Part shown: piece after piece, positions 1 through 64,000 of the stretch
How the letters are laid out: every line of letters begins with the position of its first letter
Numbering within the stretch: position 1 is the stretch's first letter
Sequence record: NC_031120.1
DNA: 64,000 nucleotides
Reading direction: 5' to 3' (one strand)
Program-made: the position numbers and the translations under genes
Notes under the pieces: generated by a model
Told to the model about the DNA's origin: nothing
Databases searched by the model: none
Seen by the model: the letters and a program-made list of their open reading frames with translations, nothing else

Positions 1-465
1 ATCAGCAAACCAAACCATGATTTGGTTTTCACTGTCAGCTGGGTTCTCAACCTGGTTGGCAGCGACTTCATATTTCCAGCTTATCCAGCGTGGGAACCAA
101 TTACCGTTCATCTGGATCATTGCTCCAGTAGAAACGGCGCTGATGGTATTCTGATACTGCCCAACTAACAGACGTTGGAACTCGGTTTCGTCATTTTTGA
201 AATTACCCAGAATGGACTGATTGTAAATCCATTGGGTAAGTGCTAAAATGTGGTCGGTGAAACCCGCCGGAACTTTTACCTTCGTGGTATCACGGAGATA
301 CGTAAACGCAACGAGTTCAACCTGGAGGTTTGCTTTGGCGAAGTATTGTTTGTTCTTCGCGAAAGATTTGGACAGCTCAGACAATTCGCCGACAGGAGCT
401 ACTGCACCATCGGCGTTATTATCAGTCAGCGCTGCAATATTGATAAAGCCTTGAATATCTAACAT
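1..465 (-). CDS. Virion structural protein, partial (3' end runs off the window)
   Basis: Not in the ORF track because it has no stop in the window. Read manually: ATG at 465 with CGGAG RBS, 155 open codons MLDIQGFINIAALTDNNADGAVAPVGELSELSKSF...; N-terminus resembles phiKZ-like structural proteins (recall). Confidence 0.75.
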   Translation of the reverse strand, partial: MLDIQGFINIAALTDNNADGAVAPVGELSELSKSFAKNKQYFAKANLQVELVAFTYLRDTTKVKVPAGFTDHILALTQWIYNQSILGNFKNDETEFQRLLVGQYQNTISAVSTGAMIQMNGNWFPRWISWKYEVAANQVENPADSENQIMVWFAD

Positions 466-488
466 TATAAGAACACTCCGAGGTGAGC

Positions 489-980
489 ATGCTAGCTGGA
501 ATCATTAAACTACTTCCATTTCTACAATTGCTTCTGGAAGCCTTTAAGCCTGGCGACGGTGAGAAAGTCACCCGCGTTGGGAAAATTACTACACTCGCCT
601 TTGTTTTGCTGTTGACCTACTCGATGTTTGTTTCCTATGCATACGTGGTCCAGTACCACGCGTTGGTGCAGGTGCGTGAGCATGACCAATACATGGAGCG
701 TCAGTCCAACGACAAAGATAAAACTTTGCAGTTGCAAGCGGATGAACTTCGCGCGCTGTATGCACGTATCTTCGAGTGCCTTAGCAGTCGGCCACCATAT
801 GAAAGTGGGCACGACAAAGGCAAGTCGGATGTACCTGCTGCACCCGTAGCGGCTCCGGAAGCTCCTGTACATGCTTCGCCCACGCCCACGAAAAAGGAAT
901 CCGTGGCGAATAAACCTGTCGGCGCTGTCGACATGAATAAGTTCCGTATGGAGATTCTTAAAAATCTAAACGAGGAGTGA
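489..980 (+). CDS. Inner-membrane protein, candidate i-spanin (Rz-like)
   Basis: GAGG RBS before ATG 489; TM helix (ITTLAFVLLLTYSMFVSYAYVV) followed by coiled coil and Pro/Ala-rich linker; overlaps a lipoprotein gene by 4 nt. Confidence 0.55.
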   Translation: MLAGIIKLLPFLQLLLEAFKPGDGEKVTRVGKITTLAFVLLLTYSMFVSYAYVVQYHALVQVREHDQYMERQSNDKDKTLQLQADELRALYARIFECLSSRPPYESGHDKGKSDVPAAPVAAPEAPVHASPTPTKKESVANKPVGAVDMNKFRMEILKNLNEE

Positions 981-1453
981 TGATGAGAGCCCTGTTTCTC
1001 TGCTTGCCGTTTTTACTGGCGGCGTGCAGTGGCATGGTTTTAGAAGACAGAAAGAGCGCAAGCGCGGCCTCGGTATGGCCACTGCGTAATTTGGAGCCTC
1101 CTCCGACGTTGCAACCGGGGATTAGGTCTGCGGATGATCCAGGATTCCAGACCTACATCTCTGAAGTGAACGCGTATGCTTACTACGTGTTCGTCTACGC
1201 CCGGAACCTCAACGACTATGCTAAGATGCGCAATTGGCGAATCCCGCAACCGGCTCCCATTTGTGAACGTTTTGACATCAGTGGCTTGAACACCATTCCG
1301 ATTAAAGTAGATTTGGCCCCGTCCGCCCGAAGTCCACAAGACATCAGTCGTGACTTGGCCTCGCAATTGAAACGACTCCTCGGAAACTATCGTCAGGATA
1401 GGGCGACGTTTTCCCGAGCGCTTGAAGCACATTATGCCACATGCATTAACTAA
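977..1453 (+). CDS. Lipoprotein, candidate o-spanin (Rz1-like)
   Basis: Signal peptide II with lipobox LLAA-C at residue 17; Pro-rich periplasmic part; AGGAG RBS. Confidence 0.6.
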   Translation: MMMRALFLCLPFLLAACSGMVLEDRKSASAASVWPLRNLEPPPTLQPGIRSADDPGFQTYISEVNAYAYYVFVYARNLNDYAKMRNWRIPQPAPICERFDISGLNTIPIKVDLAPSARSPQDISRDLASQLKRLLGNYRQDRATFSRALEAHYATCIN

Positions 1454-1457
1454 CTGT

Positions 1458-1494
1458 ACTCCACTGCCTTCGGGTAGTGGAGTGCTTTATTTTT
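1458..1494 (+). terminator. Intrinsic terminator
   Basis: 11-bp stem ACTCCACTGCC/GGTAGTGGAGT, cTTCGg loop, T-tract. Confidence 0.8.
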
Positions 1495-1517
1495 ACAGCA
1501 CCAACCCTTCTAATGTA
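1491..1517 (+). promoter_or_regulatory. Putative middle promoter (TTTYACRGC-N12-WATGTA)
   Basis: Same bipartite motif and spacing at 9299 and 17765. Confidence 0.5.
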
Positions 1518-1540
1518 TACCCAATAAGGAGAGTTCCGAA

Positions 1541-2302
1541 ATGACAACTGATATTGTTCACACAGCTCAGCGTACCCCCTCCATTCATGAGGCGGCTCCC
1601 GTTCGCATTCCTAACATTGTTATCGGTGTTGATGGGGAAACCAAATCCATGCGTTCTGACGCCTACCTGATTGCTTTGGGGATGGCGGCCTGGGACGTAA
1701 CGACATTGCGCCTGATTGGCGCGTTCTACAAAACCATTGACCCGAACGACGAGAAGGCTAAAGCGCTGTTCCACGAAGACCCGGGCACTATGGCTTGGTG
1801 GCGTGGTGAAGGTGACAACCCGGCGTATGCACCGTCCCCCGAAGCGTTTAAAGAGGCGTTCTCTGGCACCGAGAAAATGCCGGAAGTGCTGTGGGGCGGT
1901 TACCGTTTCCTCGAAGAGTTTAAAACACAGCAGTGTACCTTGACTATGCGTGGACCAGACTTCGATCATCCGATTCTGATGAACGCCTATGCTCAGTGTG
2001 ATGTCCCGACCAGTCTCCTGCGTCGTTTCTCCATGCTGGACTCTGACCGTACCGCCGAACGTATCATGGCGGCGTTGGGGATGGAACCGTGTTATGAAGC
2101 CGAGTCTCACAACTGGACTCGTGGCAAAGAGGCGTATTTGCACCATGCAGGTTACGATGCGGCGCGTGAAGGTTATATCACGGCCCGTATGTATCACTTG
2201 GCGCTGATTGGTAAGCGTCACGGCTTTGAGCGTATGCTGGAAGCGCATCACCAAATCTGCACTGGCGAATACGCACCGATGGAATTTTTAAGAGAGGTAT
2301 AA
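1541..2302 (+). CDS. DEDDh 3'-5' exonuclease (DnaQ-like fold)
   Basis: Motif I VDGET, motif II RGPDFDHPIL, motif III HHAGYDA. Confidence 0.8.
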   Translation: MTTDIVHTAQRTPSIHEAAPVRIPNIVIGVDGETKSMRSDAYLIALGMAAWDVTTLRLIGAFYKTIDPNDEKAKALFHEDPGTMAWWRGEGDNPAYAPSPEAFKEAFSGTEKMPEVLWGGYRFLEEFKTQQCTLTMRGPDFDHPILMNAYAQCDVPTSLLRRFSMLDSDRTAERIMAALGMEPCYEAESHNWTRGKEAYLHHAGYDAAREGYITARMYHLALIGKRHGFERMLEAHHQICTGEYAPMEFLREV

Positions 2303-3828
2303 TGGACATCCAAGATGTAGATGTTGCAGTCATCTACACCGATGGCAGTCACCTGATGACCCCGCCCGGTACCGGCGCGGGGATTCACGGGTATCTGTTT
2401 AATCACGGTGTGTTAGAAGATTCGATGGCGTACCGTTATAACGGCGCGACCGAGCACGTTACTGTTACCGGATACAAGAAGTTTCCGCAGGATGTCAAAG
2501 TCCCGGACGTACCCGATGCGGTGAGGTTCGTTGATGCGTTTATTCCGGTGCAGTCACACTTCTGGTCAGACGTAGCTGAGCTGACGGCGTTTATTGCGCT
2601 GTTTGAATCGGCCCCGTTCCGGGCTAAGAACTATATCGTCTACGTCGATGCGTCCTATCTGGTTAATGCCTGGAATCTGTGGATTGATAACTGGAAGAAG
2701 CGCGGTTGGACAAAGGCTGACGGTAGCCCGATCGGCAACCGGGATCTGATTGTCAAAATTGACGAGATTAAGACCCGGATGCACAAAGAAGGTCGCAGTG
2801 TCAAAGTGGTCAAGATCAAAGGCCACGCGGGCTTCTACGGCAACGAGCGCGCTGACCAGTTAGCCGGGAAAGCCTCGGCCATGGTTGCAGCGGGGATGGG
2901 GATCGAATACCGTCCTTATTGGTCGGAAGAAGAACTGCCGGAGGAGTTGTCCATTGCCGAAGAGGTGAAATCCTTAGCGGCGGGCATCACCAACTTCCCA
3001 GCATTGACCAACACGGTCAAGTTCTGCTACCCGATGGTGAACGAACCCCACCCTACCGTCAAAGTCAACGGCGAAGTGTGGAAGTACATGTTCGCGGGCA
3101 ACCACGCAAAGAACAAGGACGATATCGTCTTTATCGGGAAGATGATTCCCGATGCCCAGTTTGCGGTGTTCTTTAATCAGGAAGGTTGGGACAACATCTA
3201 TACGCTGGTCAATACGCATTGTGACCGGGCATGGGATGGGGTACCGCGGTTATCGCAGTGGGACCCGGTGGCGATTGTCTACAACGACTTTATCAAACGT
3301 AAGAAGTTTGTTGAAGCCGCCAAAGACGGTTTGCCGTTAGACCACATGCCGCTCAGCGAAGACCGGAACGTGTGCATGTACGACGACCTGCTGATTACCC
3401 GTTTACTGCGGCCTGCATTGCTCTCGTATCGCGCACTGGAGATTCGTGATGAACTGGCGGGCTGGTTACGTGATGCGATGGAAGGGCATGCGAGTGTGGT
3501 GCTGAACGACATTACCGATTTGCTGTTCGATGAGAACGGGAAACCGCGTAAAGACTTCTACCGTACCGTTGACCGTTCGTTCTCGGCTAAAGTGGGTTAT
3601 GCGGATTCAGAGAACACCATTCCGGTGATTCTGACTCGCGGTACTGACTTGCCGGGCCGTACTGAGATTAACCGTATCAAAGAACCGACGGGGCGTTTCT
3701 ACGTGGCTACACGTCGTACGCAGGAACGTTGCGTGGAATACGCGGTGGTCTATCTTGGTGAGCAGCATCACGGACTGTGGTGTGGCTATTACGCCAACAA
3801 ACGCATCTTGCAGGAGAGCGAAGTATGA
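2302..3828 (+). CDS. rnhA: Ribonuclease HI with long C-terminal extension (phiKZ gp155-like)
   Basis: IYTDGS, AELTA, VYVDASYLVN..NLWIDNWKKRGWTKADG.PIGNRDL, IKGHAGFYGNERADQLA motifs. Confidence 0.92.
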   Translation: MDIQDVDVAVIYTDGSHLMTPPGTGAGIHGYLFNHGVLEDSMAYRYNGATEHVTVTGYKKFPQDVKVPDVPDAVRFVDAFIPVQSHFWSDVAELTAFIALFESAPFRAKNYIVYVDASYLVNAWNLWIDNWKKRGWTKADGSPIGNRDLIVKIDEIKTRMHKEGRSVKVVKIKGHAGFYGNERADQLAGKASAMVAAGMGIEYRPYWSEEELPEELSIAEEVKSLAAGITNFPALTNTVKFCYPMVNEPHPTVKVNGEVWKYMFAGNHAKNKDDIVFIGKMIPDAQFAVFFNQEGWDNIYTLVNTHCDRAWDGVPRLSQWDPVAIVYNDFIKRKKFVEAAKDGLPLDHMPLSEDRNVCMYDDLLITRLLRPALLSYRALEIRDELAGWLRDAMEGHASVVLNDITDLLFDENGKPRKDFYRTVDRSFSAKVGYADSENTIPVILTRGTDLPGRTEINRIKEPTGRFYVATRRTQERCVEYAVVYLGEQHHGLWCGYYANKRILQESEV

Positions 3829-4583
3829 TAAAACTTATCAGCGAAACGTTAACGCTGCACAGCCAGACGCTGATAAAAGCCATGGAAGAGTACGCGTACA
3901 AAACCTGGGTGACGAATTCGGGGGAGTGTGGCATCAGCAATGTCATTCCTGAATTCGACCATGCTGCCGTCAGCCGCGAAGGGATGACGGCCGTTGTAGC
4001 ACGGTTGATTGTTGACGCATGTGCCGCGCTCAATGCAAAGTACGATTACTTCTACCGTCCCGAGGTGGAACTCCCGCAGATCCCGACTGCGAAATACAAA
4101 GCGTGGCGTGAGTCGGGTAACGCGGGGATGTTCACGATTGCGGAGATGTATGATGCTCACTGCCGTGAACTGAAATTCTCGCCTCTGCTGGAAGGGGCCA
4201 TCAAATGGTACACCACCCGCTTTGTGGATGAGATGTACCGTTTGGGCCACTTGGATGAAAACGAACCCGGTTGGGATAATGACACAGTGCTCTACATTGA
4301 CTGGGAAACCCTTACCCGTCAATTGTTAGAAGGCCGGGTGGTAATCCCGATGTTGTGCCATAAAGACTACGAGTGGAAGGCCGAAGCAGACAACATCGAT
4401 CAGATGCGGAAAACTATCGCGGAGACACCGTACGGGTTCTTATTCCAGAATGACTCGGTTGTCATGTACGACTACGCAGGTCGCTATATCCTGAGTGAGG
4501 AGGACCAGGATTCCGACGAAGACCCCGGTGTTGAGTTGTATGCCTTAAAGCCTGAGGTGATAGAGCAACTCAAAAATCTCTGA
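3825..4583 (+). CDS. Hypothetical protein
   Basis: ATG 3825 with GGAG RBS overlapping the rnhA stop; 252 aa. Confidence 0.8.
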   Translation: MIKLISETLTLHSQTLIKAMEEYAYKTWVTNSGECGISNVIPEFDHAAVSREGMTAVVARLIVDACAALNAKYDYFYRPEVELPQIPTAKYKAWRESGNAGMFTIAEMYDAHCRELKFSPLLEGAIKWYTTRFVDEMYRLGHLDENEPGWDNDTVLYIDWETLTRQLLEGRVVIPMLCHKDYEWKAEADNIDQMRKTIAETPYGFLFQNDSVVMYDYAGRYILSEEDQDSDEDPGVELYALKPEVIEQLKNL

Positions 4584-4603
4584 GATAGATATTATCTTAG
4601 TGA
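4582..4603 (+). promoter_or_regulatory. Putative early (virion RNAP) promoter
   Basis: GAGAT-AGATATTATCTTAGTGA; 5 near-identical intergenic copies in the window. Confidence 0.7.
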
Positions 4604-4624
4604 TGAGCCAGTAAGGAGTATCAA

Positions 4625-5362
4625 ATGCTTACCATAGAGGTACCGGAACTCCGCCGGTACAATCAGGATTTCTTCCGTCAGCTGTTCGATAAGCTGTGGC
4701 CCGGTTTTCAAATCGGGCATCTTGGTGAGGGTTTTCACGACAGGCACATCATCGATGTCTTCTTTGTGGATAGCGTGTCGCTTCTCATGGACACGTTTAG
4801 CCACTCTGTGGACGAGGTGGTGCAGGCTGCGAACCTTCGTCGTCCGTTTGATTTGGACTACGTGATATTCGACCACAACGATTACATGGACACGTACTCG
4901 TTTGAAGACCCCGAACTGCCCTGCGATAAACGGGAGCATTTCGAGGGTCTTATGTTTGAATTTTTTAACTATCTCGTCGAGACCTTGCAGGAAGAAGAGT
5001 TCATGGCGGCGATTACCGCCGATCTGACGAAGGTGTGGAATAGCATCGCCCCCATTGTCGGCACCCACGGTATTGTCGGTTTCTGGTACGAAGCGTACCT
5101 CGGGGCCAACAACATGTGGATGGATGGCGATAAAATCTACGGCATTCAGGAATCCGACTACGCGGTTATTTATACCGGGGTGTGGGATGGTGTCAGTGCG
5201 GACACGGTGTTCTACCAGATGTCCGAAGACGCTGACCAGGAATTTTATCTGTATCACGGCTGTTTAGTACAGGCGAGCTATGCCAATGACATCCTTCAAC
5301 GGGGTGAAGTGGTGACGCTCTGTCGACTCACTGATAATACCATTAAACTTTTAGACAAGTAA
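4625..5362 (+). CDS. Hypothetical acidic protein
   Basis: AAGGAG RBS, 245 aa, directly downstream of early motif. Confidence 0.85.
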   Translation: MLTIEVPELRRYNQDFFRQLFDKLWPGFQIGHLGEGFHDRHIIDVFFVDSVSLLMDTFSHSVDEVVQAANLRRPFDLDYVIFDHNDYMDTYSFEDPELPCDKREHFEGLMFEFFNYLVETLQEEEFMAAITADLTKVWNSIAPIVGTHGIVGFWYEAYLGANNMWMDGDKIYGIQESDYAVIYTGVWDGVSADTVFYQMSEDADQEFYLYHGCLVQASYANDILQRGEVVTLCRLTDNTIKLLDK

Positions 5363-5371
5363 GGAGCATCT

Positions 5372-5746
5372 ATGAACATTTTAGAAACCGTTGGTAAATA
5401 CGCAGCTGACTTTAACAACCCCGGTGTGATGTTGGTTTACGTTCCGCGGGAACTGAACCTGGACGGCGGCGGTGTTCAAACACCGGGTATTTTTGATGTC
5501 TCGGGCGATAATCAATTCGATCGTACTCGTTTGCGTCAAATTCGTGCGGAAGCGATGGAAGCTAATCAACTGCGCATCCTGTTCGTTGCCAGTATGGGAG
5601 TGCCGGGCGACTTTACGCCACTGGATCAGGAAGTGGATGTCACGCTGTCAGTAGAGTTTGGTGTCAGTGCCGGTTGGGTCAAGGTTATCAAATTCCGTAG
5701 TGTGGAAGAGAAGCCGAAAGACACCGCATTCATCTACGAGGCGTAA
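5372..5746 (+). CDS. Hypothetical protein
   Basis: AAGGAG RBS, 124 aa, operon packing. Confidence 0.8.
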   Translation: MNILETVGKYAADFNNPGVMLVYVPRELNLDGGGVQTPGIFDVSGDNQFDRTRLRQIRAEAMEANQLRILFVASMGVPGDFTPLDQEVDVTLSVEFGVSAGWVKVIKFRSVEEKPKDTAFIYEA

Positions 5747-5748
5747 CC

Positions 5749-6585
5749 ATGAAACGTGCACGATTGCATTTACTGTCAGGGCTGCACAACCACCTCCAGC
5801 ACCTTGCAGGGCCAAAGTACCAGAACGCGGCGAAAGTCGCGTATTTGGTTATGGCGCGAGAGATAGCCAAATTGTATCTCCCGGACGCGCACGCCGAAAT
5901 CTATCACCTGCTGACCGCCAGGTTGTGGGAGATCGAACAGTCCGCGAAAGGACACGCCCGCATGGCTCCGATGGAGTACCGCGACGCGTGGTTGTGTCAG
6001 GACTTGCGCGACAGCGGCTGTATGGCCGACTGTGAGAAGGCGGTAGAGTTGGTATCGCGGGTTTGTGGTATGTACGACTGGGCTAAACGTTGGCGCAGGC
6101 GCAAAGACTTGGACTCAAACTTGAGTGTGAACGTCGGGATGCTGGGCACGCTGTATGAAGTAGCCAACTTTTTCGATGCGTACATCACATTTGCCCGCGA
6201 TGAAGATCTGCTGAACTACACGATGTGGTTCGGTGGGGACATGAGTGATGGGGATGAGAAGTTCTACGTGCGTTACTTCCACGATATCGGGGAAGATGAA
6301 GAGTACGAAGCGCTACTCAAAGAGTTCCCAGCCAACGGACTGCCGCACAAATACATGTGGCGACACGACCATGCACCTTGCACGCCTATCACTGGCCAGC
6401 CCCGTTACAAGAACATTTCGATTCTCGATTTGGACGCGTACGGGAAGCACTGTATCAACAAACTCTCCAAAGGGGACGAGTTATGCGTTGTGTTTACAGC
6501 CACGCACTCATGCGATTACAAGTCGCGTATGGTCGTATCCAGGTTCATGGAGGACTCGGCACAATCGGGGGATGGGAATACCTGA
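5749..6585 (+). CDS. Hypothetical protein
   Basis: 278 aa, operon packing. Confidence 0.75.
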   Translation: MKRARLHLLSGLHNHLQHLAGPKYQNAAKVAYLVMAREIAKLYLPDAHAEIYHLLTARLWEIEQSAKGHARMAPMEYRDAWLCQDLRDSGCMADCEKAVELVSRVCGMYDWAKRWRRRKDLDSNLSVNVGMLGTLYEVANFFDAYITFARDEDLLNYTMWFGGDMSDGDEKFYVRYFHDIGEDEEYEALLKEFPANGLPHKYMWRHDHAPCTPITGQPRYKNISILDLDAYGKHCINKLSKGDELCVVFTATHSCDYKSRMVVSRFMEDSAQSGDGNT

Positions 6586-6947
6586 TGTTGGCGACCCTCG
6601 TGATGGAGTGTGCTAAACGTGGGTTTATCTTACCGAGTGTACGTCAACACCATCATGTCGTGTCTATCCTGCGTGAAAAGTACGGACCGATGTTCGATCA
6701 CAAGCAGGGTAGTTTTAAACGTATCCATGACATGGTACGAGACCATTTATCCGAAGTCATTTACGAACTCCGTACAGAGCTTCGCATGATTCTGGATACC
6801 CACAACCTGACCCAGACCGATTTGTATTACTCGCCTGCCGACCTTGTGCAGTGTCGATACCACATCCGGTCTGTAGAAGATACCACTATTGATGCTTTGG
6901 CATTAAGGACTAGCGATGCAGTTAATTCTCGATTTCTCACTCTCTGA
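6585..6947 (+). CDS. Hypothetical protein
   Basis: TGATG coupling with upstream stop; start moved from 6357. Confidence 0.7.
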   Translation: MLATLVMECAKRGFILPSVRQHHHVVSILREKYGPMFDHKQGSFKRIHDMVRDHLSEVIYELRTELRMILDTHNLTQTDLYYSPADLVQCRYHIRSVEDTTIDALALRTSDAVNSRFLTL

Positions 6948-7461
6948 TTCTCGTGTGGCGTTAGAGAAAGCACTGGGCGGTATGAAAAGTGAGCTGACCT
7001 TCGAAATCGCGGAAGCGGTCTCGCAGTACGAGCTGAATAAGCAGAAGGAAACCGGTAAGCCGCACTACCTGGTGGAAGCAGACGGCGTAACCGAAACCAC
7101 CATCAGTTACATCACCGACCGTTTGCGGAACATCTTGCAACACCCGCACCGGATACCGTTCCTGTGCTACGAATCCATTGAAGAGATTCTGGCGCTTATC
7201 CAATCAGGCTTTGAGTCGGCGTCACTGGCGCTGGATGAAATCTCTACCATCAATCTCAACGAAGTGTATGTCTCTATCCCACGCGAGTGTGATGAGGCAT
7301 CCAACACTTTTGAGATGGTCGGGCTGTCAGAGTTGTTTGACCAGCCGAACATCGACAAGATGGAAGACATCATCCTGAAGACCCAAAAGCAAGTCATCCA
7401 GATTTGCCGTAACGAACTGGCTTACAACCTGGAGTGCATGCAAAAGGCAACCAGCTTATGA
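6916..7461 (+). CDS. Hypothetical acidic protein
   Basis: AAGGA RBS, 181 aa. Confidence 0.75.
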   Translation: MQLILDFSLSDSRVALEKALGGMKSELTFEIAEAVSQYELNKQKETGKPHYLVEADGVTETTISYITDRLRNILQHPHRIPFLCYESIEEILALIQSGFESASLALDEISTINLNEVYVSIPRECDEASNTFEMVGLSELFDQPNIDKMEDIILKTQKQVIQICRNELAYNLECMQKATSL

Positions 7462-7982
7462 AGATTGCGATCAATCTGACCCCTGACGGCGGGGAAGATT
7501 TATGGAAGCAGCTTTTGGGTGATTTGTTCACCCATTACACGCCGGTGGTGGATAAGTTCATTTACAATGGGAAAGATTCCGATGTGAACTATTCCGCCGC
7601 TGTGCTGCTACAAATGATCGACCCACTCTATTCGCCGCTGAGTGATTTGTCAAAGGCGTTACTCGTGTTTGTGTTTGATGAGTCCGACAATCATGCCGGG
7701 ATTATCGAAGCAAACATCGAGCAGTTTACGTTGGATAACCGCGTGCAGGATACACTAGCGGCAATACGTCAAGGTATCTTTAGTAGCCGCGTTCTTATTG
7801 ATGACGAAACACTCGAGGCGTATGATGTTGAGCAACGTCAGGCGTTTTACGAACACGTTGAAAACCGGGTGATGGAACTCATCAAGACGCTGTACGACAA
7901 AGCGTTTGGCGATGTCGATGAAATCACATTCCGATTCTCGAAGGAGAAGAAGCATGAAGGTAGTCTTCCACCTCAGTCATGA
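7458..7982 (+). CDS. Hypothetical acidic protein
   Basis: ATGA overlap with previous stop. Confidence 0.75.
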   Translation: MKIAINLTPDGGEDLWKQLLGDLFTHYTPVVDKFIYNGKDSDVNYSAAVLLQMIDPLYSPLSDLSKALLVFVFDESDNHAGIIEANIEQFTLDNRVQDTLAAIRQGIFSSRVLIDDETLEAYDVEQRQAFYEHVENRVMELIKTLYDKAFGDVDEITFRFSKEKKHEGSLPPQS

Positions 7983-8457
7983 GGAATTCCGTAAGCTGTT
8001 TATCGAGACTCATGACTCGATTGAGTTAAACCTGGCAGCATTACTGACTACCGCGTTACCTGAACAGTATAAGGACGAAGCGGTTTACCTTATGTCTGTT
8101 GAGATGGCGCGGGTGCGGGTTATCATGGAAACGTTGGCGGATAACATCGCGGTCATTGAGTTTGACTCCGAACTGGAAGATGCCAAAGAGAATGGGAAAT
8201 ACTCTGAACTGGTATTCGGTGGTGGCGAAGAACTGATTAAGGCGTTCTATTTCGACGAACGCGAGTATCCGAACATAGCTGACAATCCGGAAGAGACAGA
8301 ACGTTTACGCGCGATTTACGACGCGTTGGACAAAGAGAAGATGAAGAACGAGTGGCCGAAGATTGTGGCAATTGCCATGTCTCGATTGGCGCACGAAGTC
8401 TATCGTCAGATTTGTTCCCACATTCGTACGCATGCGATACGTTTTGTGAAAAAATAA
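7954..8457 (+). CDS. Hypothetical acidic protein
   Basis: AAGGAG RBS before ATG 7954; last gene before terminator. Confidence 0.75.
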   Translation: MKVVFHLSHEEFRKLFIETHDSIELNLAALLTTALPEQYKDEAVYLMSVEMARVRVIMETLADNIAVIEFDSELEDAKENGKYSELVFGGGEELIKAFYFDEREYPNIADNPEETERLRAIYDALDKEKMKNEWPKIVAIAMSRLAHEVYRQICSHIRTHAIRFVKK

Positions 8458-8462
8458 ATAAA

Positions 8463-8497
8463 GACTACCACCCCAACGGGTGGTAGTTCTTTTTTTT
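8463..8497. terminator. Bidirectional intrinsic terminator
   Basis: ACTACCACCC/GGGTGGTAGT stem flanked by A- and T-tracts between convergent genes. Confidence 0.8.
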
Positions 8498-9254
8498 ATC
8501 TTTTGCTTTCAGAAAGCTGCTTCAACTGATGCGAGGTTTCTTCCATCGCGTTGATGAGTTCGTTAATCTGCTTCATGAACAGACCGAACAGCTCCACCCA
8601 GTCAGAGGCCATATCGACCATCTTGATAATCTCCCCGGCTGTGGTCGGGTGAATCTGGGTATCGCTGATGATATCAACGCTGACACCGATAGTTTCAATG
8701 TTGCGGTTGATGTTCTTCTTCAGCTTTTTAGTCAGCTCAGTGTGCAGGGCTTTTGCCCGGGCCAGTACCGACTCGATATCACCGGCATTGTGATAAACCT
8801 TTTCCAGCGGACGGTGGTCAGTAGACGTTGTCGTGTAAGACGAGGCCAGCTTTTTCACCAGGTCCTGTGGGTCGACGGTCTTCAGCGGATAACGGAAGTC
8901 TTTGTAGCGGAACGTGCCCGGTACAGACAAATCACCTTTCGCATGGGTAAAGGCTGCCAGCTGAGCCGTCACCGGGTCCAGCACACCCGACACGATATCT
9001 TGCAGTACGGACCACACGGACTCCAGGCGCTGAACGTGGTCAATCATGTAGACGTTCAAACCCGGCGGAACCGGTACCAACATACCACGGAAATTCATAA
9101 ACTTTTCTTTGCGCATCCAACGCGCCAGTTCACCGGCTTCTTCCACCGTTGCGACCGCTTCGGTCACTTTCTGATTGTCGGTCATTACGCCCGGCAGAAT
9201 CGTTGACACTTTCGAGGCAAAAGACGAAAGCGCAGCAATAGGGTTCAGGTTCAT
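8496..9254 (-). CDS. Probable virion protein (late gene)
   Basis: GAGG RBS before ATG 9254; preceded by the same CTTAGTATG motif as the tail sheath gene. Confidence 0.7.
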   Translation of the reverse strand: MNLNPIAALSSFASKVSTILPGVMTDNQKVTEAVATVEEAGELARWMRKEKFMNFRGMLVPVPPGLNVYMIDHVQRLESVWSVLQDIVSGVLDPVTAQLAAFTHAKGDLSVPGTFRYKDFRYPLKTVDPQDLVKKLASSYTTTSTDHRPLEKVYHNAGDIESVLARAKALHTELTKKLKKNINRNIETIGVSVDIISDTQIHPTTAGEIIKMVDMASDWVELFGLFMKQINELINAMEETSHQLKQLSESKR

Positions 9255-9286
9255 TTTCACCTCGAGGAATATAAAGGAAGGGGCTA

Positions 9287-9295
9287 CATACTAAG
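9287..9295 (-). promoter_or_regulatory. Putative late promoter CTTAGTATG
   Basis: Identical 9-mer upstream of sheath gene; contains the TATG late-promoter core known for phiKZ-like nvRNAP. Confidence 0.6.
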
Positions 9296-9298
9296 TCT

Positions 9299-9325
9299 TT
9301 TTACGGCTATACCCTGTGTTATGTA
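9299..9325 (+). promoter_or_regulatory. Putative middle promoter
   Basis: TTTTACGGC-N12-TATGTA upstream of the uvsX operon. Confidence 0.55.
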
Positions 9326-9349
9326 GACGTCCAACTGAGGTAATTAAGA

Positions 9350-9619
9350 ATGGAATTGAAAATGTTCACCCGCTCGTTAGGCGGGAAAGTTGAGAAAGAA
9401 ATTTATACCAGCCCATCCAAACGTGTTGATGGTAAGATTCTGGAAGTCGGTAAAATTATCGACATTACTCCCCAGCCTGATGGGCGTCGACTGGTGACTA
9501 TCGAAATCGACGATCGTAACAAAAACCGCTTCCGCAATCTGGGAGACGAAGAGTGGGTTGAAAACCACTTCGAAGTTTTCCACGGCCGTCGTCTGCTGTT
9601 ACCTATCAAAAAACGTTAA
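9350..9619 (+). CDS. Hypothetical protein
   Basis: GAGG RBS, 89 aa. Confidence 0.75.
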   Translation: MELKMFTRSLGGKVEKEIYTSPSKRVDGKILEVGKIIDITPQPDGRRLVTIEIDDRNKNRFRNLGDEEWVENHFEVFHGRRLLLPIKKR

Positions 9620-9634
9620 TAAACGGAGCGCTAA

Positions 9635-11131
9635 ATGGCAGGCCCAGCTAAACAAGTCATGGGGGAAGTAATTCGCCCACGTTTCAACGTATTTACCATC
9701 ATGGATCACGCCCTCGGCACGTACGAGCGTGGTGAAGATGGTCTGTATTACCTGAACGGCGGATTTGCCCACATCATGGGTTTCGCTGGTCGTGGTAACA
9801 CCTTTAAGTCTACCCTGATGGACTTCTGCATCTTCATGATGCTGTTGCGTTACAACGCTGCCTGGGGATCGAAGTTCGATACCGAAGTCTCCGCAGCGCT
9901 TGACCGTCTGGAGCAGGGTTTCATTTCTGCGAAAAAAGCCAACGGTGTTGTGGACGATTCCACACTGCTGGACTTGATTGAAGCCGAACGCTATAACCTG
10001 GTCGGTTCGGACATTATGCCTGGCGAAGAATACTACGCCTCGTATATCCGTGACGAAGTAGAAGGCCGCTTCAAAGCGTACATGGGTGGCAAGGGTGTGC
10101 GTGAGACGCCATTCCGTGACCCAGTGCGTAAAGCCAATAAGAAGATGAACGACCCGTGGTATTACTCCATCGACTCCCTGTCAGAATGGCACTCTTCGAA
10201 GATTGAAGACAAACACTCTGAAACCAAGGTCGGTGACTCCGAGCAGAACGCCCTGAACATGCGTGACAGCTTAGAGAAGTCTAACATGATGAGCCGTTGG
10301 CCGTCAGCGTTAGCGCGTGGTGGTTTCTTCCTGGCCTTCGTTGCACAACTTGCTGATGACTCGGGTAAAGCCATGTCACAAGGTAAGGGTGCGAAACCGG
10401 CTAACGCCAAACTGTTGGATGATGCAGGCGACGATTTAAAGTTCGCAGGTATTCCACGCCGTCAGATTTCATTCCTGACCAACTCCTTACTGGTTGCGAC
10501 TAAATCGGGTGAGTTGAAACACGATAACTCGTATGACGCTAAGACTGGCGTTAACGAAGAGATGTATCCGACTAGCCGTTCGAAAGCGATGAACGCTTCC
10601 GTTAACGACCTGAAAGAAATCATCTTTACGCAGTATCGTGCGAAAGGCGGCCACACGGGCGTTAAGTTCCGTATGGTGTTCTCCCAGGAAATGGGCTTGC
10701 TGTACCACCTGTCACTGTGGCATTACCTGAACAAAGTGTTGAAGACCGATTACGGTTTCGACAGCTCCGGTTCAGGTGGCGCGATTAAAGAACTGCATAT
10801 CCTGCCGGGTGTGAAGTTCCAGCGTACCACTATCCGTGACCTCTGTGATGAGAACGCGCGTCTGCGTCGTGCTCTGGAGATTACGGTGGCAATGGCGTAC
10901 ATGCAGAACAACTACCACCGTCTGGAAATGAAGTACCACATCACTCCTCGTGAATTGTATGAGAAGATCAACGAGAAGTGGAGTTGGGATGAAATTCTCG
11001 ACAACACCGTTGAGTATTGGATGTTCAAAGACCAGGAAGTCAAAGGTGGTAAGCGCACATTGACAGCGATGTCTCTGCTGGCAATGGCGGTAGACGGTTT
11101 GGAACCAACGTTCTTAACCAAGAAAAAATAA
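9635..11131 (+). CDS. uvsX: UvsX/RecA-like recombinase (phiKZ gp152-like)
   Basis: Walker A variant GRGNTFKST, Walker B YSIDSLSE; size and position as in phiKZ-like phages. Confidence 0.85.
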   Translation: MAGPAKQVMGEVIRPRFNVFTIMDHALGTYERGEDGLYYLNGGFAHIMGFAGRGNTFKSTLMDFCIFMMLLRYNAAWGSKFDTEVSAALDRLEQGFISAKKANGVVDDSTLLDLIEAERYNLVGSDIMPGEEYYASYIRDEVEGRFKAYMGGKGVRETPFRDPVRKANKKMNDPWYYSIDSLSEWHSSKIEDKHSETKVGDSEQNALNMRDSLEKSNMMSRWPSALARGGFFLAFVAQLADDSGKAMSQGKGAKPANAKLLDDAGDDLKFAGIPRRQISFLTNSLLVATKSGELKHDNSYDAKTGVNEEMYPTSRSKAMNASVNDLKEIIFTQYRAKGGHTGVKFRMVFSQEMGLLYHLSLWHYLNKVLKTDYGFDSSGSGGAIKELHILPGVKFQRTTIRDLCDENARLRRALEITVAMAYMQNNYHRLEMKYHITPRELYEKINEKWSWDEILDNTVEYWMFKDQEVKGGKRTLTAMSLLAMAVDGLEPTFLTKKK

Positions 11132-11136
11132 TCGTA

Positions 11137-11161
11137 GACGGTGGGGTAACCCACCGTTTTA
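11137..11161 (+). terminator. Intrinsic terminator
   Basis: ACGGTGGG/CCCACCGT stem with GTAA loop then TTTT. Confidence 0.65.
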
Positions 11162-11173
11162 ATAGGAGCTGAC

Positions 11174-11464
11174 ATGCGTTATCAAAATAGTATTGTCGAG
11201 CGCCTGCGTCAAGGTCTGGCAGCGATTGATCGTGATGAGAGTGATAACTTCGTCAAGGAGTTCACTCGCCCACGTCATACCCTGAAAGAGTTTGCTGATG
11301 AAGCGAACGCGTATTTCAATAAGCTTCTGAAAGATGCCACCCAAGGCAACGGCCAGATGCCGCTGATTGGTACGCCCGAAAATGCGGACGCCATCCCCTA
11401 CTGGATTGAAGATCTGGAACGGGCTGTGTATCCCGACCTGCGTATCTCGAGGTTAGTCAAATGA
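11174..11464 (+). CDS. Hypothetical protein
   Basis: AGGAG RBS, 96 aa. Confidence 0.75.
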   Translation: MRYQNSIVERLRQGLAAIDRDESDNFVKEFTRPRHTLKEFADEANAYFNKLLKDATQGNGQMPLIGTPENADAIPYWIEDLERAVYPDLRISRLVK

Positions 11465-12129
11465 GATTAGACCCTGCACGCCGTAAGAAGGCTGAAGCCT
11501 ACGTGATTCAGCTGTTGAAACTGATTGACCCCAGCGGCATTAATGCTGAGGCCATGAAGCGTCGTCTGCCGAAAATGTCAGATGCGGACTTCAACAAGCT
11601 GCGCGACGGTATCCCGATTTACAATCCGGCGGGCGGGAAGGTACAGATCGACCACATGCGCAACATTGAAATTTGTCGCATCATGGGGTTAGAGCTGTGC
11701 CAGCGTTTGTATTTCACCGAGCCGAAGACGGGGCTGTTGCACCGTACTCGTTGGCCTCACATCGTGATGCCGTTACCTGCTCGTCGACAAACGCAGATGC
11801 AGGAAAAGAAAATGGCCGTGGCGAAGAACGACAAAGTTCGTGATAAGCTCTCTGGTCAGGTGGTGGGGCCGTCTAAAGCCTCCGGGGTTTCTTTCCCAGA
11901 AGCCTACATCATGTTCTCCGACGGATTAGATAATACGTTGGAAGAGTTCCTGCATGCACGCGGCGGTAATGAAGCATTACAGCGCGCGTTCTATCAATCC
12001 ATTCGTCAAACCGGTGCCGGTCGTATTCAGCTGCCGGGTGCAGAACGTACCAGTGCGAAAGCAACACGGACGTGGAGCGCCTACCTGAAAGCGATGGGCA
12101 TCGGCAACAACATAGGTAATCCGCAATGA
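11461..12129 (+). CDS. Virion RNA polymerase beta subunit, C-terminal fragment (phiKZ gp149-like)
   Basis: KKMAVAKNDKVRDKLSGQVVGPSKASGVSFPEAYIMFSDGLDNTLEEFLHARGGN aligns with the RpoB C-terminal block (…SLVTQQPLGGK…[27 protein letters not shown]). Confidence 0.8.
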   Translation: MRLDPARRKKAEAYVIQLLKLIDPSGINAEAMKRRLPKMSDADFNKLRDGIPIYNPAGGKVQIDHMRNIEICRIMGLELCQRLYFTEPKTGLLHRTRWPHIVMPLPARRQTQMQEKKMAVAKNDKVRDKLSGQVVGPSKASGVSFPEAYIMFSDGLDNTLEEFLHARGGNEALQRAFYQSIRQTGAGRIQLPGAERTSAKATRTWSAYLKAMGIGNNIGNPQ

Positions 12130-12857
12130 GACATGGCCGCCGTTATCTCGCGTGTGTAGACACGATTTTCGACACCCGTATTGGGTGGGCGAGAGCCACT
12201 TATCCTGAACAGATTGAAGCGTTTGACCTGGACGTGTACCGCGGTCGACATTCAGAAGTTTGGGCAGATATGGCGGGCATTCCGGATTGGGATAAGCACT
12301 ACGCGAAACGCGACAAGCGAGCGCTGATGAACGCTACCCCTACCGAGTTTCTCTACGGGTTAAAGAACATCATCCTGGGTGACATCACCCAGATACAGAT
12401 GGCAGCCCCATTAGAACGGCCAACATTAACCATCAACATGTGGCCGTATCGTGATTTGACCGAGGAAGAATCAGACGCTTTCTTGGCGCACTTCCGGATG
12501 TTCTATAACGAGGTTAAGGTTGAGCTGACATACACCCCGTTTGCTAACCTGACCATCGGGCATCTGAATACCCTGTGGGATAAGTGGTACATGTACGACT
12601 GGTTCCGTTGGGTCGATATCCAGGCAAAAAAATTAGAAGTAAAAGCACCGGAGTTCACGATTGTGATTCCGGCACTGATACTTCGCGAGATACCTGACTC
12701 AGCTGCGGACGCAATTGAGCGAGACAACGTCAATCCGTTCCTGGCCTTGACGCGGTTTATGGAGGAGATAGTTACCGTCGATGTGGTAGACGCACGGCTC
12801 TTTAGTATTCATCGTCCTCGTCCCCAACCGGACGTTGGGCAAACGCCGTCTTCATAA
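12126..12857 (+). CDS. Conserved jumbo-phage protein, possibly HAD-like fold
   Basis: N-terminal YLACVDTIFDTR resembles a degenerate HAD motif I. Confidence 0.6.
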   Translation: MRHGRRYLACVDTIFDTRIGWARATYPEQIEAFDLDVYRGRHSEVWADMAGIPDWDKHYAKRDKRALMNATPTEFLYGLKNIILGDITQIQMAAPLERPTLTINMWPYRDLTEEESDAFLAHFRMFYNEVKVELTYTPFANLTIGHLNTLWDKWYMYDWFRWVDIQAKKLEVKAPEFTIVIPALILREIPDSAADAIERDNVNPFLALTRFMEEIVTVDVVDARLFSIHRPRPQPDVGQTPSS

Positions 12858-13293
12858 TCAGCTCGACGTCGATTTTCTCTCCGACCGGTGCCAACTCGCC
12901 CTCACCATGTTCCCCATCTGGGATATGTGGCACGGCGGGTTGGTACCCACTATTTTGTCCGTCAGGTGGACCATCGTGGCGTTCGATACGCGCACCACGT
13001 TTATCTCGTACCCAGTTGTTCAGGGCGTTGGCAACATCTTGCTGGGCTCCGGCAGATTTGTCTGCGGCCTCGGCACGACGTTTACCCAGGACTTGTTTGT
13101 CCACACCATCCAACATCTTAACCAGCGAGCTGACAAGTTTGGAATCGAGGTGCATCTGAGGCACCTGCATCAGGTCATTACTGATCTTGATACGGGCTTG
13201 CTGCGTCTGGCGAAGAAGCGACTCCTCGTCGTCTACATCACCGTCGAAGGCTTGGTACGCAACCTTTACATCTTCTTCTTCGCTTTGGCTCAT
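12802..13293 (-). CDS. Hypothetical protein with acidic termini
   Basis: GAGG RBS, 163 aa, coiled-coil core. Confidence 0.75.
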   Translation of the reverse strand: MSQSEEEDVKVAYQAFDGDVDDEESLLRQTQQARIKISNDLMQVPQMHLDSKLVSSLVKMLDGVDKQVLGKRRAEAADKSAGAQQDVANALNNWVRDKRGARIERHDGPPDGQNSGYQPAVPHIPDGEHGEGELAPVGEKIDVELIMKTAFAQRPVGDEDDEY

Positions 13294-13320
13294 GGATTAT
13301 TCCTCATCTCAAAAAGAACT

Positions 13321-13342
13321 CAGACAGATATTATCTTCATGA
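13321..13342 (+). promoter_or_regulatory. Putative early promoter
   Basis: CAGAC-AGATATTATCTTCATGA. Confidence 0.7.
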
Positions 13343-13367
13343 GTTACTGCTCATTAAGGATCAACAT

Positions 13368-13901
13368 ATGTCATTTAAGTGGCTCACAAATCCTTTAAAG
13401 CGATACGTCTATAAACGCCGTAGAAGCTTTTTAGAAGGCGAGTTCCATAAGAATGCCCACAACCTGTACCAACGGGTCATGGTCGGCTTAGAGCTGATTA
13501 CAGAGCCGTTGGTTTATGGTACGGAAGTGTACACCCCACTCTCGTTAACCGGGCACGTTGAACTTCGTTGTTCGAGCGTCACTGTGGTGTTTGATCGCCT
13601 GTCGTTTCTGACGCGTGATTATTCGCGAGTGATTAACGAACCGGGTCCACACCCGGAGTGGAGTCCTTATCCCATTACCTTGGAGGCAAAAAACGATGTT
13701 ACCAATCGCAAGTGGTTAGATGAATACTTTGCGACGCAAGACCCAGAAGTCGCCCGTGATGCACTGCGGGAAATCTTCTGTCTTTTAGATGTTTATCGGG
13801 TAGCGTTTGATAAAGACGGCGACCCTGATAAAGATGTGTTGGCCAACCGAACAGCACATCTGCTGCGCGAGTTAGAGTGTATAGTGGAACACTACCTCTA
13901 A
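13368..13901 (+). CDS. Hypothetical protein
   Basis: AAGGA RBS, 177 aa. Confidence 0.8.
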   Translation: MSFKWLTNPLKRYVYKRRRSFLEGEFHKNAHNLYQRVMVGLELITEPLVYGTEVYTPLSLTGHVELRCSSVTVVFDRLSFLTRDYSRVINEPGPHPEWSPYPITLEAKNDVTNRKWLDEYFATQDPEVARDALREIFCLLDVYRVAFDKDGDPDKDVLANRTAHLLRELECIVEHYL

Positions 13902-13931
13902 CAGACTTCCACCCTTGTAACAAGGTGAAGC

Positions 13932-14774
13932 ATGGCAAAGAAACGCGACGACAAGGTAGACATGTGGATACGACAAGGGACAGAGCATGACTCTCCCATT
14001 GGTGCGTATCTTCAGGAAACCTACTGGAACATAGTCAAAGCAATGCGACTATCGTCCTCCGACTGGAAGGACATGGCTAAAGTGTTCGCTAACGATGATC
14101 GTTATCGTGGGCGTTCAACGGCCGAACCGAACGAACGACTCTCCCGACTGGCCACCGCTTTAACCAGTGGTAACATGCCGGGGGTCGGCGTTGACCTGAC
14201 CTGGAAGCGATTCATCGAAGGTCTGGTGCTATTGGGTATCGATACGCTGACAATAACTATGGAAGGTAAGCGAGGCAAGTTCGCGTCAAAGGCACGGGTG
14301 TCCGCGTCCTGTCACCCGCATCTCGATTTATTGAAGACCATCAATAAAGAAGATGAGGAACAGATCCGACGCTCAGCGAGCAATGCACTTAATCATTACT
14401 TCGAGAACCCGCGACATACGGCGACTCGGATAATGGAACACGTTCTCTTGAAGTTACTCTGGGGCTTCTTTGCCGAATACAACATTCGGGCAGACATGTG
14501 GCGTCGCCTAGCAGCGGCCTATGTGAATAACCCCAAGAACTGTCCTGCGTTGTCTAACCGACGTAGCGACATGCGCCACAATCTGGAATCGGCCATTCGT
14601 TTTACGAAGAAGCTGACCTGGAAACGCTTTCTTCAGGCATTGAAAGCGATGGACATGCGGGAAGTCACCTGTGTGTTCTTGGTGCGCGATTCGAGAGGAT
14701 GGGAACACGAAGTCACGCTGCCGATTGATCTCACCACCCTCGTTCTGCGGAGTAATACCGATGGCACTGAATAG
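13932..14774 (+). CDS. Hypothetical basic protein with internal domain duplication
   Basis: Two repeats each ending LTWKRF; AAGGTG RBS. Confidence 0.8.
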   Translation: MAKKRDDKVDMWIRQGTEHDSPIGAYLQETYWNIVKAMRLSSSDWKDMAKVFANDDRYRGRSTAEPNERLSRLATALTSGNMPGVGVDLTWKRFIEGLVLLGIDTLTITMEGKRGKFASKARVSASCHPHLDLLKTINKEDEEQIRRSASNALNHYFENPRHTATRIMEHVLLKLLWGFFAEYNIRADMWRRLAAAYVNNPKNCPALSNRRSDMRHNLESAIRFTKKLTWKRFLQALKAMDMREVTCVFLVRDSRGWEHEVTLPIDLTTLVLRSNTDGTE

Positions 14775-16044
14775 TATCGATAGAATCACGGACCGGGTCA
14801 GCAGTGTCGGGAGTGCAGCCGACCAGCTTCAGTATAAGGCTACTGACGCTGCGAACCGTGTTCAGAGTACCGTCGATGGGGCAGCGCGCGGCATTGATGC
14901 CGCCAGTAACCTCTACGACAACGTGTCCGAGAAAGCCGGGGAAACCTGGAACAAAGTCAGTGATGGGGCGAGCAGTATCGCTGATAAATTTGGAAACCTG
15001 TTCGGGGGTAGCGATGAAGCCTCCACCAATGCGGTACAGGCGGCGGGCTCAGCCGAGTCCGGGGTGTCGCCTACTAACCGTATTGCCGGATTCGCTAACG
15101 ACCCGAAAGGCACCCTCCCTTCCCTGGACCCGATTAAGCGTGAAGTCTCTGAGCCGTTTAAGGCCAAGAACGAAGCTGCCTCGGGGGTCATGGATTACCT
15201 GAAGCCAGGTAAGGCGGGCAATCTCCTGTCGCAAGGCTTTGATAAGCTGAAGACGCTCCGTGACGGTGCATTAAAGGCCGTGGGGACGGACTATGCGTCA
15301 GTGAAGAAACGGCTGGAATCCACCATGCAGTTGGCGGGGCAACTCAGCCGCCTGCCGGGGGAAATCCAGCAAGAGGTGTACGGCTATACCTCGGCCTTTA
15401 ACCAGGCCAAGAATGAAGTCACCTCGGTGATTGACGGTGCAAAACACACCTTCGACACCTTATCGGATTTCGATAACTATCTGGCTATCGATGAACTGAT
15501 CACAAGCTTTACCGGCAAGACGAACGATATCCGCAGTCTGGATATCAACACCTCATCTGCCCTCATCTACGGGATTTCCAGCAAGCTGTCTGATTTCGGA
15601 CTGCCGCAGAAAACCGAGCCGATGGTAGAAGCTATTACTGACCCCGTCGCAAAAGCCGTCCTTTGGGGTGAGCTGTTAGTGCAAGCCGCAGGTATTGGTA
15701 ATCTCGATTCAATCGAGTATTACATCGGCAAGCTGCAACCGGGTCAAGGGCGGGAGTTAGCACCAACGGTGATTCCGTCACTGTTGCGCAACCTCCAGTA
15801 TGAAGATGGGGTGGGCTACAAAGCGATGGGGGTACGTATCCTGGCCATTTGTAACTCGTTAAATCCGAACTGGGATAAAAGCACCAGTGCACCGGTTCGC
15901 ACGGAGCTGCTGCCGTATACCTACTGCAACAGCAATGCGATTCAGGCGTTACTGACCACGGTGAAGCGGCCGTACGTCTGTGCTGCGGGCAGCCGTCGTC
16001 TCACGACGTCGAATATCCTGGTTGATCAGTTCTTTCCAGTTTAA
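14761..16044 (+). CDS. Probable virion structural protein
   Basis: GGAG RBS before ATG 14761 (start moved from 14671); low-complexity Ser/Ala N-terminus. Confidence 0.7.
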   Translation: MALNSIDRITDRVSSVGSAADQLQYKATDAANRVQSTVDGAARGIDAASNLYDNVSEKAGETWNKVSDGASSIADKFGNLFGGSDEASTNAVQAAGSAESGVSPTNRIAGFANDPKGTLPSLDPIKREVSEPFKAKNEAASGVMDYLKPGKAGNLLSQGFDKLKTLRDGALKAVGTDYASVKKRLESTMQLAGQLSRLPGEIQQEVYGYTSAFNQAKNEVTSVIDGAKHTFDTLSDFDNYLAIDELITSFTGKTNDIRSLDINTSSALIYGISSKLSDFGLPQKTEPMVEAITDPVAKAVLWGELLVQAAGIGNLDSIEYYIGKLQPGQGRELAPTVIPSLLRNLQYEDGVGYKAMGVRILAICNSLNPNWDKSTSAPVRTELLPYTYCNSNAIQALLTTVKRPYVCAAGSRRLTTSNILVDQFFPV

Positions 16045-16053
16045 GGTGTGATT

Positions 16054-17061
16054 ATGTCAAAGAGTGAAATGCAGGCACGAGACGACGTGGTCGAACAGGT
16101 CCAACGTGCGAATGAATATGACGATGTGGAGAAGGCAAAAATCATTGCCCGTATCATGCATAATCATCATTTACGGTTCCACAGTGAAGAGACGTTACTC
16201 AATACATCTCTTCCGCTATCCTTTCGGATAGACGCATTTCTGACAGCAAAACACGACTCCATTTACGGCAACGCGATGGGTCGGCGATTCGGCCTTATTG
16301 CCAGTGAAGGTATTGCCGCCTACGACGTTTGTCGTTTGCCGCAGGTATTTGACGCTGAATCCCGCGAGTGTTACGTTCGCTACCTACGAAGTCTGGGTTG
16401 TGTTCATCAGACCCAGGAACGAAATACGGCGACGGACGGAATCAACCATTACAACATCTATTCGCAGGCGAAGACGCTTATTGGACAGATGGCGAGTAAT
16501 TTTGAATCCGGTCCTGCGGGTGGCTTCGATACTCCACACGGCATGTTCAATACACTGGAGGGTTATTACCATATCCTGCGGGTGATTGACTTTGCTGTGG
16601 CGACCGAAGGCGACGATTATCCGATGTGGCAACACAACAACGAATTATCGCGCGACATCACCATCCTGCAAACCTACAGTTGTCCGTTCCCAGAAGTCGA
16701 TCAGCTGTATATGCTCGACGGGGCGAGCTGCATTCGCGTGGGTCGTGAATTAAAGCGTAAGTTGTACGGTGGCACCAGTTATCGTCCTGGGGCGTTCTCT
16801 GAGCACGCTGAGCGTTGTTTTATGACAGCGGTCGTGCGCAAGTTGCACGTCTTACAGTACGATGGCCGTTGTCTGGGGAACGTGCTGGCTGAGATTGTTC
16901 AGCAGCGGGTGCCGTTAGACCACTACTACGTGATGCAAGGGCGTATCATGCGGCCGAAACACGCGGAGTGGTTGCCTGACCTGTTGACCCGTATTGTTGA
17001 GCACATCGATCCGTACGCAAGTACGTTTGATCCTGATGAGGTCATTAAACTACTGGAGTAG
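16054..17061 (+). CDS. Protein with NADAR-like (T4 gp30.3-type) domain
   Basis: NIYSQAKTLIGQMASNFESGPAGGFDTPHGMFNTLEGYY matches the SNF..F...G.F..LEG signature of phage NADAR proteins. Confidence 0.55.
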   Translation: MSKSEMQARDDVVEQVQRANEYDDVEKAKIIARIMHNHHLRFHSEETLLNTSLPLSFRIDAFLTAKHDSIYGNAMGRRFGLIASEGIAAYDVCRLPQVFDAESRECYVRYLRSLGCVHQTQERNTATDGINHYNIYSQAKTLIGQMASNFESGPAGGFDTPHGMFNTLEGYYHILRVIDFAVATEGDDYPMWQHNNELSRDITILQTYSCPFPEVDQLYMLDGASCIRVGRELKRKLYGGTSYRPGAFSEHAERCFMTAVVRKLHVLQYDGRCLGNVLAEIVQQRVPLDHYYVMQGRIMRPKHAEWLPDLLTRIVEHIDPYASTFDPDEVIKLLE

Positions 17062-17064
17062 TCC

Positions 17065-17724
17065 ATGTCATTTCTGGATGTGTTAGACGAGGTGGAACAG
17101 AAGATGGAGCAGGAGGTGATTAAGGTCGCCCGTGAATCCGTCTCCACCGAGAAAGAGAAAGAATACTGCCTGTGGGTCAAGCCGACTGTTGAAGGTTGGC
17201 GTTGGCTGTACGCGCAGCAGGGTCACTTCCACTTAGACGTACTGATGCCGATTGCGGGCGGACGTCGTCGTATCCGCATTGAAGAAGGGAAAGCGGAGCT
17301 GACACTGAAACGCTGGAGCGAAGAGAACGGTACCGTGGAAGAGAACTCCGATATCGGGTTTGATACCGCGCTGACCTTCTACGCAGACGGCCATGCGGCA
17401 CATCTGGTTCGGCGTATTCGCCTGGAACCGGGAGAGCTGGCGGAGAAAGGCGGTAAGCATTGGGACATTGACGTGTTCTACAGCTACCAGGGACGTCCAA
17501 TGCTGCCCGACCTGCAAGCCTTCAAGGATGTGGTGGAAGCAGCTGAGGCTGGTACCTCGTACGGCGAATGGGTGAAGGTAGAGCTGGAAGTCGAGCGCTA
17601 CGAACTGGAGTCTATCCGGGAATTCATTCCGTTCGAAGTCGAAGCGACTATGGCCAGTCGTCCGAGCAACCAGGAAGACCAAGTGTTCCTGCGTGATTAC
17701 TGGGACAACGTCATCAGTCTGTAA
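17065..17724 (+). CDS. CYTH / triphosphate-tunnel metalloenzyme
   Basis: EKEKE (ExExK-like), RIRIEEGKAELTLKR, EEN, RRIR...WDIDVF, KVELEV motifs in canonical order. Confidence 0.75.
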   Translation: MSFLDVLDEVEQKMEQEVIKVARESVSTEKEKEYCLWVKPTVEGWRWLYAQQGHFHLDVLMPIAGGRRRIRIEEGKAELTLKRWSEENGTVEENSDIGFDTALTFYADGHAAHLVRRIRLEPGELAEKGGKHWDIDVFYSYQGRPMLPDLQAFKDVVEAAEAGTSYGEWVKVELEVERYELESIREFIPFEVEATMASRPSNQEDQVFLRDYWDNVISL

Positions 17725-17729
17725 GCAGT

Positions 17730-17767
17730 GCCCACCCTTCGGGGTGGGTTCTTTCTTTTTCTTTTTT
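17730..17767 (+). terminator. Intrinsic terminator
   Basis: GCCCACCC-TTCG-GGGTGGGT plus long T-tract. Confidence 0.85.
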
Positions 17768-17791
17768 CACGGCATGGGCTGTGTCTATGTA
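17765..17791 (+). promoter_or_regulatory. Putative middle promoter
   Basis: TTTCACGGC-N12-TATGTA upstream of the thyA operon. Confidence 0.55.
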
Positions 17792-17813
17792 TAAACCTCA
17801 AGGAATAATAACC

Positions 17814-18272
17814 ATGAACAACCTGGTATTTGCAGACTCTATCGGTCTCGTGCTCAACGGGAAGCGTATTAAGCACACCTTCGACCATCACTGGAAATCG
17901 TTGATTCAACGCCTGAAAGGTCAGGCACGCATTATCCTGACCAACGAAATCAATCTGAACGCCAACGTAGAAAGCTGCGGGCAGATGTACGCGTTCCATA
18001 TTCCGCGTGAGACCGGCAAAGCCTTGCTGAAACACGGCGAGTTCCAAAGCCGGGTCGCTAGCTGGCGGATGCTGGGTGCATTGTCAGCGATGGCTGAAAA
18101 GACCGTATCGCAATCCATGGTACCCACCACGTTAGGTAACGGGGACATCGTCCTGTTGGTGTACCGTTCAAGCGACGATGCCGAGCTGTCCTTTATGGTC
18201 AGCTACGCCCACGAAACCAAAACTCTGCAAGAGGTGATAGAAGATGCCGGACAAAATACTGCCCACGCGTGA
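17814..18272 (+). CDS. Hypothetical protein
   Basis: AAGGA RBS before ATG 17814. Confidence 0.75.
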   Translation: MNNLVFADSIGLVLNGKRIKHTFDHHWKSLIQRLKGQARIILTNEINLNANVESCGQMYAFHIPRETGKALLKHGEFQSRVASWRMLGALSAMAEKTVSQSMVPTTLGNGDIVLLVYRSSDDAELSFMVSYAHETKTLQEVIEDAGQNTAHA

Positions 18273-18918
18273 AGTGTTTGAAAAGGTGAACGTCTGGAAT
18301 ACCGACGCCGATGTCTACAAGCACGGTTCACTTCATCAGCAGGCGCTGAAAGTTTATCGCTACCTCGGTCAACTGGCCGAGGGTGTCCAGAAGATGGACC
18401 ATCTGGCTATTGCCGCCGCAACTGGCAATTACATGATTAACCTGTACAGCACATTAGCGTTTGTCGGTATCAAACCGGGTGAGTTCGATTGCGCATACGT
18501 CACCGCCCCGTTAGGGCGCGACAACACGCCGGTACATCACATGGTCCATTTGCTCATGACCCGGACGACGCAGGTCATTTCGATGGCTGACCAGTACGAC
18601 AGTCCGGCTGGGAGCAATTTAATGCGCGGGGTGTTACTGGGGCAGCTCAACGACACCATGGCACTGCTCAAAGCCATTGCCAATAAGTCAGGCTTCTACA
18701 TTGAGCGTACTGTGGTGAATGCCGGAAATGTACTGTTGTCCAAAAAGGGTAAGCTCGATGAGTTCGGCCTGTTCTACGCCGACAAACCGGTCGTGGTGGT
18801 TGCGCCAGTGACGCTGACTTCACCGTTCGATGGTCTCGATGATGTGCATCGGGAAAAACTTGGCAAACTTCTCGGGGTTACTCCCGAGCAAATGGGTTAT
18901 CAGGAAAAGGATAAGTAA
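18244..18918 (+). CDS. MazG-like protein lacking the catalytic acidic residues (pseudoenzyme)
   Basis: Ungapped alignment to 21931..22842 core; EE..E/D..D replaced by RY..Q/A..N. Confidence 0.7.
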
Positions 18919-18919
18919 C

Positions 18920-19951
18920 ATGCATCAGTATCACGAACTCTTACAGCAGGTGCTCAGTATCGGCCACGACAAAGCTGACCGTACCGGCACAGGCACTACG
19001 TCCTATCTCGGCGCACAGATGCGCTTCGATCTGCAAGACGGATTCCCGCTGGTCACCACGAAGAAACTCCATCTGCGTTCCATCATTCATGAACTGCTGT
19101 GGTTCCTCAACGGGGACACCAACATCAAGTACCTGAATGACAACGGTGTCTCTATCTGGAACGAGTGGGCGAACGAACTCGGTAACCTGGGGCCGGTTTA
19201 CGGTAAGCAGTGGCGTGAATGGTTAGACACTAAACTCATTGTGGCTGCTGACGTCGCCACAGCTAATCGTCTTGCCAGTAAGGGCTACGTTCTGGTTGGG
19301 CATGTTCCAAATCCTGGCAACGGGCCGACACTTGCCGTTTGGCAGAAAGGCCATGACCAGATTTCTAAAGTTCTTGACCAGCTGCGCAACGATCCTGATA
19401 ACCGCCGTATCATTGTATCGGCCTGGAACGTCGGCGAGCTAGACGATATGGCGTTAGCTCCATGCCATGCTTTCTTCCAGTTTTACACCCATGAGCTGTC
19501 ATTAGAGGAGCGGGTGAATTGGGCAGAAGATAACGATAACGAACTCTGGTCTGATTATGTCCACAACACGCACGTACCCGCACCTAAGCGATTAGAGTGG
19601 TTGGATAAAGCCAACGTGCCAACCCGTATGTTGTCTTGTCAGCTGTATCAGCGTAGTGCGGATATGTTCCTCGGTGTACCGTTCAACATCGCGTCTTACG
19701 CATTGCTGATTCACATGGTGGCGCAACAGGTTAACATGGTACCGGGCGAGTTCGTTTGGACTGGCGGTGACGTCCACATCTACTCCAATCACATGGAACA
19801 GGTAGAAGAACAGCTGTCTCGTAAACCGAAAGCGTTGCCGACGCTGGTTATCAAACGCAAACCGGACAGTATCTTCGATTACAAATTCGAAGACTTCGAA
19901 CTGGTAGGCTACGATCCGCATCCGGCGATTAAAGCCCCGGTGGCTATTTAA
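18920..19951 (+). CDS. thyA: Thymidylate synthase
   Basis: [63 protein letters not shown]; start moved to 18920. Confidence 0.98.
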
Positions 19952-19960
19952 GGAGACCCC

Positions 19961-20422
19961 ATGAGTAACGTGCTGCCGTTCCAACCAAAGAAGTTAGCGG
20001 ATGCTGAGATTTGGATTCCGGGGATTAACGGCACGGAGCCAAAGGTTTTTACGGTACCGCCAACTGATATGTACTGGTGGGCACTGATACTTGACCGTAT
20101 CAGTAGCTTTAGTCGGACGTTCGAAGGTTGTGTTTACTTCTACTCCGATCCCTACGGTTTCATGAACGAATGTTATTCACGTCGCACAAAGTTACTGGAA
20201 ATCGAAGTAACACGGGCTAATCTGACAAACATTCTGAAAGCCATGCCGTACACGTACGTTAGCAGCCTCAGTGGGTTGCTGAACGACGACGATTACGACC
20301 TGGTGCATGACAATGCGCTTATGCATCTGGGCGATGACCTTAACCTGGTTTACGATGTAGGGTTGTTTATTACCCCAACGGACAGACCAGGCACTTTTAA
20401 AATCACTTACGTGGAAATCTAA
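19961..20422 (+). CDS. Hypothetical protein
   Basis: AAGGAG RBS, 153 aa. Confidence 0.8.
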   Translation: MSNVLPFQPKKLADAEIWIPGINGTEPKVFTVPPTDMYWWALILDRISSFSRTFEGCVYFYSDPYGFMNECYSRRTKLLEIEVTRANLTNILKAMPYTYVSSLSGLLNDDDYDLVHDNALMHLGDDLNLVYDVGLFITPTDRPGTFKITYVEI

Positions 20423-21241
20423 ATGAACAAACTCTTTTGGTTCACCGACTGCGCTTACGCTACCCCGATGCAACCGTATTTCTTTGGCGCAGTAGGCGCA
20501 CGCGATATGGCCCACGTTTACGCATTGCTGGGTACCAACAAAATCGATACGTTGGAGCTGGGCGAAACCACGTACGAAGGCCAAATCACTTGTGGTGAAG
20601 CCATCCGTCAGCTCGAGCCGCGCACCTTCAACGATCCACGTAAGACCACCGTGCAGGTTTATCAGGTAAACGAAGGCGTTGACCTGACCGAACGTAAAGC
20701 GTACATCGCTGACCTGCTGCAACGTCAATACGGCTGGACGCCGGAGTCTATCGTGATTCACATGGACCGCTTAGATCTTATTCCGGGTGAGTGTGCCAGC
20801 AGCGGTACGCAGATGTGGCGTGCCTGGGCAAACGTAGAAACCATCGCAGACCCACTGCCGCTGTTCATCACCTTTGAGCACGGGGCGGATGATGTGAACT
20901 TCACGCCAACAGGTGAAACCGTGGAGTACGAGTACAACATCATCGTCGACAAACCACTGACGCCAACATGGCACATGGTTGACCTGCTGGAAGAAGCCGA
21001 ACTGCTGGAACTGTTCCCAGAAGCGGCCTTCGTGTGTCGTAAAGCCACCATGTCCTCTGTCGCCGTAGAAGGCTGGGCGCAAGTGGATGAAGTCTACGGT
21101 AACCACACCGTAACCCTGTGGCTCAATCCTGACTGGAAAGAGCTGCAAGAAAAGGCCGTTGCCCTGATCGTTGCTGAAGCTAAAATGCAGCAGGAAGCAA
21201 ACGATACCGCGGCACTCAACCTCCCTGAAATCAACGCATAA
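20423..21241 (+). CDS. Hypothetical protein
   Basis: Abuts previous stop; N-terminal domain shared with 22868..23704. Confidence 0.8.
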   Translation: MNKLFWFTDCAYATPMQPYFFGAVGARDMAHVYALLGTNKIDTLELGETTYEGQITCGEAIRQLEPRTFNDPRKTTVQVYQVNEGVDLTERKAYIADLLQRQYGWTPESIVIHMDRLDLIPGECASSGTQMWRAWANVETIADPLPLFITFEHGADDVNFTPTGETVEYEYNIIVDKPLTPTWHMVDLLEEAELLELFPEAAFVCRKATMSSVAVEGWAQVDEVYGNHTVTLWLNPDWKELQEKAVALIVAEAKMQQEANDTAALNLPEINA

Positions 21242-21251
21242 GGTGTATACA

Positions 21252-21704
21252 GTGTCTAAGACCCAAATCAATTACGATCTTGTGGTGAAAGAGCTGTCCA
21301 AAGGACTCATCGCTTTGGACTCTGACGTGGCTAAGCAATGTAACATGTTGCCACATATCGCGCTCAGTGAGTTCCGTACTATTCGCTATGGCGCGGGTCG
21401 TCAGAAAGGCGTGACGGAGTTTGTGACCAAGTTGGCCGGGGAACATCAAGGGCCGGTTTTAGTCTTAACTCACGCGACGCCGTTACGCGATGAGTTCATA
21501 TTCCGGGTCGAAGGTAACTATCCCGGTAAAAACAATATCACATCGTTAAGTGGGTATTTCCCGGAGAATTGGCGAGCTGAGAAATTTAGTCTCGTCGTTA
21601 TCGATGAAGCTGGTTTCTTCTTTAAGAAGTTCGGCTACGACAAAATGTATCGCAGCCTGGCAACCCAGACGACCGACGATGTGGTCATTCATTTAATTAA
21701 TTGA
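21252..21704 (+). CDS. Small single-domain P-loop NTPase-like protein
   Basis: GTG start with AAGGTG RBS; YGAGRQKGVT (RQxGKT-like, Lys to Val) and LVVIDEA Walker B. Confidence 0.6.
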   Translation: MSKTQINYDLVVKELSKGLIALDSDVAKQCNMLPHIALSEFRTIRYGAGRQKGVTEFVTKLAGEHQGPVLVLTHATPLRDEFIFRVEGNYPGKNNITSLSGYFPENWRAEKFSLVVIDEAGFFFKKFGYDKMYRSLATQTTDDVVIHLIN

Positions 21705-21711
21705 GGAAGTT

Positions 21712-21867
21712 ATGGAAAAGCAAGTTATTGAAAAACAAGACACCAATACCCTGGACGATATGTTTGGTGGCGATATCCCGGGCTTAGATCCGGATGTCGG
21801 TGTAGAGGGTGGCGTTGACCCGTCGAAAGAAGACGACAACTGCACCGGCGGTGCTTGCAAAATTTAA
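21712..21867 (+). CDS. 51-aa acidic peptide ending in an NrdA-type redox tail (DDNCTGGACKI)
   Basis: Below the ORF-track cutoff; GAGGA RBS, ATG 21712, TAA 21865-67, then a terminator. Translation MEKQVIEKQDTNTLDDMFGGDIPGLDPDVGVEGGVDPSKEDDNCTGGACKI. Confidence 0.85.
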   Translation: MEKQVIEKQDTNTLDDMFGGDIPGLDPDVGVEGGVDPSKEDDNCTGGACKI

Positions 21868-21874
21868 CGTATCT

Positions 21875-21911
21875 GGGTGTCCTTATGGACACCCCCTTTC
21901 TCTTTTTTTTA
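21875..21911 (+). terminator. Intrinsic terminator
   Basis: GGGTGTCC-TTAT-GGACACCC plus T-rich tail. Confidence 0.8.
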
Positions 21912-21930
21912 TTTCAAGGATTAATAAATC

Positions 21931-22842
21931 ATGGGCGAACAATTTGCCATTCAAATTCCGTACAACATCATCATTAACCCGAACGATCACTTAGAACAAG
22001 TTAACAAACTGTTGGCCGGGTTCTGTAAACGGCAGTTTGTCAAAGAGTGGGCGTTTGAAGTGCTGTACGCATTGAGCATTAACAGCGAAACTGGCGCAAC
22101 CCGCGTGGAGGGTAAAGTGAAGACCGAAGACGGTCGTCTGGAAATTAATGACTTTGAGATGCCGTGGGTGTTGTCCGGGGTTGAATTCAAAGGCACCGTT
22201 AACCATCCCCGCTACATCCGTCTGTTCCAGGTGAAGCAATGTATTGAAAACGTACTGGGCTGGTCACAGGCACGCGGTATTCTCGAGAACGGTAAATGGA
22301 CTACGCAGGTTACCAAATTCTACGAAGAAGACGGTGAAGCGGCAACCGGTATCAGCAAGACCAAAAAGCGTCTGATCATGGACGGTATTGGTGACGCGTT
22401 GGTCGTATTGGTTAACGTACTGGCGCTGACCAAGTTTGGTGCAGAAACAATTAACGACATGCTGGTCGAAGCGCGTGCGCGTATTGAGAACAACGTGCCG
22501 TTCGGTGACGCTCACCGCCTGTTCCACAAAATGCGTTTGGAATTTACCCAGGCGAACGATGCCTTCTATCAGGGTGAAGACTGGCGTATGCGCAACGATG
22601 TCTCTGTAGAAGATCAGCCGGAACTACCCGCTATCTTCTTGATGGATGTGGAAGCCCGTGTGGTCAACGGCCTGTGGTATATGGAAGCCTTGGCGCGTGC
22701 TTACGAAGTCACGATCGAGCAGTGCTTCTCATTGGCCTGGGACGAAATCAAAGACCGTCGTGGCTTCCTGAACGCTGATGGCATCTTCGTCAAAGAAGCT
22801 GATATGACCGAAGAACAGAAAGCCGCACAGGCTACCGCTTAA
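21931..22842 (+). CDS. mazG: MazG-like NTP pyrophosphohydrolase with N-terminal extension
   Basis: W..ARGI...Q..K..EEDGE...G...I.DGIGD.LVVL core and C-terminal AWDEIKDRRG...GIFVKE typical of phage MazG-like proteins. Confidence 0.8.
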   Translation: MGEQFAIQIPYNIIINPNDHLEQVNKLLAGFCKRQFVKEWAFEVLYALSINSETGATRVEGKVKTEDGRLEINDFEMPWVLSGVEFKGTVNHPRYIRLFQVKQCIENVLGWSQARGILENGKWTTQVTKFYEEDGEAATGISKTKKRLIMDGIGDALVVLVNVLALTKFGAETINDMLVEARARIENNVPFGDAHRLFHKMRLEFTQANDAFYQGEDWRMRNDVSVEDQPELPAIFLMDVEARVVNGLWYMEALARAYEVTIEQCFSLAWDEIKDRRGFLNADGIFVKEADMTEEQKAAQATA

Positions 22843-22867
22843 CCCCTAACTCTTGCAGGAGAGTAAC

Positions 22868-23704
22868 ATGAATCTATTCCTCGTAACGGACGAGTTCAAT
22901 AAATCCGCCATGGAGACCTCGTTCAGAGCAACCGTGATTGCAAAGGATGAAAACTCTGCACGCTGGTTGGTGAGTCAACGCAGTTCCACATTCCAGATTA
23001 AGGAAGTGGCTGCCGCGGCTGCATTTTGCATTGCCGAAATTGCACACGAGGAAGAAGGTGTCTTAACCATCGTCCACAGTAGCGGGGCACAACTGCTGTC
23101 CCGTTCACAGTTCAAACAACCGGACGTGTCCGAAGACATCTTCTACGAAATCGATATTCTGGAAGCGGCAAAGCACGAGATTCCGAATCTGCCAAACACA
23201 GAAGTCGTATGGTTCGCGGTAAAGAACCAGCCGAAGTATCTGATGCGCCGCACCGTACTGCGTACCGATACGCCTAATCCTACTGTGCCAGGAAAATACA
23301 GCCAGCTGTATGTCGCGCAACAGTTCTTCCTGAATGACCAGCCAGCCAAATGGCCGTGGCGTTATACGCCAGCGGGACGTGAGTATAAAACGCAGTTCTA
23401 CGATCTGACTCACGCCAGTATTCTGGAAATCCGTGCGTCTATTCTGCGTAACGCAAATACGTTGCCAGACGGACTGGTAGCTGAAGAGCTGCTGAAAAAG
23501 CTGTGGACGTTTGTACGGACAGAAAAAGGGGAAGGGGCGGTCGAAATCAAAGACCTGCAATTCTACCCGGGCCAAAAACTTTACTGGCATCAAACCGAAG
23601 CCTGTGAATGGGCCATGACCTTGCCACAGATTATCGCCGGTGAGTTATGCCTTAATGGTGAGCTTGCCAGCGATATTCCGAACACCAACTGTCAAACTTT
23701 CTAA
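22868..23704 (+). CDS. Hypothetical protein
   Basis: GGAGAG RBS before ATG 22868. Confidence 0.8.
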   Translation: MNLFLVTDEFNKSAMETSFRATVIAKDENSARWLVSQRSSTFQIKEVAAAAAFCIAEIAHEEEGVLTIVHSSGAQLLSRSQFKQPDVSEDIFYEIDILEAAKHEIPNLPNTEVVWFAVKNQPKYLMRRTVLRTDTPNPTVPGKYSQLYVAQQFFLNDQPAKWPWRYTPAGREYKTQFYDLTHASILEIRASILRNANTLPDGLVAEELLKKLWTFVRTEKGEGAVEIKDLQFYPGQKLYWHQTEACEWAMTLPQIIAGELCLNGELASDIPNTNCQTF

Positions 23705-23713
23705 GGCGGTAAC

Positions 23714-24229
23714 ATGTTCAATGTCGATATTAGCTACGGCACGATAAAATCCGGGCTGTATGCCATTAACGTTAATGGCCATAACGTGGCCAATGTGGAT
23801 GAGCGTACTGCGAACCTGTGGCGTATCGTGTCTGATGCTGACCAGGTTTTCGTCAGTGACGATATGGCACTGAACACCGACCGGGAACCACTGGTGTTGG
23901 TACGCTTCCGTCTTCAGCAGCAAGAGATGGAAGTTTTCCTTAAAGCGGTGGCCTACGATTACGATGGCCACACCGAAGGACCGATGCATATGGGTTGGGA
24001 TGAGATTGACCCTAGTCTGCGTCGTGTGTTCCGCCATGGGGCAGACACTATCGTGGAATCGGTAACGTGGGAGTTGGACGCCAATGACCATTATCCGAAA
24101 GGGCAGCCTATCATCATTATCCATCCGGAGAAGAAAGGTGGGACACCGTATGACGATACCCCGTTCATTGAGCTGTACTACGTAATCCTCGATGAGCAGT
24201 CGCCTGTCGTTGAACCGATCGACGAATAA
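23714..24229 (+). CDS. Hypothetical protein
   Basis: AAGG RBS, 171 aa. Confidence 0.8.
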   Translation: MFNVDISYGTIKSGLYAINVNGHNVANVDERTANLWRIVSDADQVFVSDDMALNTDREPLVLVRFRLQQQEMEVFLKAVAYDYDGHTEGPMHMGWDEIDPSLRRVFRHGADTIVESVTWELDANDHYPKGQPIIIIHPEKKGGTPYDDTPFIELYYVILDEQSPVVEPIDE

Positions 24230-24235
24230 AATAAA

Positions 24236-24277
24236 AGGTACCACCTACCCGCTGGGGTAGGTGGCCTTTCTTTTTTT
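24236..24277. terminator. Bidirectional intrinsic terminator
   Basis: CCACCTACCC/GGGTAGGTGG stem flanked by A- and T-tracts between convergent genes. Confidence 0.85.
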
Positions 24278-24279
24278 TG

Positions 24280-26460
24280 CTATCGTTGCGTACCGCTGAA
24301 CGCCGTAAAGATATTCGCGGCCACGCGTGCCGGTGGCAAGTCGAAGAACTTGTTCATCATCGCACCTTGAGACCAGGCCGATTTCCAGGATTGGTACTGC
24401 GCGTTCCCGTTCATAATCGCACGGGAAATCCCGGAGGTACGTTCGTGCAAGGTTGCTGCACCCAGCACCGCCATGAACTCAGAGAACTTGTTGTCGTCAT
24501 CGAACACGCTCTGGTCGGTTACAATCGGCATGTACATGACCCGCGACAAATCACGAATGGTAACGTTGATGTCACACGACAGTGGTACACCGTCAACACG
24601 CCAACCCATACCGCCGACCCCGAAGTTGAAGCTCACGTTAGTCACCATGGCATTACGCATGGAGTAACGACCGCGAGAGTACGCCTCGAGATAGAACGGG
24701 TGGGTGAACGATTGTTTACCGGTTGCCAGTGGGCAGACAGCCGCTAACCAGAACGAGAGAGGCAGAATCAAGTCCTGGAACACGTCCAGGTCGCCGCCTG
24801 ACCAACAGCGCAGCGGGATGGTCAACGAGATATCGTCACCGGAGGTATCGGAGGAATCCCACACTTCCGGGAAGTCAATCACCGAGGAGTTGTACAGCGA
24901 CACGATACCAGACAGATGAAGGAAGTCCAGAGCCCCGGTAAAGGCGGATTTCAGGCCGGTAATCAAACCATCTACCGCATCAAAGCCGGTCACACCACCC
25001 GACAGATTCACCTCCAACGAACGGGCTTTCTGGGTCATGGCGTTAACCGTGCCCGAGATTTCCGGTTCTTTAGTGTTGTTGCTGAAGCTGCGGTTCACGG
25101 TATCACGGCCGTTAATCTTCCAGGTCACCCACTGTGAGCCGTTGTTCAGTTCGGACATGAACTGCTCACCCACACCCTCGCCAATCTTCGAGAATTCATC
25201 GAACATGGTACCGAAGGTTTCTTTCTGCCCCTCATTCATCCAGTTCTGAATCTTCCCGACGTCACGGGCTGTGGCCTCGCCGTTGTCATCACCGTTGGCC
25301 GCATCATTCGCCATCTGGGCTTTCAGCTGCTTTTCTTGCAACTCAGCTTCAGAGGTGAAGTTCTTCTCGGTTCCCCCGGCCTGGTCAGCTTTGACGAAGT
25401 TGCCCGTCATCTGATCCACAGCCGCCGCTTCCATCGTGTCTGGGTCAACCTTCGCTTCGTAGCCTTTCGATTTCTTGATGACATCTTCCAGGCGGGAGAG
25501 CGAGATTTCCATTTGCGCCGAACGTTTCAGGTGCACATCGCTGTACAGCATCTCCTTGTAATACTGCTGGATTTTGCTGTTCATCTCGGCTTCGTTCGCC
25601 GAGTCAGCCTGTATCTCCTGAAGACGCGCCGCCTGATAGTTCGCCAGCACGCTGTAGCGGTTAATCATGCGGTAGACATCAAATTCCCCGTTGGCTTTCC
25701 AGATATCTGGCAACATGCCGTAGACATCCTTTCGCTCCGCGTTGTATTTGTTGGCTTTATCCTCAATACTGCCCGGGAGGTTGAACATCCCCAGAATGCC
25801 AGTCGGTACCAGACGACGGTAGAGCAACTGGGTATTGACGATATTCTGCACCGCACGCAAGTACAGGTTCATGGTCGGCTTCACGTAGTAGTAGCGTGAG
25901 GCTTCTTTGTTCAGCACCATCTTCATGATACGTGGGGTAATCATGATCAGTGCAAAAGCAGCGGTACCTACCGTCGCCCAGATAGCAGCGGCAGCGGTCC
26001 AGCCTGCCAGCTCACGCACCACGCCCGGGTAGTCACCGGTACGGGCCAGGTAAGCCAGCTTCGAGTCGTACATGTTCGCAAAGAACGCCGCCACCCCGAG
26101 GTAGCGCGGTTTACCAAAGCGACAATGCAGATAGAAGGCGTTTTGTTCAATGGACTCCCAGTAGTACGCACCTTGACGGTACGACCCTTGACCACGGAAC
26201 GATTCGAACCACGCGGTGTTCTGGTCGCCTGCCGGACGACTCTCCGGTGTGGCAATGGCCCCCGTAATCGGTGGGTCGGCAAAGAACGTAAACTGCGGTG
26301 GTGCATTCAACGCCATGTTACCGCCTACCGTGGTATCGGCAAAGCTTAGCACGGCATTGGAGTACGTACGCAAGTTCACAAATCGGGTGTCACGCGGGAG
26401 TTTCATACCGCCGAACAGGCCGTTCACCCACGTTACATCATTTAACGAACGTGCATCCAC
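24280..26460 (-). CDS. Virion baseplate/tail-tip protein (phiKZ gp182-like)
   Basis: 726 aa; directly downstream of the tail lysozyme/tape-measure gene, as in phiKZ-like phages (recall). Confidence 0.7.
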   Translation of the reverse strand: MDARSLNDVTWVNGLFGGMKLPRDTRFVNLRTYSNAVLSFADTTVGGNMALNAPPQFTFFADPPITGAIATPESRPAGDQNTAWFESFRGQGSYRQGAYYWESIEQNAFYLHCRFGKPRYLGVAAFFANMYDSKLAYLARTGDYPGVVRELAGWTAAAAIWATVGTAAFALIMITPRIMKMVLNKEASRYYYVKPTMNLYLRAVQNIVNTQLLYRRLVPTGILGMFNLPGSIEDKANKYNAERKDVYGMLPDIWKANGEFDVYRMINRYSVLANYQAARLQEIQADSANEAEMNSKIQQYYKEMLYSDVHLKRSAQMEISLSRLEDVIKKSKGYEAKVDPDTMEAAAVDQMTGNFVKADQAGGTEKNFTSEAELQEKQLKAQMANDAANGDDNGEATARDVGKIQNWMNEGQKETFGTMFDEFSKIGEGVGEQFMSELNNGSQWVTWKINGRDTVNRSFSNNTKEPEISGTVNAMTQKARSLEVNLSGGVTGFDAVDGLITGLKSAFTGALDFLHLSGIVSLYNSSVIDFPEVWDSSDTSGDDISLTIPLRCWSGGDLDVFQDLILPLSFWLAAVCPLATGKQSFTHPFYLEAYSRGRYSMRNAMVTNVSFNFGVGGMGWRVDGVPLSCDINVTIRDLSRVMYMPIVTDQSVFDDDNKFSEFMAVLGAATLHERTSGISRAIMNGNAQYQSWKSAWSQGAMMNKFFDLPPARVAANIFTAFSGTQR

Positions 26461-26506
26461 GATAACCTCACTTTAAAGAAGAGGGGGAGTTGCCTCCCCC
26501 TTTGAG

Positions 26507-29500
26507 TTAGCTAGCCTGACGGGACACATTCAGACTAGGGGTCGGTTGCGTATACGACCCTTGGGGTTTCTGACCGGCCGCAGGAGCTTGTCCGCTACCC
26601 GGTTGGAGACTGCCGCCGCGTTGCATCAGATCGCGCATCTCTTTCAAGATGTCACGCATTTCCTTCTGCACAATCAGCTGCTGTTCCCCGACCGTACCAG
26701 TACCAAAGCCACCGGCTGATGGTGACACGTCAGACGCCTGCTGAACCGGATTGGCCTTCGCTTGTGCTTGCGCACGCGCTTCTGCCGCGGCACGAACTTT
26801 CGCCGTGTCTTCATCCGACATGCCATCGGCTTTCGCTTGGGCTTCCACGGTAGCGCCCACGGAGCCAACGTCACTCCCAGCACTACTCGCACCACCCCCA
26901 CCTGGGACAGTCCCACCACCGGAAGCAGCAAGTGCGTCATCGGCACCCATTGCCCCTTTCGTCGCTAAGGCTTCATCACGACGGGCTTTGTTGTCTCCTG
27001 GCAGGTCATTGGCAGCTCCAGCAACACCACCGACACCCTCACCACCGCCCGCAGCAACCGCTGGACTTGACGAGGTTGGGGTTAATCCACCGGTCAGTTC
27101 TTTGGTCATCTTCGGATCGGCATTAGCGGTGTTGGCGGCAACGCTGCCCATACGGCCGTTCAGCTCCTGAACCACTTCGTTCAAGGTACGCATCCGGCCG
27201 TTGGCAGTGAAGAACACCGACTTGTTCGCCCCCATGACCTTGCGGGTCACAGACGGCGCTGCCGAAGCAGGCGCGTTCGGGTTCTTTCTCCAGGCTTGCA
27301 GGAATTGACGACCACCGCCAGCCCCCATGAAGTGATACAGATAAGCAACCGCAGGGGGAGGAGCAACCCCTCCCAAATCATTCTGCGCGGACTTGATGTT
27401 GTCGCGGATGAACTGCAACCCGAGGATTGCGTTCGCATGAGGATCGTACTGACCCCCACCGCGAGCAAACAGCTGAGACGGAATCCCGTAGTTGTTTGCG
27501 TACTTACTCATCATGCCGTCCCACGTTCCGTCAATGAACTGGAAGAGACCAGCGGCTGACGATGACGGGGATTTTGCTTTGTAGTTGAACTTGGATTCGG
27601 CATACGCCATCCCCAAGGCCACACCCGGCGGAACACCCATTTTCTGGGCGACTTCCACAATCATCTTCTTCACAGCATCTTTGTTGTTGAGGCTGCTCAG
27701 CGGGTATTTCTGTACCAGCTCCTTGTAGTTGCCTTCGGCGACATCCCCAAGGTTAATGGCCACGTTCCCGGTGGAGAACTTGGCGTAGTTACCTACCCCA
27801 CCCATGGCGTTCACGTTATCCGCGATATCACTCGGAATCCCGGTGAAGCCTTTGCCCCCGAAGCCACCTGCCGCTTGCATCTTGGCTTGTTCTTCGGCGG
27901 TGTACGTTTGATTCGCACCGGTTTCATCGGTGACGTACATGTGGGTGCGTGGGTCTTTCTTCTGCCACTGGGCAATCTTCCTGTTGTCCACTTTCTTCTC
28001 GTTGAGCAGATTGCGGACGTTCAGGTCGGCTTGCTTGGACAGCTCTTTCAGCGTGGTCAGTTCCTTTTCCACGGAGTTCGGGTCGGTGTTCGCCCCGTCA
28101 TCACTCCACGGCACCAATGCCACTTCCCACACGGACTGACGGATACCGGCGCGCATGTTGTAAGCACGCGAGGTCAGTAAGCCCAGTTCGTACAGGTAGC
28201 CCCCAGTCATGGAGACTTTCAGTGGGTCACCGGCGGGGTCGTAACGTTTGAAGCCACAGACGTAGAACATGAAGGTCGGTAAGAAGCGGTTCACGAACCA
28301 GTGGTGGACAGAATCCCCTCGCGGGGTTTGCCACACCTGCGGCGCAACGATATCCGTCGCCTCAGTCCATTTCCCGTTATACGTCCCGGTCTTCGTGTTG
28401 ATTTGCGGCAAGACGAAGGCTTCCATTTCTTTCAGCATTGCCACGTAGCCAGAATCGAGGTTCTTCAACCCGTAGGTTTTCATCCTGATCGATTCGAGCG
28501 CGTCCACGTCTTTCTGTTGCAACGTCCCCAGATGGTCAACCTGAATCGAGACGGATTCAGTGCCATCTTCCCAACCTTCTTTCTTCACCGTGTTTTTCTG
28601 CGTTTCCGTGTCCATGGTGTTCAGCGCCGTGAAGGCATCCTTCACCCCAGTCGACTGAAGGCCCTGGGCTTTCAGCGTACGCATCTTACGGTTCTTGTCA
28701 TCGTTCATGCGTTTGTTGATTTCACGCAAGGTGTCTTCCTGCACCTCCATCACTTCATCCGCATCCAGGAACTGTGGCGAGGTGAACGTCACGGTATCCC
28801 AGGCACTGGACCAGAAGCCCTGGTTGACTTTACGTGGATCTTCTAACGCACGCAACTGTACCGCGTCTTTGGTTAACGCGGTTTTGCTGTGGATGGTCAG
28901 CATCTCTTCTTTGGTCAGCTTCGATGCATCCCCCACCTCGGACAGCTGGATATCACGGTCCATGGCTTTCAGTACCGTCAGCCAACGCAGGTACACCGGA
29001 ATAAAGCGTTGTAGCATGTGCGCCTGGAACGCCAGCATTTCGCCTTTGTCCTCAACGTTAATGCCATAACCTCCGGCCAGTTCCTGCACTTCCTTCCCAC
29101 CGAGGCCACGACAGCTTGCTTGTCCTTCGCCGTTAAAGGCGATGAACGGTTTCAGCTTGTCTTCCAGATAACGGACTTTGGCCCCGTCATCCGTTGACCA
29201 CTTATCGTAATCCCGGTAACCGTACTGCGCGATACGCATGGTGTCCAGGTACGAGGTGTATGTAGAGGTGGCGATACGGTACGCTGCAATCCCGGTACCG
29301 ACGACCGCCCCGACCAGTAACGTCACCGGCCACCCGAGGGTTGCCACGATACTGGCGGCAGTGGTAGCCACCGGCATGATAAGACCGCGCATCGCGGCAC
29401 CGCCTAACAGGCGAGCACCACCCGAGGCTAACCACCACGCCGCTTTACCGAGACCGGCTGCCGGTTTAATGAGGCCCCATTTCGCAATCGTGCCGACGAT

Positions 29501-32500
29501 ACTGCCCACGGTACCCAGAATGGAAACTAACGGCCCAATCAACGGCAGTCCTTTGAAGAAGTCCATGATGCCGCCTTTCTTCTTCCCACGGTCACCGCCT
29601 GCGGATGCAGGCGTACCATCGTCCTCGCCACTGCGCTTACGACGGAACCACTGGAAGTAGTCGCGCTTCTCCCCGCTGCTGTTAAACTTCACGCGGCGGG
29701 AGAACTTGTTCATCATGCCCCGGACCACCCCATCGCCTGCCCCCGATTCTTGCAGGGACGAACGCATGGTGTTGAACCAGGTAACTTCTTGCAGGTCAAC
29801 CATTTTATTCAGACGGTCAAGCACCCGTGCCCCTACCGACTTCGCTTTATTGCGACCGGTATTGATGACGTTGCCTGCTGCATCTTTTAACTCTTCCACA
29901 TCGTCCATGGCCGCGGAACGAATCTTGGCTTTGGAGAACCCACCACGACGGTTAAGTCTTTCACGATAGAACGCTGCTACGTCGTCGTCACGACCCATCA
30001 GGTGCTTCTCGATCATGTAGCGGGTGCCAATATCGTGCTCGGCCCCACGGAACGAATCCCCAATGCTGTTTGCGCGCTCGCCAAGACGGCCGAACCACCC
30101 GCGCAACGCATCACGTTTCCCCCCAAACCAACTGCGGCCGCTGTTGATGCGGCCACCGAAACGGCTGTTAAAGCGACGACGCAACTGACGAGCAGCCACC
30201 TTCCCTTTGCGTACAGCACGCTCCAGGGATTTCGACCCCCCGACATTCTTCTCCAGCTCCTCTGTCCAGGAATCGTCTTCCGGTTCCCCGGCAAGACGTT
30301 GGTTCAGAAGTTTGTAGATACGAATCAGAATGTGGTTGGTTTTCTTGGTGCCCGACATACCGCCAAACAAGCTGTTACCACTGAACCAGTTGCCGCCCTT
30401 CCCGCTACCCCCTTTAAACCAGTTAGCAACCGGGTTATTGAAGGCAAAGTGCTTCAGACGAGACCCGGCATCACGCAGACGACCAGGAATACCCATGAGC
30501 AGGTCGCGACCCCACCCAGCGATACGTCCTATACGTCCTACAATGCGCCCTAACGGGCTTTTCACAGACCGACCCCACTTGTCTACCAGGGCGAACTCCG
30601 GGTTCTGTAGCTCGCTTGCAGAGATGATGGTGTTGCCTTCTTTATCCTCAATCGGACCACTGATCTCTTCCAGCTTATAGACCGGTTGTTTGGTCACGCT
30701 GTTGATGTAGTGTCCCTGACGCATCAGGTGCGCGTATAAGCGCGGTTGGGCATCCCCCTTGACGTAGATGTCCGGCAGATTAGTAAACCAGTCACGGGCC
30801 GATTTAAGGCGCGGAGCGATACTGTCGAGCACACGCTTTGGGGCACCGAGGATTTTGTTACCCAGTTCACCGCCTTTACGGGCAATACCCTGGAACAGAC
30901 TTTGTACCCTGCCGCCTTTATAGTAGCGCAGCTTCCCGGCCGCGGCTAAGTCCGCTGCGGTCAGGATGATGTTACCGTCTTCGTCCACAATGTCACGCCC
31001 CAGACGAATATCGTCCAAGGTTTTCAATTGCTTCGGCTGTGAACCGGAACCGCTACCGACTTGATAGTATTCGCCGTTCTCCAGTTTCTTGCCCTGAAGG
31101 ACCACGTTGCCTTTCTCGTCGTAGATGTCCTTAATTCCGAGCAGTCCCTGACCGAAGGACACCGCAGTATTGAAGGCACCAGAGAACCCGCCACCAATCA
31201 ACCCGCGTGCCCGTTCGAAGATGCTTGGACCAGACGACGGACCACCGAACTTACCGCGTACCCAACTGCCGAGTTTACCCAGACGGTCTTTCCCGGCATT
31301 GAAGCCGCGCTTGCCTAAGTTAAAGGCTCCGCCTGCGGTATCAAACAGAATCCCACCCCACCGTCGTAACAGGCCAGATTCACCCAGCACGATTCGACGA
31401 CGGCGCGGACCTGCACCCGGACGTGGTGGACCCATTTGCTCTTCGGCGTCGCCGCCACTGCCACCGCCTTCAAGGGAGGCCAGCAGAACACCATTTTCGT
31501 CCATTGACTTCACATGCTCCAGGATTTTCTCCTGAATCGTGGTGATGTTAATGCCGCGAATGGCTTCAACGATACGGTCAGTATCATTGGTGGTTTTGCT
31601 GCCATCGGTTACGCCTTTCAGTAGGTCGACGAAGTTGGTTTCCGTTTCACCATAAAGGACACGCGCCAGTTGTACCGGCGACATCCCCCGACCGCGTTTA
31701 CCTTTACCACCACCACCGCCACCTGAAGGACCGCCGCCAAACGGATTGCCTTCCGCTAACGGGTCATCGTCCGCACCCCCTTGGTACTTGGCACGCAGTA
31801 AGTCAGCCAGTGCTGAGTTGTTCTTCAACTTGCGCTGAATCTCTTGGTCGAGAGTCAATGCTTTACCGCTGCGGGTTTTGCCCATGCGGGTGTCGTTGAA
31901 CAAGGTGAACGGGTCAGCGAAGTCTTTGTCTACGCCGAAGGTGTCGTTCTTGGCATCGTAGCGGAAGATACCGGCATCGCGCAATGCACGCTCGCCGTAA
32001 ATGGCAGCCGCGGTGTCAATGTTTTTCTGGTAGCCTTTTACATGATGTCGCGCACTCTGGAACTTATCTTCCAGTTCGTTCGACAGCTGCCAGGTTCCAC
32101 CGGTCATCGGGTTGGATTTCTTGCGCAGTAATTCAACCACCGCATCCGCACTGTTCCCGGACATGTAACGCATCAGATGGTTACTGTCTTTCAGAATCGC
32201 GTCCACGTCCATGGCACGGCCCTGCGAGATACGGCTTTCGAGGTAGTTGGCCAGACCTTGACGGTCTTTGTCACTCAGCTCTTTCTTCTCGTCGAGGTAG
32301 TCAACGATTTCCCAGATGCTTTCCTGCTGCTTGATACGTCCTTTATCATCCGCCACACCTTTACGGATACGGTCAGACAACTGACGCCGGGTGGTAAAGC
32401 CACGGGTCGTGATGTCGTATTCCATATCGGCATGTTCGCCGTAACCACGACGGATCGATTTGTTAATCTCGGACAACCAGGCCGGAATCACTTCCACCAA

Positions 32501-33871
32501 GGCCAAGTGTGCACGGCGGTCGAACTTGGCGACCCGGTTAAGGGCTTCACCATCACGCTCGTCCAGGAACGCTCGTTCGCGGTTCATTGGGTTGATAATC
32601 CCAAAGTCGCGACCCATGCGGAACACATCTGCCGCCGTACCGTCCGCCTCTCCCGCCATCGCCGAGTTGGCAATCGTACCCTGTGTCCAGCCCCGGGATT
32701 TAAACTGGGCCTGGTGCAGCTTGGTCATGTACTCGGGACGTTCTTCCATCCAGGCACGGGTTTTGCCCTGCACCTTACCGACCAACGGTTGCGCAAACTT
32801 CTTGGTAAGGAAGCTGGTTAACCAACCCACCCCTTTGTCACGGCTGTTCTTCTTCCGGCTGTCCGGGGACAGGCTGGAATCATCGTCCATGCCAAAGTCA
32901 TCTTCGACTTGTGACCCCATCAACATCTCAAGCGCCATACGGCCATCGCCGAACGCCTGAGAAATCTTCTTGGTCATGTTGTCGCGGACTTGGTTCATGA
33001 ACCCTTCGCCGTAGCGCAGGGGGTTCATCCATTCGGCCGCTTTACGCTTGATGTTCGCCCAGTGAATCTCCGAGAACTCTTCTTTCGCATAGTCCGGCAA
33101 CGCGGTGTTCTTCACAATCGCTTCGAGGGCCGGGGTATTACGATCGAACTCGGTTTGTTTCAGCTTGGCAATATCTTGCAGCGCAAACAGGGTACGGTAT
33201 TGCAGTTCCAGCTGTTTACGTTGAACGTTTAAGAACACACCCTTCGACAGACCGGTTTGCGTGTGAACGTCACGGGCAATGCTCAGCACCGTGTTCATCA
33301 TCGCATCGGACTTCATGTCCTTCACGGCATCACGCAGACGGTCTTCGGTGGCATTCTGACGGGCTTCGGTCTGCTGCTCTTCGGTCATTTGCTGACCGGC
33401 ACCAAACACCTCACCCATCATCCGGTCGAGACCGGCTTGCTGCGGATCGTAGTTACCTCCGCCGTAGGCTTCGTCGTCAGAACGCGCCCATTTGTTAATC
33501 CGGTTGGTCAGGCTATCGGGCAGATAGCGCTTGAGGGTTGGCCCTAATTGACGGGCTTGTTGCTTGATAACACGCTCGGTCTTGACTATCTCGTCTTTGG
33601 TATGAGCGTACACGTCTTTCGCCACGCCAGCCGCGTTCTGATAGCCATTCCAGGCTTCGGTCGCAGGCTGAGGCATGCCTTTTAAAATGACCTGGTCACG
33701 TTTACCGCGTGGCCAAATGGTCGCCAGAGCAGACTTACGCACTTGGTTCGCTGTATCAAGAACCGGGTTGCGCGATTTACTGTTGTTCTGGCGGGGCGGT
33801 TCGTCGAAATCATCCCAATCGACATCATCAAAACCGAGATCGTCGAAATCGTCTTTTTTTGCCATTTTCAT
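26507..33871 (-). CDS. Giant tail protein with C-terminal lytic transglycosylase (tape-measure-like, phiKZ gp181-like)
   Basis: ~2450 aa; SLT motif VAQKMGVPPGVALGMAYAESKFNYKAKSPSSSAAGLFQFIDGTW; basic/Gly-rich helical regions and hydrophobic segments. Confidence 0.9.
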   Translation of the reverse strand: MKMAKKDDFDDLGFDDVDWDDFDEPPRQNNSKSRNPVLDTANQVRKSALATIWPRGKRDQVILKGMPQPATEAWNGYQNAAGVAKDVYAHTKDEIVKTERVIKQQARQLGPTLKRYLPDSLTNRINKWARSDDEAYGGGNYDPQQAGLDRMMGEVFGAGQQMTEEQQTEARQNATEDRLRDAVKDMKSDAMMNTVLSIARDVHTQTGLSKGVFLNVQRKQLELQYRTLFALQDIAKLKQTEFDRNTPALEAIVKNTALPDYAKEEFSEIHWANIKRKAAEWMNPLRYGEGFMNQVRDNMTKKISQAFGDGRMALEMLMGSQVEDDFGMDDDSSLSPDSRKKNSRDKGVGWLTSFLTKKFAQPLVGKVQGKTRAWMEERPEYMTKLHQAQFKSRGWTQGTIANSAMAGEADGTAADVFRMGRDFGIINPMNRERAFLDERDGEALNRVAKFDRRAHLALVEVIPAWLSEINKSIRRGYGEHADMEYDITTRGFTTRRQLSDRIRKGVADDKGRIKQQESIWEIVDYLDEKKELSDKDRQGLANYLESRISQGRAMDVDAILKDSNHLMRYMSGNSADAVVELLRKKSNPMTGGTWQLSNELEDKFQSARHHVKGYQKNIDTAAAIYGERALRDAGIFRYDAKNDTFGVDKDFADPFTLFNDTRMGKTRSGKALTLDQEIQRKLKNNSALADLLRAKYQGGADDDPLAEGNPFGGGPSGGGGGGKGKRGRGMSPVQLARVLYGETETNFVDLLKGVTDGSKTTNDTDRIVEAIRGINITTIQEKILEHVKSMDENGVLLASLEGGGSGGDAEEQMGPPRPGAGPRRRRIVLGESGLLRRWGGILFDTAGGAFNLGKRGFNAGKDRLGKLGSWVRGKFGGPSSGPSIFERARGLIGGGFSGAFNTAVSFGQGLLGIKDIYDEKGNVVLQGKKLENGEYYQVGSGSGSQPKQLKTLDDIRLGRDIVDEDGNIILTAADLAAAGKLRYYKGGRVQSLFQGIARKGGELGNKILGAPKRVLDSIAPRLKSARDWFTNLPDIYVKGDAQPRLYAHLMRQGHYINSVTKQPVYKLEEISGPIEDKEGNTIISASELQNPEFALVDKWGRSVKSPLGRIVGRIGRIAGWGRDLLMGIPGRLRDAGSRLKHFAFNNPVANWFKGGSGKGGNWFSGNSLFGGMSGTKKTNHILIRIYKLLNQRLAGEPEDDSWTEELEKNVGGSKSLERAVRKGKVAARQLRRRFNSRFGGRINSGRSWFGGKRDALRGWFGRLGERANSIGDSFRGAEHDIGTRYMIEKHLMGRDDDVAAFYRERLNRRGGFSKAKIRSAAMDDVEELKDAAGNVINTGRNKAKSVGARVLDRLNKMVDLQEVTWFNTMRSSLQESGAGDGVVRGMMNKFSRRVKFNSSGEKRDYFQWFRRKRSGEDDGTPASAGGDRGKKKGGIMDFFKGLPLIGPLVSILGTVGSIVGTIAKWGLIKPAAGLGKAAWWLASGGARLLGGAAMRGLIMPVATTAASIVATLGWPVTLLVGAVVGTGIAAYRIATSTYTSYLDTMRIAQYGYRDYDKWSTDDGAKVRYLEDKLKPFIAFNGEGQASCRGLGGKEVQELAGGYGINVEDKGEMLAFQAHMLQRFIPVYLRWLTVLKAMDRDIQLSEVGDASKLTKEEMLTIHSKTALTKDAVQLRALEDPRKVNQGFWSSAWDTVTFTSPQFLDADEVMEVQEDTLREINKRMNDDKNRKMRTLKAQGLQSTGVKDAFTALNTMDTETQKNTVKKEGWEDGTESVSIQVDHLGTLQQKDVDALESIRMKTYGLKNLDSGYVAMLKEMEAFVLPQINTKTGTYNGKWTEATDIVAPQVWQTPRGDSVHHWFVNRFLPTFMFYVCGFKRYDPAGDPLKVSMTGGYLYELGLLTSRAYNMRAGIRQSVWEVALVPWSDDGANTDPNSVEKELTTLKELSKQADLNVRNLLNEKKVDNRKIAQWQKKDPRTHMYVTDETGANQTYTAEEQAKMQAAGGFGGKGFTGIPSDIADNVNAMGGVGNYAKFSTGNVAINLGDVAEGNYKELVQKYPLSSLNNKDAVKKMIVEVAQKMGVPPGVALGMAYAESKFNYKAKSPSSSAAGLFQFIDGTWDGMMSKYANNYGIPSQLFARGGGQYDPHANAILGLQFIRDNIKSAQNDLGGVAPPPAVAYLYHFMGAGGGRQFLQAWRKNPNAPASAAPSVTRKVMGANKSVFFTANGRMRTLNEVVQELNGRMGSVAANTANADPKMTKELTGGLTPTSSSPAVAAGGGEGVGGVAGAANDLPGDNKARRDEALATKGAMGADDALAASGGGTVPGGGGASSAGSDVGSVGATVEAQAKADGMSDEDTAKVRAAAEARAQAQAKANPVQQASDVSPSAGGFGTGTVGEQQLIVQKEMRDILKEMRDLMQRGGSLQPGSGQAPAAGQKPQGSYTQPTPSLNVSRQAS

Positions 33872-33894
33872 TACTTCCAATTCAGGAGCTTAAC

Positions 33895-35508
33895 GTGAAG
33901 AAGCTAAACTGGGTTGACATTTACCTGTTAAACGTCAACAAGTCCCTGGTGTCACATTTGAAGCCGGTGACTACGACCGACACCTTCCAGGGCATGACGA
34001 AAAACTTTCACCCGGAAGGTCTTTACTCTACCGAAATCTTCGGCCTGACAGGCAGCGAAGAGCGTGACGCTACGTTCGCGTACATTGATGTAAAACTCGA
34101 CATCATTTCTCCTACCGTGTGTTTAGGGTTGTTCGGGTTGAAGCAACTCTACGAGGAAATTTGTGCGGGTCGTCGCTTTGCAGTATGGAGCGACAAAGAA
34201 AAAGATTTCTCGCCAGCGCTGCCCGGTGATAAAGGTGCAGACACCGGCATGAACTTCTTCCTGTCTCACTACAAAGAGTTGGCCCCGGCGCGCAACGACT
34301 CGATGCGTCGTGATGACTCACTCGACTTCTTCTTCAAGTTCCGTGACGTGAGTGTGAACCGTCATGTGCTGGTATTGCCTGCGGGTCTGCGTGACCTGAT
34401 TGTGCGAGAAGATGGCCGTGACCAGGAAGAAGATATCGGGGGCATGTACCGCCGACTCATCTCGCTGTCCCGTGCGGTTCCCGACCGCAATATCCAAACG
34501 GAACTGACTGACCCGTTGCGCTGGAAACTCCAGCAGGCGTACAACGACATCTGGATGTACTTCTTTAACATCCTCGATGGCAAAGGCGGGTTTACCCGTC
34601 GTAAGGTGACCTCCCGTAAGTTGATGAACGGCACACGTAACGTGTTGTCTTCGTTCTCAACCGGGTCGAAGGTCATGGGTCGTGAAGACCAGGTGCGGGC
34701 GACCGACACGCGTGTCGGGTTGTTCCAGGGGTTGAAGTCACTCTTGCCGGTAGCGCAGTATAACATTCGCGAACGTTATCTGAGCCAAATCCGTGCCGGT
34801 GATGGCAACTTATACGGTGTCAACACCAAAACCCTGCGAAGGGAATTGCTCGAAGTCAAAGGGAAGGTCTACGACCTGTACACCACCGACGACGGCGTGG
34901 AGAAGTTGATTAACCGGCTGGAAGCGCGTGAACTGCGCCATGCTCCACTGATGATTGATAAAGACCACTACGTGGCACTTATCTATCAGGATGCCAAACA
35001 CTTCAAAGTGTTCTTTGACATTGAGGATTTGCCTGCGGGACGCGACCGTAAAAACGTGCGCGGAATTTCACTCGGCGAGCTGTTGTACCTATCCGGGTAT
35101 GACCTCTGGAATAACTACTTCATGTTCGTCACGCGCTACCCGATCATCGGGCGCGGTTCGACGTACTCCTCGACCATAAGATTGGAGACCACGGTCTCCT
35201 CCTTGTATCTCCATGAGCTGGAAGATGACTGGGAAACCGCGAAGGAGAAGGGGGCGATCAGCTTCCCGGATCGTAATATTCCGACGTGGGTAGAATCTAT
35301 GGCACCGCACCCTTCCCGACTGAAAGGGTTGAACGGTGACTACGACGGTGACACCGGTTCCGGTAACGTCCCGTTCTCGCAGGAAGCAATGGAAGAGAAC
35401 CTCCGCTGGGTGAATTCGAAGAATTATTGGTTTACCACCAACGGCAAGTTTAAAGTAGCCCCCGTTAACGACGTTATTGAGCGTGCGATCAACTCGCTGC
35501 TGCAATAG
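33895..35508 (+). CDS. Virion RNA polymerase beta' subunit, N-terminal part with catalytic motif (phiKZ gp180-like)
   Basis: HPEGLYSTEIFG, VLVLPAGLRD, TRYPII, catalytic LNGDYDGD; GTG start at 33895 with AGGAG RBS. Confidence 0.92.
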   Translation: MKKLNWVDIYLLNVNKSLVSHLKPVTTTDTFQGMTKNFHPEGLYSTEIFGLTGSEERDATFAYIDVKLDIISPTVCLGLFGLKQLYEEICAGRRFAVWSDKEKDFSPALPGDKGADTGMNFFLSHYKELAPARNDSMRRDDSLDFFFKFRDVSVNRHVLVLPAGLRDLIVREDGRDQEEDIGGMYRRLISLSRAVPDRNIQTELTDPLRWKLQQAYNDIWMYFFNILDGKGGFTRRKVTSRKLMNGTRNVLSSFSTGSKVMGREDQVRATDTRVGLFQGLKSLLPVAQYNIRERYLSQIRAGDGNLYGVNTKTLRRELLEVKGKVYDLYTTDDGVEKLINRLEARELRHAPLMIDKDHYVALIYQDAKHFKVFFDIEDLPAGRDRKNVRGISLGELLYLSGYDLWNNYFMFVTRYPIIGRGSTYSSTIRLETTVSSLYLHELEDDWETAKEKGAISFPDRNIPTWVESMAPHPSRLKGLNGDYDGDTGSGNVPFSQEAMEENLRWVNSKNYWFTTNGKFKVAPVNDVIERAINSLLQ

Positions 35509-35527
35509 CGGGTGATTAAGGACCATC

Positions 35528-38500
35528 ATGCTTCTCATTAAACAGTTTAACCAACGCTTCTCCGTTCGTAAGACGGATGAGTTCGGGAAACCGCGTATTA
35601 TCCCGCTGGAGAAATTCCAGATTCCCCGCGGGTCGGTTTTCCATACCGTGGACTTAGACCAGGTGGTGCTTGCGCCACCGGTCACCACCCCGTATTTCCA
35701 GGAGCTGGAAAAGCCAGCACAAGTACGTCACCACTTTAAGCTGCCGGAAGATGGGATTTCCGGTCGTCCTATCCCGGTTCCGGTACAAGGTCAGGAACGT
35801 CAGATTCTGGCCTACCACCGTACCAACCGTCGCTTCCGTCGTCTGTCGCAATCCGACGAGTTAGTGCGTACCGATCCAAAGGTGCTGCTCATTGAGAACT
35901 ACACCCCAATGCTGCCGCACTACCGCTACCCGGATACCATGTTGTCCTGGTACGATCGTCTGCGTAACGTGCAGGTGTTGATGAGCAACCAGCTCAAATA
36001 CGACAGTGCCGAGTACCTGCGTCAGAACTACATGATTATCAATGTTGGTTCAACGCTGCCTGCGTACGACAAGTTTAAGAATACCTTTAACGACCGTGTC
36101 AAAACCAAACTGGAACGTTTCCAGAGTTTTGATCTGCTGTGGTTGCTCGAGCTGTTTGCCTGGGCGATTGGTCAGCAGGAGTCGTCGCTGTTTGCCGGTA
36201 TGGACATGACCCAGTTATCCCGTACCAACTTTGTGTTCACCCACAACACCGGGTTCACCGTGATGAACATGGGCGTGGTGGAGAAGATGCGTAAGTCTGC
36301 CGGGGGTCGTCTGACCGATGAGCAGATGGCCCGTGCTTTCTACCGTACCCTGATTCGCGTAATGACCGCGAAGCCGGACATGGTGTCTGAACTCGAAGTC
36401 GTCAATGCCGATGGCGAAGAGGAAATCATTGTTCAGGACGTCGAGAATGACGATATCGTGGATGGTGTCGATGACGTGACCGATGAAGACATCGTGAACG
36501 ACGTTATCGTGCCGGAAGACGATTTCGATACCAAAGAAGACTTGGTCATCGATGCGCCGAAAGAAGATGTGAAACCCACGACGATTGTGGTTGAGAAAAC
36601 CATTAATCACGCGGATGTCATTAAGCAGGAAGTGGACAAGCTGGCTGAAGCTGGACGTGTCTCAGCGAAAGCCTTTAAGTTCCTCAATGACGCTACCGAG
36701 CGTTTTAACGCGCTGCCAAACCCGTACAACCCGAAAGAAACGTACGGCGAAGCCATGGTCGTGGATGCCAAGAAGATTGAAATTAAACCCGTCACGACGC
36801 TGCGGGAACCTGTCGTTACTACCACAGACTGGACGCAGTCTTCGGTGGATGCGATGGACAAGCAGTACAACACCGAGATTCTGCCAAAAGACATTCTGGC
36901 GGCAGTAGCGTCATCTCAACGTCTGGGCCTTGTTGTCCACAACCACACGGTCGAAAAAGAAGTTTCCGTGACCGGCAGTCTCGAACACCACACCCTCCGT
37001 GTCCAGCCAATCGGCGGGGAACCAGTAACGGTCCGTTTCCAGGTTCCTGCATTGACTGAAGACGGTACGTGGGTTGCGAATGGTACTGAATACACCATGC
37101 GTCGCCAACGTGTCGATATTCCGATCCGTAAAGTTGACCACGAGACCGTGGCCCTCACCACCGCATACGGTAAGAACTTTGTTCGTCGTAGTGACAAAGT
37201 CGTTAACGACTACGGTCGCTGGCTGTCGAATGCGATTATCGTGCGGGCAGTAGACCCGAAAGATACGACCATTACCGATGCCAAACTGGCAAACGTGTTT
37301 GACCCGCTGGCAACCTTGCCGCGGCAATACACCATGGTGTCACGTCGTATCTCGACCTTTAATGCTATTGGCTATCAGTGGAACTTTGATTCGAAAGCGT
37401 TGGAGTCCTTCTTTGGGGCAGACATCGTGAAGTCGATGGCGAAGAAAGAACTGACGCCGGTAGCGAAAGGACGGGGCGGGTTGCTGATGGGGATGGATGA
37501 CCACTCCCAGATGTATAAAGTGAACGGGGACAAGATTGAACCGCTGGGGACGCTGGCCGATACCTTAGGGTTTGACCAATCGAAAACCCCACGCGAAATG
37601 ACGGAACTGTCGATCATGGGCAAAGCCCTGCCGCTCGGTTTCATCTTTGCTTTCTACCTCGGCCTGACAGGTATGCTGCGACACTTCGGTATTCGCTTCG
37701 AAATCCTGCCGCCGGGACAACGTATTGACAAAACGACCTACGACTCCATCTTCCGTCTTTCGGATGCGAAGATTGTGGCGATGTGTGACAACGACAAACA
37801 GCGCATGATTCTCAATGGGCTGGACAAGTACGTGAAGCACCTCACCACCTACACGGAATCGGAAGTCGACCGGGAAGACATTTACCTCAACCTTATTCGC
37901 GATGCAGATGGGCTGACGCCTCGCTACATCAATGAGCTTCGACTGATGCGGACCGCCTTCGTCGATGACATGCACGCGCGTCTTTTGCGGAAGATGGGTG
38001 AACCGGAAACCTTCATTGGGCTATTAGAACGTTCAAACGAGCTGTTGCAGAACGACCACACCCTACCCGAAATCAACGGCGATGAAATGATGTTCGTCGG
38101 TAATCAGCGTATTGCCTACCACATCTATACCGCGCTTGTCCGTGCGCAGCGTAACTACATTAACGCCCCGGGCAGTAACCGTAAGTTTGAATTGTCGCAG
38201 GACATGGTGTGGGGTGAGATTAACTCTGACCCATCCGTGCTGTTGGCACCGGGTGCAAACCCGATTCAGTTTATTAAGGAGAAAGACGTTATCACCATGG
38301 GTGGTACCGGCGGCCGTAACCGCAAGACCATGGTGTACCACACGCGTGAATTCCAGAAATCTGACCTGGGCATCGTGTCCGGGAACACCGTCGATAACGG
38401 TGACGTAGGTATCACGGCTTTCTTAGTTAACAACCCGCGCTTCGACACTGTCGATGGCACAACCAAGCCTCTGGAGGGGGGCGGTCAGCCGGGTGAGCTG

Positions 38501-39697
38501 CTGTCCTTTATTGACGGCTTGGCACCTGATACCCTGATGGACGATGCGAAGCGTCAAAACTTCGTTGGGATTCAAATGGGGTCAGCGACCACATGCATCG
38601 GTGCTACTGTTGCACCGTATCGTACCGAACAGGAGAAAATGGTCGCCCACCGTACATCGGTGAAACACGCACGCGCAATTGACAAACCGGGTAAAGTGAT
38701 CCGGGTAACGGACGATACCATCACCATCAAATACGACGACAAGACCGAAGAGACGTTCGAGTTGGGTCGTTGGTTTGGTGCGCACGAAGGGTCGTACTAT
38801 CCTCACACGTTAGTAACCAAATGGAAGGCAGGTGACAAACTCCCCGCCGGGGCGATTATCACGTATAACGACCAGCACTTCGAACCGGACTTGCTCGACC
38901 CGTACCAGGTTAACTGGAAAGGTGTCATCATGGCGAACGTCGCGTTGATTGAATCGGAAGAGGTTATTGAGGACTCGAATGCTATAAGTGAGCGGTTCGC
39001 TGCTTTGGCTCAGTCGGATGTCACCAAAATCAAAGAAGTCACGCTGACCAGTACCCAAAACCTGATGGAGATTGTGAAGAACGGCGAGCATGTCGACGTG
39101 GACACAATTCTATGCACCTTTAGCGACAACCTGAGTGACGATATGAGCGGGTTCTCTACCGAAGCCGCTGCCACCCTGTACGAACTCAGTGCCTATTCCC
39201 CGCAAGCTGGGGTACGTGGCTTCATCGACAAGATTGAAGTTGTGTATCACGGTGACCCGGAAGATTTCGCACCGAGCGTCCAGACCCTGATTAACCAACA
39301 CGACCGCCAACGTCGCAAACTGGCGAATGCCTTGGGCGACCACATCCCGAAATCGGGCAGTGTGAATGGCGACTATCGTGTCGACGGTGTTCCGCTGGCG
39401 TACAACAGCATGGTGATTCGTTTCTACATTACGCACCGTGTGGAAATGGCCGCTGCGGATAAGATGGTTATTGCTAACCAGCTGAAAACCACCGTCCAGG
39501 AAGTTATGCGTGGCGTCAACCGGACAGAGAACGGCGAGGACATTGATATCATCTTCGGCCGTAACTCGTGTGATGCGCGTATCGTAGGTTCACTGATGCG
39601 TATCGGTACCTCAAACGGTGCTGCTATGCAGGGCGGTAAAATGATTGGGAAGATTTTGGATGGGGAGAGCGTTCCTGCGCTTCCGGCCAAGATTTAA
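35528..39697 (+). CDS. Virion RNA polymerase beta subunit, N-terminal/main part (phiKZ gp178-like)
   Basis: DDAKRQNFVGIQMG, IEDSNAISE, ADKMVIANQLKT, DIDIIFGRNSCDARI align with RpoB blocks; 1389 aa with no intein or intron. Confidence 0.92.
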   Translation: MLLIKQFNQRFSVRKTDEFGKPRIIPLEKFQIPRGSVFHTVDLDQVVLAPPVTTPYFQELEKPAQVRHHFKLPEDGISGRPIPVPVQGQERQILAYHRTNRRFRRLSQSDELVRTDPKVLLIENYTPMLPHYRYPDTMLSWYDRLRNVQVLMSNQLKYDSAEYLRQNYMIINVGSTLPAYDKFKNTFNDRVKTKLERFQSFDLLWLLELFAWAIGQQESSLFAGMDMTQLSRTNFVFTHNTGFTVMNMGVVEKMRKSAGGRLTDEQMARAFYRTLIRVMTAKPDMVSELEVVNADGEEEIIVQDVENDDIVDGVDDVTDEDIVNDVIVPEDDFDTKEDLVIDAPKEDVKPTTIVVEKTINHADVIKQEVDKLAEAGRVSAKAFKFLNDATERFNALPNPYNPKETYGEAMVVDAKKIEIKPVTTLREPVVTTTDWTQSSVDAMDKQYNTEILPKDILAAVASSQRLGLVVHNHTVEKEVSVTGSLEHHTLRVQPIGGEPVTVRFQVPALTEDGTWVANGTEYTMRRQRVDIPIRKVDHETVALTTAYGKNFVRRSDKVVNDYGRWLSNAIIVRAVDPKDTTITDAKLANVFDPLATLPRQYTMVSRRISTFNAIGYQWNFDSKALESFFGADIVKSMAKKELTPVAKGRGGLLMGMDDHSQMYKVNGDKIEPLGTLADTLGFDQSKTPREMTELSIMGKALPLGFIFAFYLGLTGMLRHFGIRFEILPPGQRIDKTTYDSIFRLSDAKIVAMCDNDKQRMILNGLDKYVKHLTTYTESEVDREDIYLNLIRDADGLTPRYINELRLMRTAFVDDMHARLLRKMGEPETFIGLLERSNELLQNDHTLPEINGDEMMFVGNQRIAYHIYTALVRAQRNYINAPGSNRKFELSQDMVWGEINSDPSVLLAPGANPIQFIKEKDVITMGGTGGRNRKTMVYHTREFQKSDLGIVSGNTVDNGDVGITAFLVNNPRFDTVDGTTKPLEGGGQPGELLSFIDGLAPDTLMDDAKRQNFVGIQMGSATTCIGATVAPYRTEQEKMVAHRTSVKHARAIDKPGKVIRVTDDTITIKYDDKTEETFELGRWFGAHEGSYYPHTLVTKWKAGDKLPAGAIITYNDQHFEPDLLDPYQVNWKGVIMANVALIESEEVIEDSNAISERFAALAQSDVTKIKEVTLTSTQNLMEIVKNGEHVDVDTILCTFSDNLSDDMSGFSTEAAATLYELSAYSPQAGVRGFIDKIEVVYHGDPEDFAPSVQTLINQHDRQRRKLANALGDHIPKSGSVNGDYRVDGVPLAYNSMVIRFYITHRVEMAAADKMVIANQLKTTVQEVMRGVNRTENGEDIDIIFGRNSCDARIVGSLMRIGTSNGAAMQGGKMIGKILDGESVPALPAKI

Positions 39698-39706
39698 CTC
39701 ACACCC

Positions 39707-39733
39707 CCAGACGGGTCGCTCCCGTCTGGTTTT
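39707..39733 (+). terminator. Intrinsic terminator
   Basis: CCAGACGGG/CCCGTCTGG stem plus TTTT. Confidence 0.7.
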
Positions 39734-39752
39734 CTAACTCCCGGAGTTTATA

Positions 39753-40046
39753 ATGAGTATCTTAGATGACATCCGCGCACGGCACAACATCCCGAAACGC
39801 GCTAACACCCAGTCTCAGGAAACGGACAGCTTCTCCCCGCAGCAGCGTATGCATGCGATTACCCTGGGGAACGCCGTTGAGCTGACTACCGAAATCATCT
39901 ACGACCTGATGAAGGGCAATAATGGCCTGAGTGGGCGTGTAGGTGAGCAACGTTTGCTGAAGCGTGATATTGCCGACATGATCGGTAACCGTCTGGCGTC
40001 CCGTATCCAGGAAGTCGCAAGCTCTAATCAAGGGGGTCGCGCGTGA
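39753..40046 (+). CDS. Small hypothetical (probable virion) protein
   Basis: GGGAG RBS, 97 aa. Confidence 0.75.
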   Translation: MSILDDIRARHNIPKRANTQSQETDSFSPQQRMHAITLGNAVELTTEIIYDLMKGNNGLSGRVGEQRLLKRDIADMIGNRLASRIQEVASSNQGGRA

Positions 40047-41500
40047 TTCGTTTATATTCCCTGAATGCCTGCACTAATGCACTGCGCATTCTGAAACAAA
40101 CCAACCTCCGTCTGAGTGCCGATGTCGATTCCCCGATCGCGGTGCTGAACAAAGCCACCAGTCAGCAATCTGTGCTGGACAGCTCGATTACCGATGAGCA
40201 GTTCTTCCAGGAGCTGCCGAACATTACTGCGCTGGCACAACCGGCACAGGGTACCGGTGAAGCCGCTATCATCGGCGATGGTGCGGCCGGTGTCAACGTG
40301 CTGAACGTGGAAGACCACGAACCGACGCTGTTCGAACTGAAGAAGATGGCCGTGAGCCGTTGTGCGGGTCTGCTGGACTTCTCCCGTAACGTGGTCCAGC
40401 CGTTCGTGCAATCCGTGATTCAGAACAACGATGCTGCGCCAGTTGAAGAAGTAAAAGAAGACTGGGCACTGGTACCGGTAGATACCGATCCGTCTCTGAA
40501 TGAGCCGGTGGTGCAGGCGTTGATTAACCGTCTGGACAATCCAGCGGGTGCCGGGTACATGCATGACCGTATCGATGCGCGGGTGCCTGACGTGCTGGAC
40601 CAGCCGGAAACCGGTAAAGCCTCCTTCGACCGTCTGGTGGGTAAACTGCTGACCGAACTGGGTTGGAGTGTCTCCGACGCGGCGAAAGCGATGATTGAGC
40701 CGCTGGTTGTGGTACCGAACTCTGACCAGGCTCCGAAGGAAGTCAAGAAGAATGTGCTGTTCATGCTGTTGACCGCGTACTGGCTGGACAACCCGTGGGC
40801 TAACTCTGACCTGTCTTCTGACAAATGGCGTACCCAATTCCAGCGTGCGCATTACGCACTCTGCGGTTGGCTGTACCTGTATGCTGATGCGATCGTCACC
40901 CGTGTGAAACTGGGCAACATTGTCTTCTCCTTCGACAGCCAGGATAAGCAGGTGTACATCTGCCAGGAAGCCTTCGAAGATTACGTGGGTGCCGGTGGTA
41001 CCGTGGAAGCGCTGCTGGGTGCTGTCTACACCCTGGACGATGGCGAAGATGCTTCGACCACCAAAGCCGCGCTGCTGGATAACCAACAGGCATTTACCCA
41101 GGCGTGGACACGTCGCAGCTCTATCCGTCGTATGACCTCGGACAACGACTGGCTGCACCGCAACCGTGAATCGCTGAAAGTGGCGTTTGCCACCGCGATC
41201 GATGTGTTGGACCCGGGCTACCTGAATGCCGGTGATGAAGCACAGCGTACACCTGCGGAAGTGAAAGCGGCGGTGAACACCTCCATCGACCATCTGTTTG
41301 GTAAACACACCGTGGACGTCACGGAGTTCATCATCCAGGTGTCCAGCGGTGAAGTGTTCGGCGAATACGACGCAGCGAACCTGCTGATGGCCATTCACCA
41401 CGGCATGCTGAAAGGCGTGAAGCCGGAAGACACGGCCAACGACTGGATCATCAACTACGTGCTTGACTGGATGCTGCAAGGCGTTCTGATTGAAGCCTAA
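40043..41500 (+). CDS. Abundant inner-head/ejection protein (phiKZ gp177-like)
   Basis: 485 aa, strongly optimised codons, syntenic between vRNAP subunit genes (recall). Confidence 0.65.
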   Translation: MIRLYSLNACTNALRILKQTNLRLSADVDSPIAVLNKATSQQSVLDSSITDEQFFQELPNITALAQPAQGTGEAAIIGDGAAGVNVLNVEDHEPTLFELKKMAVSRCAGLLDFSRNVVQPFVQSVIQNNDAAPVEEVKEDWALVPVDTDPSLNEPVVQALINRLDNPAGAGYMHDRIDARVPDVLDQPETGKASFDRLVGKLLTELGWSVSDAAKAMIEPLVVVPNSDQAPKEVKKNVLFMLLTAYWLDNPWANSDLSSDKWRTQFQRAHYALCGWLYLYADAIVTRVKLGNIVFSFDSQDKQVYICQEAFEDYVGAGGTVEALLGAVYTLDDGEDASTTKAALLDNQQAFTQAWTRRSSIRRMTSDNDWLHRNRESLKVAFATAIDVLDPGYLNAGDEAQRTPAEVKAAVNTSIDHLFGKHTVDVTEFIIQVSSGEVFGEYDAANLLMAIHHGMLKGVKPEDTANDWIINYVLDWMLQGVLIEA

Positions 41501-41516
41501 TTAACAGGAGGCGGAA

Positions 41517-42239
41517 GTGAGTGCTATTGAAACCGCACGTCGCGACCCGACGAAGATTAAAGCCGATTTGGTCGACAGCGGGGCCGCCACCATTACCAAA
41601 GGGGGATGTTACCTTTACATCCCCGTTGGCTTTACCTCGAAGGAACTGGCCTTTATCTCCTCGACGGTTGAGATTGTTGGGCTATTTGCCATCTCGACCG
41701 ACCGGAAGACTTACGGGGTGTCGAACGTAACCACGTTCATTGAAATTACCCCGTCATCGTTTGAAGAAGTGGATGTCGGCGGCGAACCTTATTACGAGTT
41801 CCGCTTTGACCCGGGGACGGTGGTATTCCCGAACCGGATGTTACAGGTGGTTTCCAACCCGGTGTACAACATTGCCTCGTACATCTACGACTTCGGTAAC
41901 CGTCCGTTCTGGTTCACCGTGGTCGATGATGCGGAGCTGATGTCTGAGACGCCGCACTGGAACGGTTTCCAGGTCTTCGCGGACCAGATAACCGCAGACT
42001 GCTACGCAGCCCACACCCAACGTAAGTTCGGTGACCCGCGTACGTTCTTCCGTGCATCGCTGAAGAAAGACAGCGATATGTTTGGCGCTTGTCAGTTTAT
42101 CCCTCTCCGTGACGGATCTCTTAACAAAACTTCCCGATTGGCTAAGCTCGCTGACGTGGAACTGAAACGCGGCATTCGTTCTGCGTTGTCAGTAGACCCG
42201 GTACGTGCTGAACCTCTCGAGGATCTCTTCATGCGATAA
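41517..42239 (+). CDS. Virion RNA polymerase beta' C-terminal subunit (phiKZ gp176-like)
   Basis: 240 aa directly upstream of the protease; assignment by synteny from recall. Confidence 0.6.
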   Translation: MSAIETARRDPTKIKADLVDSGAATITKGGCYLYIPVGFTSKELAFISSTVEIVGLFAISTDRKTYGVSNVTTFIEITPSSFEEVDVGGEPYYEFRFDPGTVVFPNRMLQVVSNPVYNIASYIYDFGNRPFWFTVVDDAELMSETPHWNGFQVFADQITADCYAAHTQRKFGDPRTFFRASLKKDSDMFGACQFIPLRDGSLNKTSRLAKLADVELKRGIRSALSVDPVRAEPLEDLFMR

Positions 42240-42248
42240 GGTGCAACA

Positions 42249-43052
42249 ATGGAAAACTTAACGATGCGCTACAACTGCGTAGCGTTGGCCGGGGTAAACA
42301 AAGGGGCGACCCTGAAGAAAGACCAGGACGGTTATTACTACGTCCTGCTGGGCGCGTTGAACATCTTTAACTCCGAAGGTATCTTCTATGCCTTCAACGA
42401 GTCGAAGCATGTCTTTGACCGCTCCAGTGTGTTCATGCGTAAGATTCAAGCCGGTAACCTGTTTGGTGAGGAAGACCATCCCCCGTACGAACCAGGCATG
42501 ACCGATGCGCAGTGGATTGAGCGTAACGAGTGGATTGAAACCAAGAACGTGGCGATGCACATTCGTGAGGTGGAATTAAAGAACACCGACCAGATGTGTA
42601 ACAACCTGCCCGTGGTGGAAATCTGGGGTTGGGTGAAACCGAACCGCGATCGTGGCCCGCTTCTGGCGGAAGCGCTGGAGAACCCACACCAGAACGTGTG
42701 CTTCTCGCTGCGTGCCATCGTACGTGAAGGCTTTGTTGGTGGGGTACGTACCCGTCGTATTGATAAAATGGTCACCTTTGACTGGGTTATCGAAGACGGC
42801 CTGCAAATCTGTAACAAATACTCCGCGATTCAGCGCGGTAGTCAGGTGGCGCAGGAATCTACCCGTACCTATGTTGACCGTCCTATCTCTCGACAGGCGC
42901 TGGAAGACATCATCTTCAAGCCTGAGGCTGCGGCTACCGTTGCGACGGAATCCCGTCGTGGTAACCTGCGTGAGATTGCCCGCGAATACCTGTCCATCGA
43001 ACAGTCACAGTCCAATGTGAAAGTCATGGGCCTGGGCGCGGGGAAATGGTAA
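42249..43052 (+). CDS. Prohead protease (phiKZ gp175-like)
   Basis: Catalytic His in GEEDHP, catalytic Ser in CFSLRA, TFDWV; C-terminal AQE/ATE autocleavage-type sites. Confidence 0.88.
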   Translation: MENLTMRYNCVALAGVNKGATLKKDQDGYYYVLLGALNIFNSEGIFYAFNESKHVFDRSSVFMRKIQAGNLFGEEDHPPYEPGMTDAQWIERNEWIETKNVAMHIREVELKNTDQMCNNLPVVEIWGWVKPNRDRGPLLAEALENPHQNVCFSLRAIVREGFVGGVRTRRIDKMVTFDWVIEDGLQICNKYSAIQRGSQVAQESTRTYVDRPISRQALEDIIFKPEAAATVATESRRGNLREIAREYLSIEQSQSNVKVMGLGAGKW

Positions 43053-43667
43053 ATGGCCAACTACGACACATCGTTAGAGAAGTGGCATGAGAATCAGATG
43101 CCGCAGGTGGCCAAGAAATTGACCCTGCGGGGTGTGGATACTCCACCTCTTCATGTCGGTGGGAAAGTCAAGGTGTTTGCCCCACGGTTGCCGAGCAATC
43201 CGGCTCCGGGCGAAGACCAGACCATCCCCCGTATTTGCTGTGCACTGACGTTGAAGAACTGCAACATTGGCGCACGCCATAACTTTCAGTTTGCCAGTGA
43301 GCAGCCGAGGCTGTACCTCTACGCTTTTAGTGAGCGCAGTGTGGTACAACCGTCCGTAGATGTGACGAAAGAACCAAACCGAGCGGGGGAAGTCTGGATT
43401 GTCCCCCACCGGATGGCGAACTGGGATATTGTGCCGCAGGTAATCGGTGATATGCGATTACTGAAAATGGCGAACGAGTACCGCACCCTGGATTATGTGC
43501 TGATGGTGAATCAGCCCACGCTCTGGGACAATGGGGTCACTCTGAAGCCAGATGTGGCCTACCAGTTCACTGTAACCTGGTCGCCGGAAGTCCGTTTCAC
43601 CGAACTGAAAGAAGTTCCGGTGGCGGTCTACCATGAAGCGCTAAACGGCTATACTGTCGCCTCCTGA
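43053..43667 (+). CDS. Conserved phage protein (F.PR.P...ED.T.PRIC family), possible ADP-ribosyltransferase fold
   Basis: LH...FAPRLP..GEDQTIPRICCA.TL.NC..G...GEVW pattern. Confidence 0.55.
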   Translation: MANYDTSLEKWHENQMPQVAKKLTLRGVDTPPLHVGGKVKVFAPRLPSNPAPGEDQTIPRICCALTLKNCNIGARHNFQFASEQPRLYLYAFSERSVVQPSVDVTKEPNRAGEVWIVPHRMANWDIVPQVIGDMRLLKMANEYRTLDYVLMVNQPTLWDNGVTLKPDVAYQFTVTWSPEVRFTELKEVPVAVYHEALNGYTVAS

Positions 43668-43715
43668 TGCCCAGTTCGTGGTCTGCAAATCACTACTAGC
43701 ACCTGGAGGCATCGC

Positions 43716-44012
43716 ATGAAAGCTGTGAACATCGTCATACCTCCGACCCTAACAGTCCTGGCACCGGATGAGATTAAGGGCATTGCCTTTAATGCCATTC
43801 AAGGCCGGGTTGGTAAAGACGTACTGGCAGTTGTACTGGCAAGTCGTCTGGACACGAAGCGCAAAATCAACAACGTGATTGCGGGCTTGTCGACCAGCGA
43901 CCTGACAGAGTTTTACCTGGCATTACAACAGGCGAGTGTAGAGATTGATTACTCTCGCACTTATTTCCTCATCACCGAATCGTATCGGAACGTTCTGACG
44001 GTCAAGCAGTAA
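43716..44012 (+). CDS. Hypothetical protein
   Basis: GGAGG RBS, 98 aa. Confidence 0.75.
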   Translation: MKAVNIVIPPTLTVLAPDEIKGIAFNAIQGRVGKDVLAVVLASRLDTKRKINNVIAGLSTSDLTEFYLALQQASVEIDYSRTYFLITESYRNVLTVKQ

Positions 44013-44065
44013 TTTTTTACGCAGACAGTTCTTAGTGTGAACGTGAATAGAAGGATAACCCAGGA

Positions 44066-44617
44066 ATGATTAATTTAGATAGCGACGGAGTGTTTGCGGC
44101 GTGGGTCGCCTATGTACTACCCAAGTATTTCCCTACCATGTCTCGTCAGGAGTTCAATGCGCTTCCTGAACTGAAACGTCGTGGGTTGATGCGGGATATG
44201 TATCAGCGTGAACCTAACCTGTTTTACAATCTTCCTGCACTTACTGAAATGTCAGCCGTTCTCGAGGCGGTTGATAAGCTCGGCGTCCCTTGGTGTATAT
44301 TGACCTCAGGTTCTGAGGATCACTTCGACCACGAACTGGTGGTGGAATGTAAGCAACGGTGGTTCGATAAACATTTCGGTGTGCCTGCGGATAAGGTCAT
44401 TGTCACGGAAACTTCCGGACAGAAAAAAGACTACGCAGGGCGAGGGAAACTCCTTGTTGATGACTTTGGTCGAAATTGCCGCGAATGGGCATTGCAAGAC
44501 GGAACAGCTTTATGGGTACGCACCGATAAGCCGAACGTCAAAGATCTTATTCGCCACATTAGTAATTTCGTGGATGCGCCGAATGAAGCCGGTGGCTCTA
44601 TTCTGCAAATCCAATAA
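44066..44617 (+). CDS. HAD-family 5'(3')-deoxyribonucleotidase (NT5C-like)
   Basis: NLDSDGV motif I, ILTS motif II, K..W...HF, KKDYA, LLVDDFGRN motif IV. Confidence 0.85.
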   Translation: MINLDSDGVFAAWVAYVLPKYFPTMSRQEFNALPELKRRGLMRDMYQREPNLFYNLPALTEMSAVLEAVDKLGVPWCILTSGSEDHFDHELVVECKQRWFDKHFGVPADKVIVTETSGQKKDYAGRGKLLVDDFGRNCREWALQDGTALWVRTDKPNVKDLIRHISNFVDAPNEAGGSILQIQ

Positions 44618-44705
44618 GTACCTCTGGTGACCACGTTCCTCTATTGGGATGTGTGTCACCACCTTTACTTTATGCGATCGGCACAACCCTCTTTCTAAAT
44701 TATTT

Positions 44706-44727
44706 CAGACAGATATTATCTAGGTGA
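44706..44727 (+). promoter_or_regulatory. Putative early promoter
   Basis: CAGAC-AGATATTATCTAGGTGA. Confidence 0.7.
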
Positions 44728-44773
44728 GCTTGCAGTAATAAGTTCTTATCTCATCGACCATCAAGGAGCAACT

Positions 44774-44935
44774 ATGAAAAGTGTAAACGTCCATCCTCAG
44801 AAATTCAACACCGAGGAAATCCTGGCAACGGCTCAGCTGCGTGTATCGTTAGTAAAAGAAATCGAGGCTGCGCGAGCTGCGGGTAATACTGCCAAGGTTA
44901 ATGAACTGCGTAACAAACTTCTGGGGACTAAATAA
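44774..44935 (+). CDS. 53-aa hypothetical protein (missed by ORF track)
   Basis: AAGGAG RBS; MKSVNVHPQKFNTEEILATAQLRVSLVKEIEAARAAGNTAKVNELRNKLLGTK; TAATG coupling to the HD gene. Confidence 0.8.
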   Translation: MKSVNVHPQKFNTEEILATAQLRVSLVKEIEAARAAGNTAKVNELRNKLLGTK

Positions 44936-45609
44936 TGAACCCACAAGACGTACGTAAACTTCACGACCGCCTGATTAAACAGTTCTACGATTTCTATCGT
45001 TACACCGATAGCGCTCATCGCATCGACCACATTCGCAGTGTGATGTCGAATGTGATTCGTATCTGTTATCAGCAGGGGTGGCAAGAACATCTGAAACTGG
45101 CGCTGATTGCAGCGGCAGTACACGACATCTATTCAACCAAAGAACACCGTCACGAACACCACATCAAAGCGTTCAACTGGGTACTGGATAATAAAGCGGT
45201 CCTGGCCCGGAAGTACAAGTTGGAGTTCGAAGACTGTTACACGGTAGCCTATGCGGCTATGGAACACCGCGGTTCCTTCAAAGGGAACTACAACAGCATC
45301 ATCTCAGAGATTGTGGCTGCCGCCGACCGTGGTATCCCATCGAAAGAAGATGTGGTAAATTATCTGTCCCGCAGTTATCTGTACGCGCGTGACAATCAGG
45401 GCAAGGGCATTACCGATTCGAAATTCCATGCGGTGGGACACATCCAGGATAAGTTCGGTCGGAATGCCTACGCAAAAGTACCAGACTGGTACAACACCGT
45501 CTTCGCCACACAGTTGGCTGAGCGACTGGAAATCATCGAGAATCTCGACATCGACTTCTTCACCGACGAATTGGTTGAAGAGTTAGAGCAACGTCTTAAA
45601 CACAACTAA
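44935..45609 (+). CDS. HD-domain metal-dependent phosphohydrolase
   Basis: H..DH, AAAVHD, MEHR, AAADR motifs. Confidence 0.85.
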   Translation: MNPQDVRKLHDRLIKQFYDFYRYTDSAHRIDHIRSVMSNVIRICYQQGWQEHLKLALIAAAVHDIYSTKEHRHEHHIKAFNWVLDNKAVLARKYKLEFEDCYTVAYAAMEHRGSFKGNYNSIISEIVAAADRGIPSKEDVVNYLSRSYLYARDNQGKGITDSKFHAVGHIQDKFGRNAYAKVPDWYNTVFATQLAERLEIIENLDIDFFTDELVEELEQRLKHN

Positions 45610-45629
45610 CCCATGTAAGGATAAACGTA

Positions 45630-46145
45630 ATGACCACTAAATTCCTCTCTGCTAAAGAACTGATCGCTGCCATCAACGCTGACGCTGCTGAAGGCTTAAT
45701 CGCGCTGGACAATGAGAACGATTACAGCCCGGAGTGCAAAGCCAAGCTAGTAGGTGAGTTCTCTGCGGGGATGCCGACTATCAAGGTTGAGCCGAATGAA
45801 AAAGGTGAGCACAAGCTGACCATCGACGATATGAACGCGGTAGACAAATACCGTGCGAACTTCCACGAAGCGCTGGGTACCATCACTGCACCACTGATCG
45901 CGGCGAAAGCAAAAGCGGACCCGGAAATCGGGGCCATGGAAGTGAAGCTGCAAGTTGGCGACACCGTCTTCTCCACCGCCTTTGCCCGTCCGACTGGCGA
46001 TGCGCCGACCCAGAAAGAACTGGCCGCCTCCATCGGCTTTGGTTACAGCACGCCTAAGAGCAAAGCGCTCGAAGGCAAAGTGCGTAAAGAGTTCGCAAAA
46101 GCCTGGCTGGAAGCGGACGATGAAGACGAAGGCGACGACGAGTAA
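45630..46145 (+). CDS. Hypothetical protein with acidic C-terminal tail
   Basis: AAGGA RBS; optimised codons; ends EADDEDEGDDE. Confidence 0.85.
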   Translation: MTTKFLSAKELIAAINADAAEGLIALDNENDYSPECKAKLVGEFSAGMPTIKVEPNEKGEHKLTIDDMNAVDKYRANFHEALGTITAPLIAAKAKADPEIGAMEVKLQVGDTVFSTAFARPTGDAPTQKELAASIGFGYSTPKSKALEGKVRKEFAKAWLEADDEDEGDDE

Positions 46146-46167
46146 TCGTCAAGTCGCTTAACGGATT

Positions 46168-46198
46168 AGGGTGGTCTTATGACCACCCTCTTTTTTTT
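46168..46198 (+). terminator. Intrinsic terminator
   Basis: AGGGTGGTC-TTAT-GACCACCCT plus T8. Confidence 0.85.
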
Positions 46199-46214
46199 GT
46201 TTCAGGAGCACCAC

Positions 46215-46748
46215 ATGTCCAGCGATCCGTTTACCCCTAAACTCGCCCTTACCTGCAACCTTCACCGTGATGAAATTATCACCCGCATCAGCCTGTTGGC
46301 CGAGACGCATCTGTTAGCATTAAAGCAAGCCGTGGCCGATGAAATCTTCGATGCCGTGGCGGCGTATCCGGTTGAGCTTATCAATAACTCGATTAACGGC
46401 TACCAGCGTTTCCTGTCAGACCTGACCAGTAATGGCGGCGATAGTGCCGCGATTGTGGCCGGGATGATTCTGCGCTTCAAAGCCGCGTTGACGTATGAGT
46501 TCGGCACCCCGATCGTCGATGCCTTAAAAGACGAAGTGTTCGTCAACATGACCGACGAACAATACACGTCCGCCTTCGGGAAGAAAGACGGGGTTTCTCT
46601 GTGGGGAGTAGCCAACCCAACCCTGGAGAGTACACCGATCAATACCGCGTACGACCTGATCGCTACGTATCTGTTTATCAACCATGCCAAATGGTTGGTC
46701 GTGCGTGCCGGTGCGGCCATGCAGGATGAGAAGACAGAAAAAAATTAA
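46215..46748 (+). CDS. Hypothetical protein
   Basis: AGGAG RBS before ATG 46215. Confidence 0.75.
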   Translation: MSSDPFTPKLALTCNLHRDEIITRISLLAETHLLALKQAVADEIFDAVAAYPVELINNSINGYQRFLSDLTSNGGDSAAIVAGMILRFKAALTYEFGTPIVDALKDEVFVNMTDEQYTSAFGKKDGVSLWGVANPTLESTPINTAYDLIATYLFINHAKWLVVRAGAAMQDEKTEKN

Positions 46749-46754
46749 AAGACA

Positions 46755-46793
46755 ACCCACTCCCGAAGGAGTGGGTCCATCTTATTTTTTTTT
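46755..46793. terminator. Bidirectional intrinsic terminator
   Basis: ACCCACTCC-CGAA-GGAGTGGGT between convergent genes. Confidence 0.8.
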
Positions 46794-46795
46794 GC

Positions 46796-47674
46796 TTAAC
46801 GCATCTGGTTCGCCATGAACTCATCAGACACGGTGTTGAAGCCACCTGGGGTAGCATTAACATCCGGGTTGATGCCGTCATTCTGCTGAGACGGAGTCAG
46901 CCACAGTTTACGTTCCATCGGACGCAGACCGTAGAGCTTCATACGTTCCAGTTCAGACTGCGCGGCCTGCATCGGGCCCCAACCTGTCCACTGCTGGGAG
47001 GTGAAGCTGATAGACAGTTCGTTGGTCTGAGGACCCGCATTCGGGTCACGCTCGCCGATATCCTGGCCAGCAGTTTCCGGAATCATGTTGGTCAGCCACC
47101 AGGCGTTCTGCGCTTTACGCTGATACGCATCTGGTTCGATGTACAGCACAGTCAGGCTGTACATATCCGGCAGGTGATCAGGGACGTTCGGGTTGATAGC
47201 CGCGATGCCCGGGTGACCAGACTGTGGATCGCAGAGGCCGTAAACGAGCCACGCGGTCAACATGTTCTGGAACACTTTACCATACTTATCCGGCGTGGTG
47301 TGGGTCACGGAAGACAGTGCTTCCGTTACCAGACCTGCTTCGTACTGAACACGGTTGTTACGACCCTGTTGGGTCTGTACCGCTTCGTGGCTCAGGGTCT
47401 TATCCAGACCAGTGATGGTGGTGTGCACCTCGATGAAGGACTTGATTGCCTGACGCCAGATTGACGGGTTCGGCATGTAGTCCACCCAACGCGGAAACTC
47501 CATTACGCGCGCAATGACGTTGCGGCGCAGACGGTGGGCGTTGGTTACAAACTTACCAACCTGGCCAACGGGACCATTCTGGCCGGAGCCGAATGCGTTG
47601 ACCATGTCGTAAGAACCACCGTCGACATGGAAGCCCTGGTTCGGTTGAACCAAACGTTCTTTAATAGCGCCCAT
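46796..47674 (-). CDS. Tail tube protein (phiKZ gp30-like)
   Basis: 292 aa directly downstream of the sheath; optimised codons. Confidence 0.8.
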   Translation of the reverse strand: MGAIKERLVQPNQGFHVDGGSYDMVNAFGSGQNGPVGQVGKFVTNAHRLRRNVIARVMEFPRWVDYMPNPSIWRQAIKSFIEVHTTITGLDKTLSHEAVQTQQGRNNRVQYEAGLVTEALSSVTHTTPDKYGKVFQNMLTAWLVYGLCDPQSGHPGIAAINPNVPDHLPDMYSLTVLYIEPDAYQRKAQNAWWLTNMIPETAGQDIGERDPNAGPQTNELSISFTSQQWTGWGPMQAAQSELERMKLYGLRPMERKLWLTPSQQNDGINPDVNATPGGFNTVSDEFMANQMR

Positions 47675-47677
47675 TTA

Positions 47678-49735
47678 TTAGTTCTCCCGACGGTAAACTT
47701 TGATGGTGGTGTTGAACTGAGTCAGCAGCACACCGCCGTACGCGTTCAGATCCAGAGTTACGGAGTAACCGTTGGAAATGTCTTCCGCGGTGAAGTACGC
47801 GTTCGGAGTCACGTCGGCGATACCGTCGAGTTTGCCGTTCAGGCGCTCGATGATACGCTTGTTGATTTCCTTCGCCACTTCGTCACGCGTCAGACGACTT
47901 TCACCCGACATGTCCGCCCACACACGGTCAGAGACACGGTAGACGTAAGTCATGATGAAGTTGAACAGCGCATTGTTCAGCACCGAGCGCTCTTCGTCGT
48001 AGATAGACTGGATCGCTGGGATGAACAAACGGTAGTAGTCGTAAGAACGGGCAGTGATGAGCGACACATCCCAGTCGGATGCGTACACATCGTTGCCTTT
48101 CCACGGCATGCTCAGATCCGCCAGGTCTTCGATGATGGTCAGCTCACCACGGCTAAAGCGCGCAGCCGGTTCGGCCTGGCCTTCGCCTGAACCCAGGTAC
48201 TTCGAGAAGAAGTTTGCCAGGGTGTAGTTCATCGGCACAGGCTTCTTGTAAGAAGACCCGCGGATGAGAGCTGTCTGACCGGTCACCATCCCACGCGCTG
48301 CGGCAGTGCCGTAACGAGCAGACTCTGGAACAGAGGTGATGAGTTCGATCAGGGCAATCTTCGCGCCTTCTTCGGTCTGGAGGTCATTACGACCCTGATC
48401 GTAGACGTGCGTTGCCAGCGTCAGGAAGGTGTTGCGTGACTTACCAATGAAGTTCACACACGCCGCCTTGGTATCGAAGCTGAAACCGGAATCCCAGAAG
48501 CAACCCAGGGAGTATTTCAGTTCGTTATCGTAGCTTACTTTCCCACCGTCGGGGAACAGCAGCATTTCACGACGCACCAGTTCGTCATAAGCATCATTGC
48601 CCATGGTGCCATCGCTACCACCTTGCAGGTAGTGGATGTTGGTGGCACTGTAGACCGTTTTACCGGTTTCAGTTGCCGGGTTAACCTGGAAGCCGTCGTA
48701 CGGCTGGCCAGTCAGATCCATACCGCCGAACAGGTCGATCAGGTACGGGTCAGAAACCGTCGCCGAAGAGTTCGCGGCGTTGACAGCAGCTTGCGCCAGC
48801 TTCAGTACCTTCTCCAGTTCCTCATGATACACATGGAAACCTTCGAACGGACCGTAGTTTGGCAGCTGACCAACGTCAGGCGTAGTCTTACGATACGCGT
48901 CCGCAACGACTTCTTCGAAGTCCAGCGGCGTTCTCATCGGCTGATAGTATGCATCGGGCTTAAAGCTGAAGTTGATGCTGGACATGGAGGTGAGGGTCTT
49001 CCAGATAACTGGAGACGTTACCCCTGCCAGGGTTTCAAACCACTGGAGCGTGTAAACACGACCACCTACCGCCTGCTGGTATGCAGAGGTGAGTGCCGGA
49101 GATGTTTTCTCGTTCAGCGGGATCAGCTTATGGCCGAAGCCGTTACAGTCTGCGCCAGCGTACGGTGCTTTGATATCGTAGATCGGATACATCTTAGACT
49201 TCGCACCACCGGTGCCGACTAAGGTGCCTTCAATCTCAATCGCAGTTCCGAATGCCGGAGCAGTGTCGTCGATCAGCAGACTGCGCAGTACGACCAGGAT
49301 ACCATCCACCTGAGCGGTGACTTTTGGTTTACCTGCGGCGTCGTACACCACTTTACCACCGCTGTCACGTTCGTACTGAGGCACTTTCGTGGCCAGCACA
49401 TCCGCGTACAAACGGAAGGTTGCGGTTTTCGCATCGTCCGGGACCAGACGTTGGTACATCGCTTCGTTGCCGTTCGCGTTGAACATTGCCTGATAAGGCG
49501 TGTTGAACGTTGCGTACGGACCACGGAGGTCGAACACGCTGCGGCCAAGCAGATCGAGCGCGTTATCCCCGTATAACGGGAACGCTTCGTTATCTACCCC
49601 ACGCGCAGCGAAGGTGAAGATCAGCGGCTTATGAATCGGGTCGCCCGTAGGCGTCCGTACAAGGTCGGGTACAGAGTTGTCTTGCATCCCTTCCTTGAAA
49701 TTCAACGGCGCAGCGTTACGTGGAATATAGGTCAT
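47678..49735 (-). CDS. Tail sheath protein (phiKZ gp29-like)
   Basis: 685 aa from ATG 49735 (GGAG RBS); YLQGGSDG and FWDSGF sheath-like motifs; synteny. Confidence 0.85.
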   Translation of the reverse strand: MTYIPRNAAPLNFKEGMQDNSVPDLVRTPTGDPIHKPLIFTFAARGVDNEAFPLYGDNALDLLGRSVFDLRGPYATFNTPYQAMFNANGNEAMYQRLVPDDAKTATFRLYADVLATKVPQYERDSGGKVVYDAAGKPKVTAQVDGILVVLRSLLIDDTAPAFGTAIEIEGTLVGTGGAKSKMYPIYDIKAPYAGADCNGFGHKLIPLNEKTSPALTSAYQQAVGGRVYTLQWFETLAGVTSPVIWKTLTSMSSINFSFKPDAYYQPMRTPLDFEEVVADAYRKTTPDVGQLPNYGPFEGFHVYHEELEKVLKLAQAAVNAANSSATVSDPYLIDLFGGMDLTGQPYDGFQVNPATETGKTVYSATNIHYLQGGSDGTMGNDAYDELVRREMLLFPDGGKVSYDNELKYSLGCFWDSGFSFDTKAACVNFIGKSRNTFLTLATHVYDQGRNDLQTEEGAKIALIELITSVPESARYGTAAARGMVTGQTALIRGSSYKKPVPMNYTLANFFSKYLGSGEGQAEPAARFSRGELTIIEDLADLSMPWKGNDVYASDWDVSLITARSYDYYRLFIPAIQSIYDEERSVLNNALFNFIMTYVYRVSDRVWADMSGESRLTRDEVAKEINKRIIERLNGKLDGIADVTPNAYFTAEDISNGYSVTLDLNAYGGVLLTQFNTTIKVYRREN

Positions 49736-49773
49736 GGAACATCTCCATAAATCGTCTTTTAAGACCAATTGGT

Positions 49774-49782
49774 CATACTAAG
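49774..49782 (-). promoter_or_regulatory. Putative late promoter CTTAGTATG
   Basis: Identical to motif at 9287; 39 nt upstream of sheath start. Confidence 0.65.
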
Positions 49783-49792
49783 GTAGCATCTC

Positions 49793-50701
49793 ATGGCACT
49801 CGAAAACGCATACACAGGTAATATTTTCCGCAGCTTCGACCTCGCTAGCCTCACGGCCAGCCTGGAATTAGCCCGTAAACTTAATCAAACCAGAGCGCAG
49901 TCTGACGAAGTGCATTACGTCATTGATACTGCCGATGTGAAACCATTTCCTTTACCGATTGTTATCGGCGACGACGTGTATGTTGATGCACGCACGTTTA
50001 CCACGCTGGACAAAACCGGCGCGCTAAAAATTCGCAACCCGATCGAGCACGCTTTGCGACTCGACCAGGCACGATGGGAACTGGTGTGGAAACGGAACAA
50101 TGGGAAGCATGGTTCCTTGATGGCGCAACTCCCCTACCACCATGAGATTTACAGTAAATGGGTAGGTGATGCGATCACTCACGCGCATTCACTCACTCCA
50201 TATCAAAGTGGGCAAATTCGCGCGGCAGCTGCTTTGTTCTCGGTTGGGCAGTTCTACAATAACTTCGAAGACGAGCTGAAGATGATGCGCTTGCAGCAAG
50301 AACTGTCTCGTCAGCTGGGTTATCCGATGGAAATGTTCGAGGCCGTCACCGGACATACCGAGTTCCTTTACCCACGCAACATCGAAGAATTCGTGGAGAT
50401 GGTACGTGCTGCGGACATCACGCCGCGACTGTCTGAGTTCAGCGTTCTGGGTCTGCAACAGCTGCTCGGTACCAGCTTCTTCGGTGTCAGCTATGACAAA
50501 CAACTCTGCACCAGTGCGCTGGAATATCCGCCGTCGCTGTTCGTCATGATTGCAGCATCCCTGGGCAACAACATGTTCAATCGCTCCCGCTTAGGTGGCA
50601 CGGTGAAGAAATCCGATACGGCGAAACGAAAAGACAAATTCGAGTTCACCTACAATCTGATCCTCAACCAAAACACCAAGCCACCGAAAGTCGATTTCTA
50701 A
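49793..50701 (+). CDS. Virion protein (phiKZ gp28-like)
   Basis: 302 aa, syntenic between sheath and terminase cluster. Confidence 0.7.
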   Translation: MALENAYTGNIFRSFDLASLTASLELARKLNQTRAQSDEVHYVIDTADVKPFPLPIVIGDDVYVDARTFTTLDKTGALKIRNPIEHALRLDQARWELVWKRNNGKHGSLMAQLPYHHEIYSKWVGDAITHAHSLTPYQSGQIRAAAALFSVGQFYNNFEDELKMMRLQQELSRQLGYPMEMFEAVTGHTEFLYPRNIEEFVEMVRAADITPRLSEFSVLGLQQLLGTSFFGVSYDKQLCTSALEYPPSLFVMIAASLGNNMFNRSRLGGTVKKSDTAKRKDKFEFTYNLILNQNTKPPKVDF

Positions 50702-50711
50702 GAGGTTCACT

Positions 50712-53222
50712 ATGGAGAACTGGCTGGTCGCTCATGCAGTGCGAAACGCATGGCAGCGTCCAAGTAACGATGGGGTGATTAACATCGCCCCCAATCGCAT
50801 CACTCCGCACAGCGGGGTAATCGGGTTTATCCGTGATGGACGAGCGTCCATGCCACTCCCAGGTGAAGGTTGGTGGCACGTCTACACGGTAGACAAACTG
50901 CACCTTAACTACGGCAACATCAAACTCCCGCCAGACCGCTGGAAGAAACTCTCGACCTGCGTCAATGCGATGAGCGCCTTTATGTTGCTGTACAACGATC
51001 GCGGTACTACCTTCCCGCTGGACAAAGCACGGGTCATGCGGCGGGCCTCGGGACAGCTTCTGTTGGCGTTACCGCAAAGCGAACGCTACAGCTGGCTGGA
51101 TACCGAAACCCTGTACTGGCGTATCTACGCCGGGTACGACGGCGGCGACTACGCAGGTTTACCCCTGCCCACCTTTGTCGAATTCTGGGATACTCCGAAC
51201 GGTACGCAAATTCAACGGGCTTGCGACCGCTATCGGGCGCTACAAAATGCCAAGCAGGGTCATGTGACCTTCTGGCTGAACGGGCGTCTGATTGAGTCTC
51301 CGCTCCCAAGTGACATTGCGACCTGGGACGATGTGGAGATTCACGTTGACGGGCGTGTGAAGCGTGTGGTGGATTTCCGCTGCGGCGATTTGTCCACCTT
51401 CCAGTCGACCCTGGACAGCAAGCGTAAGTACCTGTTGCATTTGCCGAAAGGTTCGAGTAACTGGACGTTCAACAACGACGTGGAAATCCATGTGCTGCGG
51501 GAAAGGGACGGCCGCTACTACTGGAAGCACCGCCATCTGTCTTTACGCCAGGTGACGTTCAATGACCTGAGTATTCCGACAGAACGTATCAGTCAGCTAC
51601 GCAACAGTTTCAATAACCTGAACGACATCGATGATTTGGTGATTCGTCTAATCGTTCGTGACGATTACCTGCGCACTCCAGTGTTGTATAACACACAACA
51701 CATTCACGACCTGTATCGTCTGAACGATGAGCAGATTGTGTCAGCGATGGTGGGGGTCAACTCCACGATGCCGGAATGGTTGGCCAAGAACCTGGAGCAG
51801 GCGGCGTACAATAAACTGGCGGCCGCGAAGTTCGAGAACATTACTCGTGACCTGTGCACCGATGCGTATGGCTATAATGCCACGACGCGCTATGCGGCAG
51901 ACACTCCCCAGAAGCTGATTCTGGATAACGGGGTCTGGCGTTGCACGCTGCCAGATTTACTGGCGGTCAAATCCGTTGTCTATGAGTACGATGGAAACGG
52001 TATGTTACTCGGCTGGTCTCGCCATGCGGGTACCACCGATTACCGGGCGAAGAACGTCGCCGCCCGTATCGTGGAAGCGATTGCCGGGGATGTGTCGGAT
52101 GCGGCCCACATTGTGGATAACGCACCGGACTTCACTGTACCGGAAGGAATTAACGTTGCCCTGTGGCTGCGGAAACTGACCAGCGGTACCCCGACCAACG
52201 AGTACACGCAGGCGGTGGAAGGCACCGACTACACCCGGGTTGGTAGTCTCATTACCTGGACAGTCGATCGCACCCGACGCTGGCCGACGGTGATTTACGA
52301 TGACGTGCACCTGTTGTTCGAACAGACAGTCAATGTGAAGCAGGGGCAGATTCGTGTGCCTATCCTTGGCCGCAGTGCGACCGAACCGGTACGTACGTTG
52401 TGGACGCCGATGGAAACCATCGAGGTGTGGCTCAACGATCACCCCCTGGTCTTCGGGATTGACTTTGTCTTGAAGTGGCCGGAAATTGTTGTGGTGTCAA
52501 AAGCCTGGATGGCCGATGGCGATACCAACAAAGTGACCGTGCGTGCGCGTGGTGTCACCGGGGTAACGCACATTCCGAAAACCGGCTTTGTCTCCAGTGG
52601 CCTGTTCTCCAACAACAGCCACTTTGATGTCCGCGATGACAAAGTGATTCGTGTGGTGGCCGGGGGTGGATTGTTGCTGCGGGATGATGTGGTGTTCCGT
52701 GAAGACAACACGGTGGGGACGTCGGTTGTGCCGGACGGGTTCCCGTACATGGTCGACGATCCGACAATTCCACTGCGGACGTTGGTCAGTGAGGACACCT
52801 ATGCGCTGCGCGACACTGCACGCGACATCGATGCCCGTACCGAAGAATACCTGACCACGTTCTTCCCGACACCGCCGCCGGTTAACCCGGTTCCACTGCA
52901 AGGCTGGTACCACCTGTTCAGTCCGCTGCTGAATAAGCTGCTGTGGGACTACAAGAACAAAAATCTGATACTGGTAGAAGACGATCCGAGTAATCGTATC
53001 TCCACTGCCCAGCTGGACCGCGTGATGGAAGGCTACATTGACCTTCTGGAATTCGACCCGGCTTACATCGGCTACGATAAAGCCTTTGTGCGAATGCATC
53101 CGCATTCCCTGTACCAGGTTGTAGAAATTGATGAGTTGGGCTTTGCGTTCTTAGACCGGGTGAATGCCCGTTACCTGAGTGGCGGGGTGCAGCTGAACCA
53201 GTATCTGAAAATCAAAGGTTAA
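50712..53222 (+). CDS. Virion structural (baseplate/neck) protein (phiKZ gp27-like)
   Basis: 836 aa, GAGG RBS, synteny. Confidence 0.75.
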   Translation: MENWLVAHAVRNAWQRPSNDGVINIAPNRITPHSGVIGFIRDGRASMPLPGEGWWHVYTVDKLHLNYGNIKLPPDRWKKLSTCVNAMSAFMLLYNDRGTTFPLDKARVMRRASGQLLLALPQSERYSWLDTETLYWRIYAGYDGGDYAGLPLPTFVEFWDTPNGTQIQRACDRYRALQNAKQGHVTFWLNGRLIESPLPSDIATWDDVEIHVDGRVKRVVDFRCGDLSTFQSTLDSKRKYLLHLPKGSSNWTFNNDVEIHVLRERDGRYYWKHRHLSLRQVTFNDLSIPTERISQLRNSFNNLNDIDDLVIRLIVRDDYLRTPVLYNTQHIHDLYRLNDEQIVSAMVGVNSTMPEWLAKNLEQAAYNKLAAAKFENITRDLCTDAYGYNATTRYAADTPQKLILDNGVWRCTLPDLLAVKSVVYEYDGNGMLLGWSRHAGTTDYRAKNVAARIVEAIAGDVSDAAHIVDNAPDFTVPEGINVALWLRKLTSGTPTNEYTQAVEGTDYTRVGSLITWTVDRTRRWPTVIYDDVHLLFEQTVNVKQGQIRVPILGRSATEPVRTLWTPMETIEVWLNDHPLVFGIDFVLKWPEIVVVSKAWMADGDTNKVTVRARGVTGVTHIPKTGFVSSGLFSNNSHFDVRDDKVIRVVAGGGLLLRDDVVFREDNTVGTSVVPDGFPYMVDDPTIPLRTLVSEDTYALRDTARDIDARTEEYLTTFFPTPPPVNPVPLQGWYHLFSPLLNKLLWDYKNKNLILVEDDPSNRISTAQLDRVMEGYIDLLEFDPAYIGYDKAFVRMHPHSLYQVVEIDELGFAFLDRVNARYLSGGVQLNQYLKIKG

Positions 53223-53225
53223 TCC

Positions 53226-54869
53226 ATGACGACTTTGAAGACTGACATTATTGACCTTGACCGCGGGTGGCGTCCGTGGGGTTTAGGCGACCTGTACGAT
53301 GTCAATAAACCAACCGGGTTTGTGCCGAACCCGAAAGACTGGATTGTTGACCCTGATACCAACATCGTCTATCGCGTCGAGACCGTGAACTATGCGGTCC
53401 CGTCCTGGACGACGAAGGTTATCAACGGGATTCCCGCCAACAACGAAAACAAAGTGTTGGGTGGCCACTATCCGATTCGTTCTGACAAGTATCGCATCTA
53501 TGTCGATACCACCAAGAACCCGGCGAGCATGGTCCTTGACAACAACCTGACCTGGAACGGTCCTGACATCGACGGGATTCGTATCTTCCGCGGTGCGGAT
53601 ATTTCGGACAAAGGGGAGATTCTCTCGGGCTACTACAAAGACGGTCGCCTGGACAAGAACTACCTGCCGATGCAGACCATCTCCAAAGATGGCGTCGACA
53701 CCGTGGTGAAAGCCCCGTTGCCGGGCAGCTGTCTGGCTCCGGTGAAGCACGGGGAGGAGTTCTCCTATATCGTCTACGCCGACTCCGGTGAGATTGTCGA
53801 TATGGGGACGGGGTACATTATCCTCACCAACCTGGTCATGGCGCAAGAAACGCCGAGCCGTCAGGTGGTGGATATCCGTCTGGACTCACCGTTTATCGTG
53901 GACGACAACTCGACGGTCTTAACGCTGCCGATTAACCTGCCGCTGGATTCGATTCCGCTGAAGGCCATTGTGCGTTATACCGACGGGCAGAAAATCCTGC
54001 CGATTGACGGGGCGCGTGTGAAGCTCAACGGACTGCGTAACGCCGGTGCACACGACACGTACTACATCGCGTCTAACGCCGGTGCAGAACTGCCGTTGGT
54101 GCTGAGCTATACACTGGCGAAAGGCGAGAGCTTCGTCGGACCGAACGTGACGGACGGGATGGTCTGGAAAGACTACACTGCCGTCACCGAAGCGGTGGAT
54201 GGGGCGTACTCGATGAAACTGTTTGTGGTGCCGAAGTGGCTTGATGCTTCGCGCGGTTACCGCTTGCAGTTCTTCCTGTACAGCCTGACGCGTGGTCTGG
54301 TGTACGATGCGACTGCCGCGGTGGCCTTTACCACCGGGACGCTGTTTGACCCGCTGTTGATGGGTGTCAAGCAACGACTGACCGTGCAGTGTGATATCAG
54401 CAAGGTTGATCCGAAGTTCGTGGCCTTTATTCAGTCACAGTCGTTTGCCGTTACTCTGATTAACCCGGGTAATGAGCTGAACACCAACTACCTGATTGAG
54501 TATCTGCCGGACGGCCTGGTCTACGGGAACAACATCTGGGCGGAGTTCAAATACTCCAACGTCAACTACTCCGAAATCGATGTCTCTGTCAAAGCGACAA
54601 CGAAGGCGCAGTGGCTGCAAACCCTGTATGATCCAATGTACCCGCTGTACGACCGTCGTAACGAAACCGGTCCACTGGAGCCGACCCACTTTGAAATCCA
54701 CGTTGGCGGACAGGTGTACACCTACTCCGTTGATGACTGGATGGCGAAGAAAACGGTTGACTACCGTGTGGCCCTGGACGACGTATTGGTAATCCGCTGG
54801 ATTCGCCGTACGCCGACAGACGACCTGCAACTCGGCTGTTCGCCTATGCTGGCGCACAACATTACGTAA
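53226..54869 (+). CDS. Virion structural protein (phiKZ gp26-like)
   Basis: 547 aa, beta-rich, directly upstream of terminase. Confidence 0.75.
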   Translation: MTTLKTDIIDLDRGWRPWGLGDLYDVNKPTGFVPNPKDWIVDPDTNIVYRVETVNYAVPSWTTKVINGIPANNENKVLGGHYPIRSDKYRIYVDTTKNPASMVLDNNLTWNGPDIDGIRIFRGADISDKGEILSGYYKDGRLDKNYLPMQTISKDGVDTVVKAPLPGSCLAPVKHGEEFSYIVYADSGEIVDMGTGYIILTNLVMAQETPSRQVVDIRLDSPFIVDDNSTVLTLPINLPLDSIPLKAIVRYTDGQKILPIDGARVKLNGLRNAGAHDTYYIASNAGAELPLVLSYTLAKGESFVGPNVTDGMVWKDYTAVTEAVDGAYSMKLFVVPKWLDASRGYRLQFFLYSLTRGLVYDATAAVAFTTGTLFDPLLMGVKQRLTVQCDISKVDPKFVAFIQSQSFAVTLINPGNELNTNYLIEYLPDGLVYGNNIWAEFKYSNVNYSEIDVSVKATTKAQWLQTLYDPMYPLYDRRNETGPLEPTHFEIHVGGQVYTYSVDDWMAKKTVDYRVALDDVLVIRWIRRTPTDDLQLGCSPMLAHNIT

Positions 54870-54874
54870 CACAA

Positions 54875-54907
54875 CTCCTCCTCCCCGCAAGGGGAGGAGT
54901 GAGGAGG
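54875..54907 (+). promoter_or_regulatory. GC-rich hairpin overlapping the terminase RBS
   Basis: CTCCTCCCC-GCAA-GGGGAGGAG stem, extendable into GAG of the GAGGAGG SD; no U-tract. Confidence 0.45.
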
Positions 54908-54911
54908 ATTT

Positions 54912-57023
54912 ATGATACTCCGCCAATCGGACTGGGGCTACTATCCCGGTGCCATCATTGACGACACCACTCGCAATAAACACTTTATTCGCTTTGCCGA
55001 CAGCCTGCGCAAACTCGGGGTGAAACACTGGTACCTGGTACTGGCATTGCACAACCCGGAACTGCAAGGCATCGACCCCCATGCGCCCGACCTGACCATT
55101 CAGCAACAAGGGATGATTATCGAGGAGTGTGCAGAGAACCCGTGGTATTACCTGCGTGAATGTATCCGCGTACCTGCGGATGGTACCGACGGCGTACCGT
55201 TCAAGATTGACCGCGGTAACTTTGCGATGTTCTGGATTTTCTTCAACAACATCGACTCCGGCATCGAGTTCCTCCGTCAGCACGGTAAGACAGTCGGGAT
55301 GTGTTCTTTGATGAGCTGGTTGCTGCGCTTCCTCGAGAAGTCGCGTACCATTCTGGTCACCAAAGGCCCGGTGCTGCGTGAAGAAACCATCACCAAACTC
55401 AAAGAGTTGCGTAACGCCCTGCCGAAATACCTGTGGCCGATGCACCCCGATGACCCGGACAACAAAGAATCCTTTGCCTGTCTGGCAATGGGTAACAAAC
55501 TCATCACCGCGATTGGTCAGAACGATGAACAATCTGCAAACGGCGTGGGCCGTGGCTTAACCGCCGGTCGTCTGTTCTCGGATGAAGGCCCCTTCACCAA
55601 CAACATCCACATCATCTTACCTGCGGCACTGGCATCCGGTACCGCGGCGCGTGAGATTAACGAAGCTAACGGTGTGCCCTACGGTAACGTGTTCGCTACC
55701 ACGCCGGGTGACTTAGCGACCCCGGAAGGCCGTTACATGTACGAGCTGATGAACTCCGGTATCGTGTGGGATGAGCGTCTGATTGACGTGCCGACGCGGG
55801 CGCAGTTGATTGAGTTGATTAAAACGAACTCGATGCGACCGAAGATGCCACGTATCATGTTCTACGTGAAGTTCAACCACCGTCAGCTTGGCACCAGTGA
55901 CGCCAAACTCGCCTCGATGATTGCCAACGCCACCGGTAGTCCTGACCAGATTCGTCGTGACTTCGGGGGTGAGTGGACCACGGGTGGATTCAACAAACCG
56001 TTCTCCGGTGAGGACGCGGTGCGCATGAACAACTCGCGCATTCGTGCGGTATTCAAAGACGTCAGTCCGTCGAACTACATCACCGACTGGTATTACAACG
56101 AAGACGAGATGGTTATCAAACTTCAGGATCGGCATATCCTGGGCCTCGATACCTCAGAAGCGGTTGGTCGCGACGCCATCGCGATGTCTATCGTCAACTC
56201 GGTAACAGCCGAGTACGCCGGGAAACTCACCATCAACGAAACCAACGTTATCGGCTTTGCCATTCACCTGGCCGAGTTCATGGTGACCTACCCGAATACG
56301 GTGCTGATTCTCGAACGTCGTTCCACCGGTTCCTCCGTAGCAGATGCGATTATCCTTCAGCTGCAATCCAAGGTCCCGGACTTACATCGTCGTTTGTATG
56401 TCAAGATTACGCAAGACTACAGCCGTAACGATGAACTCTACAAAGAGTACGCCCGCGGGCCAGGAAACCGACCTGAGATGTTCTGGGATAAATTCCGGAA
56501 ATATATCGGGTTTGCTACCGATGGGGAGAAACGTAAGAAATTATATGGTGAGGTATTCACCATGGCCCTGCGACTCTCGGCACACCTGCTGCGCAGTGGC
56601 GAACTGATCGACCAAATCCTAAGCCTGGTGGAGCGGAACGGACGTATCGACCACCAACGGTCCGGTCACGATGACTTAGTCATTTCGTGGCTACTGGCGA
56701 TGTGGTTACTAATCTTCGGTAAAAACTTATCCCATTACGGAATAAGCAACAACCGGCTGATGATTCGTAACCGTAACATGCTCGCAGGTGAAGGGGTTGA
56801 CAAGGACGAGGATGCGCAGGTCGAACATGAGGAGCGGCAACAAGAACTGATGGGAGAAATCGAGCAGGTGATGAAACAGATGGTCGGGGTTCAATGTCCC
56901 GTACGCCAGATGGGTCTCAAGTCTCGATTGCAGTCCCTCATCGATCAACTTGAAACTGACGTGAGAAACGTCGCATCGATGGAGAGCTTGAAAGAGCTTA
57001 TCCAGCGCCAGAGGATGAAGTGA
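54912..57023 (+). CDS. terL: Terminase large subunit
   Basis: Walker A LRQHGKT, Walker B LFSDEG, nuclease ILGLDTS...RDA and GHDDLVI; 703 aa. Confidence 0.92.
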   Translation: MILRQSDWGYYPGAIIDDTTRNKHFIRFADSLRKLGVKHWYLVLALHNPELQGIDPHAPDLTIQQQGMIIEECAENPWYYLRECIRVPADGTDGVPFKIDRGNFAMFWIFFNNIDSGIEFLRQHGKTVGMCSLMSWLLRFLEKSRTILVTKGPVLREETITKLKELRNALPKYLWPMHPDDPDNKESFACLAMGNKLITAIGQNDEQSANGVGRGLTAGRLFSDEGPFTNNIHIILPAALASGTAAREINEANGVPYGNVFATTPGDLATPEGRYMYELMNSGIVWDERLIDVPTRAQLIELIKTNSMRPKMPRIMFYVKFNHRQLGTSDAKLASMIANATGSPDQIRRDFGGEWTTGGFNKPFSGEDAVRMNNSRIRAVFKDVSPSNYITDWYYNEDEMVIKLQDRHILGLDTSEAVGRDAIAMSIVNSVTAEYAGKLTINETNVIGFAIHLAEFMVTYPNTVLILERRSTGSSVADAIILQLQSKVPDLHRRLYVKITQDYSRNDELYKEYARGPGNRPEMFWDKFRKYIGFATDGEKRKKLYGEVFTMALRLSAHLLRSGELIDQILSLVERNGRIDHQRSGHDDLVISWLLAMWLLIFGKNLSHYGISNNRLMIRNRNMLAGEGVDKDEDAQVEHEERQQELMGEIEQVMKQMVGVQCPVRQMGLKSRLQSLIDQLETDVRNVASMESLKELIQRQRMK

Positions 57024-57250
57024 TGACCGAACTTTATTACCTTGCAGTAGTAGTGCTGTGGTTCGTGCTGTTTATGTGCATTCGTCACATGTACGGCATT
57101 GTAGTCGAGCACGCAGAAAAGAATAATCTTTCTCAAGTCGTTACCCGACGGTCAGTCATGTTCGTGGTTGGGAGCATGATGATGTTGGGCTCGGCTGCCA
57201 CTTATGGGATGAGTCACGTATATACGTTACATCAGCTTTCTGTACTGTAA
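57020..57250 (+). CDS. Small two-TM membrane protein
   Basis: Two hydrophobic helices; overlaps the terminase stop. Confidence 0.6.
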   Translation: MMTELYYLAVVVLWFVLFMCIRHMYGIVVEHAEKNNLSQVVTRRSVMFVVGSMMMLGSAATYGMSHVYTLHQLSVL

Positions 57251-57270
57251 AACTGGCAATAAAGAAAACA

Positions 57271-57311
57271 TAGGTACCTACCCGTCGCGGGGTAGGTACC
57301 TAATCTTTTTT
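57271..57311. terminator. Bidirectional intrinsic terminator
   Basis: Perfect 13-bp stem TAGGTACCTACCC/GGGTAGGTACCTA between convergent genes. Confidence 0.85.
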
Positions 57312-58684
57312 TAGCTGGCAATGCCACGAATCAAGAAGTACAGCAGCAGCGCATTACGCACAGCCGCCAGTGCCGCATTGTTCGTCAGGTGCGTTTCTTT
57401 CTTCACCAGTTTCTCAATCCGTTCACGCAACGACAGTACGTATTCGTTGGAGGACTTCGAGGATTGATACAAGGCCCGCATGCGGTTTAGGAGGAAGGCC
57501 ACGTCTTTGAAGTTGATGCGGTTGGTCACAATCAAATCAAAGGCATGGGCTAAAGCGTCCTCCATAATGGACTCCATGTCCTTGCGGGTTTTGCCAAGCG
57601 GTTGACTGGCGATATAGACCAGCACCGTTTTCATGGCCACCGGTGAGGCTTTTGGCACCATCTCCAAACACACCCGGGCCAACTCTTCTTTGTAGAAGTT
57701 GTTGATGTCCCAGGACGCATCCAGCAGAGTTTGCTTGGCGGTGTTCAGTGCCGTGACCTTATCACGAATGATGGTCTCACCGTCGAGGTCGACTTTCGAG
57801 GACTGGTTCACCACACGCGCGTTATCCCGACGTACCCGGTCCAAGACGGCGTAGTAATCTTTTACCGTTTGTTTGGTACGGGTGTTAAGGTCGGTGATAA
57901 AACGAATCAGCAGGTCTGGAGTGTTGAACGCTTTCACCTCGTTGTAGTGCGGGCACTCTTTTGAGACGAAGTATTCGGCACGTTCGGTCAGGTGCTGGCC
58001 CCAGTTGCCCATGCGTCGGATGTCAAACTTCAACGACAGCATCGAGTACGCCGCATCCGCAGCATTCATGTCCACCGGCTTCGGGAAGAAGTGGTAGTAG
58101 ATACTGGAATAGAATTTGAACTGGAGCAGCTTGACCAGATCCACACAGGCCGCGTAGATATCCTTGTCGGCAAACTTCGGGATCATCCGGTGCACCATGT
58201 AGGTGATGGCCAGGTTGAAAGTGTTACCCGCGACAGCCCATTCGCCGTTGATGGTTTTGGTCTGGTCGATGTTGGCCTGCAATAAATCTTCGTCGACTTC
58301 AAGCACCTGGTCAAACAGCTTGTTCCGATCGCTGTCAAAGAAGCGAATGCTGTGAACCCCCAACAGGTTCGACCCGAACCATTCGACATTCCCCTCCCGG
58401 TTGAACACCCCTTCCACGTACGCGCGGATACTGGTGGCCAGTCGGCGGTCGAAGGTGACTTTCTTAAACGCGTCGTCAAAGGCTTTGCGTAGCGCGTCGG
58501 TTTTCATGGCTTCCGATGCGACTAATTGCTTAGTGGGCAGGTACCCACCGAATCCGTAATCGTAATACAACCCGTCTTCGGATTCGTCTTCATCATCGAA
58601 GAAACCCCGGCGGGCTTCCTGGGCGACCACGCCGTTCGGAACCGTATACATGCCTTTCACGAAATCATAAATTAATTCTGACAT
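57311..58684 (-). CDS. Head/virion protein with acidic N-terminal propeptide (phiKZ gp32-like)
   Basis: 457 aa; AQE and ASE sites flank an acidic stretch in the first ~60 aa. Confidence 0.7.
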   Translation of the reverse strand: MSELIYDFVKGMYTVPNGVVAQEARRGFFDDEDESEDGLYYDYGFGGYLPTKQLVASEAMKTDALRKAFDDAFKKVTFDRRLATSIRAYVEGVFNREGNVEWFGSNLLGVHSIRFFDSDRNKLFDQVLEVDEDLLQANIDQTKTINGEWAVAGNTFNLAITYMVHRMIPKFADKDIYAACVDLVKLLQFKFYSSIYYHFFPKPVDMNAADAAYSMLSLKFDIRRMGNWGQHLTERAEYFVSKECPHYNEVKAFNTPDLLIRFITDLNTRTKQTVKDYYAVLDRVRRDNARVVNQSSKVDLDGETIIRDKVTALNTAKQTLLDASWDINNFYKEELARVCLEMVPKASPVAMKTVLVYIASQPLGKTRKDMESIMEDALAHAFDLIVTNRINFKDVAFLLNRMRALYQSSKSSNEYVLSLRERIEKLVKKETHLTNNAALAAVRNALLLYFLIRGIAS

Positions 58685-58703
58685 GCGAACCTCTAAATTT
58701 TTA

Positions 58704-58725
58704 CGGATAGATATTATCCTTGTGA
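58704..58725 (+). promoter_or_regulatory. Putative early promoter
   Basis: CGGAT-AGATATTATCCTTGTGA. Confidence 0.7.
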
Positions 58726-58749
58726 CTATACCATAAGGAATTTTAAGCC

Positions 58750-59877
58750 ATGAATAATCTACAACGCAAAGCTGTATGGCGTAAGCGCTATATGACCCCC
58801 GGATACGACCGCAAAAAGTCGGTGACCATGTGGGTACTGCCGCACGGTTGCATGTGTACTCTGCAACGCGTCGGTGGACAACCTATCCTGGATAATGGAA
58901 CTTACTCAGCGGCTAACTCGCTGCTGGCAAGTCTGTTAAATGACGCAGGGATAACCGGTTCAGTGATTGTCTACTCAACCGAAGTCATCCCGCAGAATAC
59001 TTCACGTTGGCTCACCTGGTGGATGTCCACCAACCCAACGTTAGAAGACCCACTTTTACGGACCATCACGGTAACGTCTTTCGGGCAGGTTCCAACGAAG
59101 AAACTGCCGTTCCACGTTAACGTAATTGAGCCGTTAAACTTACGGGCTGAGGAAGTGCTGGAGACGATCCGCACCCAGTCCCGTAATCCCGCGGTCTCTA
59201 TCTTCATTCTTGAAGATGAGGGCGTGAAGTACCGAATGGAACCAGAGCGTCGGATGGAAGCCAAGGTGATCGATTGCACAAAATACGGGTACGTGCTACG
59301 TACTCCATCGAATCACGTCTTCCTGTCGTCAATGGTCTCCCGTCGTGTACAGGGACAGTTAGCCCAACATGGCTTGCGTCCCCAAGACCTTATCGGTGCT
59401 ACCGTAAAGGTCGAGTACACCATGTTTACGGACGGTAATCGTTTGTGCAATTACAAGTCCCCCATTGTGTACCGCTGCGTGTCACTCGACAACATGAGTG
59501 ACGGAGTCATCCCCCCATACCATGGCCCCTATCTGTTTACCCCAAACACACCGGAGGAGAAGGCGCTGCTGACCGCCACTCGGTGCAGTCGTGCGGAGAT
59601 AAACGTTAGTGATGAGGTCATCGTGGGGCGTGATGATGAGACCGACTTAAACCTGTTCACCTTCCGAAGAGGTGCGGAAGAAGGGTTGTATGCTGCAACC
59701 CTGGTGCGGGGAGATAAGTCGGAAGAATGGCGTTTCGATTCTGATTTTGCGATAGATGCACTCGACCCCGAGGCATTCATCCGTTGTGTAGACAGTAACC
59801 TGTTTTACGCCACGGGGTACAACGTCGTGAAAATCGGTCTCCGTTACGTCGATCATACACAGTCGCCGATAACATAG
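58750..59877 (+). CDS. Degenerate ATP-dependent DNA-ligase-like protein (NTase + OB fold, catalytic motifs lost)
   Basis: Motif order and spacing match minimal viral ligases, but KxDG reads LPHG, DGE reads TGS, EG reads SI; OB part RMEAKVID...LIGATVKVEY...SPIV retained. Confidence 0.55.
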   Translation: MNNLQRKAVWRKRYMTPGYDRKKSVTMWVLPHGCMCTLQRVGGQPILDNGTYSAANSLLASLLNDAGITGSVIVYSTEVIPQNTSRWLTWWMSTNPTLEDPLLRTITVTSFGQVPTKKLPFHVNVIEPLNLRAEEVLETIRTQSRNPAVSIFILEDEGVKYRMEPERRMEAKVIDCTKYGYVLRTPSNHVFLSSMVSRRVQGQLAQHGLRPQDLIGATVKVEYTMFTDGNRLCNYKSPIVYRCVSLDNMSDGVIPPYHGPYLFTPNTPEEKALLTATRCSRAEINVSDEVIVGRDDETDLNLFTFRRGAEEGLYAATLVRGDKSEEWRFDSDFAIDALDPEAFIRCVDSNLFYATGYNVVKIGLRYVDHTQSPIT

Positions 59878-59886
59878 GAGTGCGTT

Positions 59887-60399
59887 ATGTTCACTGCACC
59901 TACCATCAGTTCTGTTCAGGACCTGCGCGTAGTCTGCCAGGACAATCGTCTCGCTCAGCTATGCGACGAAGCAATCATCACCCAGATGATTAGCTATAAC
60001 CCGAATGGGAACTACAGTAACACGATCGAAATACTGACCGTGGCCGCTGTCCTGAAACGCTTAAAAGGCCAGCTGACGATTCAGCAGCTTTGTGTGTTCC
60101 TGGACAACCACCGCGCGTTAGCCAAAGGGATGTTGGCGCTAGTGCAGGATGGAGTCGCTGCTTTCGATAACGGTATTGGTAATTTCATGGATATTGCATC
60201 CGGGTTCGAGAATGGCAAGTTCTTCGTTAGCAAAGAGCGGTATGATGGAGTGTGGGATTACCTGGGGCGTTGTGGCGTTGCCATCCCCCAGACTATCCGT
60301 AACTTCCAGCTCTACGACGTGAACGTCTTTGGTGAGCCGGGTCTCTGGATTGAACCAGTGACTCTGTCCATCGTGGACAGCAATGTAATTCGTAGTTAA
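59887..60399 (+). CDS. Hypothetical protein
   Basis: AGGAG RBS, 170 aa. Confidence 0.8.
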   Translation: MFTAPTISSVQDLRVVCQDNRLAQLCDEAIITQMISYNPNGNYSNTIEILTVAAVLKRLKGQLTIQQLCVFLDNHRALAKGMLALVQDGVAAFDNGIGNFMDIASGFENGKFFVSKERYDGVWDYLGRCGVAIPQTIRNFQLYDVNVFGEPGLWIEPVTLSIVDSNVIRS

Positions 60400-60405
60400 G
60401 CCCAC

Positions 60406-60440
60406 CCCGTACTGCTTCGGCAGTACGGGTTTATTTTATT
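60406..60440 (+). terminator. Intrinsic terminator
   Basis: CCCGTACTGC-TTCG-GCAGTACGGG plus T-tract. Confidence 0.9.
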
Positions 60441-60461
60441 TCTTACCATTGAGGATTAATC

Positions 60462-61001
60462 ATGCAATACAAACTTGTTGGCATTAACGATATCATTAAC
60501 GGCCCATACTCCCACTGCCCGGAATACCATAACCTGCGTATTGGCTACGCCTCTACCGCTGAATCGATAGCCCAATATCGAACCACGACATTCCTCGTCG
60601 CATCTGACAAGGGACTGCCTTTTGATTTCCAGCCCCTTATTCCCAACAATACCCCTAACGGTAAATGGCTCTATGTGTACCTCAAGGAGCCGTTCAGTGT
60701 GGCGCTACGCGATGAGCTACGCGCCTTGCTCCATACCGGTACCCTGGTCGAGAAAGACGCCGTATGGGCGGTGGTAGAAGCCCACAACGTTGCCGTCGAT
60801 CTTCGTGCCGAGATGGTCACGCTCAGTCTGCCGCCACAGGCCAAAGATCATCCGGAGTACGAAACCATCTTCAAAGACCTCACCGATGGCGAAGAGCTGG
60901 GTGATCGTGAGCCGGTTATGTTTGTACAGTACACGGAAGAATACATGCGCGAGTTCTTGCCGCGTGGTTGTAAGATTATTGACTTCATGTACGCGCTCTA
61001 A
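60462..61001 (+). CDS. Hypothetical protein, paralogue family with 61352 and 62067
   Basis: GAGGA RBS; LYVYLKEPFSVALRDELRALLHTG block shared with 62067. Confidence 0.8.
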   Translation: MQYKLVGINDIINGPYSHCPEYHNLRIGYASTAESIAQYRTTTFLVASDKGLPFDFQPLIPNNTPNGKWLYVYLKEPFSVALRDELRALLHTGTLVEKDAVWAVVEAHNVAVDLRAEMVTLSLPPQAKDHPEYETIFKDLTDGEELGDREPVMFVQYTEEYMREFLPRGCKIIDFMYAL

Positions 61002-61006
61002 TACGA

Positions 61007-61033
61007 ACGAGGGGATGTCCCCTCGTTTTTTTT
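61007..61033 (+). terminator. Intrinsic terminator
   Basis: ACGAGGGG-ATGT-CCCCTCGT plus T8. Confidence 0.85.
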
Positions 61034-61056
61034 GTCTCTCGGATTAAAAAAGATTT

Positions 61057-61078
61057 CAGATATATATTACCTAGGTGA
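61057..61078 (+). promoter_or_regulatory. Putative early promoter
   Basis: CAGAT-ATATATTACCTAGGTGA, containing the exact phiKZ early core TATATTAC. Confidence 0.75.
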
Positions 61079-61113
61079 CACAATACCATTAACCTTTTGT
61101 CTGGAGTCTTATC

Positions 61114-61305
61114 ATGAACAACGAAGCCCTGAATACTTTAGCTCGTATCAAAGCGGCCCGTGAAGCCCGTATCTCTGAAACCAATCCAGATGGTCATCAG
61201 TCCGAAGCACTGCGTGTCTCCAGCAACGCCCTGCGGTCGTCTATGCGTGAGAACGCATCCGTTGACCAAACACTGGCGGATGCCATGGCACGTCTGAACC
61301 GCTAA
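61114..61305 (+). CDS. Small helical early protein
   Basis: GGAG RBS, 63 aa, first gene after early promoter. Confidence 0.8.
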   Translation: MNNEALNTLARIKAAREARISETNPDGHQSEALRVSSNALRSSMRENASVDQTLADAMARLNR

Positions 61306-61351
61306 GCGTATAATACCAATTAACCTTAATTCGATTATCAAGGAATACATC

Positions 61352-61993
61352 ATGACTAAATTTATCCCAGTGAACTGCATCCGTGACTTCTCTCTGTCTG
61401 CCGGTATCATGCAGAACATCTCACAAATTATCGAAATCGAAAACAGCACCCGTGGGCTTGACATGCATCACTACATCGATGTCGCCAAAGACGGCATTGT
61501 AACGCGCTGTGCGATGATTTTAATCGAAGGGGCATGTGCCACTGTCCTGTACACCCACGACATGAACCTGAGCGATTGTGAAGCTCTGGTGCGGTCGGAA
61601 TTCCCGGAGGCGACACACGTCCAGTGTTTCTCCACCAACCCGAAGGATCGTCCGGTGGGTTGGATGTTAGTGTCGGCCAATTTCAAATCCCGTATCTCCG
61701 TACCGACGAAAGGATACCGATTTGAGGATACCGGCAACCCGCCGATTAAAATGTGTTACTTGTCAACGGGTAGTACCCTGTGTTCTATCGTGGGTAACCA
61801 TATGGCGATTGCGTTACGTGACGAGGCCATTGACCGCACCACTCAGAAAACTGTGGATATGCTGGCCGGTGTTGCCGTCAGCGAAGGTCAGGGCTTTATG
61901 GTACAGTGTCTCAGCGACGATTGGTCGCAGGCGTTTGATGATAATCCCAACTACGTCTTCCGCAACGCCACTGTCGCCAAGCAGCTACGCTAA
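61352..61993 (+). CDS. Hypothetical protein, paralogue family
   Basis: AAGGA RBS; YIDVAKDGIVT block shared with 62067. Confidence 0.8.
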   Translation: MTKFIPVNCIRDFSLSAGIMQNISQIIEIENSTRGLDMHHYIDVAKDGIVTRCAMILIEGACATVLYTHDMNLSDCEALVRSEFPEATHVQCFSTNPKDRPVGWMLVSANFKSRISVPTKGYRFEDTGNPPIKMCYLSTGSTLCSIVGNHMAIALRDEAIDRTTQKTVDMLAGVAVSEGQGFMVQCLSDDWSQAFDDNPNYVFRNATVAKQLR

Positions 61994-62018
61994 TAGTATT
62001 AATTAACCTAAATTAACA

Positions 62019-62048
62019 AAAGGGGACTACGGTCCCCTTTATTTTTTC
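62019..62048 (+). terminator. Intrinsic terminator
   Basis: AAAGGGGAC-TACG-GTCCCCTTT plus T-tract. Confidence 0.85.
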
Positions 62049-62066
62049 GACTCTCAAGGAGTAACC

Positions 62067-62609
62067 ATGTTTCTGATTCAATCGCACAAAGACCTGTTAA
62101 CCAACAGCATGTATCGAGACTGTGAAGACGCTAAGCAGTACCGCATCCCAGTCAGTATTAATCACATGGAATACCTGCGTAAACTCTCTTACCTGGCAAC
62201 TGTCGAGGATGGCGTTGTAACGCACGTACAGGCATTGACGGCGGTAGACGATACAATCTACGTCTACGTCGATAAAATCTCACCACAGCTGATTAACGAG
62301 CTGAGAATGGTACTCCGTCCGGGGGTGGTTGCTGCACCCGGTAAGTTTTACGTTGTCTGTAAACCTGAAGGGCGGGACAGTCGTGTCCCGGCAGTGACTT
62401 ACGGATTCGTTATTCCGAAAGAGATGCAATCCATGGAGAAACTCGTGCCGCTTATTGGGAGAGAGAATGCGGTCGCGCAATTACATTTTATTTCTCAACT
62501 TGATAATCCGCAGCATGAAGCGGTTATGAACATGTCACCGGACGAACAACTGGCGACGCAGTTTGTTGCAGCCGGTCTTAAATTTGTAAATGTGTTTTAT
62601 CCGTTATAA
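62067..62609 (+). CDS. Hypothetical protein, paralogue family
   Basis: AAGGAG RBS, 180 aa. Confidence 0.8.
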   Translation: MFLIQSHKDLLTNSMYRDCEDAKQYRIPVSINHMEYLRKLSYLATVEDGVVTHVQALTAVDDTIYVYVDKISPQLINELRMVLRPGVVAAPGKFYVVCKPEGRDSRVPAVTYGFVIPKEMQSMEKLVPLIGRENAVAQLHFISQLDNPQHEAVMNMSPDEQLATQFVAAGLKFVNVFYPL

Positions 62610-62642
62610 AAATCGGGGAGCTTCGGCTCCCTGTTTTTTTTT
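62608..62642. terminator. Intrinsic terminator, possibly bidirectional
   Basis: GGGAGC-TTCG-GCTCCC with T-tract downstream and AAAAA upstream. Confidence 0.85.
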
Positions 62643-62880
62643 GTTTCAGCCCTTGTGGGTGCTCACTTTTTAACCCGTTTTTGTACAAGAAATAACCAGT
62701 GGAAATGACCCCTCTAAAACGCACTACAACGAGACGGATACCCCACCCGGTACACTTGGGTTCGAAGGGGTGGTTCATCGCAATACAGAGCGGTACAGAG
62801 CGAATACGCGCCATCCCCGACCGCCAGTTTCGGATGCCGGGCAATCCGCAGACGCCGAATCGCCGATCACACGTTGGGTA

Positions 62881-63275
62881 GCGCTAGCGCGTTTGGAGGG
62901 GAAAAGTGATTAAATTTTAAACAAACGAGTCTTTGCGAGTTTGTTCCGATTGGTTGTTTTTTAACCGATTCTACTGCCAGCCTCCAGCTGGCTAAGTTTT
63001 AATCAATTTAAAAAAATTCTCTTTTAAAAACAGTTACTTAGGTTATATCTACCCTACCCCCGGAGGGGTAGGATAAAAAATCCTTCTATTAGACGCGATC
63101 ACGCGTCACGCGTTTCCTACAGGATCTTTTAAAAGAATATATTAATATTAATTATAATTATCCCGTAGGGATAATAATTAAATTAATTAAAACTAATAAA
63201 CTCTACGAGTTAGAAATTACTAACGCGGGTGTGTGGGCGCGCGCACGATCCTTAACCTGCCGACAGGCTGTTTAA
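62881..63275. other. AT-rich non-coding palindrome/hairpin cluster (candidate origin or DNA-handling site)
   Basis: Near-pure AT runs interleaved with short perfect inverted repeats and ACGCG repeats; no credible ORF. Confidence 0.45.
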
Positions 63276-63295
63276 AAAATAACCAACCGGAGCGG

Positions 63296-63550
63296 CTGGA
63301 AATCCAATTACAGATTTCCCCAGTGTTATGCTCGATGGCATGACTCGACCCATGACATCATCCAAAACTTTGCCCCTGGCTGAAATACTCCAGGGGATTT
63401 TTTGGAGAGCCCATCTCACGACAGGGTGAGACGCGTCTTCTCGGCGAAGGTTAGTCGGGTACGGAACCCGCGGTGGGATCAACATCGCGGGTATTTTTCA
63501 TCCTGTCCAAGCATTGCTGTGTTCGCCTCGGCCAACCGGGGCGCTTTTTC
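63296..63550 (+). ncRNA. Dense hairpin array, candidate structured RNA(s)
   Basis: At least 5 stems, several with G-U pairs on the + strand; three followed by T-tracts. Confidence 0.4.
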
Positions 63551-63617
63551 GAGAGTCCTGCCTAGGGTTGTCGACAAAGCGAAAATACGTTCAGCCTAAC
63601 ACTCAACGTGATTTTGT

Positions 63618-63626
63618 TTTAGTATG
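63618..63626 (+). promoter_or_regulatory. Putative late promoter TTTAGTATG
   Basis: Matches YTTAGTATG at 9287 and 49774; no RBS or ORF downstream. Confidence 0.55.
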
Positions 63627-63941
63627 TTCAGAGTTTCAGGTTCCCGCCGGGCGTTCACCTGGCTGGTACCGCGGTAGCCTCAGGGGCGCTCCACCCCGAT
63701 GGGCCGTCACCCGTCGTCCTTGCCGGTGAGCTTACCACTGGCCATGCTTCGGTGCGGTGTCCCTGAGGTGCGACCGAATTCGGCGTTGCGTCGAAGAAAC
63801 GCCCAGCGTGTAGAACCGCTGGGTTGGGGGAAATCTCCGTCGGAGGTGATCTTTGGTCTTGGCGGCTCGGAAAGACGAGAGGGGGATGTCTGCACTCTGC
63901 GAAGCGCTCGGACATCGCTGAACCAAATTCAGGTATTTTTT
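63626..63941 (+). ncRNA. Candidate ~300-nt multi-domain structured RNA, no recognised class
   Basis: Starts at the G of a TATG motif; 5' GTTCAG complementary to 3' CTGAAC; 12-bp long-range helix plus about 7 local stems with G-U pairs; ends in hairpin + TATTTTTT. Confidence 0.6.
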
Positions 63942-64000
63942 ACAGGTCGGGGTCTTGATGTGTTCAAACCCAACTTGCCAACACCAGGGAAAAAAATATC

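Follow-up and report, generated by a model that had tools for sequence, protein, structure and literature searches.

Regulators and binders have repeatedly arisen from pseudoenzymes that keep their pocket while losing catalysis, and small-molecule binders of phages have proved to be counter-defence tools. Within the MazG superfamily, the dCTPase-dUTPase gp56 of phage T4 has been reported to be associated with thymidylate synthase in a dNTP-synthesising complex. For Mtb MazG, earlier studies have demonstrated that an EEXX(E/D)-type site binds Mg2+ through four acids and that mutating them lowers activity, with three of the four single alanine mutants keeping 20-40% (PMC10014863). The DNA analysed here, a window of 64 kb, represents the last part of the genome of Erwinia phage vB_EamM_Caitlin (NC_031120.1, 241,147 bp, genus Machinavirus), an SPN3US-like jumbo phage of the fire-blight bacterium; bases 17000-23000 of the window are 100% identical to the Caitlin genome. 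An original prediction, made from the letters of the window, proposed that the gene directly in front of thyA, gp241, is a catalytically dead but retained paralogue of the MazG-like gene gp247, and suggested as its role a nucleotide- or alarmone-binding sponge, a regulatory subunit of the active MazG or a partner of ThyA. In the literature on SPN3US MazG and gp228, on Caitlin, on ChrisDB and on pseudoenzyme sponges, no description of a gp241-type gene was found.

The features of the locus are summarized in Table 1. The gp241 reading frame runs from an ATG at 18244 to a stop codon at 18916-18918, its start is overlapped by the end of gp240 over 29 nt, and thyA begins after a gap of 1 nt, as had been predicted; the last codons of gp241 overlap the AAGGA that precedes thyA. 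The thyA product passes the NCBIfam equivalog NF002499 with 438 bits against a cut-off of 405, and gp247 matches phrog_7855 (7.7e-130) and phrog_715 (2.7e-24). The terminator-like hairpins at both ends suggest, as consensus matches only, a single unit from gp240 to gp246, with gp241 and thyA inside it, and the start of another at gp247. Tight packing and overlaps are general in the Caitlin genome, as also between gp240 and gp241, and the coupling to thyA is therefore weak evidence. An Rfam scan of the window gave no match, a tRNA search found none, and PADLOC likewise returned no match.

Table 1. Features of the gp241 locus, in positions of the 64-kb window.
Feature	Position	Strand	Basis or remark
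Terminator-like hairpin upstream of gp240	17730..17749	+	8 bp stem, 6 GC, T-rich tail; consensus scan only
gp240 (phrog_9744, unknown)	17814..18272	+	Syntenic upstream neighbour of gp241
Shine-Dalgarno-like GAGGTGA	18231..18237	+	6 nt ahead of gp241 ATG; read directly
gp241 (YP_009292314.1)	18244..18918	+	224 aa, annotated hypothetical; phrog_10269
gp241 MazG-like core (all-alpha NTP-pyrophosphatase fold, predicted), residues 7-183	18262..18792	+	hhalign, AF2, BFVD
gp241 remodelled first motif helix, residues 36-50	18349..18393	+	Column counts across families
gp241 remodelled second motif, residues 58-62	18415..18429	+	A58, N62 at D, D sites; G61 common to active enzymes
gp241 last helix and beta hairpin, residues 153-179	18700..18780	+	R155, N159 family-invariant; G169, G175, F177 common to active enzymes
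gp241 low-confidence tail, residues 184-224	18793..18915	+	pLDDT 38-64; alignment to full-length relatives
thyA (gp242), thymidylate synthase	18920..19951	+	PF00303 4e-116; NF002499; annotation
Terminator-like hairpin between gp246 and gp247	21875..21894	+	Consensus scan only
gp247, MazG-like pyrophosphohydrolase, predicted active	21931..22842	+	Annotated mazG nucleotide pyrophosphohydrolase
gp247 MazG-like domain, residues 100-292	22228-22806	+	hhalign range
gp247 acid motifs	22324-22338 and 22381-22395	+	Orthologue alignment

The relationship of gp241 to gp247 was followed at the levels of single sequences, profiles and predicted structure. In a single pairwise comparison, BLASTP aligned residues 4-62 of gp241 with residues 97-155 of gp247 at an E value of 8e-4, reproducing the ungapped register originally proposed. 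Profiles built from 19 gp241-family members and 13 gp247 orthologues matched in hhalign over 177 columns (probability 97.2%, E 2.8e-11), and this match spans the whole domain (residues 7-183 of gp241, 100-292 of gp247), including the C-terminal blocks that the original prediction had also aligned. Among PHROG families, gp241 belongs to phrog_10269, a family of unknown function (E 8.7e-84, residues 1-223 against positions 1-242 of the 299 in the profile), and matches three MazG families, the best being the gp247-type phrog_7855 (1.1e-8), with phrog_715 at 8e-6. When the gp241-family profile was compared with 1.84 billion representative proteins, the 19 matches below 1e-10 were the family itself; weaker matches were clear MazG-like pyrophosphatases by PHROG, four of which pass the PF03819 cut-off. 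Direct Pfam searches with gp241 gave no MazG (PF03819, PF12643) or dUTPase (PF08761) match at E values up to 1, NCBIfam gave nothing for gp241, and neither library gave an informative match for gp247. A Pfam hit of gp241 to DUF1697 (21.6 bits, below the cut-off of 24.4) was taken as noise, and the idea that gp240 is the split-off N-terminal domain of gp247 was discarded (hhalign probability 0.24%, BLASTP E 0.52).

The AF2 model of gp241 (pLDDT 80.6, pTM 0.73) is helical over residues 8-165 and forms a beta hairpin at 169-179; from residue 182 onwards the tail is poorly defined. In BFVD, the first match outside the family was the gp247 orthologue of phage Wellington (E 5e-8), followed by further proteins at E 1e-6 to 1e-5, several of which are named NTP-PPase-like or pyrophosphohydrolase, and by proteins named dUTPase at 5e-3 to 1e-2; the TM of the NTP-PPase and dUTPase models at E 5e-8 to 1e-5 was 0.55-0.69. 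The model thus resembles viral NTP-pyrophosphatase models, as a MazG-like fold had led one to expect, with weak support from the PDB: no Foldseek match there had an E value below 1e-3, most were generic helical bundles with a TM of about 0.2, and a TM above 0.4 was reached only by the dimeric dUTPases of staphylococcal phages 5myf and 5mil (TMt 0.56, probability 0.95, E 0.26-0.30). Sequence searches of the PDB with gp241, gp247 and their profiles yielded nothing except designed helical repeats. Judged from alignments and predicted structure, gp241 is a MazG-like homologue by descent and fold, with the gp247 type as its closest active relative.

The acids were compared in a joint alignment of 26 distinct gp241-family members, 13 gp247 orthologues and 6 other MazG-like proteins. 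The five acids of gp247, E132, E133, E136, D151 and D155, are invariant in 13/13 orthologues, and in the other MazG-like proteins four of the five are kept in 6/6 and E132 in 5/6. At these sites gp241 has R39, Y40, Q43, A58 and N62 and thus no acid, as had been claimed. Within the family (n=26), the E132 site is R in 23 members and V, M or G in one each, the E133 site is Y, H, T, C, M or S (acids 0/26), the D151 site is A in 16, S in 7 and K in 3 (acids 0/26), and the D155 site is E in 2/26 and otherwise N, K, R, Q, S, G or V. The original statement that all acids are replaced holds in full for the Caitlin protein and for four almost acid-free sites across the family, but not for the E136 site, where E or D occurs in 13/26 and other residues in the remaining 13/26. 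The losses extend to the last helix, where residues invariant in the gp247 orthologues (D271, E272, K274, R276 and K288) are mostly replaced; only the R276 equivalent stays basic (K in 18/26), the other sites being variable or hydrophobic. As single mutants of Mtb MazG stay partly active, the case for inactivity rests on the loss of all five acids together. Given this loss, gp241 very probably lacks the capacity for Mg-dependent triphosphate hydrolysis; of the label 'catalytically dead', the missing acids stand as observed and the deadness itself is read from the sequence.

Beside these losses, gp241 has W18, Q33, K36, Y38, G42, G47, K50, G61, G169, G175 and F177 in common with the active enzymes, among them the tryptophan, glutamine, lysines and glycines (W18, Q33, K36, G42, G47, K50, G61) that the original prediction listed as kept for structure; Q33, K36, Y38 and K50 correspond to pocket-lining residues of the active enzymes. 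Both proteins carry an inserted helical segment, in which H98 and H102 of gp241 align with H195 and H199 of gp247. The residue likeness of the two proteins exceeds chance. The gp241 family has residues of its own that are absent from the active enzymes, namely R39 (23/26), E46 (24/26), Q49 (22/26), R155 (26/26) and N159 (26/26), and the domain carries a net charge of +1 in gp241 versus -10 in gp247. On the helix that bears the first acid motif, R39, E46 and K50 are spaced by 3-4 or 7 residues and should, from this spacing, face the old active site. The SPN3US allele, the most divergent one, is without R39, E46, Q49 and K50. With its own invariant polar residues, the gp241 family looks remodelled rather than simply dead.

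Most gp241 orthologues are longer, at 286-328 aa, with an additional domain of about 100 residues at the C terminus; this domain corresponds to the unmatched end of the phrog_10269 profile. It can also be encoded by a gene of its own that lies between the MazG-like gene and thyA, or occur as an extra copy after a full-length gene, and it is absent from Wellingtonvirus (191 aa), from Caitlin and from a close Caitlin relative (186 aa, thyA directly next). Residues 184-224 of Caitlin gp241 match the inter-domain linker of its two nearest full-length relatives, and tblastn did not find the domain elsewhere in Caitlin. Caitlin gp241 is therefore the short form of the family. The C-terminal domain of the relatives matched no Pfam family, and its AF2 model (pLDDT 81) had no meaningful neighbour in the PDB. 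As this domain may be fused, split, duplicated or absent, the constant part of the family is the acid-less MazG-like domain.

In every context examined, more than 20 from four genera (Machinavirus, Seoulvirus, Erskinevirus and Wellingtonvirus) and from metagenomes, thyA is directly preceded by the gp241 orthologue, so that the adjacency first noted in Caitlin is general in the set. In 14 related phage genomes, including ChrisDB, pEa_SNUABM_4-type phages, Machina, Huxley, JN03, EC001, SPN3US, SPAsTU, phiEaH2 and Kwan, its stop codon adjoins or overlaps the start of thyA, and a gp247-type gene follows a few kb downstream; in SPN3US the three counterparts are gp228 (gp241 type), gp229 (ThyA) and gp235 (gp247 type). 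Assembly and metagenomic contigs display the same order. The acid-less gene was found only in the SPN3US-like clade. Cronobacter phage CR5, of another genus, has thyA and a gp247-type MazG gene, but a different family upstream of thyA, which indicates that ThyA does not need the gp241 type and that this is no general ThyA companion.

Selection was estimated as dN/dS by the Nei-Gojobori method, using only genome pairs with unsaturated synonymous sites; distant pairs, in which these sites are saturated, gave no estimate. The ratio was 0.02-0.12 for the MazG-like domain of the gp241 family and, in the same genome pairs, 0.075-0.14 for thyA; gp247-type mazG gave 0.02-0.28 and the C-terminal domain 0.17-0.34. 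The gene is thus not decaying and is under purifying selection as strong as that on thyA, in line with the retention originally proposed. These values also contradict the view that gp241 is a functionless, decaying remnant, kept since its 3' end carries the ribosome-binding site of thyA. This reading would agree with the shortened Caitlin copy and the overlap of the last codons with the AAGGA; however, no relative has a disrupted reading frame and many columns are invariant although the family proteins are only 17-47% identical to gp241, which makes a remnant very improbable.

The alleles are also mosaic. Around the locus, SPN3US shares 95-100% identity with EC001 or JN03, but inside the gp241-type gene the DNA identity drops to 53-59%, with a dN of 0.45 for this gene and 0.03 for ThyA. 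Between Machina and Huxley, the differences fall mainly in the C-terminal domain and in thyA; ChrisDB and pEa_SNUABM_9 diverge in the C-terminal domain, in thyA and in mazG. Within these islands the synonymous sites are saturated, which points to an exchange of alleles and not to a local acceleration of evolution. A group I intron (RF00028, 64.8 bits) is present in the thyA of one relative, and together with the similar islands in thyA and mazG this makes plain recombination a sufficient explanation. The islands were also considered as a sign of an arms race, a view weakened by the same observations.

What the acid-less protein does may be read in several ways. A regulatory or dominant-negative partner of gp247, which would tune activity or specificity in mixed oligomers, would fit the dimeric state of MazG enzymes (PMC10014863), the shared helical insertion, the presence of both genes in all clade members examined and the position of the gp247 type as nearest active relative, being both the best MazG PHROG match and, with the Wellington protein, the best BFVD match outside the family (E 5e-8). 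Against it, a distance of 3 kb and a terminator-like hairpin separate the two genes, the divergence islands of one are independent of those of the other, gp247 carries an additional N-terminal domain, and the gp241 type always adjoins thyA and not mazG. We consider such a partnership improbable, and we would put a little lower still the idea that gp241 is an enzyme of changed chemistry, in which a nucleotide site that works without metal, or is organised differently, would be built from R39, E46, R155 and N159 together with K36 and K50. We know of no superfamily member that works without the acids, and Caitlin gp241 has 0/5; the C-terminal helix positions invariant in gp247 are gone as well, except for a lysine at the R276 equivalent. 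Changed chemistry would, in turn, account for the strong constraint on the invariant polar residues and for the acid at the E136 equivalent in half the family, and single acid-to-alanine MazG mutants are partly active (PMC10014863).

A somewhat better, though still low, chance is given to a counter-defence binder, in which the acid-less fold would soak up or mask a nucleotide-type signal or substrate (an alarmone, a cyclic oligonucleotide or a dNTP-related molecule) or act as a decoy for a host factor sensing MazG- or dUTPase-type proteins. Accessory anti-defence genes are usually sporadic, whereas the gp241 type is a fixed syntenic core gene in a nucleotide-metabolism block. The less acidic domain with its pocket-lining residues kept and its catalytic acids lost would suit a binder, and so would the replacement of the gp241-type allele within otherwise 95-100% identical genomes, but thyA and mazG have the same kind of islands, and the intron in a relative's thyA offers recombination as the plain explanation. 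The best PDB matches, 5myf and 5mil, come from work on signalling and on the transfer of pathogenicity islands, and Atd1, an active phage MazG-like protein, is reported to deplete (p)ppGpp and thereby to counteract TIR-STING toxicity (bioRxiv 10.1101/2022.06.09.495361). Against a binder of this kind, no PADLOC or Pfam link was obtained. Tad1-, Tad2- or Acb2-type sponges did not appear among the matches of gp241 in the general libraries Pfam, PHROG, PDB and BFVD.

We favour, tentatively and as the likeliest single reading, a role of gp241 as an accessory to the thymidylate module, in which it would bind ThyA or an anionic ligand independently of metal. By its sequence relationships, gp241 would descend from a phage MazG-like NTP pyrophosphohydrolase, with the gp247 type as its nearest kin, and would have lost hydrolysis. 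Besides the changed residues and the purifying selection, this reading draws on the constant adjacency to thyA, on the hairpins that bracket gp240-gp246 and on the reported association of T4 gp56 with thymidylate synthase. The remodelled pocket may hold an anionic ligand without metal, such as a deoxynucleotide (dUMP, dTMP) or a folate-type molecule, or may alternatively be closed by an R39-E46 pair. gp241 and ThyA would be made from one transcript, and gp241 could then act as a binding, scaffolding or regulatory accessory of phage thymidylate synthesis. The extra C-terminal domain, encoded between the MazG-like domain and thyA in most relatives, may be part of the same module, and Caitlin would work without it. 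The main weakness of this thymidylate-module reading is the occurrence of very different gp241 alleles next to near-identical ThyA proteins, which argues against a tightly co-evolving interface. The missing R39, E46, Q49 and K50 of the SPN3US allele and the lack of such a gene in CR5 also count against it. A bolder formulation, which we regard as rather unlikely, is that this jumbo-phage clade turned a MazG-type pyrophosphatase into a metal-free ligand binder that forms one piece of an exchanged three-part cassette (acid-less MazG domain, small C-terminal domain and ThyA) and serves as a nucleotide-handling or regulatory ThyA subunit or as a sponge for nucleotide signals. Our searches found neither of these two roles described for a MazG fold.

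The family represented by phrog_10269 and SPN3US gp228 is annotated as hypothetical everywhere, yet it is conserved in well-studied jumbo phages including the genetic model SPN3US. The analysis newly provides it with an evolutionary origin, defined lost and gained residues and a fixed genomic partner, thyA, which turns it into a testable gene. If gp241 binds nucleotides or ThyA, the MazG superfamily would gain a non-catalytic member and viral dTMP synthesis a new accessory; if it binds neither, it would still be a clean example of a constrained pseudoenzyme.

Compared with the known systems, T4 gp56 is, like gp241, a protein of a large phage and is functionally tied to thymidylate synthase but, unlike the acid-less gp241, is an active enzyme; no T4 protein was matched in any gp241 search run. 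The dimeric dUTPases 5myf and 5mil are likewise all-alpha proteins of the NTP-PPase type and, according to the entry titles, have a second, non-catalytic role in signalling; we take them to be active enzymes with intact acids, and gp241 differs in that its sequence has no match to the PDB and its Foldseek E values are weak. Canonical MazG (PF03819, e.g., Mtb MazG) is linked to gp241 through intermediate sequences that pass the PF03819 cut-off, whereas gp241 itself has no Pfam match and is without the EEXX(E/D)-type Mg site (PMC10014863). Atd1, likened here by description only, is also MazG-like, also comes from a phage and does more than house-cleaning; its action is described as catalytic, the hydrolysis of ppGpp, and gp241 is without the catalytic acids. 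The closest system is the gp247 type (phrog_7855) of the same genomes, which has the fold, the domain layout with a helical insert before the last helix, and the W/Q/K/Y/G/G/K and G...G.F positions in common with gp241. From this type gp241 is set apart by the replacement of five acids and of most conserved residues of the C-terminal helix, by the lack of an N-terminal domain, and by residues of its own, R39, E46, Q49, R155 and N159.

The C-terminal domain (about 100 aa) of the acid-less MazG family, i.e., gp241 of Erwinia phage vB_EamM_Caitlin and its orthologues, is a movable module. It occurs fused, as a gene of its own, as an extra copy, or is absent (loci L016-L020 and L023 from related phages and contigs; window 18793-18915 in Caitlin), and its position is always after the MazG-like domain and before thyA. 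The domain matches no known fold and belongs to no known family.

In L016, a contig of an SPN3US-like phage (GCA_020289985.1, ABCXJB010000007.1), thyA is divided into two ORFs (6856-7614 and 7855-8163) and is interrupted by a group I intron, which scored 64.8 bits (gathering score, 50). Unlike this gene, thyA of Caitlin (window 18920-19951) is unbroken. Its product comprises 343 aa compared with 266 positions in the Pfam model, and the NCBIfam match falls in three stretches, indicating that Caitlin ThyA has internal insertions. Among the relatives, thyA ranges from 1008 to 1224 nt. The gp247-type MazG of Wellingtonvirus has a length of 444-460 aa (L014 7446-8828; L013 8122-9456) and is extended at its C-terminus by about 150 aa, which the MazG of the other genera lacks.

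Within genomes that are otherwise 90-100% identical, islands of sharp divergence (52-77% identity) affect the acid-less MazG gene, thyA and mazG, which points to allele replacement through recombination as their source. In a protein search, the SPN3US-type allele was also encountered on dozens of contigs, each about 240 kb long, from assemblies filed as Salmonella enterica or Escherichia coli, which shows that sequencing data of bacterial isolates commonly contain jumbo-phage genomes.

Three strong terminator-like hairpins at gene-block boundaries in the window have stems of 8-10 bp and T-rich tails. In total, the region contains 17 terminator-like sites compared with 8.6 in shuffled sequence, a twofold excess.

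Coordinates of intron, divergence islands and hairpins
Feature	Location	Strand	Remark
Group I intron RF00028	L016 7584-7816		Rfam match
Divergence island	L006 4741-5610		vs L009 and L004
Divergence island	L003 5501-6500		vs L010
Divergence islands	L002 5401-6600 and 9301-10228		vs L015
Strong terminator-like hairpin	window 17730-17749	+	gene-block boundary
Strong terminator-like hairpin	window 21875-21894	+	gene-block boundary
Strong terminator-like hairpin	window 24241-24264	+	gene-block boundary

An earlier study named SPN3US gp100, the locus of which lies outside the window, as a predicted thymidylate synthase (PMC5694885), yet the thyA adjoining the acid-less MazG gene in SPN3US is gp229, not gp100. 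Thus, the SPN3US-like clade may encode two thymidylate-synthase-type proteins.

What the first reader, a model, noticed from the sequence alone, without database searches (positions are those of the whole stretch)
21712..21867. Stand-alone 51-aa peptide that copies the C-terminal redox tail of class Ia ribonucleotide reductase (NrdA)
Seen: an unannotated ORF with GAGGA RBS and its own terminator, encoding an acidic, disordered peptide ending ...PSKEDDNCTGGACKI-stop. Established: E. coli NrdA ends ...PSIQDDGCESGACKI; this CxxxxC pair on a flexible tail re-reduces the active-site disulfide and is the Trx/Grx docking site. The match covers PS, DD, both Cys, GACKI and the free C-terminus. It closes the operon carrying thyA and the dead MazG copy, and no nrdA body is nearby. 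Inference: a trans-acting redox shuttle that speeds host or phage RNR turnover, a partner for a tail-less phage NrdA, or a decoy that captures Trx/Grx or tail-binding factors.
Basis: partly seen in the sequence, partly recalled or inferred. Interest (0 to 1): 0.88.

Follow-up and report, generated by a model that had tools for sequence, protein, structure and literature searches.

The report
Free-standing ribonucleotide reductase tail peptide
A real, strongly conserved 51-residue phage protein ends in a copy of the flexible cysteine-pair tail that normally sits on the large subunit of bacterial ribonucleotide reductase, and the same free "tail" occurs in several unrelated phage families that have no reductase of their own and in Neisseria-family bacteria, which suggests an undescribed way of acting on DNA-precursor supply.

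Summary
Window 21712-21867 (+) is gp246 of Erwinia jumbo phage vB_EamM_Caitlin. It is annotated only as a hypothetical protein, with a Shine-Dalgarno site before it and a terminator-like hairpin after it.

Its last 12-15 residues match the extreme C-terminus of class Ia NrdA. A profile of the family searched against the whole PDB returns only NrdA C-termini, and a Colwellia NrdA shares its last 12 residues with family members.

The gene is under strong purifying selection (dN/dS about 0.04 against SPN3US). It belongs to a family of more than 200 protein clusters, 39-120 residues long, with two cysteines in nearly every member.

The family occurs in:
- SPN3US-like, Alexandravirus and about 60-kb phages;
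- ICP2-like Vibrio podoviruses, where the tail follows a zinc-ribbon-like part;
- chromosomes of Neisseriaceae.

In phages the gene always lies among deoxynucleotide-metabolism genes. Caitlin, pEa_SNUABM_1 and ICP2 have no class I reductase, so the tail-less-NrdA-partner and decayed-gene readings fail.

Best inference, not shown: a trans-acting dithiol shuttle or mimic in the host thioredoxin/glutaredoxin-to-NrdA electron relay. Whether it boosts or brakes the enzyme is unresolved. I found no Pfam or NCBIfam family and no paper describing it.

The parts
21703..21707 (+). Shine-Dalgarno-like GAGGA, 4 nt before the ATG; overlaps the TGA stop of gp245 (21702-21704)
   Evidence: similar purine-rich sites precede most family members
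21712..21867 (+). CDS gp246: 51-aa acidic protein (13 D+E, net charge -9, pI 4.05), stop codon included
   Evidence: dN/dS about 0.04 against SPN3US over the last 30 codons; PHROG 14561, E 4e-31
21712..21774 (+). Residues 1-21: variable N-terminal part. Its length and sequence drift between relatives; in other lineages it is replaced by long extensions, a zinc-ribbon-like part or a fused protein
21775..21828 (+). Residues 22-39: second conserved stretch, kept in phage-type members and not found in NrdA tails. The share of the 23 phage-type members identical to Caitlin's residue runs from 13 to 100 % per column: 69-95 % at residues 22-28, 65-100 % at 31-36, lower at 29-30 and 37-39
   Evidence: profile test against the NrdA body not significant
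21829..21864 (+). Residues 40-51: copy of the NrdA C-terminal redox tail. An acidic run is followed by two Cys four residues apart, the second Cys third from the free C-terminus
21875..21904 (+). Terminator-like hairpin (21875-21894) plus T-rich tail. Together with the site at 17730-17749 it brackets the unit gp240-gp246
21252..21704 (+). gp245, the upstream neighbour in SPN3US-like phages: 150-aa P-loop/RecA-like alpha/beta domain, possibly a degenerate thymidine-kinase-like protein
   Evidence: hhalign against ICP2 TK: E 5.7e-4, probability 29.5 %; no Pfam hit
20423..21241 (+). gp244, 272 aa, unknown function (PHROG 10453). Its homologue is fused in frame to the tail peptide in one metagenomic jumbo phage (L031). 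It has no invariant Cys
21931..22842 (+). gp247, MazG-like nucleotide pyrophosphohydrolase, the constant downstream neighbour in SPN3US-like phages
18920..19951 (+). Thymidylate synthase gp242, in the same transcription unit
   Evidence: PF00303, E 3e-116
   Evidence: PHROG 10269; weak MazG PHROGs at E 1e-8

Best explanation
gp246 is a translated, intrinsically disordered, acidic small protein. Its functional end is a free copy of the C-terminal dithiol tail of class Ia ribonucleotide reductase alpha (NrdA).

In NrdA this tail enters the active site and re-reduces the disulfide formed at each turnover. It then swings out and is re-reduced by thioredoxin or glutaredoxin.

The most likely mechanism (inference) is that the free peptide is reduced by host Trx/Grx and delivers electrons in trans to the active site of the host NrdA. 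That would add shuttle capacity to the re-reduction half-cycle and raise deoxynucleotide output for phages that carry thymidylate, dCMP, dNMP or dUTP enzymes but no reductase.

Shown: the homology of the tail, purifying selection, distribution, absence of a phage RNR, and linkage to dNTP genes. Inferred: binding to NrdA and to Trx/Grx, and the direction of the effect.
For: 1. Tail identity to NrdA C-termini in end-to-end register.
2. Both Cys and their spacing are kept. Of 152 family proteins fetched, 143 end in the C-x-x-G-A/G-C-K-I/L pattern, and 141 of those 143 have exactly two Cys in the last 40 residues. This fits retained dithiol/disulfide cycling better than mere site occupancy.
3. dN/dS is about 0.04: 13 synonymous against 3 non-synonymous differences over 30 codons, Caitlin versus SPN3US. 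The tail region is 93 % identical where the neighbours gp244, gp245 and gp247 are 28, 55 and 58 % identical. This points to a slowly evolving, probably host, partner.
4. In five phage lineages the gene lies among deoxynucleotide genes:
   - thyA and MazG in SPN3US-like phages;
   - dCMP deaminase in Alexandravirus;
   - dCMP deaminase, dNMP kinase and ThyX in a contig of about 60 kb;
   - dUTPase in a 154-kb contig;
   - MazG and thymidine kinase in ICP2.
   Of the steps in that pathway, only RNR needs a dithiol shuttle (established biochemistry; PMC11903788, PMC4078304).
5. Three whole genomes carrying the peptide have no class I RNR (annotation).
6. E. coli, the host of two carrier phages, has an NrdA with this tail.
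7. AF2 gives no fold: pLDDT 54.6, coil.
Against: There is no direct evidence of binding or of redox activity.

A free peptide must compete with a tethered tail of high local concentration.

The tail and nucleotides compete for the same pocket (PMC11903788), so the net effect could be inhibitory.

Neisseriaceae have an NrdA with its own tail and still keep the peptide. This fits a regulator at least as well as a booster.

In N. meningitidis the gene lies inside the isc operon.

Only class I RNR was excluded by sequence search. Class II and class III were excluded by annotation alone.

The NrdA tails of Erwinia, Salmonella and Vibrio were not read here.
Confidence: 0.4

Rival explanations
1. Competitive regulator or brake of class Ia RNR. 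This would be analogous in logic to the small disordered fungal RNR inhibitors. The free tail would occupy the active-site channel or the tail-docking surface of NrdA and so tune dNTP output or couple it to the cell's thiol redox state.
For: The alpha tail and nucleotides compete for the same pocket (PMC11903788). Neisseriaceae with an intact NrdA tail keep a monocistronic copy at varying chromosomal sites. The protein is small, acidic and disordered.
Against: Caitlin, pEa_SNUABM_1 and ICP2 have no RNR of their own, yet invest in thymidylate and dNMP enzymes that depend on a deoxyribonucleotide supply. Blocking the only reductase looks counter-productive. Occupancy alone would not require both Cys to be kept in nearly every member.
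Confidence: 0.2
2. Trx/Grx-directed mimic. The peptide would be a substrate or decoy that captures host thioredoxin or glutaredoxin, or passes their electrons to an acceptor other than NrdA, such as an unrecognised phage enzyme in the gp244/gp245/MazG block.
For: The NrdA tail is the known docking substrate of Grx1 (PDB 1qfn is the top hit). An in-frame gp244::peptide fusion exists in one phage. gp245 and MazG-like genes are linked in two unrelated phage families.
Against: gp244 has no invariant Cys. gp244 and gp245 are absent next to the peptide in Alexandravirus, in the 60-kb phages and in bacteria. A peptide with its resolving Cys intact cannot hold a reductant in a lasting mixed disulfide (inference). 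The tail is far better conserved than any phage neighbour.
Confidence: 0.13
3. Metal or Fe-S related small protein. The two Cys plus the acidic stretch would bind iron, zinc or a cluster, and the likeness to NrdA would be secondary.
For: In N. meningitidis the gene lies between iscS and iscU. Two metagenomic proteins join an IscU N-terminus to the peptide. The ICP2 version carries a zinc-ribbon-like N-terminus.
Against: The isc location is not kept in Kingella, Alysiella, Wielerella or N. leonii. Phage contexts are dNTP genes, not Fe-S genes. Twelve-of-twelve identity with a true NrdA tail is hard to explain by convergence.
Confidence: 0.07
4. Decayed 3' end of a lost nrdA gene, or a chance ORF with no function.
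For: The tail is homologous to NrdA. One family member has an 8-of-12 match to NrdA residues 465-476 upstream of the tail, which could be a trace of origin by internal deletion.
Against: dN/dS is about 0.04. The gene has its own SD site and terminator. It is conserved in 70+ phage records and 200+ protein clusters. There are no flanking nrdA remnants. The family profile shows no significant likeness to the NrdA body.
Confidence: 0.02

Closest known systems
C-terminal redox tail of class Ia ribonucleotide reductase alpha (NrdA), e.g. E. coli residues ~745-761, N. gonorrhoeae NrdA (PDB 7MDI), Colwellia NrdA
   Same: Acidic run, two Cys four residues apart, the same last five residues, a free C-terminus and predicted disorder. 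Up to 12 of 12 residues are identical.
   Different: It is not attached to any reductase body and is encoded as its own gene. It has an extra conserved stretch upstream that NrdA tails lack.
E. coli NrdA C-terminal 25-mer in mixed disulfide with glutaredoxin 1 (PDB 1QFN)
   Same: This synthetic free tail peptide is a recognised Grx1 substrate, and it is the best PDB hit of the phage peptide's last 20 residues.
   Different: It is a laboratory fragment with one Cys replaced. The phage and bacterial peptides are natural genes with both Cys.
Small intrinsically disordered RNR regulators of fungi (Sml1, Spd1 and relatives)
   Same: Small, disordered proteins proposed or known to act on the large subunit. 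From my own knowledge, Sml1 is reported to interfere with the large subunit's C-terminal tail function.
   Different: No sequence relationship was detected (no Pfam hit). Those proteins are not copies of the tail and carry no conserved Cys pair.
Dedicated RNR reductants (NrdH, thioredoxin, glutaredoxin; phage T4 NrdC)
   Same: Auxiliary redox components of RNR turnover, some of them phage-encoded.
   Different: Those are folded thioredoxin-fold proteins with a CxxC motif. This peptide copies the substrate side of the relay, not the reductant side.
Cys-rich zinc-finger C-terminal domain of class II RNR (PMC5704485)
   Same: A C-terminal electron-delivery module that combines a zinc site with a redox Cys pair. 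The ICP2 version of the peptide (zinc-ribbon-like part plus tail) has a similar layout.
   Different: That domain is part of the enzyme and belongs to a different RNR class. No sequence comparison was made here.
PHROGs 14561, 38753, 24014, 20277
   Same: The peptide belongs to these phage protein families (E 4e-31 to 9e-3).
   Different: All four are labelled 'unknown function'. Splitting the proteins into four families hides the shared tail.

Membership tests
Class Ia ribonucleotide reductase alpha subunit (NrdA) as a protein family | Catalytic alpha/beta-barrel body with active-site cysteines (Pfam RNR large-subunit domains) | tested here: not met
   The protein is 51 aa. No Pfam or NCBIfam hit. 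tblastn of E. coli and Colwellia NrdA finds only the tail in the whole genome.
Class Ia ribonucleotide reductase alpha subunit (NrdA) as a protein family | C-terminal Cys pair four residues apart, at the extreme C-terminus, preceded by acidic residues | tested here: met
NrdA-type redox tail as a working module | Flexible or disordered segment | tested here: met
   AF2 mean pLDDT 54.6, pTM 0.14, almost all coil; composition. This is a prediction only.
NrdA-type redox tail as a working module | Reduced by thioredoxin or glutaredoxin | not testable with these tools
   Only indirect: the best PDB hit is the NrdA peptide solved bound to Grx1.
NrdA-type redox tail as a working module | Delivers electrons to the NrdA active-site disulfide | not testable with these tools
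   No multimer prediction or assay was available.
NrdA-type redox tail as a working module | A host or partner NrdA of the matching type is present | tested here: inconclusive
   E. coli (host of EC001 and Lh1B) and N. gonorrhoeae NrdA carry the tail. Erwinia, Salmonella and Vibrio NrdA were not read.
RiPP or double-glycine leader peptide precursors | Adjacent maturation enzyme or peptidase-transporter genes | tested here: not met
   The neighbours are dNTP-metabolism genes or unrelated housekeeping genes. Caitlin's radical SAM genes lie about 57 kb away.
Thioredoxin-fold reductants (Trx, Grx, NrdH) | Thioredoxin fold with a CxxC active site | tested here: not met
   No Pfam hit, no fold, and the Cys spacing is four residues, not two.
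Thymidine kinase (for the neighbour gp245) | PF00265 match with an intact Walker A motif and a lasso domain | tested here: inconclusive
   No Pfam hit. hhalign against ICP2 TK gives E 5.7e-4 but a probability of 29.5 %, over the P-loop and DEA-x-FF region only. The fold is generic RecA/P-loop.
PHROG 14561 (phage protein family, unknown function) | Full-length profile match | tested here: met
   E 4.3e-31, residues 1-51 against profile positions 1-51 of 51.

The most novel reading that the evidence does not exclude
A diffusible, gene-encoded 'spare tail' for class Ia ribonucleotide reductase. This would be a 40-70-residue protein with which phages lacking any reductase plug into the host Trx/Grx-to-NrdA electron relay to raise or retune deoxynucleotide synthesis. 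Neisseriaceae, including N. meningitidis, would use the same protein as an endogenous trans-acting RNR cofactor or regulator. It would be the smallest known auxiliary metabolic gene acting on RNR, and the first natural case of an enzyme's redox tail living as a separate protein.
Probability: 0.35. Interest if true: 0.9.

Novelty: new variant of a known kind. Interest (0 to 1): 0.78.

Why it matters
RNR turnover limits DNA-precursor supply, and its re-reduction half-cycle is an open area of research and a possible drug target. A natural free tail, present in several unrelated phage families and in the Neisseria family, would give a direct handle on three things:
- how the tail docks to the active site and to thioredoxin or glutaredoxin;
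- how reductase-less phages with genomes up to 267 kb secure their dNTPs;
- a conserved but unnamed small gene of N. meningitidis and its relatives.

It also shows that four separate 'unknown' PHROG families and many 'hypothetical proteins' share one recognisable functional end.

Tried and rejected
1. Partner of a tail-less phage NrdA: rejected. There is no NrdA or NrdB in Caitlin, pEa_SNUABM_1 or ICP2.

2. Decayed nrdA end: rejected by selection, gene signals and the lack of flanking remnants.

3. The non-tail part as a mimic of the NrdB C-terminal tail. I saw a short acidic D-D-F-D-G likeness to the Colwellia NrdB end. The PDB search with that part found only an unrelated acidic peptide, and the family profile found no NrdB. 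Not supported.

4. The non-tail part derived from NrdA residues 465-476. One member gives 8 of 12 identities. The shuffle p-value is about 0.003 alone and 0.037 over 13 queries. The family profiles are no better than shuffles. Left as a weak lead.

5. gp245 as a thioredoxin-like partner: rejected. Its fold is a generic P-loop/RecA-like domain.

6. gp244 as the redox client of the tail, prompted by the L031 fusion: there is no invariant Cys.

7. Literature: searches for the terminal letters, for locus tags and for phage/RNR/tail terms found no description of such a peptide.

8. Pfam and NCBIfam: no family.

All sequences quoted in this report come from tool outputs.

Full report
**Identity of the window and the ORF.**
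The window is the last 64 kb of Erwinia phage vB_EamM_Caitlin (NC_031120.1; Machinavirus, a 241-kb SPN3US-like jumbo phage), at 100 % identity. Window position equals record position minus 177,147.

The ORF at 21712..21867 (+) encodes 51 residues. The record annotates it only as hypothetical protein gp246.

GAGGA sits four bases before the ATG and overlaps the stop codon of gp245. A terminator-like hairpin (21875-21894) with a T-rich tail follows the stop. A second terminator-like site lies at 17730-17749. The two bracket a unit running from gp240 to gp246, which includes thymidylate synthase and a divergent MazG-like gene.

**Is the likeness to the NrdA tail real?**
With the last 20 residues, the only PDB hits at E <= 10 are two NrdA C-termini, both aligned to the very last residue:
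- the E. coli NrdA C-terminal 25-mer solved bound to glutaredoxin 1 (1qfn_B, E 0.62);
- a 773-residue NrdA (7mdi_A), which PMC11226230 identifies as the N. gonorrhoeae enzyme.

With a 31-sequence family profile, all 14 PDB hits with E <= 10 are class Ia NrdA C-termini, best E 0.018.

I fetched nrdA from an E. coli chromosome. Its last 19 residues share P-S, D-D, both Cys and the final five residues with the peptide.

A genome scan found a bona fide Colwellia nrdA-nrdB-yfaE locus. That NrdA ends in 12 residues identical to those of family members P0005-P0007.

**Is it a functioning gene?**
tblastn finds the peptide in 73-74 phage records. Residues 22-51 are 93 % identical between Caitlin and SPN3US or CR5. 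The neighbours gp244, gp245 and gp247 are only 28, 55 and 58 % identical to their SPN3US homologues.

Over the last 30 codons, Caitlin and SPN3US differ by 13 synonymous and 3 non-synonymous changes, giving dN/dS of about 0.04.

The large protein databases give 31 representative clusters at the 50 % identity level with a phage-type profile, nearly all 39-157 residues long, and in most the match ends at the C-terminus. A second profile gives 222 clusters.

Of the 152 family proteins I fetched, 143 end in the pattern C-x-x-G-A/G-C-K-I/L. These 143 are 39-120 residues long (median 49), and 141 of them have exactly two Cys in their last 40 residues. Several of the remaining nine are visibly frameshifted or run-on gene calls.

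Searches give the column shares relative to Caitlin's own residues. Because the 143 were selected on that end pattern, the 100 % values at C44, G47, C49 and K50 are partly by construction.

AF2 gives no fold: mean pLDDT 54.6, coil. This is consistent with disorder.

**Distribution beyond jumbo phages.**
The free tail occurs in:
- SPN3US-like phages of Erwinia, Salmonella, Escherichia, Cronobacter and Proteus;
- Alexandravirus and Derbicusvirus;
- metagenomic viral contigs of about 60 kb and 154 kb;
- ICP2-like Vibrio cholerae podoviruses, where gene 68 joins a zinc-ribbon-like part with two CxxC motifs to the same tail;
- chromosomes of Neisseriaceae.

The Neisseriaceae carriers are N. meningitidis, N. 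polysaccharea, N. leonii, N. arctica, N. iguanae, Kingella, Alysiella and Wielerella. In these bacteria the gene is a short stand-alone ORF whose neighbours change from genus to genus:
- between iscS and iscU in N. meningitidis;
- between leuS and glnE in Kingella;
- next to a peroxiredoxin in Alysiella;
- before polA in Wielerella;
- between usp and purM in N. leonii.

Most members have a purine-rich site before the ATG.

In one metagenomic jumbo phage (L031) the gp245 homologue is missing and the gp244 homologue is fused in frame to the peptide.

So the tail tolerates many N-terminal carriers. The free C-terminal end is what is kept.

**Context.**
All 26 viral loci hold a small ORF ending at the tail. 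None has NrdA or NrdB within 6 kb.

The neighbouring genes are deoxynucleotide enzymes in five lineages:
- thyA upstream and MazG-like downstream in SPN3US-like phages;
- dCMP deaminase two genes upstream in pEa_SNUABM_1;
- a dCMP-deaminase-like gene, dNMP kinase and ThyX around the peptide in a contig of about 60 kb;
- dUTPase directly upstream in a 154-kb contig;
- MazG and thymidine kinase directly upstream in ICP2.

Caitlin gp245, the usual upstream neighbour, folds as a generic P-loop/RecA-like domain. It aligns weakly to the ICP2 thymidine kinase over the P-loop and the DEA-x-FF region (hhalign E 5.7e-4, probability 29.5 %). A MazG / TK(-like) / tail-peptide trio may therefore recur in two unrelated phage families.

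**No phage reductase.**
The annotations of Caitlin, pEa_SNUABM_1 and ICP2 list no RNR of any class and no thioredoxin or glutaredoxin.

tblastn with E. coli and Colwellia NrdA and NrdB finds nothing except the tail itself.

The weakest phage hits to the tail are true NrdA ends, in Vibrio phage C-ZP2022 and Cronobacter phage CR3. The search can therefore see reductase-borne tails where they exist.

**Mechanism.**
Established knowledge: in class I RNR the active-site Cys pair is oxidised at each turnover. [quoted passage not shown] The tail and nucleotides compete for the same pocket (PMC11903788; PMC4078304 abstract).

Four observations bear on the peptide's role:
- It keeps both Cys.
- Its tail is far better conserved than any phage neighbour.
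- It travels with dNTP genes.
- It occurs in reductase-less phages.

From these I infer that it acts on the host Trx/Grx-to-NrdA relay, most likely as an added trans-acting electron shuttle (confidence 0.4).

A braking or regulatory role (0.2) fits the bacterial copies and the pocket competition. It fits reductase-less phages less well.

A Trx/Grx-directed role with another acceptor (0.13) and a metal or Fe-S role (0.07) are weaker.

A decayed gene end is excluded as the present state.

**Comparison with what is known, and novelty.**
The peptide is a homologue, or a captured copy, of a known functional module: the NrdA tail. It fails membership in NrdA itself.

It is not related by sequence to the fungal disordered RNR regulators or to thioredoxin-fold reductants.

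It has no Pfam or NCBIfam family. It is split over four 'unknown function' PHROGs. Six literature searches found no description of it.

I rate it a new variant of a known kind.

**Limits.**
- Class II and class III RNR were excluded by annotation only.
- The NrdA tails of Erwinia, Salmonella and Vibrio were not read.
- No multimer modelling was available.
- Only three carrier genomes were checked in full.

Noticed in passing
L016:6082-6210 (N. meningitidis GCA_000191305.2 contig AEQJ01000026.1): The Neisseria copy of the free tail peptide lies inside the isc operon, in the order iscR-iscS-peptide-iscU-iscA-hscB. The database gene call (69 aa) starts inside the end of iscS. The likely start gives 42 aa.
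   Followed up: partly
L031:5206-6132 (IMGVR_UViG_3300011862_000001, 237 kb): In-frame fusion of the gp244 homologue (44 % identity over residues 1-267) with the tail peptide. The gp245 homologue is missing. This is a single metagenomic contig, so an assembly artefact cannot be excluded.
   Followed up: partly
L059:47076-48219 (Vibrio phage ICP2, genes 66-68): The ICP2 podovirus has the genes MazG, thymidine kinase and a 70-aa protein in a row. The 70-aa protein is made of a zinc-ribbon-like part (two CxxC motifs) plus the NrdA-type tail. The start of gene 68 overlaps the stop of the TK gene.
   Followed up: partly
proteins P0146 and P0153 (ENA metagenome contigs under 1 kb): These are 89-aa proteins whose first ~48 residues are an IscU N-terminus (PF01592) and whose remainder is the Neisseria-type tail peptide. 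They could be a real fusion or a chimeric assembly; this is undecided.
   Followed up: no
P0007 residues 42-53 versus E. coli and Colwellia NrdA residues 465-476: The stretch just before the I-P-G-L motif of CR5-type peptides matches 8 of 12 residues of the NrdA segment that directly follows the active-site Cys of the C-T-L-S-A-F stretch. Shuffle p is about 0.003 alone and 0.037 over 13 queries. It is not seen with family profiles.
   Followed up: yes
window 18920-19951 (+): Thymidylate synthase gp242 is 343 aa but matches the whole 266-position Pfam profile. It must therefore carry about 80 residues of insertions.
   Followed up: no
window 21252-21704 (+): gp245 has a Walker-A-like G-A-G-R-Q-K-G stretch that lacks the canonical G-K-S/T, and a V-V-I-D-E-A-G-F-F stretch like the one in thymidine kinases. 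It may be a degenerate TK-like domain without the lasso part.
   Followed up: partly
window 24240-24265, both strands: A bidirectional terminator-like hairpin (10-11 pairs) lies between the convergent genes gp249 (+) and gp250 (-).
   Followed up: no
Caitlin record 138804-141042 (outside the window; L005:38804-41042): Two adjacent radical SAM domain genes (gp171, gp172) lie next to the lysis genes. They are not linked to the peptide.
   Followed up: no
E. coli genome collection: A 1.5-kb Colwellia nrdA probe matched 204 places on E. coli plasmids as well as all 5,426 chromosomes. This suggests plasmid-borne nrdA-like genes.
   Followed up: no
L021:4220-4717 (Alysiella crassa): In Alysiella the peptide gene is divergently adjacent to a peroxiredoxin (AhpC-TSA/Redoxin) gene. 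This is the only bacterial context seen with a thiol-redox neighbour.
   Followed up: no

What the first reader, a model, noticed from the sequence alone, without database searches (positions are those of the whole stretch)
58750..59877. Early gene encoding an ATP-dependent DNA-ligase-like fold with all catalytic motifs erased
Seen: compared with minimal viral ligases (PBCV-1 type, from recall) the blocks fall in order: SVTMWVLPHGCMC (motif I KxDGxR), NSLLASLL..AGITGSVIV (motif III DGE), NTSRWLT, VIEPLNL..EEVLE...SIFILE..GVKY (motif IV), RMEPERRMEAKVID (motif V/OB start), LIGATVKVEY...SPIV (motif VI). The adenylated Lys and the acidic residues are gone. It follows an early-type promoter and has an extra ~130-aa C-terminal region. 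Inference: a nick/DNA-end-binding pseudoligase that could protect injected DNA ends, block host repair or defence nucleases, or bind ATP/NAD.
Basis: inference. Interest (0 to 1): 0.65.

Follow-up and report, generated by a model that had tools for sequence, protein, structure and literature searches.

The report
Dead DNA-ligase fold in jumbo phage
An early gene of the Erwinia jumbo phage Caitlin encodes a well-conserved protein that has the shape of a DNA ligase but lacks the residues that ligases need to join DNA, so it most likely binds DNA or partner proteins; its role is untested.

Summary
ORF 58750-59877 (+, 375 aa) of Erwinia phage vB_EamM_Caitlin gives a confident model: nucleotidyltransferase (NTase) domain at residues 1-165 and OB domain at 166-248. 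It matches ATP-dependent DNA ligases (T4, PBCV-1, Lig E, ASFV; Z 9-11, Foldseek E about 1e-6). No sequence method recognises it.

The motif I lysine, the motif IV acid-Gly and both motif V lysines are replaced. Across 43 relatives the only invariant residue is one glycine.

Shorter relatives (about 250 aa) in Vibrio phage pVa-21 and uncultured jumbo phages keep more ligase character: K in motif I in 15 of 29, D-G in motif IV in 27 of 29. This looks like stepwise decay from a true ligase.

The extra C-terminal domain (249-375) is acidic and matches no known fold. It is homologous to a separate gene lying directly downstream of the short forms, so it is a fused partner.

The gene is under strong purifying selection (dN/dS 0.07). 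It sits behind a repeated promoter motif that also precedes the nuclear-shell gene chmA. The ten carrier genomes tested have no detectable canonical DNA-ligase domain.

Best reading: a non-catalytic, ligase-derived DNA-binding or scaffold protein. The closest precedent is the inactive ligase domain of poxvirus A20. Its function is untested.

The parts
58707..58718 (+). Core of a repeated promoter-like motif (ATAGATATTATC, preceded by an A/T-rich stretch and followed by nnnGTGA), 31 nt before the start codon
   Evidence: Nine matches to the 10-mer core in the window against 1.6 expected, reached by 0 of 100 shuffles. About 25 good copies genome-wide, all on the + strand, mostly 30-70 nt before an RBS and ORF. 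The same motif precedes the ChmA orthologue and an RNA polymerase beta gene. It also precedes the orthologues in SPN3US and in two uncultured jumbo phages.
58735..58739 (+). Ribosome-binding site (AAGGA), 10 nt before the ATG
   Evidence: Read directly from the sequence.
58750..59877 (+). Pseudoligase ORF, 375 aa; orthologue of SPN3US_0263
   Evidence: dN/dS 0.074 against the ChrisDB orthologue. Single copy in the genome.
58750..59244 (+). Ligase-type nucleotidyltransferase (adenylation-like) domain, residues 1-165
   Evidence: Structural matches over model 1-165 to the S. aureus LigA adenylation domain (Z 8.3, rmsd 4.0 over 156 residues) and to other ligase NTase domains.
58831..58857 (+). 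Motif I remnant, residues 28-36 (W-V-L-P-H-G-C-M-C): Leu where ligases have the AMP-accepting Lys, His where they have Asp
   Evidence: Beta-hairpin turn in the model, offsets in the structural alignments and column statistics. Position 30 is L/Y/N/Q in the long forms and K in 15 of 29 short forms. G33 is the only invariant residue.
59194..59217 (+). Motif IV remnant, residues 149-156 (V-S-I-F-I-L-E-D)
   Evidence: hhalign pairs it with T7 E-G-L-I-V-K. Positions 150-151 are D-G in 27 of 29 short forms and S-(L/I) in the long forms.
59230..59253 (+). Motif V remnant and domain linker, residues 161-168 (Y-R-M-E-P-E-R-R)
   Evidence: hhalign pairs it with T7 W-K-M-K-P-E-N-E. Both Lys positions are replaced (162 variable, 164 Glu). 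P165 and R167 are nearly invariant.
59245..59493 (+). OB-fold domain, residues 166-248; basic, and the most constrained part
   Evidence: OB-only matches over 166-250: IF1 (Z 6.5, rmsd 2.4), eIF1A and the PAN N-domain. pI 9-10 in most relatives. dN/dS 0.035.
59416..59463 (+). Motif VI-like end of the OB domain, residues 223-238 (Y-T-M-F-T-D-G-N-R-L-C-N-Y-K-S-P)
   Evidence: hhalign pairs it with the T7 Y-M-E-E-T-P-D-G-S-L-R segment. Y223 and G229 are nearly invariant. R231 is invariant in the long forms and present in 19 of 29 short forms.
59494..59874 (+). Extra C-terminal alpha/beta domain, residues 249-375; acidic, no known fold; a fused copy of a separate gene in other phages
   Evidence: Domain model pLDDT 73.9. 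Best PDB match Z 3.6 and no Foldseek hit. pI 4.5-5. hhalign to the 123-134-aa genes directly downstream of the short forms: probability 94%, E 1e-7 over 97 columns. A 134-aa BFVD entry matches at E 3.9e-5.
57311..58684 (-). Divergently transcribed neighbour, 457 aa, phrog_2921; orthologue of phiKZ gp32 (annotated 'structural head protein'). Conserved synteny partner, probably not functionally linked
59887..61001 (+). Two co-oriented downstream ORFs (170 aa, phrog_9731; 179 aa, phrog_33722) that lie before the next promoter copy at 61060, so probably in the same early transcription unit
   Evidence: Co-transcription is inferred and was not tested.

Best explanation
The gene encodes a catalytically dead descendant of an ATP-dependent DNA ligase, a 'pseudoligase'. 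It keeps the two-domain NTase + OB architecture that real ligases clamp around a DNA nick. The lysine that accepts AMP and the acidic and basic residues that hold the nucleotide and metal are replaced, so it cannot run the ligase reaction.

What selection preserves is the scaffold, a basic OB domain, and an [R/K]-W-L-T helix motif. Also preserved is an acidic ~125-residue partner domain, fused here and encoded as a separate adjacent gene in relatives.

I infer that the protein is made early and then acts without catalysis. The OB side would bind DNA, most plausibly nicks, gaps or ends. The acidic partner domain would regulate that binding or recruit another protein. The closest analogy is the inactive ligase domain of poxvirus A20, which is a structural part of the viral replication machinery.

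Shown: the fold, the loss of the motifs, the conservation, the fusion, and the promoter type. Inferred: early timing, DNA binding, and a scaffold or adaptor role.
For: - Fold: Z 9-11 and Foldseek E 1e-6 to 1e-5 to many DNA ligases over residues 1-247. BFVD gives the same picture and also hits a poxvirus processivity factor at E 4.8e-5.
- Motif loss: column statistics over 43 relatives. G33 is the only invariant residue. Nearly invariant residues are mainly Gly, Pro, Trp and Tyr, plus R167.
- No member matches any Pfam ligase model.
- Colinear remnants of motifs IV, V and VI against T7-type ligases.
- Graded decay: short forms keep K30 in 15 of 29 and D-G in 27 of 29.
- Purifying selection: omega 0.074 overall and 0.035 in the OB domain.
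- The OB domain is basic in most relatives and the C-terminal domain is always acidic.
- Fusion or fission with the downstream gene.
- Promoter motif shared with chmA and an RNAP beta gene, and conserved before orthologues. [quoted passage not shown]
- Precedent: the A20 middle domain is described as 'an inactive DNA ligase' (PMC11142717).
Against: - No binding, localisation or expression data exist for this protein or for SPN3US gp263.
- The NTase domain is neutral to acidic in most relatives, so the full ligase-type DNA clamp may not be kept.
- I had no model coordinates. The motif I and motif III mapping rests on secondary structure and alignment ranges, not on a residue-level superposition.
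- A weak alternative hhalign alignment places the T7 motif I region elsewhere.
- The carrier genomes have no detectable canonical ligase domain, which leaves open that this protein still contributes to ligation in some way.
Confidence: 0.55

Rival explanations
1. It is an adaptor that stands in for a missing phage ligase. It recognises nicks or Okazaki junctions in phage DNA and recruits or escorts the host NAD+-dependent ligase (LigA) or another repair factor into the phage nucleus. The acidic partner domain would be the docking surface.
For: All nine carrier genomes tested for the LigA adenylation domain lack it: Caitlin, SPN3US, pVa-21, phiEaH2, Wellington, Phobos, CR5 and one uncultured genome, plus ChrisDB-type relatives by homology. 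The ATP-ligase domain is also absent wherever it was tested. PhiPA3 and Goslar carry LigA and lack this family. Iyer et al. proposed host-ligase recruitment by a stand-alone ligase DNA-binding domain in other jumbo phages (PMC7824862).
Against: phiKZ, RAY and PCH45 lack both LigA and this family, so the complementarity is partial. The sample is small.
Confidence: 0.15
2. It is an early host-takeover or anti-defence protein that no longer touches DNA. The remodelled NTase pocket would bind a nucleotide or signalling molecule, acting as a sponge. Alternatively the protein binds and blocks a host enzyme.
For: Early-type promoter. The lineage-restricted family diverges faster than its neighbour between Caitlin and pVa-21: 19% against 43% identity. 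The NTase domain is neutral to acidic. Ligase and capping folds have been reused as pure nucleotide binders: the snurportin cap-binding domain matches at Z 6.3.
Against: The most constrained part is the basic OB domain, not the pocket. No pocket residue is conserved across the family. No match in NCBIfam. The defence library PADLOC was not searched.
Confidence: 0.17
3. It is still a working polynucleotide ligase or nucleotidyltransferase that uses a non-canonical nucleophile, for example His32 or Lys7, which are invariant within the SPN3US-like clade.
For: H32, K7, E164, R167, R231 and K236 are invariant among the 22 close homologues. No other ligase domain is detectable in the genome. Two GenBank records label the homologue 'putative DNA ligase'.
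Against: None of these residues except R167 is kept in the wider family. H32 becomes T/S/V/K, K236 becomes S/T, E164 becomes L/V. Both motif V lysines and the acid-Gly of motif IV are missing. No conserved Lys lies in the segment that aligns with motif I.
Confidence: 0.07
4. It is a virion or assembly protein, given its position next to the terminase and a head-protein gene.
For: It lies between the terminase large subunit and a cluster of unknown genes, next to a phiKZ gp32-type head protein gene.
Against: It is transcribed divergently from the head gene, from the promoter type shared with chmA. It is not mentioned among SPN3US virion or essential proteins in the papers searched.
Confidence: 0.03

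Closest known systems
Minimal ATP-dependent DNA ligases (PBCV-1 ligase, Lig E, T7 and T4 ligases)
   Same: Two-domain NTase + OB architecture in the same order (Z 9-11). Colinear remnants of motifs IV, V and VI. Size of the NTase-OB part (248 aa) is close to Lig E and PBCV-1.
   Different: No motif I lysine, no motif IV acid-Gly, no motif V lysines. No match to any Pfam ligase model. Carries an additional acidic C-terminal domain of unknown fold.
Middle domain of the poxvirus DNA-polymerase processivity factor A20 (VACV) / A22 (MPXV)
   Same: A viral protein with an inactive DNA-ligase fold (catalytic subdomain plus OB) used as a structural part, not as an enzyme (PMC11142717). It is found by the structure searches: 8wpf_B at Z 5.8, 8q3r_A, and BFVD Q6TV90 at E 4.8e-5.
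   Different: No sequence relationship. A20 has flanking domains that bind the D4 glycosylase and the E9 polymerase, which are absent here. Caitlin has a different partner domain. No evidence that the phage protein is part of a polymerase holoenzyme.
Snurportin-1 m3G-cap-binding domain
   Same: An NTase fold of the ligase and capping-enzyme superfamily that has lost catalysis and only binds a nucleotide ligand (1xk5, Z 6.3 over model residues 1-166).
   Different: It has no OB domain. It resembles capping enzymes more than ligases. It is eukaryotic and its similarity to the model is much weaker.
Short-form relatives (pVa21_191 of Vibrio phage pVa-21 and about 30 clusters from uncultured jumbo phages)
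   Same: True homologues: profile E 1e-29 to 1e-5, and 19% identity to pVa21_191. Same fold: BFVD entry A0A1S6L218 at E 2.6e-16. Same synteny and the same promoter type.
   Different: 240-272 aa, without the C-terminal domain, which is a separate downstream gene. They keep more ligase-like residues.

Membership tests
ATP-dependent DNA ligases (covalent nucleotidyltransferase superfamily) | NTase domain followed by an OB domain | tested here: met
   AF2 model at pLDDT 87.9. T4 ligase Z 11.0 (232 residues aligned), PBCV-1 Z 10.4, Foldseek E 1.6e-6.
ATP-dependent DNA ligases (covalent nucleotidyltransferase superfamily) | Motif I KxDGxR with the AMP-accepting lysine | tested here: not met
   The corresponding turn reads L-P-H-G-C-M. 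Position 30 is L/Y/N/Q in the long forms. There is no conserved Lys between residues 16 and 36. The mapping comes from the model's hairpin and from alignment offsets, not from a residue-level superposition.
ATP-dependent DNA ligases (covalent nucleotidyltransferase superfamily) | Motif III (D-G-E) and IIIa acidic and aromatic nucleotide contacts | tested here: inconclusive
   No conserved acidic residue on strand 70-76 or just after it. The exact register could not be fixed without coordinates.
ATP-dependent DNA ligases (covalent nucleotidyltransferase superfamily) | Motif IV (E/D-G-hydrophobic-K) | tested here: not met
   Caitlin reads V-S-I-F-I-L. The short relatives keep D-G in 27 of 29.
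ATP-dependent DNA ligases (covalent nucleotidyltransferase superfamily) | Motif V (K-x-K) | tested here: not met
   R162-M-E164 aligns with T7 K-M-K. Position 162 is variable and position 164 is Glu (long forms) or Leu/Val (short forms).
ATP-dependent DNA ligases (covalent nucleotidyltransferase superfamily) | Motif VI basic residues at the end of the OB domain | tested here: inconclusive
   R231 aligns with the Arg of T7 G-S-L-R and is invariant in the long forms. The alignment is statistically weak.
ATP-dependent DNA ligases (covalent nucleotidyltransferase superfamily) | Recognition by the family's sequence models (PF01068, PF01653, PF09414) | tested here: not met
   No hit for the protein, for any of the 43 relatives, or anywhere in the genome.
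ATP-dependent DNA ligases (covalent nucleotidyltransferase superfamily) | Self-adenylylation and nick sealing | not testable with these tools
   Needs biochemistry.
Viral inactive-ligase scaffolds (poxvirus A20/A22 type) | Ligase NTase + OB fold without catalytic residues | tested here: met
   PMC11142717.
Viral inactive-ligase scaffolds (poxvirus A20/A22 type) | Stable subunit of the viral DNA polymerase holoenzyme | not testable with these tools
No interaction data exist.
PHROG 8136 (unknown function) | Full-length match to the profile | tested here: met
   E 7.3e-190, residues 1-374 against profile positions 1-375 of 377.

The most novel reading that the evidence does not exclude
The pseudoligase and its acidic partner domain form a two-part early module in a lineage of nucleus-forming jumbo phages that has no detectable ligase gene of its own. 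The module marks nicks in phage DNA and brings in the host NAD+-ligase, or shields the nicks from host nick- or end-sensing defences. That would be a dead enzyme kept as a substrate-recognition adaptor for the live host enzyme.
Probability: 0.15. Interest if true: 0.75.

Novelty: new variant of a known kind. Interest (0 to 1): 0.52.

Why it matters
Nucleus-forming jumbo phages replicate their DNA inside a protein shell that keeps most host proteins out. Even so, this lineage (SPN3US, Caitlin and relatives, pVa-21) has no detectable DNA ligase domain. How its lagging-strand fragments are joined is an open question.

The only ligase-shaped protein these phages encode is this conserved, probably early-expressed gene, and it lacks the catalytic residues. 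Finding out what it binds could show how these phages obtain or replace ligase activity. It would also add a second, independent viral case, after poxvirus A20, of a ligase fold reused as a non-enzymatic part.

The result also corrects 'putative DNA ligase' labels in at least two GenBank records. It gives a fold to a PHROG family of unknown function and links a separate small gene family to it through a fusion.

Tried and rejected
- Sequence routes gave nothing. Pfam, NCBIfam, and PDB searches by phmmer and by profile found no ligase. hhalign of the close family against T7 ligase alone found nothing.
- hhalign of the wide family against 77 T7-type ligases gave only weak, though colinear, local alignments. 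Global mode found nothing. A competing weak alignment (family 51-90 to T7 11-55) was rejected because the structural alignments cover the model from residue 1.
- C-terminal domain: no convincing fold match (best Z 3.6). The ESM Atlas gave no usable hit.
- The genes at the same slot in phiKZ (gp33) and PhiPA3 (gp18) are not detectably related. The family profile finds nothing in phiKZ, PhiPA3, RAY, Goslar or PCH45, with positive controls working.
- Literature: no mention of SPN3US gp263 in the papers searched. No supplements are held for the jumbo-phage survey.
- Sequencing runs: the holders are kept as contigs and none is an infection time course.
- Complex prediction was tried on the short form plus its downstream partner but was not available.
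- Earlier notes of the scan held nothing about this gene.
- No model coordinates were available, so conserved residues could not be mapped in 3D.
Full report
**What and where.** The window is the last 64 kb of Erwinia phage vB_EamM_Caitlin (KX397365 / NC_031120; 100% identity; window = genome 177148-241147). This is a 241-kb jumbo phage of the SPN3US-like group. The flagged ORF is real: 58750-59877, + strand, 375 aa. It matches PHROG 8136 (unknown function) end to end at E 7e-190. It matches nothing in Pfam, NCBIfam or the PDB by sequence. Full-length homologues at 43-92% identity occur in about 60 phage records, from Erwinia, Salmonella, Cronobacter, Proteus and Escherichia jumbo phages including SPN3US (locus SPN3US_0263). 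Two records call it 'putative DNA ligase' and the rest 'hypothetical protein'.

**The fold.** An AlphaFold2 model built on 22 homologues is confident (mean pLDDT 87.9, pTM 0.72).
- Foldseek against the PDB returns 35 hits at E<=1e-3. Those listed are DNA ligases, led by PBCV-1 ligase (2q2t, E 1.6e-6), Lig E, T7, T4 and ASFV ligases.
- A search that does not depend on Foldseek gives T4 ligase Z 11.0 (232 residues aligned), Pmar-Lig Z 10.6, PBCV-1 Z 10.4, a Lig E-type ligase Z 9.2 and ASFV Z 9.0.
- Chains that hold only an adenylation domain match model residues 1-165. Chains that hold only an OB fold (IF1, eIF1A, PAN) match 166-250.
- Predicted viral structures give the same picture.

**Are the catalytic motifs gone?**

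Motif I. In the model a beta-hairpin (strands 24-31 and 34-41) has its turn at P31-H32-G33. This is the geometry of ligase motif I, where the Lys ends the first strand, Asp-Gly makes the turn and Arg starts the second strand.
- Ten ligase structures align from model residue 1. In each, the known catalytic lysine lies 21-33 residues after the first aligned residue. The lysine numbers (for example PBCV-1 K27, T7 K34, T4 K159, LIG1 K568) come from the literature, not from a tool.
- This places the catalytic position at the end of strand 24-31.
- There the protein reads L30-P-H-G-C-M. Among close homologues position 30 is L/I/H/N/Y/Q, and no lysine between residues 16 and 36 is conserved.

Motifs IV to VI. 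hhalign of the family against 77 T7-type ligases gives a weak alignment (E 0.0036, probability 9%) that is exactly colinear.
- Family 149-154 (V-S-I-F-I-L) pairs with T7 E-G-L-I-V-K (motif IV).
- Y-R-M-E-P-E-R-R pairs with W-K-M-K-P-E-N-E (motif V).
- Y-T-M-F-T-D-G-N-R-L pairs with Y-M-E-E-T-P-D-G-S-L-R (start of motif VI).
- So both motif V lysines are replaced (R/variable and E), and the motif IV acid-Gly is S-I. Only the motif VI-like arginine (R231) survives.

Caveat. I had no model coordinates. The motif I and III register is inferred from secondary structure and alignment ranges. A second weak hhalign alignment proposes another register for the N-terminal part. Under either register no conserved Lys or acidic residue is available.

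**Wider family.** A profile search of 1.8 billion representative proteins found 45 relatives in two tiers.
- Long forms (360-416 aa) have the C-terminal domain.
- Short forms (240-272 aa) stop after the OB domain.
- The short forms come from Vibrio phage pVa-21 (pVa21_191) and from uncultured contigs of 200-255 kb.

Short forms retain more ligase-like residues than long forms. Position 30 is Lys in 15 of 29, motif IV is [F/Y]-D-G-[L/I] in 27 of 29, and a few keep one motif V Lys. No charged residue except R167 is kept across all 43 sequences. The single invariant residue is G33. The nearly invariant ones are G67, G70, W87, P165, R167, G216, Y223 and G229. That pattern points to a conserved scaffold, not a conserved active site, and fits stepwise decay from a real ligase. 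No member matches a Pfam ligase model.

**The extra domain.** Residues 249-375 form a small sheet-plus-helix domain (pLDDT 73.9) with no convincing match to solved structures (best Z 3.6, no Foldseek hit). It is acidic in every long form (pI 4.5-5; one member is pI 6.3), while the OB domain is basic in most relatives (pI 9-10).
- In pVa-21 and in two uncultured phages, the short-form gene is followed after 10-18 bases by a 123-134-aa gene.
- A profile of those small proteins aligns with the Caitlin-type C-terminal domain at 94% probability, E 1e-7, over 97 of about 125 columns.
- A 134-aa BFVD entry matches that part of the model (E 3.9e-5, rmsd 2.3). By length and accession series it is most likely pVa21_192.

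The long form is therefore a fusion of two neighbouring genes, or the short arrangement is a fission. Either way the two parts very probably work together. A complex prediction to test this was not available.

**Is it a working gene?** Yes. Against the ChrisDB orthologue dN/dS is 0.074 at unsaturated dS of 0.71. By domain it is OB 0.035, NTase 0.061 and C-terminal 0.11. It is single-copy.

**Promoter and timing.** The motif ATAGATATTATC lies 31 nt before the start codon, preceded by an A/T-rich stretch and followed by nnnGTGA.
- It is strongly over-represented: nine matches to the 10-mer core in the window against 1.6 expected, reached by 0 of 100 shuffles.
- About 25 good copies occur genome-wide, all on the + strand, mostly 30-70 nt before an RBS and ORF.
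- One copy precedes a 602-aa protein that is 50% identical to SPN3US YP_009153316, listed as the SPN3US ChmA nuclear-shell protein (PMC10643120). Another precedes an RNA polymerase beta-subunit gene.
[quoted passage not shown] Early virion-RNAP promoters of phiKZ-like phages are described as extended, A/T-rich, highly conserved motifs with a start site about 6 nt downstream (PMC5312081).
- The same motif type lies upstream of the orthologues in SPN3US and in two uncultured phages.

So 'early-type promoter' is supported by association. Timing itself is not measured. No infection transcriptome for this group was found.

**Context.** The divergent neighbour (57311-58684, - strand) is the orthologue of phiKZ gp32 and PhiPA3 gp17, annotated 'structural head protein'. 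It is present in all five other nucleus-forming phages tested. The arrangement of terminase, head-protein gene and pseudoligase is kept in pVa-21 and in the uncultured phages. The pseudoligase family itself is absent from phiKZ, PhiPA3, RAY, Goslar and PCH45, with working positive controls. The genes at the same slot in phiKZ and PhiPA3 are not detectably related. The neighbour is 43% identical between Caitlin and pVa-21, against 19% for the pseudoligase.

**Ligase complement.**
- No LigA-type (PF01653) match in Caitlin, SPN3US, pVa-21, phiEaH2, Wellington, Phobos, CR5 or one uncultured relative.
- No ATP-type (PF01068) match wherever tested.
- No RNA-ligase (PF09414) match in Caitlin.
- PhiPA3 and Goslar, which lack the pseudoligase, each carry a LigA.
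- phiKZ, RAY and PCH45 have neither.

The two are never found together in this small sample, but the complementarity is incomplete.

**Interpretation.**
- Firm: a ligase-derived, conserved protein behind an early-type promoter that lacks the canonical chemistry, plus a partner domain.
- Most likely mechanism (inferred): non-catalytic binding of DNA, most plausibly nicks, gaps or ends, through the basic and highly constrained OB side. The acidic partner domain would regulate this binding or recruit another protein. In role this resembles the inactive ligase domain of poxvirus A20 in the viral polymerase holoenzyme (PMC11142717).
- Rivals: a recruiter of the host ligase (0.15), a nucleotide- or host-protein-binding takeover factor (0.17), a ligase with an odd nucleophile (0.07), and a virion protein (0.03).

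**Novelty.** Catalytically dead ligase folds are known (A20/A22, and the snurportin cap-binding domain). This phage family, its graded short and long forms and its fused partner domain appear undescribed. It has no Pfam or NCBIfam model and no mention in the papers searched. I rate it a new variant of a known kind, of moderate interest. Interest would be higher if the link to the missing ligase proves real.

Noticed in passing
window 4585-4596, 13324-13335, 44709-44720, 58707-58718, 61060-61071 (and about 20 more in the rest of the genome): A promoter-like motif (A/T-rich stretch, then ttcag-ATAGATATTATC-tnGGTGA) occurs about 25 times, only on the + strand. It precedes the ChmA orthologue, an RNA polymerase beta gene and many small unknown genes. 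It would define the probable early regulon of this phage.
   Followed up: partly
P0025 / P0026 (Salmonella phages SPFM1 and SPFM7, 'hypothetical protein') and P0067: These database proteins consist of 20-residue blocks of the SPN3US-type pseudoligase in reverse block order. That is what results if the 60-base lines of a sequence file are written in reverse order. It is probably an artefact in those genome records, not biology.
   Followed up: partly
phiKZ (NC_004629), Erwinia phage RAY (KU886224), Serratia phage PCH45 (MN334766): These nucleus-forming phages show no match to the NAD-ligase adenylation domain or to the pseudoligase family. phiKZ also has no ATP-ligase match. PhiPA3 and Goslar do carry LigA. 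DNA ligase is evidently not a core gene of this phage family.
   Followed up: partly
window 57311-58684 (- strand): The 457-aa neighbour (phrog_2921, labelled unknown) is the orthologue of phiKZ gp32, annotated 'structural head protein'. It is conserved at 25-31% identity in phiKZ, PhiPA3, RAY, Goslar and PCH45, and at 43% in pVa-21.
   Followed up: partly
Phage records SEGD1 (KU726251), Stratton (KX397373), Asesino (KX397364): The orthologue lies under two annotated CDSs in each record, and in SEGD1 the match is in two pieces. This suggests frameshifts or sequencing errors in those records.
   Followed up: no
P0068 (4982 aa, from the profile search): A giant protein has seven short stretches that match the E-x-W-R-F-x-S-D-F region of the C-terminal domain (E 1.9e-5). 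This may be a repeat of similar composition or a distant relative of that domain.
   Followed up: no
window 59887-60399 and 60462-61001 (+ strand): Two conserved unknown proteins (phrog_9731 and phrog_33722) follow the pseudoligase with no promoter copy between them. They are probably co-transcribed with it. They have no Pfam or NCBIfam match.
   Followed up: no

Follow-up and report, generated by a model that had tools for sequence, protein, structure and literature searches.

A structured non-coding RNA of SPN3US-like jumbo phages with a 3' module common to temperate phages

What does a phage keep in a stretch of its genome that is left without open reading frames and still recurs in its relatives? 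The window, that is, the whole stretch of 64,000 nucleotides analysed here, is the final 64 kb of the genome of Erwinia phage vB_EamM_Caitlin (NC_031120.1; 241,147 bp), window coordinates being the record position minus 177,147. It closes with an ORF-free gap (Table 1) that begins after gp278, the last annotated gene, whose end lies at 62609. Directly past the window end begins gp1, whose product is an HslV-family peptidase (phrog_1040), and 3' of gp1 on the same strand lie a tRNA-Trp, 546 nt into the record, and then six further tRNAs. A preliminary description, made from the letters of the sequence, had placed in this gap a late, phage-specific structured RNA that could form dimers or rings. 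Whether such an RNA exists, where it begins and ends, how widely it is distributed and what it may do are the questions addressed below.

A structured RNA at a constant site of jumbo phage genomes

The element at 63626-63941 was found by BLAST in 63 records of SPN3US-like jumbo phages from four genera, Machinavirus, Seoulvirus (SPN3US and its relatives), Erskinevirus and Wellingtonvirus. Its position is constant, always the same non-coding site, and in the relatives that were scanned for tRNAs these are located 3' of the RNA on the same strand. Most of the deposited records carry no annotation at the element, and some draw hypothetical proteins there, in differing frames and even on the opposite strand; the RNA has gone unannotated or mis-annotated in this manner in at least 63 jumbo phage genomes. 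The gene located 3' of the RNA differs among relatives, being HslV-like, phrog_20200, the small terminase, Ant-like or a collagen-repeat ORF. The uncharacterised family phrog_20200 is encoded directly 3' of the RNA in the Huxley group, SNU4/9 and the Wellington group, with a faint resemblance in SNU29 and SPAsTU, and was not found in the Caitlin window nor in the first 5 kb of the record.

These observations describe a real gene for a structured non-coding RNA of the plus strand, and one that is strongly conserved. The plus strand of 63626-63941 folds with -139.6 kcal/mol (z = -2.36 versus shuffles), whereas the minus strand folds no better than shuffles (z = -0.66). Covariation was tested on a 19-sequence alignment (A3) spanning from the junction hub to the 3' end, with an RNAalifold consensus structure. 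On this structure, which derives from the same alignments used to test covariation, compensatory changes, altering both sides of the pair, were found in 29 of the 62 predicted pairs versus 8-14 in slid controls; 90.5% of the cells were paired, and 0 of 500 shuffles attained the observed values. The fold energy of the alignment was -110.5 on the plus strand versus -81.3 on the reverse complement. Moreover, several G-U pairs are constant in all or most sequences, and these place the RNA on the plus strand because they work only there. Indels of 1-2 nt between close relatives, for instance Caitlin and ChrisDB, break every reading frame, and the variable sites are spread over the three phases as 67, 71 and 64, with no 3-base periodicity. 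Hence the element is not protein-coding; neither an open frame that is kept, nor indels in threes, nor third-position variation was observed.

Searches for a known RNA family were negative. Rfam 15 gave no match at gathering score anywhere in the 64-kb window and noise only at E up to 10 in 62600-64000, and nothing was found within the element in seven relatives, in 15 prophage loci or in locus L337. The families without a match include GOLLD, ROOL, pRNA, RNase P, tmRNA, 6S, SRP, group I/II introns, known ribozymes and riboswitches. ARAGORN found neither tRNA nor tmRNA in the window, and no description of the RNA was found in the literature.

The preliminary description is therefore supported in part. 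All the sequences quoted in it were confirmed at their positions. Its plus-strand structured non-coding RNA is borne out by the covariation, the strand asymmetry of folding, the G-U pairs and the broken frames, and its statement that the RNA belongs to no known family by the Rfam and ARAGORN searches. Covariation among jumbo-phage homologues was one of the checks that it had proposed. The term 'phage-specific' fails in the narrow sense, since the 3' third is common to many temperate phages and a plasmid.

The surroundings of the gene show features of their own. Upstream of it, 63305-63550 holds a series of small transcription-unit-like modules, candidate small RNAs that are partly kept in other genera. 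Farther upstream, a block of 29% GC (63090-63200) is located between GC-rich inverted repeats and contains a sigma-70-like match at 63129-63158; it is kept in Huxley, SNU43, Wellington and L297, and its role may be that of an early promoter or of some other site at DNA level.

The gene itself is split by an HNH endonuclease cassette of 615 bp in Wellington, Kwan and one metagenomic relative. The cassette is inserted on the 5' side of the invariant core, at a distance of a few bases, and brings along a hairpin and a T-run of its own plus a second copy of a short helix strand; the RNA of the phages that bear it would be made as two pieces or as one with a large insert. Its identification as a group I intron was rejected, the flanks of the ORF being too short on either side. 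The location of a homing endonuclease cassette bases away from the core fits a highly constrained target.

Architecture and predicted ends of the transcript

At least 11 helices make up the RNA, the 3' one capped by a GNRA loop, and its core is near-invariant and for the most part unpaired (Table 1). In its 5' part, the GGU of the invariant UUCAGGU pairs with ACC 63668-70; 11 of 15 single-sequence folds show this pairing, and the inner pairs of the helix covary. The helices 63677-85/63761-69, 63722-28/63736-42, 63802-08/63817-23, 63835-38/63842-45 and 63882-98/63903-19, already drawn in the preliminary description, are upheld by covariation. Its stem 63697-716 found weak support, and its stems 63782-803 and 63856-876 gave way to the hairpin 63779-85 with 63789-95 and to the CUCG/CGAG hairpin of the core, respectively. 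The closure of the RNA by its two ends is seen in the minimum-energy fold of Caitlin, with CUGAAC 63918-23; it shows no covariation and is inconsistent in the single-sequence folds of relatives, and the pairing involves invariant or Caitlin-specific bases.

Table 1. Features of the RNA gene and its surroundings (window positions, unless preceded by a locus handle)
Feature	Position	Strand	Remarks
ORF-free gap	62610-64000		about 1.4 kb; contains RNA element 63626-63941
TTACAG-N13-TTATG promoter-like site	63308-63330		followed by three hairpin-plus-T-run terminators, about 63373-63403, 63466-63498 and 63524-63550
TAACAC upstream element	63597-63602	+	about 24-29 nt before the predicted start; TAACAC or CAACAC in all five clades
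TTTAGTATG	63618-63626	+	TATG 63623-63626; G63626 is the predicted transcription start
Predicted RNA body	63626-63923	+	about 300 nt in Caitlin; about 380-430 nt in Seoulvirus and Erskinevirus
UUCAGGU	63635-63641	+	invariant in 18 of 18 sequences
Peripheral domain, length variable	63642-63667	+	26 nt in Caitlin; 70-110 nt in Seoulvirus, Erskinevirus and Wellingtonvirus
Junction hub, TACCGCGGTA (first palindrome of the preliminary description)	63667-63676	+	non-palindromic in most relatives
Long helix, 63677-85 with 63761-69	63677-63769	+	6 of 9 pairs compensatory
Hairpin inside long helix	63722-28 with 63736-42	+	3 of 5 pairs compensatory
CCGAATTCGG (second palindrome)	63774-63795	+	overlaps hairpin 63779-85 with 63789-95, 3 of 7 pairs compensatory
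3' module	63794-63925	+	about 130 nt; common to temperate phages and a Serratia plasmid
Hairpin, 63802-08 with 63817-23	63802-63823	+	4 of 7 pairs compensatory
Short helix, 63827-29 with 63849-51	63827-63851	+	around covarying hairpin 63835-38 with 63842-45
GGAGGTGATC	63842-63851	+	long Shine-Dalgarno-like string, half sequestered by CUCC in a 4-bp hairpin
Near-invariant core	63857-63880	+	includes hairpin CUCG/CGAG, 63866-69 with 63876-79
3' helix, 63882-98 with 63903-19	63882-63919	+	GNRA tetraloop GCGA 63899-63902
Weak hairpin CTGAAC/TTCAG and T-run 63934-63941	63918-63941	+	likely 3' end in Caitlin
TTACAGG-N12-GATGTG, promoter-like	63940-63962	+	putatively for the downstream HslV-like gene; outside the RNA; kept in relatives
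CTTAGTATG, 8/9 version of TTTAGTATG	49774-49782	-	precedes tail sheath gene
Tail sheath ORF	47678-49735	-	phrog_3242
phrog_20200 ORFs	L009:2096-2476; L004:2326-2703; L269:1629-2366		
HNH cassette	L027:12390-13004 (Erwinia phage Wellington)		169-aa ORF; also in L269 (Kwan) and L019
3' module copy, plasmid pJSRIV002_2	L309:2456-2586		

Conservation is concentrated towards the 3' end. The core 63857-63880 is invariant among all the jumbo phages found by BLAST, and over 54 distinct sequences it is 93-100% identical, a range that the search pattern itself partly imposed in the case of the IMG/VR contigs; the loop of its hairpin has 6, 7 or 8 nt depending on the phage. In the 3' helix, compensatory changes occur in 9 of 14 pairs of the jumbo-phage alignment and in 13 of 14 of the joint set with prophages, the tetraloop is always GNRA, and G63899 and A63902 are 100% conserved. 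Most relatives, and the prophage module as well, have versions of GGAGGTGATC, and no conserved start codon or frame was found 3' of it.

Transcription of the RNA probably begins at a TATG promoter of the phiKZ type, such as is also located before the sheath gene. The consensus of the phiKZ late promoters is TATG, with G as +1 (PMC4666361). The motif at 63618-63626 had been noticed before as shared with the sheath gene and with the gene starting at 9254, and it is indeed present and precedes both genes in its 8/9 version CTTAGTATG. Its count in the window does not exceed chance, 8.2 matches with one mismatch being expected and 5 observed. TTAGTATG also precedes the tail sheath gene, and the arrangement TAACAC-N-TTAGTATG is found again at 9287-9321 on the minus strand, before the protein gene starting at 9254. 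We infer that TAACAC 63597-63602 is a promoter element. The TATG motif is kept in three of the five clades, the Caitlin group, Seoulvirus and Erskinevirus, and is missing from the Huxley and Wellington groups, which retain TAACAC or CAACAC; a start at G63626 is therefore likely for Caitlin and not universal. In Seoulvirus and Erskinevirus a covarying hairpin starts exactly at the G of TATG, which fits a primary 5' end. The putative label 'late' is taken solely from the likeness to the sheath promoter. Two further strings, TTTTTCGAGA and CCTAACAC, were not recurrent promoter motifs within the window. A small hairpin with an ACAAAG loop, located 5' of the promoter, is able to pair only in certain clades and was left out of the RNA.

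The 3' end is more variable among relatives. The CTGAAC/TTCAG terminator hairpin is present only in Caitlin and ChrisDB, a T-run is located 3' of the RNA in 6 of 18 relatives, and other relatives have a ribosome-binding site and an ATG within 15-25 nt 3' of the RNA. The proposal of two exclusive 3' folds is not supported, as the terminator hairpin is absent from most relatives. In the aligned relatives, conserved exclusive terminator/antiterminator helices before a conserved gene were not found, and the downstream gene varies.

The 3' module in temperate phages and a plasmid

A covariance model, R1, was built from the 3' module (alignment A5), and it scores 122.6 bits on the Caitlin window. 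The RNA of Erwinia phage pEa_SNUABM_6 (L008) lacks a central stretch of about 140 nt, which reaches from the junction hub up to the hairpin preceding the 3' module, and retains the module itself (111.7 bits). The first trace outside jumbo phages was a marginal 40-nt BLAST match in a search of plasmids, to the Serratia plasmid pJSRIV002_2. There R1 gave 44 bits (E = 2e-11), with the 3' helix compensated and GNRA-capped. The plasmid is a MOBP mobilisable one, and just 3' of its module copy, from about 2599 onward, an unannotated ORF with collagen-like Gly-Pro-X repeats looks tail-fibre-like.

Scanning IMG/VR with the core sequence as is added 44 viral contigs, 5-95 kb long and in most cases 20-60 kb. 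R1 matched all of the IMG/VR contigs, scoring 34-54 bits over 45 loci, and its matches at E below 1e-5 amount to 62 loci. With alignments A6 and A7 fitted to the model, both-side changes were seen in 18 of 22 pairs in the IMG/VR contigs, versus 3-9 in slid controls, and in 17 of 22 pairs in the joint set to which the jumbo phages were added, versus 6-10. R1 defines a new RNA family, characterised by the covariance-model match and the covarying GNRA-capped 3' helix.

In temperate phages the module has no tRNAs in its vicinity. Among five contigs that were checked, the module is 3' of an Rz-type spanin gene in three and of a Rha-like regulator gene in one; the next gene is the small terminase in one and an Ant-like or uncharacterised gene in others. 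In the cultured Yersinia phage vB_YenM_29.18 the module is located between Rz1 and the small terminase, with another 4-bp hairpin in place of the core hairpin. Many of the prophage and contig copies carry their own terminator. In one viral contig an Rfam int-alpA RNA (RF02996, 45 bits) is found about 20 nt past the module (L342:3815-3879, minus strand).

Other searches gave no additional members. Complete E. coli genomes gave no BLAST match. A 17-base pattern used on metagenome and genome contigs was too loose, its 240 loci being false by R1; the one weak R1 match of that scan, L051, is a coding region for a G-G-S-x-G-R-E-G peptide. In a synteny search anchored on HslV, the gap before the HslV-like gene of Pseudomonas phage EL had no R1 match. 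That gap (L305:2351-3000, 650 nt) has z = -6.6 versus shuffles, its relatives being 97-99% identical and thus too alike for covariation.

Candidate functions and comparison with known RNAs

Large structured RNAs with such covariation and an invariant core are rare; catalytic RNAs, regulatory sponges and assemblies that form cages are among the few so far characterised. The module described here is common to dozens of temperate phages, with putative hosts of the Yersinia and Serratia type, which points to a host-directed function independent of the phage transcription system. The interpretation preferred here, with a little better than even chances as judged from sequence, is that of an independent gene for a stable, horizontally shared, trans-acting late RNA, made as its own transcript, the invariant core of which would act on a conserved host factor. 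The RNA polymerase of the phage itself would start at G63626 from the TAACAC...TTAGTATG promoter in Caitlin, and the transcript would end at the T-run 63934-41. The module would then bind, through its core, a conserved Enterobacterales host factor, either a protein or a ribonucleoprotein, and the 5' domains of the jumbo phages would be scaffold added around the module. The core is common to unrelated phages with different transcription machineries, its flanks are variable and it often has its own terminator, and hence a conserved host factor is the most likely partner of the module. The varying downstream genes, the separate promoter-like element before hslV and the terminators after prophage copies argue for independence from the neighbours. 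Against this interpretation, the TATG is missing from the Huxley and Wellington groups, the Yersinia variant of the vB_YenM_29.18 type has a differing core hairpin, and several phages have an ORF bearing a ribosome-binding site 15-25 nt past the RNA with no terminator, an arrangement that would fit a 5' leader equally well.

A bolder and less probable proposal makes the 130-nt module an RNA device that phages trade horizontally, either a new class of ribozyme or a decoy for a conserved Enterobacterales factor (e.g. of the translation, RNA-decay or defence machinery). It would have been acquired separately by nucleus-forming jumbo phages and by lambdoid temperate phages, and the jumbo phages would have built an ornate RNA of 300-430 nt around it.

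Alternatively, the RNA may act in cis on late mRNAs, either as a 5' leader or as a module between cistrons for processing or stability, and would then control translation or decay of the next gene (small terminase, HslV-like, phrog_20200). The orientation of the RNA matches that of the downstream genes at every locus, a Shine-Dalgarno sequence and an ATG are found 12-25 nt past the 3' helix in SNU4/9/10, Huxley, Seoulvirus, Yersinia and L310-type phages, the prophage copies are within the late operon, between lysis and packaging genes, and the RNA contains the Shine-Dalgarno-like GGAGGTGATC. This explanation is nevertheless rather unlikely. The next gene is not a conserved one, an intrinsic terminator or T-run comes after many copies, in Caitlin a separate promoter-like element precedes hslV, the relatives showed no conserved alternative pairing of terminator and antiterminator, and both the size of the RNA and its invariant core are unusual for a simple leader.

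The near-invariant, mostly unpaired core between covarying helices, together with a conserved GNRA loop suggesting tertiary docking, could also be that of a catalytic RNA, a new self-cleaving or processing ribozyme that would set transcript ends in late operons or in the transcript of the tRNA island. The location of the RNA in long polycistronic late transcripts, and upstream of tRNAs in jumbo phages, would suit such a role. No Rfam ribozyme family was matched at E up to 10, however, and no cleavage-site signature is readable in the sequence, so that a putative ribozyme appears improbable.

Even less credit can be given to a function in the line of the preliminary description, a multimerising scaffold resembling a packaging RNA or an RNA cage and joined through the two palindromes. 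Both 10-nt palindromes do exist, two perfect ones in 324 nt having P about 0.03 at the window's own rate, and GOLLD and ROOL, large phage RNAs found near tRNA islands, form homo-oligomeric cages (bioRxiv 10.1101/2024.12.08.627333). The palindromes are poorly conserved, however: 3 of 19 relatives keep the first, the second retains its 8-nt core alone in 14 of 19 sequences, and neither is present in the Wellington clade. The bases of both are occupied in covarying intramolecular helices, the whole 5' part is missing from the temperate-phage module, and Rfam pRNA, GOLLD and ROOL gave no match. Dimers or rings driven by these palindromes, and with them the scaffold, are thus very improbable.

Finally, a protein-coding region or a DNA-level site (origin, packaging site) in place of an RNA gene, which long open frames in a GC-rich stretch, the hypothetical proteins annotated in several deposited records and the closeness of the prophage module to terminase genes might suggest, can practically be dismissed in view of the frame-breaking indels, the lack of codon periodicity, the disagreement of the annotated ORFs in frame and strand among genomes, the invariant G-U pairs and the strand-asymmetric folding energy.

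The RNA described here is a defined, testable subject for the study of jumbo phage infection, and R1 provides a new covariance model for phage annotation. Among known systems, the pRNA of phi29, an analogue of the packaging scaffold proposed in the preliminary description, is likewise a phage-encoded structured RNA; it multimerises via complementary loops, whereas no conserved intermolecular pairing was seen here, and its Rfam model gave no match. The module shares with CsrB/CsrC, the protein-sequestering RNAs of Enterobacterales, several GGA-containing hairpin loops or junctions and a putative trans-acting role. It differs from them in having 3-4 GGA motifs instead of about 20 and a long invariant core besides, and it has no Rfam match to them. 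The tRNA gene cluster of phage T4 encodes small stable non-coding RNAs of uncharacterised function and contains homing endonuclease genes. These RNAs are shorter than the Caitlin-type RNA, and to our knowledge they have no wider distribution in temperate phages.

Nearest in kind are GOLLD and ROOL, as ornate phage RNAs adjoining tRNA islands. Both are structured phage RNAs with a conserved 3' region and a variable 5' region, often located beside tRNA islands, and form homo-oligomeric cages (bioRxiv 10.1101/2024.12.08.627333). The Caitlin-type RNA differs from them in that it has no match to their covariance models, is shorter (300-430 nt), has module copies in temperate phages away from tRNAs, and carries candidate self-complementary palindromes that are not conserved. 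Like them, it is phage-encoded and heavily structured, with a conserved 3' part and a variable 5' part, and its jumbo-phage copies head a tRNA island.
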